From IMG/VR virus record IMGVR_UViG_3300021960_000024: a DNA stretch of 20,000 bases; one strand, written 5' to 3'. Below, in pieces: positions 1 to 20,000 of the stretch. A model generated the notes under the pieces. The model made no database searches. It was not told the origin of the DNA and saw nothing but the letters and a program-made list of their open reading frames with translations. Made by a program: the position numbers and the translations under genes. Source of the stretch: an uncultured virus (IMG/VR IMGVR_UViG_3300021960_000024) (lineage: Duplodnaviria > Heunggongvirae > Uroviricota > Caudoviricetes). How positions within the stretch are numbered: position 1 is the stretch's first letter; the number at the start of each line of letters is the position of its first letter.

Positions 1-234
1 GATGCGATTGAAGATTCTCTCTCAATTGCAAGTCATCAATTAAATCTTGAGGACGAAACAGGAAGTATTCTACTTGAAACTGGTGGTGACGAATATATTA
101 TACAGGAAGACTATATAGTAGGTGATGGAGTAACGGATAAGACAGCTCAAAATGAGTTGTTTGAAACATTGGATGATACGATACTGGACTTCAGTGAATC
201 GAATCCATTTGGTGATGCAGGGAGTGCAGATTAA
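1..234 (+). CDS. gp14: Neck protein gp14, C-terminal part (truncated by window start)
   Basis: Frame 1 is open from base 1 to TAA at 232-234 and ends ...ILDFSESNPFGDAGSAD*. DFSExNPFG is the typical gp14 C-terminus, and the ORF lies directly upstream of gp15. Not in the supplied ORF track. Confidence 0.88.
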   Translation, partial: DAIEDSLSIASHQLNLEDETGSILLETGGDEYIIQEDYIVGDGVTDKTAQNELFETLDDTILDFSESNPFGDAGSAD

Positions 235-250
235 TGAAGGAGACGGTATA

Positions 251-1051
251 ATGTTGGGAACCCAGTTCTACCACGAAACAATACGCAACATCGTTGTTGG
301 TTTCGGAACAATTTTTAATAATATTCAATTAGTTCGTAAGGATAACTCTGGTGTAATTCAACAGACCATGAAAGTGCCTTTGGCATATGGTCCAAGACAG
401 AAGTTTCTTGTTCGTCTTGCTGATGATGCAGACCTGAGTAAAGCTGCTGCGGTTACTTTACCTCGTATTGGTTTCGAAATTACGGGTCTTACATATGATC
501 CCGGCCGAAAATTAAATCGTGTGCAGAAGTTTAAAAAAGTTAAGGGCGATAAGTCAGAACAGTTAGACACGCAATATATGCCTGTTCCTTATAATATTGA
601 TTTTGAACTTTACATTCTTGCAAAACAGTCGGATGATGCTCTACAAATTGTTGAACAAATTCTTCCTTACTTTCAACCAGACTACACGATCACGATGAAT
701 GATAACGCTGATATGGGTGTCAAAAAAGACATTCCCGTTATTCTCAACAGTATTTCTTACGAGGATGATTATCAGGGAGACTTTACGACAAGAAGAGCTA
801 TCATTTATACATTGTCTTTCACATGTAAATTTTATCTCTATGGTCCTGTTACATCCAGTAAGGTTATCAAGACGGTACAGGTTGATGCATACACTGATAT
901 GCCTGACCAATCACCAACACGACAACAGAGACTTACTGTCACGCCAAACCCAACCAGTGCTGATGCTGATGACGATTTTGGTTTCAATGAGGTTCATTCT
1001 TTCTTTGAAGATGCGAAGACTCACAATCCAGTGACGGGTGAGGATGAGTGA
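251..1051 (+). CDS. gp15: Tail sheath stabilizer / tail completion protein gp15
   Basis: Motifs FYHETIR..VGFGTIFNNI, VPLAYGP, LPRIGFE and QIVEQILPYFQP. Start moved to ATG 251 (AAGGAG at 237-242), because the track start at 152 overlaps gp14. Confidence 0.95.
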   Translation: MLGTQFYHETIRNIVVGFGTIFNNIQLVRKDNSGVIQQTMKVPLAYGPRQKFLVRLADDADLSKAAAVTLPRIGFEITGLTYDPGRKLNRVQKFKKVKGDKSEQLDTQYMPVPYNIDFELYILAKQSDDALQIVEQILPYFQPDYTITMNDNADMGVKKDIPVILNSISYEDDYQGDFTTRRAIIYTLSFTCKFYLYGPVTSSKVIKTVQVDAYTDMPDQSPTRQQRLTVTPNPTSADADDDFGFNEVHSFFEDAKTHNPVTGEDE

Positions 1052-1055
1052 TAAC

Positions 1056-1868
1056 ATGTTTCATTATGCAGATGTGCCTTTATCGGTAATTGATAATCTA
1101 ATAAATTTAGAAGAAGAGTTACAAGTATTAAATCGGACTCGAAAATTTGCGTATGAAAGTAAAGAAAATTATTTGGGATATAGAAAAATATCCGACAGTG
1201 GGTTGCCAATAGATAAAATGAGTGATTCAATGCAGGGTCACACTAATTTAGAAATTTTCACTGAAGATGAAAAGGATAGTTCACGCAAACTTTTCAATGA
1301 AATTCTAAAACCAATTATTGGATATGAACCAAATACTCAAGGTAGGTATGGGTATTACAAAGAACCAATTCATATACACAATGATGGTGAAAATTATCTG
1401 GGCGATGATTGGAAATCGCATAACAGAACAGGACAAAAACCTCGGCCTGCAAACACAACAATATTCTTTCCACTAAGATGTTACAAAGAAGATGGAAGTA
1501 CGGGAACAACTGAGACTGTATACTTTGATCAAAAAACTCCTTGGTCTGCAAAATCTGGAATTGATATTGAGAATGACGATCAAAAGTTTTATAGAAAACA
1601 TGGCACAACTGGGTGGCAATTAGATTATGATTACAGTGATTTAGTAGGATACACTAACAAACCTTTTGATTCAGATGTTTGGGTAGAACACCTACAACAC
1701 CACCCAATTGAGATGTTACATGGGTTTAGTTTTGCAGCATCTATTCCTTGGAATATTGGTCAGGTTTTGATGTTTGAGACTTCAAGAATTCACTGTAGTT
1801 CTTATATGGAAGATTGTTTTGGTAAAGACTGTTTTCTTGTGAAGGTCAACACAAATTTATGGAATTGA
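1056..1868 (+). CDS. Putative 2OG-Fe(II) oxygenase-like (DSBH fold) protein
   Basis: HxD motif (IHIHND) plus a distal His in WNIGQVLMFETSRIHCS, the usual facial-triad layout. Start is ATG 1056 or 1044. Confidence 0.6.
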   Translation: MFHYADVPLSVIDNLINLEEELQVLNRTRKFAYESKENYLGYRKISDSGLPIDKMSDSMQGHTNLEIFTEDEKDSSRKLFNEILKPIIGYEPNTQGRYGYYKEPIHIHNDGENYLGDDWKSHNRTGQKPRPANTTIFFPLRCYKEDGSTGTTETVYFDQKTPWSAKSGIDIENDDQKFYRKHGTTGWQLDYDYSDLVGYTNKPFDSDVWVEHLQHHPIEMLHGFSFAASIPWNIGQVLMFETSRIHCSSYMEDCFGKDCFLVKVNTNLWN

Positions 1869-1871
1869 ACC

Positions 1872-2654
1872 ATGAAAATACTCATACCATTTTCAGGCGG
1901 TATCAACTCTACATACTCACTTTATCGTTGGTTAACTGAAACTGACGCTGATGTTTTTGTTCGATATGGATTTGATCAATTTGAAAATGATGACTACCGT
2001 TCAGAAGAACTTGAGAGAGTTCAAAATGTATCACACTTCCTCAAAAAACAATATCGTAATTTTAATTTAGAAATGGGTGAGTTTCCCAAAAAATATGTCG
2101 AAGAGCGTATTCCTATTCGGTCAGGATTTAAAAAAGGAAAATTTAATATTGGTGCGCTTAAGCCAAGATATTTTGGAATTACTAAATGGTGTTTTGAAAC
2201 CAATGTTGATGCAGTATCAATTGGTGTGTCTTTAGAAAATACCTCAACACAGGGTTATGAATTGAGTCGTCGGGAATCTGGTATTGAAAATATTGGTGTT
2301 GATATATATTTGGGCGGTGTGCGAGAGTTAGTTCCAGTGTCCACTGGAGATGATTTCAACTATGATGAGATTGCAAAACATATGGTGGGTCGGTTTGAAC
2401 AATATGAGTTCTTACCAAAAGAGTTGCGAGATTTGTGTGTTAGATATAATTCAGAGAGTCGTAATGGGCGTGAAATGGCCTATTGGAGAACCTATAAAAT
2501 ATTTGTTGAAGAGGGCAAGACAGGAAGAGACTTTGATTTGTATTGTGCCAAACACGGCAGCTATGGTCCTTGGAGACATGAAGCTGATCCAGAAACTTAT
2601 ATGTATAGGGGTCGAGGTGAGGATGGAAATTTACATTATTTACTTTATGAATAA
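1872..2654 (+). CDS. PP-loop (adenine nucleotide alpha-hydrolase, QueC-like) protein, paralog 1
   Basis: N-terminal ILIPFSGGINST, a variant of the SGGxDS PP-loop; paralogous to 2671..3483. Confidence 0.65.
   Translation: MKILIPFSGGINSTYSLYRWLTETDADVFVRYGFDQFENDDYRSEELERVQNVSHFLKKQYRNFNLEMGEFPKKYVEERIPIRSGFKKGKFNIGALKPRYFGITKWCFETNVDAVSIGVSLENTSTQGYELSRRESGIENIGVDIYLGGVRELVPVSTGDDFNYDEIAKHMVGRFEQYEFLPKELRDLCVRYNSESRNGREMAYWRTYKIFVEEGKTGRDFDLYCAKHGSYGPWRHEADPETYMYRGRGEDGNLHYLLYE
2481..2600 (+). repeat. 120-bp perfect direct repeat, copy 1 (copy 2 at 3286-3405)
   Basis: Base-by-base identity tattggagaa...ccagaaacttat; the flanking bases differ on both sides. Confidence 0.97.
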
Positions 2655-2670
2655 GGAAGGTTTTTGAAAA

Positions 2671-3483
2671 ATGAAAATACTTATACCATTTTCTGGGGGA
2701 GTCAATTCTACATACTCACTTTATCGTTGGTTATCTGAAACTGATGCTGATATTATTTCTCTATACGGGGTTGATCAGTGGTATGATGATAAACATAACG
2801 ATGATGAATTAAATAGAGCTAGAAAAATAGTAAGTTATTTAAAATCTACTGTCAGAGAATTTGAATTTGACATAAGTGAATGGCCATCTAATTATGTTAT
2901 TGAGAAACATCCTATACGGCCGGGATTTAATTTAGGAATGTGGGATGTTGGAAAGGTTCGTCCTCGATATGAAGGATATGTTAAGTGGCAAAATGAAACC
3001 AAAACAGATGGTATTTCTATTGGATTATCGTTAGAAAATACAGCAATGGATTGTGGTTATAATACATTACGTTCTGTTGTTGAACAAAATAGTATGGATA
3101 TTTATTTAGGAGGAATGCCCGAATTAACACCAGTTCCGCAAGGTGATGATTTTGATTGGGATTATATAAGTTCAAAAATGATTGGAAGGTTTGAACAATA
3201 CGAGTCAATACCAGAAGAGTTACAAAGTTTAGTTGTCAAATGTAATTTGACTACATGTAAAAAAGAAAAATGTAGGGATTGTGCATATTGGAGAACCTAT
3301 AAAATATTTGTTGAAGAGGGCAAGACAGGAAGAGACTTTGATTTGTATTGTGCCAAACACGGCAGCTATGGTCCTTGGAGACATGAAGCTGATCCAGAAA
3401 CTTATTATTATCGTGGTGCATCAAAAAAAAGAAATGGTGAAAATGCTAAAGAAGCTACTCTTCCATATCTAACATATAAGTAA
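2671..3483 (+). CDS. PP-loop (QueC-like) protein, paralog 2, with a Cys4 putative Zn site
   Basis: ILIPFSGGVNST; late C-x4-C-x4-C-x2-C cluster (CNLTTCKKEKCRDC) reminiscent of the QueC zinc site; AAGGA upstream. Confidence 0.65.
   Translation: MKILIPFSGGVNSTYSLYRWLSETDADIISLYGVDQWYDDKHNDDELNRARKIVSYLKSTVREFEFDISEWPSNYVIEKHPIRPGFNLGMWDVGKVRPRYEGYVKWQNETKTDGISIGLSLENTAMDCGYNTLRSVVEQNSMDIYLGGMPELTPVPQGDDFDWDYISSKMIGRFEQYESIPEELQSLVVKCNLTTCKKEKCRDCAYWRTYKIFVEEGKTGRDFDLYCAKHGSYGPWRHEADPETYYYRGASKKRNGENAKEATLPYLTYK
3286..3405 (+). repeat. 120-bp perfect direct repeat, copy 2
   Basis: Identical to 2481-2600 and encodes the same 40 aa, YWRTYK...ADPETY. Confidence 0.97.
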
Positions 3484-3495
3484 AGGATATGTCAT

Positions 3496-3918
3496 ATGGT
3501 AAATGAAATAGATAAAGCACTCGGTGTGGTTGGGGATGTTATTCCCCCAGAGGCATCTTTGAACCCAAACGCCAAAATGTCTGATGTTTCCCGTTATCCA
3601 GTAGAGCTAGAGGGGGGTGAAGATGTTGATGCTGACTACAAGTATCAACGAGAAAACTTTTATCGGTTGGTTGAACAGGGCTCTACTGCGATTGAGGGTA
3701 TCCTTGAACTTGCGAAAGAGGGTGAACATCCAAGGGCATACGAGGTTGCTGGACAGTTAATCAAGAATGTTGCAGAGGTCACTGAGAAACTAGGTGACCT
3801 TCAAGAGAAGATGAAGAAACTCAAAGAGGTTCCCAATAACGCACCGAAGAGTGTTACGAATGCATTATTTGTTGGTAGCACTGCTGAGTTGCAAAAAATG
3901 TTGAAAGGTAAAAAGTGA
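3496..3918 (+). CDS. gp16: Terminase small subunit gp16
   Basis: DADYKYQRENFY, HPRAYEVAGQLIK and TNALFVGSTAELQKML are typical of T4-like TerS. Confidence 0.93.
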   Translation: MVNEIDKALGVVGDVIPPEASLNPNAKMSDVSRYPVELEGGEDVDADYKYQRENFYRLVEQGSTAIEGILELAKEGEHPRAYEVAGQLIKNVAEVTEKLGDLQEKMKKLKEVPNNAPKSVTNALFVGSTAELQKMLKGKK

Positions 3919-4907
3919 GTAAGGTTCTTTATTATCATCTCAATTCCTTTCCAGAAATAAGTGCAAGAGATGAGTATAAATTAGCAACTAGTTTTGGATT
4001 ACACTCTCCTCGTTTTAGATTTGGTTTTGACAACCAGTTTGATTTGATAGAGAACCCCCTTACAAATTTTCCTACAAATTTTACATCAACATTCGAAGAG
4101 TTAACTAATCGTAGGGCTGTAGAGTTGTGGGATATTGGCAAACCAATAAGATTGTGGTGGTCAGGTGGTATAGACAGCACATGTGCATTGGTAAGTCTGT
4201 TGAAAACTAAAAGGTTGGATACAAGTCTTACTGTGTATCTATCAAAAGCTAGTGTACAAGAAAATCCACGTTTCTATGATTTGTTAGTTAATAAGAAAAT
4301 TAATTTGCAGTGGCATTCTTTTGATAACTATGTCTATGACAATGATCAGTTATGGGACGGGCAAACAATTAATGTTAATGGTGGCGGGGGAGATGAATTA
4401 TTTCTCGCAATATCATCATATACATCTATAGAGGATTTTTTCAAAATTAAAGACCACGATTGGATTAATGTTATGAAAGATTCTGATATGTTAAACACTG
4501 CTGAAAAGTATATTGATATGTCTCCATACAAACCAAAAACATGTTGGGAGTTACTTTGGTGGTTTGCTAGGAGTATAGATGATTTATTATCAAGATACCT
4601 CTCACCAAGATTTCTCAAAGACCCATCTGTGTATCATCTAGAATATCCATTTTTCTATACAGATTATTTTGAGAAGTGGGCTTTGTCTAATCCATATGCT
4701 GGACATAATGGTGACTATGGAACATACAAATGGCCAATGAAAAAATACATATATGATTATGATAAAAATGAAGATTACTTATATACAAAACAAAAAGAAA
4801 GTTCATTTCGTTCAGTAAATAAACAACCACGATATGAAGGTGTATCTTCTAATCATTATGTTCTTAATACGATTGTGTATGAAGATGGTACATACGTTAG
4901 ATACTAA
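3915..4907 (+). CDS. Asparagine-synthetase-like PP-loop ATP pyrophosphatase (no glutaminase domain)
   Basis: LWWSGGIDST, NGGGGDELF (cf. AsnB GEGADELF) and PFF..YFEKWAL..KWPMK; the GTG start overlaps the gp16 stop (GTGA). Confidence 0.65.
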   Translation: MSKVLYYHLNSFPEISARDEYKLATSFGLHSPRFRFGFDNQFDLIENPLTNFPTNFTSTFEELTNRRAVELWDIGKPIRLWWSGGIDSTCALVSLLKTKRLDTSLTVYLSKASVQENPRFYDLLVNKKINLQWHSFDNYVYDNDQLWDGQTINVNGGGGDELFLAISSYTSIEDFFKIKDHDWINVMKDSDMLNTAEKYIDMSPYKPKTCWELLWWFARSIDDLLSRYLSPRFLKDPSVYHLEYPFFYTDYFEKWALSNPYAGHNGDYGTYKWPMKKYIYDYDKNEDYLYTKQKESSFRSVNKQPRYEGVSSNHYVLNTIVYEDGTYVRY

Positions 4908-4910
4908 ATA
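4903..4910 (+). promoter_or_regulatory. Probable late promoter variant ACTAAATA upstream of gp17
   Basis: Near match to the T4 gp55 consensus TATAAATA, followed by an AGGAG SD and the gp17 ATG. Confidence 0.55.
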
Positions 4911-4925
4911 GATCAGGAGATAGTA

Positions 4926-6569
4926 ATGGCTGATAATCAATATTTAGGAAATCCGAATCTGAAGAAGGCCAATGTCGCCCAGAATTGGACGAAGGAAGAA
5001 CTTGTTGAGTATCAGAAATGTATGGAAAGCCCACAATATTTCATAGAAAACTATGTAAAGATTGTTTCTCTTGATGAGGGTCTTGTTCCATTTAAGATGT
5101 ATGATTTCCAGAAGGAAATGGTAGGTACTTTCCACAGCAATCGTTTCACCATCTGTAAACTACCTAGACAGTCGGGTAAGTCTACCGTCATGGTTTCATA
5201 TCTACTTCATTACGCACTTTTCAACCCCAGTGTCAATATCGCAATCCTTGCGAATAAGGCTGCAACTGCTCGTGATCTACTATCACGATTGCAACTTGCG
5301 TATGAACATCTACCGAAATGGTTGCAACAGGGAGTAATGAGTTGGAACAAAGGTTCCTTGGAGTTAGAAAATGGTTCAAAAATTCTTGCCTCTTCTACTA
5401 GTGCTAGTGCCGTTCGTGGCGGTTCTTACAACATCATTTTTCTTGACGAGTTTGCGTATGTCCCCTCAAACGTGGCAGAACAGTTTTTTTCCTCTGTGTA
5501 CCCCACAATTTCATCTGGTAAGACAACAAAGGTAATGATCGTTTCCACCCCGCATGGTATGAATATGTTCTATAAACTATGGGTGGATGCAGAGGAAGGT
5601 CGTAACACTTATATTCCTATTGAGGTTCATTGGAGTGAAGTTCCCGGTAGAGATGAGAAGTGGAAAGAGGAAACGATTAAGAACACCTCTCAGGCTCAAT
5701 TCAATACAGAGTTTGAGTGTGAGTTCCTTGGTTCTATTGATACCCTTATCGCACCATATAAATTGAAACAATTGACATATCGGGCACCAATACAGTCTAG
5801 TGCTGGCCTTGATGTTCATGTTGCACCACAACCAGATCGTACATATGTTCTCGTCGCAGATGTTGCAAGGGGAACACAAAACGATTATTCTGCGTTTGTG
5901 GTTGTGGATGTAAGTGAAATACCATATAGAGTGGTCGCAAAGTTTAGAGACAATGAACTGAAACCCCTTATATTTCCATCCAAGATTTATGATGTTGCAA
6001 GAGCATACAATCAAGCATTCGTATTGATTGAGGTTAATGACATAGGAGAACAGGTTGCTAGTGCGATGCAGTTTGACTTGGAGTATGACAACCTTATTAT
6101 GGCAAGTATGCGTGGGCGAGCGGGACAGGTCATTGGAGCAGGGTTCAGTGGTGGTCGAGCGCAGTTGGGGGTAAGAACAACTAAGGCTGTAAAAAAGATT
6201 GGTTGTTCTAATCTCAAACAGTTGGTTGAGGATAATAAACTTATTCTTGAGGATTATGACTGTATCAACGAACTTTCTACCTTTATTGTCAAGGGCCAGT
6301 CATTTGAAGCAGACGATGGGTGTAATGATGATTTGGTCGCATGTCTCTTTATCTTTGCATGGTTGACAGACCAGACATACTTCAAGGAACTAACTAACAA
6401 CGATATTCGACGGGTCATGATGAATGAACAACAAGACATGCTAGAACAAGATATGGCACCATTTGGTTTCATTGTAAATGGTCTTGAGGATGAGAATATC
6501 GGTGAGATGGTAGACGAATATGGAACTCGCTGGTCACCAATTGTGAGAGATAGTTCTAAAAGTTGGTAA
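4926..6569 (+). CDS. gp17: Terminase large subunit gp17
   Basis: YLGNPNLK N-terminus, Walker A PRQSGKST, Walker B IIFLDEFA, coupling motif VSTPHG, nuclease DVARG..DYS and NDDLV. Confidence 0.98.
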   Translation: MADNQYLGNPNLKKANVAQNWTKEELVEYQKCMESPQYFIENYVKIVSLDEGLVPFKMYDFQKEMVGTFHSNRFTICKLPRQSGKSTVMVSYLLHYALFNPSVNIAILANKAATARDLLSRLQLAYEHLPKWLQQGVMSWNKGSLELENGSKILASSTSASAVRGGSYNIIFLDEFAYVPSNVAEQFFSSVYPTISSGKTTKVMIVSTPHGMNMFYKLWVDAEEGRNTYIPIEVHWSEVPGRDEKWKEETIKNTSQAQFNTEFECEFLGSIDTLIAPYKLKQLTYRAPIQSSAGLDVHVAPQPDRTYVLVADVARGTQNDYSAFVVVDVSEIPYRVVAKFRDNELKPLIFPSKIYDVARAYNQAFVLIEVNDIGEQVASAMQFDLEYDNLIMASMRGRAGQVIGAGFSGGRAQLGVRTTKAVKKIGCSNLKQLVEDNKLILEDYDCINELSTFIVKGQSFEADDGCNDDLVACLFIFAWLTDQTYFKELTNNDIRRVMMNEQQDMLEQDMAPFGFIVNGLEDENIGEMVDEYGTRWSPIVRDSSKSW

Positions 6570-6573
6570 TATC

Positions 6574-6873
6574 CTAAATAAATTCTATTAGATCATGATG
6601 TTTCTTAATGTAACAGTTGTAGCATAGAATGACAGACTGATCAATTAGGTGAAATACCTCTTTGCGGCTTTCATCACTTGTTCCAACTCTCTTGGATACT
6701 TTGCGTATCTCTGCATCATGGGGGTAGAATTTAAGACAAACGTGTTCTGCCTCACCACAGTGAATACAGGATTTGTCTGTGAGAAATTCGTTTAGGAGAT
6801 ATACTCGTTTCTGGTAATTTCTCCGTGAAACTTTCTTGATAGTGTCTTTGTATTTTTCATAATGATTATTCAT
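6574..6873 (-). CDS. Small HNH-like Zn-finger protein, possibly catalytically degenerate
   Basis: CIHCGE...LKFYPH...VILCYNCYIKKH (two CxxC in an HNH-like layout). Start placed at ATG 6873, just downstream of a minus-strand TATAAATA. Confidence 0.6.
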   Translation of the reverse strand: MNNHYEKYKDTIKKVSRRNYQKRVYLLNEFLTDKSCIHCGEAEHVCLKFYPHDAEIRKVSKRVGTSDESRKEVFHLIDQSVILCYNCYIKKHHDLIEFI

Positions 6874-6878
6874 GATTC

Positions 6879-6886
6879 TATTTATA
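6879..6886 (-). promoter_or_regulatory. T4-type late promoter TATAAATA for the antisense HNH-like gene
   Basis: The + strand reads tatttata; 5 nt separate the box from ATG 6873. Confidence 0.65.
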
Positions 6887-6929
6887 TGATATAACACTTA
6901 TAAAAACGAGTTTTGTAAAAGAGGTTTTT

Positions 6930-6937
6930 TATAAATA
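6930..6937 (+). promoter_or_regulatory. T4-type late promoter TATAAATA upstream of gp18
   Basis: Exact consensus in an intergenic position; AGGAG SD precedes ATG 6979. Confidence 0.85.
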
Positions 6938-6978
6938 TCTGTATAACAAATAACTCTCTTTAAGTTAGGAGTAAAGAT

Positions 6979-9192
6979 ATGGGATTTCTAGTTTCACCCG
7001 GCGTTCATGTACGGGAAATTGATCTTACGAATGTTGTTCCATCTGTATCTACCTCTATCGGTGCAATCGCCGGTCCTTTTGCAAAAGGTCCAGTTAGTGC
7101 GGTTACTGCGATTAGTTCGGAAGAACAGTTACTACAGACATTTGGTAAGCCAAACAGTTCAAATTTTGAGTGGTGGTTCACTGCTGCAAACTTCTTGCAG
7201 TATGGTGACGCTCTTCGTGTGGTTCGTGCAGAATCAGGCATTTTAAACGCTGGTGCAACCAGTGGTATCCTCATTCGTGACGATGACCACTATGAAGATA
7301 GTTTCTCCACAGGACAGGGTACTCACGGTGAGTGGACTGCTCGTACCGCTGGTACTTGGGGTAACTCAATCGGTGTGGATATCTGCCCCAGCGCAAGAGC
7401 ATTTACTCAACCTCTGGGTACACTTAACCTAGTGAATGGTGCCGGTGCAATTGGTGATTTGCAAATCACAGTTGATGATCAAGATGCAACTGATGCGACA
7501 ATCGCAGTCGGTGACATTATTAAGTTTTTCACAAACAACTCTGTCACTGCAACATCTGACGGGGCAATCACAGTTCCATCTAAAACTCTTACGGTTGATG
7601 GTAACTCTGGTACAATCGCAGTTGGTCAACGTGTGATTGGTGCCGGTATCTCTGATGGTGGCATTCAGGCTAAAGTTGTAACAGTTACTTCTCAGACTTC
7701 TCTTATCCTTGATAAAGCAATTACGGTAGCTGACAATGTGCCTCTTGCATTTGATACGGTCACCGCAGTTGAAAGTGGTAACGTAGAATACGAAGTTACT
7801 TCTGTTTCTGGTGAAGTTCTAACTATTCGTCTACTTGATGATCCCGCCGGTGGTGGACTTAAAACTATTATTCCTGATAACTCTTACATTCAACGCCGTT
7901 GGCGTTTCAGTGACCTCTTTGATGCGCCTCCTGGCACATCCGATTGGTCAACTGCAAACGGGCGGGGTGAACAAGACGAACTTCACGTTGCAGTTTACGA
8001 CACAACAGGTGACATTACGGGTTATGCTGTGGATGTTAAGGGTCAGCGTGGACCTTCAGTTATCGAACTGTTCCCTGCTATGTCTAAAAACTCTGCTGCG
8101 AAGACAACACAGGGTGGAAATAACTACTACCCAGATGTTATCTTCCGTGGTTCTAATTACATCTACTGGACGGATCACATCTCTGGCGGTACTAACTGGG
8201 GTACAGACATTGCAACAGGTACAGACTATACACTAGTATCTGGTGTTAATGTTGACACTCTGACAGGTGGAACGGATGATTACTCCGTGACTGCTGGTGA
8301 AATTGAACGTGGCTATGACAAGTTCGCTGACACAGAAAATCTTGACATCAACCTAGTCATGGGTGGTCCAAGTTCTGGTGTTACAGATAGTGATGATGGT
8401 CAGGATACTTTTGTGACCATGATTACTGACCTTGTTGAATCACGAAGGGATTGCGTCGGTTTCGTATCCCCTTATCGTGCTGCAACAGTTGGTGTAACAT
8501 CATCCATCGCTCAAACATATAATGTAAAGAATGCATTTGACAAATGTCCATCGTCTTCGTATATGGTATACGATAGTGGATACAAGTACATGTATGATAA
8601 ATACAACGATGTGTATCGATTTGTTCCTTTAAACGGTGATACCGCTGGACTTTGTGCATACACAGATGGTGTTGCTGATCCTTGGTTCTCACCAGCTGGT
8701 TACAATCGTGGTGGTCTTCGTGGTGCAATCAAACTTTCTTATAACCCACAGAAAGCAGATCGTGACATTCTCTATAAGTCACGGATCAACCCAGTGGTTG
8801 ATTTCCCCGGTCAGGGTGTTACACTCTTTGGTGATAAGACTGCTCTCACAAAACCAAGTGCATTTGACCGCATTAACGTGCGTCGTCTGTTCCTTGTTCT
8901 TGAGAAAGCAATTGCCACTGCTTCTAAGTTCCAACTCTTTGAGTTCAATGATGAATTCACAAGAGCCCAGTTCCGTAATCTGGTAGAACCCTTCTTGCGG
9001 GATGTGCAGGGACGCCGTGGTATTTTCGACTTTAAGGTAGTTTGTGATACAACTAATAACACTGGTGAGGTCATTGACCGTAACGAGTTTATTGGTGACA
9101 TCTACATCAAACCAGCAAGGTCAATCAACTTTATTACACTAAACTTCATCGCCGTGCGAACTGGTGTTGCGTTTAGTGAGGTAGGAGGTTAA
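6979..9192 (+). CDS. gp18: Tail sheath protein gp18
   Basis: SPGVHVREIDLT, WFSPAGYNRG, FDRINVRRLF, FEFNDEFTR and YIKPARSINFI. Confidence 0.98.
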   Translation: MGFLVSPGVHVREIDLTNVVPSVSTSIGAIAGPFAKGPVSAVTAISSEEQLLQTFGKPNSSNFEWWFTAANFLQYGDALRVVRAESGILNAGATSGILIRDDDHYEDSFSTGQGTHGEWTARTAGTWGNSIGVDICPSARAFTQPLGTLNLVNGAGAIGDLQITVDDQDATDATIAVGDIIKFFTNNSVTATSDGAITVPSKTLTVDGNSGTIAVGQRVIGAGISDGGIQAKVVTVTSQTSLILDKAITVADNVPLAFDTVTAVESGNVEYEVTSVSGEVLTIRLLDDPAGGGLKTIIPDNSYIQRRWRFSDLFDAPPGTSDWSTANGRGEQDELHVAVYDTTGDITGYAVDVKGQRGPSVIELFPAMSKNSAAKTTQGGNNYYPDVIFRGSNYIYWTDHISGGTNWGTDIATGTDYTLVSGVNVDTLTGGTDDYSVTAGEIERGYDKFADTENLDINLVMGGPSSGVTDSDDGQDTFVTMITDLVESRRDCVGFVSPYRAATVGVTSSIAQTYNVKNAFDKCPSSSYMVYDSGYKYMYDKYNDVYRFVPLNGDTAGLCAYTDGVADPWFSPAGYNRGGLRGAIKLSYNPQKADRDILYKSRINPVVDFPGQGVTLFGDKTALTKPSAFDRINVRRLFLVLEKAIATASKFQLFEFNDEFTRAQFRNLVEPFLRDVQGRRGIFDFKVVCDTTNNTGEVIDRNEFIGDIYIKPARSINFITLNFIAVRTGVAFSEVGG

Positions 9193-9194
9193 TC

Positions 9195-9731
9195 ATGGCT
9201 AATATAGATGACTTTAAAGCAAGTTTAATCGGTGGTGGTGCAAGAGCCAACCAATTTAGGGTAACTATTACTCCACCATCAGGTATCGCAATCGGTCTTG
9301 ATACTCGTAGAACTTCGTTTCTTGTTAAGGCTGCAGCACTGCCATCCCGTGCAATCACTCCAATTGAATTGAAATTCCGTGGTCGTACTATCTTCATGGC
9401 AGGTGATGCCGCTGTTCCAGAAGCTTGGGAAACTACATTTCTTAATGACACTGACTTTATGATTAAAAACGCAATTGAACGCTGGTCAAATGGTATCAAT
9501 GATTTCGCATTGAATACTGGTGTTGTATCTCCCTCTGACTATCAGACAGACTTAACTGTTGAACAGTTGGATCGTGACGAAACAGTTCTGAAGAGTTATA
9601 TTCTAAGGAATGCATGGCCAACGACAAGTGGTTCTGCTATTCCATTAGATATGAGCACTGAAAGTACAATTGAAGAATTTACATGTTCTTGGAGCTATCA
9701 ACACTTTGAAGCTTCTGGCGTAAACTTCTAA
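9195..9731 (+). CDS. gp19: Tail tube protein gp19
   Basis: GGGARANQFRV, FRGR..MAGD and NDTDF.I..AIERW; follows gp18. Confidence 0.95.
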   Translation: MANIDDFKASLIGGGARANQFRVTITPPSGIAIGLDTRRTSFLVKAAALPSRAITPIELKFRGRTIFMAGDAAVPEAWETTFLNDTDFMIKNAIERWSNGINDFALNTGVVSPSDYQTDLTVEQLDRDETVLKSYILRNAWPTTSGSAIPLDMSTESTIEEFTCSWSYQHFEASGVNF

Positions 9732-9740
9732 TTTGAACCT

Positions 9741-9748
9741 ACTAAATA
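9741..9748 (+). promoter_or_regulatory. Probable late promoter variant ACTAAATA upstream of gp20
   Basis: Same variant as before gp17, followed by an AGGAG SD. Confidence 0.55.
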
Positions 9749-9770
9749 GACGGTAGGAGATAAAAATATT

Positions 9771-11414
9771 ATGGCAGAATTATTCGGCTTTTCAATACAA
9801 AAAGCAAAAAAGGATCAGGGGCTCAGTGGAAAAACTTTCACTGACCCCACTCCTGATGACGGCGCAATTGAGATTGCAGGCGGTGGGTTCTTTTCCTCTG
9901 TACTAGATACAGATGGTCGAGAACGCAATGACCTTGACCTCATTCGTCGTTATAGAGATATTTCTATGCAATCGGAGTGTGATGCTGCGGTTGAAGATAT
10001 TGTGAATGAAGGTATCATTTCAAATCTAAATGATATTCCAGTAAATATCGATTTAACAAATCTAAAATACGGCGATAAAATTAAAAATAGAATTCGAGTT
10101 GAGTTCATGGAAGTTCTAAGACTTCTTAATTTTAATGAAAAGGGTCATGATATCTTTCGTCGTTGGTATGTTGATGGTCGTATATACTACCACAAAGTTA
10201 TCGACAATAAAGACCCACAGAAGGGTTTAACCCATCTAAGATTTATTGACCCAACTAAAATTCGTAAGGTTCGAGAAACAAAAAAAGACCCTAGCGTTGA
10301 CCAGAATGGCGTTGAAATGGTCAGTAAGGTAGATGAATATTTTATCTACAGCGATAAGGGTTTTGCAAGTTCGGGTTCTCAGGGTAATGATCAGGGAATT
10401 AAAATTGCTGCTGATTCAGTAGTATATGTTCCATCAGGACTCCTTGACAACAACTCTGGTCGAGTTATCTCGCACCTACACAAAGCAATCAAACCAGTTA
10501 ATCAGTTGCGTATGATCGAAGATGCGATTGTTATCTATCGCATCTCTCGTGCGCCAGAACGTAGAATTTTCTATATTGACGTTGGTAATCTACCAAAGGT
10601 AAAAGCAGAACAGTATCTAAAAGATGTGATGAATCGTTATCGTAACAAGTTGGTATACGATGCAAGTACAGGTGAGATTCGGGATGACCGTAATCACATG
10701 TCTATGTTGGAAGATTTCTGGCTTCCTCGCCGTGAAGGTGGTAGAGGAACAGAAATTAGCACACTTCCCGGCGGTTCTAATTTGGGAGAGATTGATGATA
10801 TCGTATATTTCCAACGGAAACTATACCGTTCACTTAACGTGCCGATTTCAAGACTTGAAGCTGAAAACGGATTCAGTATGGGAAGGGCATCAGAAATTAC
10901 TAGAGACGAACTCAAGTTCACTAAGTTCGTACAACGTATTCGTAAGAAATTTACCCCCCTATTCACTGACTTGCTCAAAACTAACCTACTCCTTAAAGGC
11001 GTAATCTCACCAGAAGATTGGCCTCGTATGCAAGAACATATTCAGTATGACTTTATGGAAGATGGTCACTTTGCAGAGTTGAAAGACGCAGAACTTCTTA
11101 ATGATCGTATTCAGACACTTGATAGCATTCAGTCCTATATTGGTACATTCTTCAGTAAGGAATATGTACTGAAAAAAGTCCTAAATATGACAGACGCAGA
11201 AATTCAAGAGATGCGAGCTCAGATGAAGAAGGAAGTTGAAACTGATCCATTGGATGGTGGTATTGATATGCCAGATGGTGGTGACGGTATCACAAGGTAT
11301 CCACAGGATGGTGATGGTGGTGTGATTGCACCAGAACAGATGCCAGACTATGAGGAACCAGAACAAGATGGTAAACCAAATGATGATCAAAAATTTGGTA
11401 AAGGAGATAAATAA
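9771..11414 (+). CDS. gp20: Portal vertex protein gp20
   Basis: LFGFSI, WYVDGR, RAPERRIFYIDVGNLP, EDFWLPRREGGRGTEI and ITRDELKF. Confidence 0.98.
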   Translation: MAELFGFSIQKAKKDQGLSGKTFTDPTPDDGAIEIAGGGFFSSVLDTDGRERNDLDLIRRYRDISMQSECDAAVEDIVNEGIISNLNDIPVNIDLTNLKYGDKIKNRIRVEFMEVLRLLNFNEKGHDIFRRWYVDGRIYYHKVIDNKDPQKGLTHLRFIDPTKIRKVRETKKDPSVDQNGVEMVSKVDEYFIYSDKGFASSGSQGNDQGIKIAADSVVYVPSGLLDNNSGRVISHLHKAIKPVNQLRMIEDAIVIYRISRAPERRIFYIDVGNLPKVKAEQYLKDVMNRYRNKLVYDASTGEIRDDRNHMSMLEDFWLPRREGGRGTEISTLPGGSNLGEIDDIVYFQRKLYRSLNVPISRLEAENGFSMGRASEITRDELKFTKFVQRIRKKFTPLFTDLLKTNLLLKGVISPEDWPRMQEHIQYDFMEDGHFAELKDAELLNDRIQTLDSIQSYIGTFFSKEYVLKKVLNMTDAEIQEMRAQMKKEVETDPLDGGIDMPDGGDGITRYPQDGDGGVIAPEQMPDYEEPEQDGKPNDDQKFGKGDK

Positions 11415-11590
11415 TGAGTAAAGAATTTGTAGATGCTCTTGTAGATGGCAACAATATCGAAGCGGAAAAGGCATTTAGTATCACAATGGCTGCAAGGGTT
11501 GGTGATGCTTTAGAGGTTAAACGTAGAGAACTTGCTAACACATTTGTCAAATATCAGAATAAGGAAGCAGATGGAAATGAAGAGGATTGA
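11414..11590 (+). CDS. Small prohead core protein, gp67-like (58 aa)
   Basis: Hand-translated as MSKEFVDALVDGNNIEAEKAFSITMAARVGDALEVKRRELANTFVKYQNKEADGNEED*. The ATG overlaps the gp20 stop (TAATG), AAGGAG lies at 11401-11406, and the position matches T4 gp67. Below the ORF-track size cutoff. Confidence 0.75.
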   Translation: MSKEFVDALVDGNNIEAEKAFSITMAARVGDALEVKRRELANTFVKYQNKEADGNEED

Positions 11591-11825
11591 GGAAATCTAT
11601 GAATCTACAGTTGTAGAGAAGGATGAACACAGGAAATCTAAACAATATAAACGTCTTTCACCCAAAATGAAGGACGCAGTGGACGATTTGTTCAAAAAAA
11701 TGGACTCTAAACCTTCAGATTTCCTAAATAGTTTCGAAAGAACTATAACCGATGTATCTAAGAAATATAAAGTTCCTGAGAGGGAACTTCTTGGGTATTT
11801 TGAAAAAGAAATGTTAGCGATCTAG
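11577..11825 (+). CDS. Hypothetical protein in the prohead-core region (gp68 position)
   Basis: Charged, probably helical ORF; start ATG 11571 or 11577 after AAGGA; overlaps the upstream ORF end. Confidence 0.6.
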   Translation: MKRIEEIYESTVVEKDEHRKSKQYKRLSPKMKDAVDDLFKKMDSKPSDFLNSFERTITDVSKKYKVPERELLGYFEKEMLAI

Positions 11826-11834
11826 GGGATATAG

Positions 11835-12254
11835 ATGTCATTTGTAACAACAACATTAAGAGATACGATTGTGAATGCACCAGCTGCTGGTGGTATCGTA
11901 ACGGTAAAGGCAATCTTTGATAATGATACTGCTGACAATCTTATTCTTGATGCAGGCGGTCTTTCTGGATTTGCAAACGGTTGTAAGTTAGACCTGTCCC
12001 GTGCTTGGTGGGCTCTTACTCAGGGTACTGCTGCAGCAAACACTGGTGATTTGATCATTAAGTTTATCGGTTCTTCAGACAATGTAGTTGCACTACAACT
12101 TGCTGGTACAGGACACTATGATGGTTCTGCTGGACTAATCAAGGGAACTGCAACAAATACGACTGCAACATCCTCTGATATCAACGGAGAAACAAGGGGT
12201 ACTTCTGGGTTTGTTATTTTAGAATTTAAAAAAGACAACGCTTGGACGGCATAA
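11835..12254 (+). CDS. Hypothetical protein, probably virion-associated (beta-rich, G/A/T-rich)
   Basis: 139-aa ORF with core-gene-like codon usage and an upstream AGGGGA, directly before gp21. Confidence 0.7.
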   Translation: MSFVTTTLRDTIVNAPAAGGIVTVKAIFDNDTADNLILDAGGLSGFANGCKLDLSRAWWALTQGTAAANTGDLIIKFIGSSDNVVALQLAGTGHYDGSAGLIKGTATNTTATSSDINGETRGTSGFVILEFKKDNAWTA

Positions 12255-12264
12255 GGATAAAACA

Positions 12265-12912
12265 ATGAAACTATTTTCAGAGGCAGTCGAAGAAGTAGAG
12301 TATATCTGCGAAGCAAAGGAAGACGGTAGTAAGAACTACAAGATTCGTGGTATCTTCATGCAGGCTGACATCAAGAACCGTAATGGTCGGGTGTATCCTA
12401 TGGAAGTACTTCAAAAAGAAGTTGGAAAATACAACAAGAACTTTATTAAAGAAAATCGTGCATTTGGTGAGCTTGGACATCCAGACGGACCAACCGTCAA
12501 TCTGGAACGAGTGTCACATATGATCACGTCTTTAGAACCTGATGGAAAAAACTTTATTGGTGAGGCAAAAATTATGGCTACACCAATGGGTGAGATTGTG
12601 AAGAGTCTTATGGATGAAGGTGCAAAACTGGGCGTTTCCTCACGGGGAATGGGCAGTCTAGATCAAAAAGGTGGTGCGAACTATGTGCGGGACGACTTCT
12701 ATCTCGCAACAGCAGCAGATATTGTTGCTGACCCTTCTGCACCAAACGCTTTTGTTGAAGGTATTATGGAAGGTAAAGAGTGGGTTTGGAACAACGGAGC
12801 GTTGTTGGAAGCGGAAATGGTAGAGATGAAAAAAGGATTTGATGTTAAGGAACGTCAGAGAAACGCAACTAAGGAAGCTTTAGCATTTGCTAAGTTTCTT
12901 AAAAGACTTTAA
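12265..12912 (+). CDS. gp21: Prohead core scaffold protease gp21
   Basis: GIFMQADIKNRNGRVYP, GELGHP, GVSSRGMGSL and DIVADPSAPNAFV. Confidence 0.97.
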   Translation: MKLFSEAVEEVEYICEAKEDGSKNYKIRGIFMQADIKNRNGRVYPMEVLQKEVGKYNKNFIKENRAFGELGHPDGPTVNLERVSHMITSLEPDGKNFIGEAKIMATPMGEIVKSLMDEGAKLGVSSRGMGSLDQKGGANYVRDDFYLATAADIVADPSAPNAFVEGIMEGKEWVWNNGALLEAEMVEMKKGFDVKERQRNATKEALAFAKFLKRL

Positions 12913-12914
12913 GT

Positions 12915-12922
12915 TATAAATA
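12915..12922 (+). promoter_or_regulatory. T4-type late promoter TATAAATA upstream of gp22
   Basis: Exact consensus just after the gp21 stop. Confidence 0.85.
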
Positions 12923-12953
12923 ATCATTACAGATGAAGGTAAGGAGACACCCT

Positions 12954-14222
12954 ATGTCAGAACTAGAACAAACAATTGAAGAGCTCGAAGCAGAAGTGCT
13001 TGCAGAGCTTGAAGAAGCGAGTGACGCCCAGACAAAGGGTGCTGCTCCTGCCGAAGGCAAAAAGAAAATTGATGCAGTAACACCCGGTGGCGAAGTTGCC
13101 GATGTTGGTGGTGCTGATCCAGAAGCTAAAGTTGAAAAAGATGCCGATGAAGATCGTGAAGAGAAAGCGATTGGTAAGAAGGCCGCTGCAGCTGCAAAAG
13201 CAGTTTCAGGTGATGCACAACAGAAGGGCGCTGGTAAATCAGACGGTCCTCAGAAACTCGCTGCTGGTCATGTACCAGAAGAGGGTGAAGTTGTCACAGA
13301 AGCAAAACGCATGACGAAAGAAATGCTCAAAGCTGCAATGCATAAAAAGATGGAAGGCATGAAAGCCGTCGATCTGAAAGCCGCATATGAGAATATGATG
13401 GCCCCTGCTGAAGAAGAAGAAGAGATGGACGAAGCTGCAATGTCAGAACTCAAAAAACTTGAGGACGCAAAAGCAGAGATCGAAGAGAAGATCAAGTCCA
13501 TCAATGTCAAGGAAGACGTTGACGCCCTCGTAGAAGGTGAAGACCTCTCCGAAGAGTTCAAGGACAAGGCAGCGACAATCTTTGAAGCTGCTGTTAAATC
13601 AAAAACCCGTGAGGAAATCTCTCGTATTCACGAAGATATGACTTCCGAGTTTGAAGTAAAACTGGAAGAGTCTGTTGATGCTCTTACAGAAAAAGTAGAT
13701 ACTTATCTCAACTACGTTGTAGAGACATGGACTAAAGAGAACGAGTTGGCAATCGAACGTGGCCTAAAGGGTGAGATTGCAGAAGACTTTATCTCTGGAC
13801 TGAAACAGTTGTTTGAAGATCACTATATTGATGTGCCTGATGAGAAATATGACCTTCTCGAAGCACAATCTGACAAAATTGCTGAACTGGAAGAGAAGGT
13901 TAACAGTGTCATGGAGCAGAATATCTCCCTTACATCTGTTAAGTCCCAACTGGTTCGGGAACAGGTTATCTCTGAAGCTTGCGAAGAGTTGACCGATACC
14001 GAAATTGAAAAGTTCAAGTCTCTTACTGAAGATGTTGACTTTGTTGACGAAGAGTCCTTCAAAGCAAAACTCAACACCTTGAAGGAAAGTTATTTCCCTA
14101 AGACGATTGTTGAACAAACTTTTGATGATGAAGATGGTGGCACCGCACAGGACATTGATACGACTGAAGCTATGAGCGCTTACATGTCGGCAATCAGTCG
14201 TAACAAAGAGCGTGCCCAATAA
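12954..14222 (+). CDS. gp22: Prohead core scaffold protein gp22
   Basis: LSEEFKDKAATIFEAAV, YLNYVVE.W..EN.LAIE.G and LKESYF; start moved to ATG 12954 (AAGGAG at 12941-12946). Confidence 0.95.
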   Translation: MSELEQTIEELEAEVLAELEEASDAQTKGAAPAEGKKKIDAVTPGGEVADVGGADPEAKVEKDADEDREEKAIGKKAAAAAKAVSGDAQQKGAGKSDGPQKLAAGHVPEEGEVVTEAKRMTKEMLKAAMHKKMEGMKAVDLKAAYENMMAPAEEEEEMDEAAMSELKKLEDAKAEIEEKIKSINVKEDVDALVEGEDLSEEFKDKAATIFEAAVKSKTREEISRIHEDMTSEFEVKLEESVDALTEKVDTYLNYVVETWTKENELAIERGLKGEIAEDFISGLKQLFEDHYIDVPDEKYDLLEAQSDKIAELEEKVNSVMEQNISLTSVKSQLVREQVISEACEELTDTEIEKFKSLTEDVDFVDEESFKAKLNTLKESYFPKTIVEQTFDDEDGGTAQDIDTTEAMSAYMSAISRNKERAQ

Positions 14223-14258
14223 TATTATAAACAGATGTAATTAATAAAGGAGAAACAA

Positions 14259-15596
14259 ATGTTTCAGACAGAACATCTACAAGAAAAGTGGCAGCCAGTC
14301 CTAGAACACCCCGATCTACCAAAGATTGAGGATTCTTATAAGCGGGCAGTTACTACTCTCATCCTAGAGAACCAAGAAAAAGCAATGAAGGAAGACCGTG
14401 GTTTTCTTTCGGAAACAGCACCAACCAACAGCATGGGTGGTGGACAGATGGACACATGGGATCCAATTTTGATCTCACTAGTTCGTCGTGCAATGCCTAA
14501 CCTAATCGCTTATGACGTTTGTGGTGTGCAGCCAATGACAGGTCCAACGGGTCTGATCTTTGCTATGCGTTCAACACTTGCTTCACAGGATGGTGCAGAA
14601 GCTCTCGTTGACGAAGCTTTCCCAGACATCTCAAACCAGAATGCTGCCGGTACAATCGGTGGTGGCGACGTTGGTGCAACAGAGACTAACCCTGCTGTTC
14701 TTAATGATTCCTCGCCAGGAACATATACTTCCGCAACAGGTATGACACGCAGTCAGGCTGAAGCACTTGGTGATAGCGGCACGAACGCTTTCGCTGAAAT
14801 GGCATTCTCGATTGAGAAGTCAACGGTTACTGCCGTTTCCCGTGCGCTCAAAGCTGAGTACACGATGGAACTTGCACAGGACTTGAAGGCAATTCATGGT
14901 CTTGACGCCGAGACAGAACTCAGCAACATTCTTTCTACAGAAATCCTTGCTGAAATCAACCGTGAAGTCATTCGTTCGCTGTATGTTACAGCCGTTGCGG
15001 GTGCTCAGGTTAATACAACTGCTGCTGGTACTTTTGATCTGGACACCGACTCAAATGGTCGTTGGTCAGTTGAGAAGTTCAAGGGTCTAATGTTCCAGAT
15101 CGAACGTGACGCCAATGCGATTGGTCAACAGACCCGTCGTGGCAAGGGTAACATGCTGATCGTTTCAGCTGACGTTGCTTCTGCTCTTCAGATGGCCGGT
15201 GTTCTTGATTACACACCTGCTCTGAACAACAACCTCGCCGTTGACGACACATCTTCTACCTTCGCTGGTACAATGAATGGTCGTTTCAAGGTATATGTTG
15301 ATCCCTATTCTGCAAATGTTGCTGCTAGTCAGTATTATGTTTGTGGTTACAAGGGCACATCACCTTATGATGCTGGTTTCTTCTACTGCCCATACGTTCC
15401 ACTACAGATGGTCCGTGCGGTTGGTGAGAATTCCTTCCAGCCTAAGATTGGTTTCAAGACCCGTTATGGTCTTGCTGCTAACCCATTCGCTGGTGCGGGT
15501 GCGGTTGCTGCTGGTGACACGGTTAATACCGATGCTTCACTGGATGCGAACACCAATGCTTGGTATCGTCGGGTTAAAGTTACTAACCTTATGTAA
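14259..15596 (+). CDS. gp23: Major capsid protein gp23
   Basis: KWQPVL, VQPMTGPTGLIFAMR, RALKAEYT.ELAQDLKAIHGLDAE.EL, FYCPYVPL and FQPKIGFKTRYG; AAGGAG SD. Confidence 0.99.
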   Translation: MFQTEHLQEKWQPVLEHPDLPKIEDSYKRAVTTLILENQEKAMKEDRGFLSETAPTNSMGGGQMDTWDPILISLVRRAMPNLIAYDVCGVQPMTGPTGLIFAMRSTLASQDGAEALVDEAFPDISNQNAAGTIGGGDVGATETNPAVLNDSSPGTYTSATGMTRSQAEALGDSGTNAFAEMAFSIEKSTVTAVSRALKAEYTMELAQDLKAIHGLDAETELSNILSTEILAEINREVIRSLYVTAVAGAQVNTTAAGTFDLDTDSNGRWSVEKFKGLMFQIERDANAIGQQTRRGKGNMLIVSADVASALQMAGVLDYTPALNNNLAVDDTSSTFAGTMNGRFKVYVDPYSANVAASQYYVCGYKGTSPYDAGFFYCPYVPLQMVRAVGENSFQPKIGFKTRYGLAANPFAGAGAVAAGDTVNTDASLDANTNAWYRRVKVTNLM

Positions 15597-15617
15597 GATA
15601 AGGAAACTACTAAACTT

Positions 15618-15646
15618 GGGGGAGCATCTTGCTCCCCCTTTTTTTT
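15618..15646 (+). terminator. Intrinsic terminator after gp23
   Basis: GGGGGAGCA-TCT-TGCTCCCCC hairpin followed by T8. Confidence 0.92.
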
Positions 15647-15648
15647 GT

Positions 15649-15656
15649 TATAAATA
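15649..15656 (+). promoter_or_regulatory. T4-type late promoter TATAAATA upstream of gp3
   Basis: Exact consensus immediately after the terminator; 5 nt separate it from ATG 15662. Confidence 0.85.
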
Positions 15657-15661
15657 GATAC

Positions 15662-16246
15662 ATGGCAACTGCACAATCACCCCTCGCAAGACAACCGGAC
15701 CAGTTAGACTATGCAAGTCCAACTCAGTTCCGTTTTGGCATCAAACAATTACCAAAGGTAGAGTTCTTTACGATCAATGCAAACCTACCCGGCATCGGCG
15801 GCGCATCAGTAGATTTTGCAAACCCATTCAACAACATTCCAATCATGGGTGATAAACTCACTTATGCGGACCTTACTATCACATTTATCGTTGATGAGTA
15901 TCTGGAAAATTATCAATCACTACACAACTGGCTTACTGGTTATGGATTTCCATCCGACAGAGCTGAGTTTAGAGCGCATAGAGATGTGACCTCAAACACA
16001 CCAGCTGGTGGTTCAACACCACCTGTTGACCTTATTAGAAATATAACTCCTGATAAAGCAATGTACTCAGATGCATTTCTTATGATTTTATCGAATAAGA
16101 ATAACCCAATTCTAAATGTTAACTTTCAAAATGTATTTCCTATTTCACTCAGCGGATTAGATTACACGCAAGGTGCAACAGATGTCGAATATATGACTGC
16201 CGATGTTACTTTCAAATATCAAATCTATAAATTTGAGGGTGTCTAA
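15662..16246 (+). CDS. gp3: Tail tube terminator / head-proximal tail completion protein gp3
   Basis: SPTQFRF.I..LPKVEFF...ANLPGI, F.VDE.LENY..LHNWL and FPISLSGL; position after gp23 as in marine T4-likes. Start moved to ATG 15662. Confidence 0.88.
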   Translation: MATAQSPLARQPDQLDYASPTQFRFGIKQLPKVEFFTINANLPGIGGASVDFANPFNNIPIMGDKLTYADLTITFIVDEYLENYQSLHNWLTGYGFPSDRAEFRAHRDVTSNTPAGGSTPPVDLIRNITPDKAMYSDAFLMILSNKNNPILNVNFQNVFPISLSGLDYTQGATDVEYMTADVTFKYQIYKFEGV

Positions 16247-16253
16247 ATAAGAG

Positions 16254-16372
16254 TGAGCAGATTTGGTAAGCTTTAACAATTATCAAATCTTAGACTTAAT
16301 TACTGGTGACAACTCGTTCGAACTCATCAGGGTCAATATATCACAGAGAGAAACCAAACTGCTCATTTTTTT
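16254..16372 (+). ncRNA. Candidate structured RNA (small RNA or uvsY leader), family unknown
   Basis: TCTAAATA at 16242-16249 upstream; closing helix 16254-16267/16353-16365; internal helices 16259-16269/16280-16290 and 16303-16309/16324-16330; T7 run at 16366-16372. Confidence 0.5.
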
Positions 16373-16386
16373 ATTATGAGGTAAAC

Positions 16387-16818
16387 ATGGATTTAGAGAC
16401 ACTAAAACGAACTGCAAGGGAAGACCTTCCCGTATCTGATCTAGAACACATTGATCAGGAATCTTTCAAAAATCAATTGATCAAACAGAAGTGGTTGGAC
16501 TTCAAGGCAGACTTTGAACTGCTTTTGGTTAAAGCTAAAACTGACCACCAACTTCTATATCGACAGAAGTGGGAATACTATGGTGGTAAGGCAGATGCAA
16601 AAGTGTATGCTGCAAAACCATTTGACATTAGGGTCATGAAGACAGACCTTACAATGTACATTCAGTCCGACGAGGACATTCTTAGAATTTCAAATAAAAT
16701 TGGGTACTACGATTCATGCGTAGACTACTGCAAGGGTGTGATTAAGTCCATCGACAATCGTGGTTGGGATATTCGCAACGCTACTGATTGGAAGAAGTTT
16801 GAAGCTGGGATGATATGA
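16387..16818 (+). CDS. uvsY: Recombination mediator UvsY
   Basis: KWEYYGGKA...YAAKPF, YIQSDEDI and I.NRGW.IRNA.DWKKFEAG; start ATG 16387 with a GAGGT SD. Confidence 0.9.
   Translation: MDLETLKRTAREDLPVSDLEHIDQESFKNQLIKQKWLDFKADFELLLVKAKTDHQLLYRQKWEYYGGKADAKVYAAKPFDIRVMKTDLTMYIQSDEDILRISNKIGYYDSCVDYCKGVIKSIDNRGWDIRNATDWKKFEAGMI
16791..16818 (+). repeat. 28-bp imperfect direct repeat, copy 1 (uvsY 3' end; copy 2 at 18063-18090)
   Basis: gaagaagtttgaagctgggatgatatga vs gaaaaagtttgaagctggtatgatttga, 25/28 identical. Confidence 0.9.
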
Positions 16819-18074
16819 GTAAATTAAAAGACTTGGAGTGGTTCTGTCCTCAACCATTTATGAATACGTTGATGAATAATAATCTTGTTCCACAATCTTG
16901 TTGTGTGTTACAAGGTTGGCCAGGCGATGATTTTCTGGGTGATACGGGACAGACCTCTATTATGGAAGTTCATAATTCAGATTTTATGAAGGACTTTCGT
17001 AAAGAATTTCTAAATGGTGGTGGTCCAATCTCTGATAGATTATGCCTTGTCTGTAAGGAACAGGAGAAACATTCCCCCACAGAAAGTCATCGATTGATGT
17101 ATCTAGATAAGTTTGATGAAGAACATGGAATGTATAGAGAACACTTAGAGGCTCTTGAGGATTACATTGATACAGACCAAAGCGATTCTATGTATTTGAC
17201 ATTTGAATATAACGCTCCTAATAATTTTTGTAATTTGAAATGCAACATGTGTTCATCCCAACAATCTTCAACATATGCTAAAGAGAATAAAGCTATAGGT
17301 GAGCATATTCCCAATGAATGGCAACAAGAAACTCATATAAGTATTAAAGACGATATGTCGAAATATGAACCTATTCTTAAAAATCTTATAGAGTTAAAAC
17401 TAGTTGGGGGAGAGACACTTGCTCTACCACAAAACTATGAGATGATGGATAAAACGATAGAGATGGGCGTGTCTAAACAGATGGGACTTGTTATAACTAC
17501 TAATGCTACGCTGACTCCAAAGATGGGTAAACATGGAGATGTGTTTGATTATGTTCCTCATTTTAAAAATTGTCAAATGAATGTATCTATAGAATGTTGG
17601 GGCGAGAAGAACAACTATATTAGATTTCCATCTAAGTGGAAAAAGATTATGGAGAATGTTGAAAGATTTTCCAAGATGCCCAGAACTAATATAATGTTTG
17701 CAACTTGTGTGAGTTCTTTAACAATAGGATATCTCCACGAAATAGCTGAAGGCGTTGATGCCCTGATAGAAAAACAACCAGATATATTTAACGATTTTTC
17801 AACTGGCAGTTTGGTTATTGGAGAACCTAATTTATACACGGTAACAGCAATACCACTCGATATTAGAGAATTGTATTTAGAAAAAATATATAAACATGCT
17901 ACTGAACGACACATTAAAACATTTATGAAACTGGCGAACTACTTAACAGACATGCCCTTTGACGAAAGCTTACATAACAGGATGATGATTGATGTAGCGA
18001 AACGTGATAAATTTCGAGGAACCGTGTTGACAGATGTTTTTCCAGAGTGGAAACCTTACTATGAAAAAGTTTGA
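16815..18074 (+). CDS. Radical SAM enzyme with an N-terminal twitch/SPASM-like Cys domain
   Basis: CNLKCNMC (CxxxCxxC), LVGGET, ITTNAT and NNYIRFPSKW; N-terminal CPQPF...CC...CLVC..QE. Confidence 0.88.
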   Translation: MSKLKDLEWFCPQPFMNTLMNNNLVPQSCCVLQGWPGDDFLGDTGQTSIMEVHNSDFMKDFRKEFLNGGGPISDRLCLVCKEQEKHSPTESHRLMYLDKFDEEHGMYREHLEALEDYIDTDQSDSMYLTFEYNAPNNFCNLKCNMCSSQQSSTYAKENKAIGEHIPNEWQQETHISIKDDMSKYEPILKNLIELKLVGGETLALPQNYEMMDKTIEMGVSKQMGLVITTNATLTPKMGKHGDVFDYVPHFKNCQMNVSIECWGEKNNYIRFPSKWKKIMENVERFSKMPRTNIMFATCVSSLTIGYLHEIAEGVDALIEKQPDIFNDFSTGSLVIGEPNLYTVTAIPLDIRELYLEKIYKHATERHIKTFMKLANYLTDMPFDESLHNRMMIDVAKRDKFRGTVLTDVFPEWKPYYEKV

Positions 18075-18090
18075 AGCTGGTATGATTTGA
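18063..18090 (+). repeat. 28-bp imperfect direct repeat, copy 2 (duplicate of the uvsY C-terminal coding sequence)
   Basis: Encodes KKFEAGMI* again, in the frame opened by ATG 18061. Confidence 0.9.
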
Positions 18091-18440
18091 TGACTTGGGG
18101 TTACCATACACTTTTTGATTGCGAAGAATGTCCAGTAGAAAAATTTACTGAAGAAAATATTCGCTCATTTATTTTAAATATCGTAAAAGATATAGGTATG
18201 AAATCATATGGTGATCCGATGATTGCTCACTTTGCATCACACAATCCTGATGTTGCAGGGTTTAGTTTCTGTCAAATGATTGAAACAAGCAATATCACAG
18301 GACATTTTGTAGATAAAACTGGTGACTGTTATATCGATATTTTTAGTTGTAAGGATTACGATAAGGGTCTTGCAACTGGAATTATTGTGGATTTCTTTAA
18401 CCCTAAAGAAATTAAAATGAAATATATTGAGAGGGGTTAA
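18090..18440 (+). CDS. AdoMetDC (SpeD)-fold pyruvoyl-dependent decarboxylase homolog
   Basis: G.H...D...C start, GFS...MIETSNITGH, YIDIFSCK and terminal IERG match the SpeD class 1B layout. Substrate is uncertain, so no symbol is given. Confidence 0.78.
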   Translation: MTWGYHTLFDCEECPVEKFTEENIRSFILNIVKDIGMKSYGDPMIAHFASHNPDVAGFSFCQMIETSNITGHFVDKTGDCYIDIFSCKDYDKGLATGIIVDFFNPKEIKMKYIERG

Positions 18441-18442
18441 TT

Positions 18443-19918
18443 GTGCGTATATCAAAAAAGAACGAAGTCTATCTAGTTCTAGATGATATGACAGATTCTA
18501 CTCGACAAGAGTTGACAGAGTTCTTTACCTTTGAGGTTCCCGGTTTTAAATTTATGCCAACCTACCGAAGTCGAATGTGGGATGGAAAGATACGACTCTT
18601 CTCCCCAGCTACAGGTGAGATATATGTTGGATTGCTTCAATATATTAGGGGTTTCTGCCAGAAAAACAAAATTGAATATATATTAGAAGAAGGAGTTGAA
18701 AATGAGCGGGTTATTGTTCGTCAAGTGGTTAGAGATTTCATCAGGTCACTTAAACCAAAATCTGGGGGGAAGTCTCTCAAAGTGCGTGACTACCAAATTG
18801 ATGCGGTACATCACGGTATTGCCAGAAATCGTGCTCTTCTTGTTTCTCCTACTGCTTCGGGTAAATCACTCATAATCTACTCGTTAGTTCGTTATTATCA
18901 TATGATGGGATTGAAGACCCTGATACTAGTTCCTACCACCTCACTTGTGGAACAGATGTATTCAGACTTCGAAGACTACGGATGGAGCTCTGGTACATAC
19001 TGTCAGAAGGTATATCAGGGACATTCCAGTAAGGTTGAGAAGGACGTTGTTATATCGACATGGCAGTCTATCTACAAGTTACCAAAGAAATATTTTGAAC
19101 AGTTCGGTTGTGTCATTGGTGATGAGGCGCATATGTTTAAGGCTAAATCTTTAACTGGTATCATGACCAAGTTACACCTATGTAAGTACAGATTCGGTCT
19201 TACAGGCACCCTAGACGGGACGCAGACGCACCAACTTGTTTTAGAAGGTCTATTCGGTCCTGTTGAAAAAGTTACTACCACAAAGGAGTTAATTGAGAAG
19301 AAATCTCTTGCTGACCTTAAAATCAAGTGCATTATTTTAAAGCATGAGAATATACGAGAGAGAATGACTTATGCAGAGGAACTACAATATCTAGGCGAAC
19401 ATGAACTTAGAAACGAATTTCTTGCTGGGCTGTTGATGCATCTTCCCGGTAATACATTATGTTTATATCAATTGGTAGAAAAACACGGCAAACCTCTTTA
19501 TGAGGAAGTCATGAAATCTCAAGAGGAAGGTTTCTTTGATGACAAATTGCGAAAGGTATTTTTTATCTATGGTAACACAAGTACCACAGAAAGAGAAAGG
19601 ATACGATCTGTTGTGGAGGGTGAAAAAAACTCTATCACCATTGCATCCTATGGCACCTTTAGCACTGGTATTAATATTCGCAATATTCACAACATCGTGC
19701 TCGCAAGTCCGTCTAAGTCTAGAATTCGAGTGCTCCAGAGTATCGGTAGAGGATTGCGTCAGGGGGAGAATAAAGATTCCGTTTTGATATTTGATATTGC
19801 AGATGATTTGACTTTTAGACACCAGAGTAATTTTACACTTAACCACTTCCAAGAACGCATAAATATCTATAACACAGAACAATTCAACTATGAAATTAGT
19901 AAGGTAAACCTAAAATGA
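18443..19918 (+). CDS. uvsW: DNA helicase UvsW (SF2)
   Basis: WDGKIRLF, RDYQ, SPTASGKS, GDEAH, GLTGT, ASYGTFSTGINI and LQSIGRGLR. Confidence 0.97.
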   Translation: MRISKKNEVYLVLDDMTDSTRQELTEFFTFEVPGFKFMPTYRSRMWDGKIRLFSPATGEIYVGLLQYIRGFCQKNKIEYILEEGVENERVIVRQVVRDFIRSLKPKSGGKSLKVRDYQIDAVHHGIARNRALLVSPTASGKSLIIYSLVRYYHMMGLKTLILVPTTSLVEQMYSDFEDYGWSSGTYCQKVYQGHSSKVEKDVVISTWQSIYKLPKKYFEQFGCVIGDEAHMFKAKSLTGIMTKLHLCKYRFGLTGTLDGTQTHQLVLEGLFGPVEKVTTTKELIEKKSLADLKIKCIILKHENIRERMTYAEELQYLGEHELRNEFLAGLLMHLPGNTLCLYQLVEKHGKPLYEEVMKSQEEGFFDDKLRKVFFIYGNTSTTERERIRSVVEGEKNSITIASYGTFSTGINIRNIHNIVLASPSKSRIRVLQSIGRGLRQGENKDSVLIFDIADDLTFRHQSNFTLNHFQERINIYNTEQFNYEISKVNLK

Positions 19919-20000
19919 ACACAGATACATATAAAATCTTAAAGCTCATTAGTGGTGAGAATATCATTTGTGAGCTTTCCGAAGACAATGGTAAATACGA
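19915..20000 (+). CDS. Conserved T4-like phage protein downstream of uvsW, N-terminus only (Sm-like start)
   Basis: The ATG overlaps the uvsW stop (ATGA); MNTDTYKILKLISGENIICEL... stays open to the window end. Confidence 0.7.
   Translation, partial: MNTDTYKILKLISGENIICELSEDNGKY

What the first reader, a model, noticed from the sequence alone, without database searches (positions are those of the whole stretch)
16242..16386. Switch-like structured RNA between gp3 and uvsY
Seen: this 140-bp gap is the longest intergenic stretch in an otherwise tightly packed window. It begins after a late-promoter-like TCTAAATA and ends in T7. TGAGCAG(A)TTTGGT (16254-16267) pairs with ACCAAACTGCTCA (16353-16365) in 13 bp with one bulge. 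The same 5' strand can instead form AGATTTGGTAA/TTATCAAATCT (16259-16269/16280-16290), so the two helices are mutually exclusive. A third helix, CTGGTGA/TCATCAG, encloses a T-loop-like GTTCGAA. A further TATCAAATCT at 16217-16226 inside gp3 offers another partner on read-through transcripts only. Inference: either a standalone ~120-nt late small RNA, or an attenuator/riboswitch-like leader controlling uvsY, the radical SAM gene, the decarboxylase and uvsW. I do not recognise it as a known family.
Basis: partly seen in the sequence, partly recalled or inferred. Interest (0 to 1): 0.72.

Follow-up and report, generated by a model that had tools for sequence, protein, structure and literature searches.

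The report
Conserved structured RNA upstream of uvsY
A folded RNA of about 110 bases, made from a late promoter just ahead of the recombination gene uvsY, is conserved with compensating base changes across a group of marine phages and matches no known RNA family; it probably throttles transcription into uvsY, but what controls it is unknown.

Summary
Window 16255-16372 holds one copy of an RNA family absent from Rfam (0 hits). It has a late-promoter-like TCTAAATA, then 5 nt, then GAGCAG...CUGCUC pairing the two ends (P1), then U7, then SD and AUG of uvsY.

The family sits at the same place, after the gp3-like tail gene and before uvsY. I found 70 unique versions in 184 loci, plus 40 unique versions in the Melnitz (OM43 phage) clade. 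It is single-copy and essentially confined to phage contigs.

Covariation supports P1, the apical hairpin P3 and a long-range helix joining the 5' and 3' segments (P1x/P1y). In the Melnitz clade the key P1y pair reads G-C 20, U-A 14, A-U 5, U.U 1 of 40.

The U-run is clade-specific: at least 5 T in 55 of 70 versions but only 2 of 40 in the Melnitz clade. Termination therefore cannot be the family-wide function.

Best reading (0.4): a late 5' leader that works as a leaky terminator (attenuator) in the window's clade. Rivals include a stable small RNA as the product and a passive 5' stabiliser. A SAM or polyamine riboswitch is unlikely. A boxA / rrn-leader resemblance was tested and weakened. 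No transcript-end data were available.

The parts
16242..16249 (+). Late-promoter-like TCTAAATA (TATAAATA in most relatives). It overlaps the stop codon of the gp3-like gene.
   Evidence: All 4 canonical TATAAATA sites in the window lie just upstream of genes. T[AC]TAAATA lies 3-7 nt before GAGCAG in 65 of 70 unique elements, with a 5-nt spacer in 53. In the Melnitz clade 39 of 40 have it.
16255..16372 (+). The whole RNA element, from the inferred transcript start (first G of P1) to the end of the U-run.
   Evidence: Covariance model R1 matches 16254-16373 at 146.1 bits, E 4e-30. It is the only + strand match in the window.
16255..16260 (+). P1 5' strand, GAGCAG.
   Evidence: Pairs with 16359-16364. 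100% paired in 56-57 sequences, with one G-C to A-U exchange. In the Melnitz clade: GAGCAG/CTGCTC 34, GAGTAG/CTACTC 5, GAACAG/CTGTTC 1 of 40.
16261..16269 (+). Shared 5' segment ATTTGGTAA. It is the 5' strand of the local hairpin P2; 16262-16267 is also the 5' strand of the long-range helix P1x.
   Evidence: P1x key pair: G-C 33, A-U 23 of 56. P2 counterpart pair: G.U 34, A-U 20, G-C 3 of 57.
16271..16278 (+). Conserved block CTTTAACA. It forms the loop of P2 in fold X. CTTT (16271-16274) is the 5' strand of P1y in fold Y.
   Evidence: Invariant in the 39 unique uvsY-ascertained sequences. In the Melnitz clade it is ACTTTAACA in only 15 of 40, and its fifth base covaries with the partner.
16280..16288 (+). 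P2 3' strand, TTATCAAAT.
   Evidence: The helix is 84.4% paired over 57 sequences. Subclade-specific complementary pairs are seen by eye.
16293..16334 (+). Apical domain P3. P3a is GACT (16293-16296) with GGTC (16331-16334). P3b is CTGGTGA (16303-16309) with TCATCAG (16324-16330). P3c is a 2-bp cap, 16316-16317 with 16322-16323.
   Evidence: P3a: A-U 38, U-A 16-17. P3b: G-C 19, A-U 17 at one pair. P3c: U-A 25, G-C 12. P3b and P3c are replaced or missing in groups C and E-I.
16334..16340 (+). Conserved unpaired CAATATA.
   Evidence: AATATA-type block kept in all groups. Role unknown.
16347..16350 (+). AGAG, 3' strand of P1y.
   Evidence: In the MFE fold. P1y is 100% paired in 56 sequences with one-sided changes only. 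True covariation is seen in the Melnitz clade.
16353..16358 (+). ACCAAA, 3' strand of P1x.
16359..16364 (+). P1 3' strand, CTGCTC.
16366..16372 (+). T7 run directly after P1, the U-tract of a putative intrinsic terminator.
   Evidence: At least 5 T within 3 nt of P1 in 55 of 70 unique elements, but only 2 of 40 in the Melnitz clade.
16378..16389 (+). GAGG Shine-Dalgarno (16378-16381) and uvsY ATG (16387-16389). Only 14 nt separate the U-run from the ATG, which leaves no room for another promoter.
   Evidence: Spacing from the end of P1 to the AUG is 21-23 nt in groups A-E.

Best explanation
Window 16255-16364 encodes a ~110-nt structured RNA domain. It forms the very 5' end of a late transcript and is a member of an undescribed RNA family of Melnitz-like marine myophages.

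Shown:
- It is conserved in position, between the gp3-like tail gene and uvsY.
- A T4-type late promoter motif sits at a fixed 4-6 nt distance.
- The two ends pair (P1).
- A long-range helix joins the 5' segment to the 3' segment (P1x: GGU/ACC or GAU/AUC; P1y: ACUUN/NAAGU or CUUU/AGAG).
- There is a variable apical hairpin (P3) and a conserved unpaired AAUAUA.
- The same 5' segment can instead fold into a local hairpin (P2) that is also kept in relatives.

Inferred for the window's clade:
- The rod P1+P1x+P1y, followed at once by U5-8, is an intrinsic terminator placed between the only nearby promoter and uvsY. The element therefore works as a leaky terminator (attenuator) in the leader of uvsY, radical SAM, SAM decarboxylase and uvsW.
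- P2 forms first during transcription.
- The purine stretch AGAG can nucleate on CUUU exposed in the P2 loop. The 3' strand can then displace P2 to build the rod.
- Transcripts in which this happens before the polymerase leaves the U-run end as a ~115-nt RNA. The others read through into uvsY.

What shifts the balance is not known. Candidates are polymerase speed, a protein or a small molecule.
For: 1. Conservation. Of 78 full-length loci among the 80 best uvsY relatives, 77 carry the element directly upstream of uvsY. The cultured OM43 phage Melnitz has one copy at the same place. There are 70 unique versions in 184 loci.

2. Promoter coupling. T[AC]TAAATA plus a 3-7 nt spacer occurs in 65 of 70 and TATAAATA plus 4-5 nt in 39 of 40. 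The promoter is kept even where the upstream gene differs. T4 late promoters are a -10-like element at the -10 position (PMC7892883, passages read).

3. Structure.
- Fold with P1, P2 and P3: 98.4% paired, 5 pairs changed on both sides, 0 of 500 shuffles as good.
- Fold with P1, P1x, P1y and P3 on 56 sequences: 96.6% paired, 13 pairs changed on both sides, 0 of 500.
- On a MAFFT alignment not fitted to any structure, fold Y is 89.9% paired, with a covariation score of 0.197 against 0.090 for shuffles, 0 of 500.
- The ACUUN/NAAGU pair reads G-C 20, U-A 14, A-U 5, U.U 1 of 40.

4. A model built with fold Y on groups A-C scores held-out groups better than the fold X model: D (5 of 5), E, F, H and 3 of 4 G sequences gain 0.6-10.6 bits (L211 loses 0.7).

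5. Both helices for the shared 5' segment persist with different sequences. Ensemble predictions flip between them within groups.

6. Strand. G.U pairs are frequent, and the minus strand scores 18.5 against 146.1 bits.

7. Terminator context. The U-run is kept in 55 of 70. Only 14 nt separate it from the uvsY AUG. The phage uses a canonical terminator followed by TATAAATA after the capsid gene.

8. One metatranscriptome contig (X2 record 16, 16280-16514) bridges the U-run into uvsY. This is compatible with read-through, but DNA carry-over is not excluded.
Against: - The U-run is not family-wide. In the Melnitz clade at least 5 T occurs in 2 of 40, T4 in 13 and none in 25. In the pattern-found set 12 of 70 have no run and 3 have only T4. 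Attenuation can therefore at most be a clade-specific use of an older RNA whose core function I have not identified.
- RNAalifold on the 56-sequence alignment keeps only P1 and P3a. On the 39-sequence alignment it keeps P1, P3 and 3 bp of P2.
- Single-sequence statistics are weak. MFE z is -1.98. Duplex energies against shuffled partners reach z <= -2 for P2 in 28 of 70 and for P1x/P1y in 9 of 70. Both reach z <= -1.5 in only 1 of 70.
- A terminator stem enclosing about 85 nt is unusual, and the simple terminator scan does not list it.
- With P1 closed, predicted ribosome-site accessibility is the same in both folds. No output is visible in clades without the U-run.
- Group H has its own sigma-70-like promoter between the element and uvsY.
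- No transcript 5' or 3' ends could be observed.
- The alignments behind searches were fitted to the structures tested.
Confidence: 0.4

Rival explanations
1. The RNA itself is the product. It would be a stable, ends-paired late small RNA acting in trans, for example as a decoy or binding partner for a host or phage protein. One speculative version is a small 6S-like mimic, with a duplex, a bubble carrying the -10-like UAAUAU, and a second duplex. In the window's clade the U-run releases the RNA. Elsewhere it would be cut out of the leader at the AU-rich stretch after P1.
For: - It has its own promoter at a fixed distance, and its two ends pair, as in many stable RNAs.
- In the window's clade promoter, RNA and terminator form a complete unit.
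- Internal loops are more conserved than a mere stabiliser would need.
- The gene after it varies: 2OG oxygenase in L002, and genes without Pfam matches in L241 and L208.
- Folding state does not change predicted RBS access.
Against: - No terminator in the Melnitz clade: at least 5 T in 2 of 40. No processing site has been demonstrated.
- It always lies on the coding strand, 14-50 nt before the next start codon, and never elsewhere. It is single-copy in Melnitz (141 kb), with none in Mosig or HTVC008M.
- No match to 6S or any other Rfam family, even at E <= 10.
- No complementary target for the conserved block was found in the window.
- The 6S comparison rests on recall, not on a test.
Confidence: 0.25
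2. It is a constitutive structural leader with no switch. The 5'-terminal rod protects the late uvsY mRNA from 5'-end-dependent decay. In the window's clade it also serves as the terminator that stops the strong gp3 (late structural) transcripts. P2 would then be a folding intermediate or an accident of AU-rich sequence.
For: - The transcript start is flush with P1 in all clades. That 5'-terminal stem-loops stabilise bacterial mRNAs is recalled knowledge, not tested here.
- Fold Y has the better covariation.
- P2 is weak in groups G and H, at -1.1 to -1.3 kcal/mol.
- RBS access is independent of the fold.
Against: - A stabiliser or terminator does not need about 30 conserved unpaired positions. 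This phage uses a simple GC hairpin as terminator elsewhere.
- P2 is kept with five different complementary sequence pairs in Melnitz subclades. It is significant against shuffles in 28 of 70.
- In the Melnitz clade the distal 5' block copies the 5' strand of hairpin P4 (GAAC/GAAC, UGAC/UAAC, AAAC/AAAC). This is the signature of two helices competing for one strand.
Confidence: 0.15
3. It is a nut-like or rrn-leader mimic. The block CUUUAACA and the following UUAUCA..AAUCU would imitate the boxA-spacer region of proteobacterial rRNA leaders and load host Nus factors, making late transcription read through the U-run.
For: - The window shares 11 contiguous bases, CUUUAACAAUU, with the E. coli rrnH leader.
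- A pattern drawn from the phage family, with its second gap widened to 0-4 nt after I had seen the E. coli sequence, hits the E. coli K-12 chromosome 7 times. All 7 are rrn leaders, and the reversed control gives 0.
- Gamma-proteobacterial rrn leaders keep GCUCUUUAACAA, 12 nt, then AAUCUGUGUGGG.
- The boxA consensus is GYTCTTTAANA (PMC5725501, passages read).
- NusA binds the spacer acaauuua (PMC2724277, passages and table read).
Against: - Positions 1-3 of boxA (GYT) are AAG, AAA or GAA in the phage. NusB/NusE read bases 1-8 specifically (PMC3177189, section read).
- In motif-independent sampling the block is CUUUAACA in only 15 of 40, and its variable base covaries with a pairing partner. 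It is therefore a helix strand, not a fixed protein site.
- A Pelagibacter rrn leader has no such block.
- 80 fetched bacterial matches to the phage-like version look like coding-sequence chance hits; only 1 of 80 has GYT before it.
- The second gap of the pattern was widened after I had seen the E. coli sequence.
Confidence: 0.05
4. It is an RNA-primed replication origin, a positional analogue of T4 oriF = ori(uvsY). A promoter next to uvsY would make a transcript that forms an R-loop primer, with RNA folding deciding hybrid formation.
For: - T4 oriF is a ~100-bp unit of promoter plus downstream unwinding element at uvsY. UvsW, which is encoded downstream here too, unwinds such R-loops (PMC3016281, passages read).
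- Promoter plus a ~100-bp non-coding unit next to uvsY is what is seen here.
Against: - T4 R-loop formation needs no specific sequence, whereas this element is conserved in sequence and covaries as an RNA fold.
- Its G+C (0.34) was not compared with the flanks, so no A+T-rich unwinding element is shown.
- The promoter is late-type, while T4 oriF uses a middle promoter that is shut off late.
Confidence: 0.04
5. It is a riboswitch for SAM, a polyamine or a related metabolite, controlling the radical SAM and SAM decarboxylase genes downstream.
For: - Multi-helix fold with conserved unpaired bases in a 5' leader followed by a terminator.
- The radical SAM gene (PF04055) and the SAM decarboxylase gene (PF02675) lie downstream in the window.
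Against: - Those two genes are lineage-specific. In L002 the helicase follows uvsY directly, and the annotated genes after uvsY in Melnitz and Mosig include neither.
- The first gene after the element is uvsY, a 2OG oxygenase or a gene with no Pfam match, so there is no common metabolic theme.
- No match to any known riboswitch class in Rfam at E <= 10.
Confidence: 0.02

Closest known systems
Leader attenuators and riboswitch expression platforms (terminator versus anti-terminator hairpins in 5' leaders)
   Same: Promoter, then structured leader, then stem plus U-run, then SD and AUG within 14 nt. One strand has two alternative partners, and both partners are kept in relatives.
   Different: The terminator stem is the closing helix of the whole domain and encloses about 85 nt. 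No ligand, leader peptide or tRNA partner can be seen. The U-run is missing in part of the family. There is no Rfam match.
Cis-acting processive antitermination RNAs (HK022 put, Bacillus EAR); recalled, not tested
   Same: A conserved structured RNA of about 70-120 nt just after a promoter and just before a terminator, with needed genes beyond it.
   Different: No sequence or model match (Rfam). No evidence that polymerase is modified. Here the structure itself seems to supply the terminator stem.
rrn leader boxA-spacer and lambda nut sites
   Same: CUUUAACA(AUU) is identical to boxA positions 4-11 plus the spacer. AAUCU follows at a similar distance. The context concerns termination.
   Different: The GYT part read by NusB is absent. 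The block varies and covaries as a helix strand in the Melnitz clade. It was not found in a Pelagibacter rrn leader.
T4 oriF / ori(uvsY)
   Same: Promoter plus about 100 bp of non-coding DNA adjoining uvsY, with uvsW nearby.
   Different: T4 uses a MotA middle promoter and a sequence-independent A+T-rich unwinding element. Here the promoter is late-type and the RNA fold is conserved by covariation.
6S RNA and other ends-paired stable small RNAs; recalled, not tested beyond Rfam
   Same: A rod-like RNA with paired ends and a conserved internal bubble. It carries a -10-like UAAUAU on the strand that runs from an upstream duplex to a downstream duplex.
   Different: It is half the size of 6S or less. 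There is no Rfam 6S match and no evidence of polymerase binding.

Membership tests
Any Rfam 15 family (4227 models, including riboswitches, ribozymes, 6S and phage RNAs) | Match to the covariance model at the gathering score, or at least at E <= 10 | tested here: not met
   0 matches in the whole window at gathering score. 0 matches at E <= 10 in 16100-16500 with permissive filters.
   0 genes in the window. The GTTCGAA loop is not conserved.
Intrinsic (Rho-independent) terminator | G+C-rich stem directly followed by a U-run | tested here: met
   GAGCAG/CUGCUC (4 G-C of 6) plus the 6-bp P1x, then T7 starting 1 nt after the stem. At least 5 T in 55 of 70 unique elements.
Intrinsic (Rho-independent) terminator | Compact hairpin (loop of a few nt), and conservation of the U-run across the family | tested here: not met
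   The stem encloses about 85 nt and is not listed by the consensus scan. The U-run of at least 5 T occurs in only 2 of 40 Melnitz-clade elements.
Riboswitch | Conserved structured aptamer in a 5' leader, with covariation | tested here: met
Riboswitch | Consistent association with genes of one pathway | tested here: not met
   Downstream genes are uvsY, a 2OG-Fe(II) oxygenase, or genes with no Pfam match. The radical SAM and SAM decarboxylase genes are seen only in the window's lineage.
Riboswitch | Direct ligand binding that changes the fold | not testable with these tools
   Needs in-line probing, ITC or similar.
boxA / Nus-factor site | Match to GYTCTTTAANA, including bases 1-8 read by NusB/NusE | tested here: not met
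   The window has AAGCTTTAACA. Positions 4-11 match and 1-3 do not (consensus from PMC5725501; base-specific contacts from PMC3177189).
boxA / Nus-factor site | Conservation of the site in relatives | tested here: not met
   The block is ACTTTAACA in 15 of 40 Melnitz-clade elements. The variable base covaries with a pairing partner in 39 of 40.
T4-type late promoter | TATAAATA-like -10 element upstream of the transcript start, with no -35 element | tested here: inconclusive
   The motif is present and positionally conserved. The window's copy is TCTAAATA. No transcript-start data exist, and use by a gp55-type factor is inferred.
T4 oriF-type origin | Promoter plus A+T-rich unwinding element without sequence requirement; R-loop formation | not tested
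   Only positional likeness. Element G+C is 0.34. The strong sequence conservation is unlike a T4 unwinding element.

The most novel reading that the evidence does not exclude
The element is a new class of two-state regulatory RNA. It would be conserved in Melnitz-like marine myophages, a lineage whose cultured member infects the OM43 clade, and would time the recombination module (uvsY-uvsW) in late infection by sensing a still unknown signal.

The local hairpins (P2, and P4 where present) and the long-range rod (P1x/P1y) compete for the same strands. The exposed CUUU loop would serve as a toehold for the switch.

The signal could be a host or phage protein, nucleotide pools acting through polymerase speed, or a metabolite.
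Probability: 0.2. Interest if true: 0.85.

Novelty: new member of a known kind. Interest (0 to 1): 0.68.

Why it matters
Few conserved structured RNAs are described for T4-like phages (my recollection; not searched), and my three targeted searches found none described at uvsY in these marine phages.

This one is well suited to follow-up:
- It is short, at 83-126 nt.
- It is single-copy and found in well over 200 loci.
- Covariation supports it at several helices.
- It is tied to a defined promoter.
- It sits at the entrance of the recombination and replication-restart genes uvsY and uvsW.
- It is present in a cultured virus-host pair, Melnitz on OM43, so its ends, fold and function can be tested directly.

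If it is a switch, it would show how a phage lacking the T4 middle-transcription regulators (my recollection for this group) doses recombination proteins late in infection. If it is a stable small RNA, it would be a new phage non-coding RNA of unknown target.

Either way it deserves a curated RNA family, so that these intergenic regions stop being annotated as empty.

Tried and rejected
1. Metatranscriptomes. Only assembled contigs were available. They cannot show ends, strand or level. Parts without cover and depth differences are not used as evidence.

2. The upstream TATCAAATCT inside gp3 as a third partner. It encodes YQIY and changes synonymously in relatives (TACCAAATCT, TATCAGATAT and others). 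It is absent where the upstream gene differs.

3. Coding potential. The uvsY frame is open back to a GTG at 16306. Relatives differ by indels that are not multiples of 3, for example U-run lengths of 5-8, so the region is not coding.

4. Sequestration of the SD. Accessibility of -14..+3 is identical in the two constrained folds in 21 of 21 tested sequences. A CACCU/AGGUG pairing seen in Melnitz is not kept in other subclades (by eye).

5. A sigma-70 promoter inside the element. No hexamer pair at proper spacing in the window (and inspection). In the Melnitz clade the TTGAGT-to-TAATAT spacing varies from 12 to 19 nt.

6. A trans target of the conserved loop. No + strand TGTTAAAG in the window, and the near matches are no more frequent than chance (36 against 27.6 +/- 4.7).

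7. boxA / rrn mimicry. Pursued through and weakened (see rivals). A BLAST of the element against E. coli genomes gave nothing. R1 finds nothing in E. coli K-12.

8. Hammerhead likeness of CUGAUGA. This segment covaries as a helix strand and has no Rfam match.

9. Earlier notes of this scan. Nothing by sequence or by words.

10. Literature.
- 'pelagimyophage' with 'uvsY': 0 papers.
- 'uvsY', 'RNA motif', 'covariation' (any two of the three terms): none of the 15 listed titles mentions uvsY.
- 'pelagiphage', 'structured RNA' and related terms: nothing relevant among the 15 listed.
- The Melnitz paper (PMC9004378) has 0 occurrences of uvsY, sRNA or noncoding. Its supplements were not read.
- These searches do not cover subscription journals.
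Full report
**What is there**

The window is part of a T4-like marine myophage. The genes around the finding are:

| Coordinates | Gene |
|---|---|
| 12933-14222 | head scaffold |
| 14259-15596 | major head protein |
| 15629-16246 | gp3 / tail-tube-like protein |
| 16387-16818 | UvsY |
| 16815-18074 | radical SAM protein |
| 18087-18440 | SAM decarboxylase |
| 18443-19918 | UvsW-like helicase |

The nearest cultured relatives by UvsY are the OM43 phage Melnitz (42.7% identity) and the Pelagibacter phages Mosig (42.0%) and HTVC008M (37.1%).

The 140 nt between the tail gene and uvsY (16247-16386) is the longest non-coding stretch of the window. The only other apparent gap, at 11415-11531, carries an ATG-started frame.

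**Check of the observation**

- TCTAAATA at 16242-16249
- the 13-bp helix with one bulge, 16254-16267 with 16353-16365
- the competing helix, 16259-16269 with 16280-16290
- CTGGTGA/TCATCAG at 16303-16309 and 16324-16330
- T7 at 16366-16372

The long helix is in the MFE and centroid folds. The fold energy alone is only mildly unusual: -28 kcal/mol, z = -1.98, 5 of 200 shuffles as good. No Rfam family matches, at gathering score over the whole window or at E <= 10 around the site. ARAGORN finds no tRNA.

**Conservation**

A search for UvsY relatives in viral contigs gave 270 relatives, of which the best 80 loci were kept.
- Two loci are too short upstream.
- Of the other 78, 77 have the element directly before uvsY (39 unique sequences, window included).
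- One, L002, has it about 630 nt upstream, with a 2OG-Fe(II) oxygenase gene (PF13759) inserted between the element's SD and uvsY.

Melnitz itself has a diverged copy before its uvsY (36.1 bits, E 8e-6). That is the only copy in its 141-kb genome. Mosig and HTVC008M have none.

A motif scan of viral contigs that excluded the window's own type gave 55 loci, of which 47 are true members by the covariance model. The same kind of scan gave:
- 1 true member among 73 pattern matches in 596 Gb of prokaryote genomes, a 5.6-kb contig of a MAG that is probably phage DNA
- 30 true members among 80 fetched metagenome matches

Altogether the motif-defined set holds 70 unique elements in 184 loci. All those scans required CTTTAACA, so I also sampled the Melnitz clade by its UvsY protein alone. 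That gave 80 loci and 40 unique upstream regions, all with the element.

**Promoter and ends**

T[AC]TAAATA lies 3-7 nt before GAGCAG in 65 of 70 unique elements. The spacer is 5 nt in 53, 6 nt in 9 and 4 nt in 3. In the Melnitz clade TATAAATA lies 5 nt (28) or 4 nt (11) before it, in 39 of 40. The motif is kept where the upstream gene is different.

In the window the four canonical TATAAATA sites all lie just upstream of genes. T4 late promoters are a -10-like element at the -10 position (PMC7892883, passages read). That the start lies about 6-7 nt after the motif is my recollection. With a 5-nt spacer, the transcript would begin at or next to the first G of P1. This is an inference; no transcript-start data exist.

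**Structure**

Three parts are secure.

- *P1, GAGCAG/CUGCUC.* It is 100% paired. It exchanges to GAACAG/CUGUUC and GAGUAG/CUACUC.
- *The apical hairpin P3.* Its base pairs flip A-U to U-A in 16-17 of 56-57 sequences. Its upper part shows G-C 19, A-U 17 at one pair. The whole upper part is replaced by another hairpin in group C and is absent in groups E-I.
- *A long-range helix between the 5' segment and the 3' segment.*
  - P1x exchanges GGU/ACC with GAU/AUC: G-C 33, A-U 23 of 56.
  - P1y is CUUU/AGAG in the window.
  - In the Melnitz clade P1y is ACUUN/NAAGU, with N-N reading G-C 20, U-A 14, A-U 5, U.U 1 of 40.
  - On a MAFFT alignment not fitted to any structure, this fold is 89.9% paired, with a covariation score of 0.197 against 0.090 for shuffles (0 of 500).
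  - A covariance model built with this fold on groups A-C scores held-out groups above the model built with the alternative fold: D (5 of 5), E, F, H and 3 of 4 G sequences gain 0.6-10.6 bits (L211 loses 0.7).

**The alternative pairing**

Evidence for P2:
- It is 84.4% paired over 57 sequences, with G.U 34, A-U 20, G-C 3 at the pair that corresponds to the P1x exchange.
- In the Melnitz clade it appears as five different complementary pairs: GGUG/CACC, GGUUGA/UCAACU, GUAC/GUAU, GGUUG/CAAUC and ACGGUG/CAUCGU. This is read by eye; MAFFT columns do not capture these register shifts.
- That clade also has a 3' hairpin P4 (GAAC/GUUC, GUAAC/GUUAC, AAAAC/GUUUU). Its 3' strand is the partner of the distal 5' block in P1y, and the distal block changes together with the P4 5' strand. 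This is what two helices competing for one strand look like.
- Predicted ensembles flip between the two folds within groups.

Evidence against, or limits:
- Duplex energies against shuffled partners reach z <= -2 for P2 in 28 of 70 and for P1x/P1y in 9 of 70. Both reach z <= -1.5 in only 1 of 70.
- RNAalifold keeps neither helix in the 56-sequence alignment.
- The alignments were fitted to the tested structures.

I therefore rate a genuine two-state RNA as plausible, not shown.

**What it does**

In the window's clade the rod is followed at once by U5-8 (55 of 70 unique elements). The uvsY start follows 14 nt later with no room for a promoter. The phage uses a plain GC hairpin plus U-run and a fresh TATAAATA after its capsid gene. 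So a terminator stands between the only nearby promoter and uvsY.

This makes the element a leaky terminator in a leader, that is, an attenuator. It necessarily also yields a ~115-nt RNA. One RNA-library contig bridges the U-run into uvsY (X2 record 16, 16280-16514). That fits read-through, but DNA carry-over is not excluded.

Several points weigh against termination as the family's core function:
- The U-run is nearly absent in the Melnitz clade: at least 5 T in 2 of 40.
- Group H has its own sigma-70-like promoter (TTGACA, 17 nt, TAATAT or TAAGAT) between the element and uvsY.
- With P1 closed, predicted RBS access does not depend on the fold.

The older, family-wide role is therefore still open. 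It could be a stable RNA product, a 5' stabiliser, or a switch with an output I cannot see.

**Leads that were tested and weakened**

*SAM or polyamine riboswitch.* In L002 the helicase follows uvsY directly, and the annotated genes after uvsY in Melnitz and Mosig include no radical SAM or SAM decarboxylase gene. The first downstream gene varies.

*boxA / rrn-leader mimicry.*
- The window shares CUUUAACAAUU with the E. coli rrn leader.
- A pattern drawn from the phage family hits the E. coli K-12 chromosome 7 times, and all 7 are rrn leaders. I had widened the second gap of that pattern after seeing the E. coli sequence.
- Against it, the GYT part read by NusB/NusE is missing (PMC5725501 and PMC3177189, passages or section read).
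- The block is CUUUAACA in only 15 of 40 Melnitz-clade elements and covaries as a helix strand.
- A Pelagibacter rrn leader lacks it.

*T4 oriF.* This T4 origin lies at uvsY and is a promoter plus unwinding element (PMC3016281, passages read). The likeness is positional only.

**Novelty**

No Rfam family matches, and nothing appears in earlier notes of this scan. The searches and the Melnitz paper text turned up nothing either. Supplements and subscription journals were not covered.

It is a new RNA family of a known general kind, a structured phage leader or small RNA. It has good covariation and a cultured host-phage system in which to test it.

Noticed in passing
window 15618-15656: A canonical terminator (GGGGGAGCATCTTGCTCCCCC plus T8) follows the major head gene. 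A TATAAATA at 15649-15656 follows it and lies inside the ORF as listed from TTG 15629. The true start of the gp3-like gene is therefore probably downstream of 15656.
   Followed up: partly
window 6879-6937: Two TATAAATA motifs on opposite strands lie in the 81-nt gap between the minus-strand ORF 6574-6897 and the plus-strand ORF 6979-9192. This looks like a divergent late-promoter pair.
   Followed up: no
L002 116-730; L217 (upstream ORF, as oriented): A 2OG-Fe(II) oxygenase gene (PF13759) lies after the element in L002. A look-alike (similar by eye, not scanned) lies before the element in group B loci such as L217. In Mosig a 2OG oxygenase follows uvsY. The gene moves around the element while the promoter and RNA stay put.
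   Followed up: partly
L219 826-880; also L363, L370, L395, L418 and L236: Group H carries a near-consensus sigma-70 promoter (TTGACA, 17 nt, TAATAT or TAAGAT) between the element and uvsY. It ends about 5 nt before the ATG, which suggests a nearly leaderless early uvsY transcript beside the late one.
   Followed up: no
window 16376-16384: The ATG in ATTATGAGGTAA is invariant in the 39 unique sequences of groups A-C, while the purines after it vary. It opens a mini-ORF, ATG AGG TAA. CTCA(T) at the end of P1 can pair with (A)TGAG. Significance unknown.
   Followed up: no
window 16271-16290 versus L452 283-306 (E. coli rrnH leader): An ordered match links the phage element and the rrn boxA-spacer region: CTTTAACA, TTATCA, AATCT. 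Gamma-proteobacterial rrn leaders keep GCTCTTTAACAA, 12 nt, then AATCTGTGTGGG. It is probably not functional mimicry, but the coincidence is unexplained.
   Followed up: yes
window 16815-18440: A radical SAM gene and a SAM decarboxylase gene sit between uvsY and uvsW in this lineage only. They form an auxiliary metabolic insert in the recombination module.
   Followed up: partly
L323 (genome contigs, 5.6-kb contig of a MAG labelled Vicingus): A full element (103 bits) sits on a short contig binned into a bacterial MAG. It is most likely a phage contig mis-binned, not a bacterial copy.
   Followed up: no
L203 2400-2500 (HTVC008M, upstream of uvsY): HTVC008M has a 100-nt gap before uvsY, with TATAAATG and a GUGG...CCAC hairpin but no match to this family. 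It may hold a different leader.
   Followed up: no
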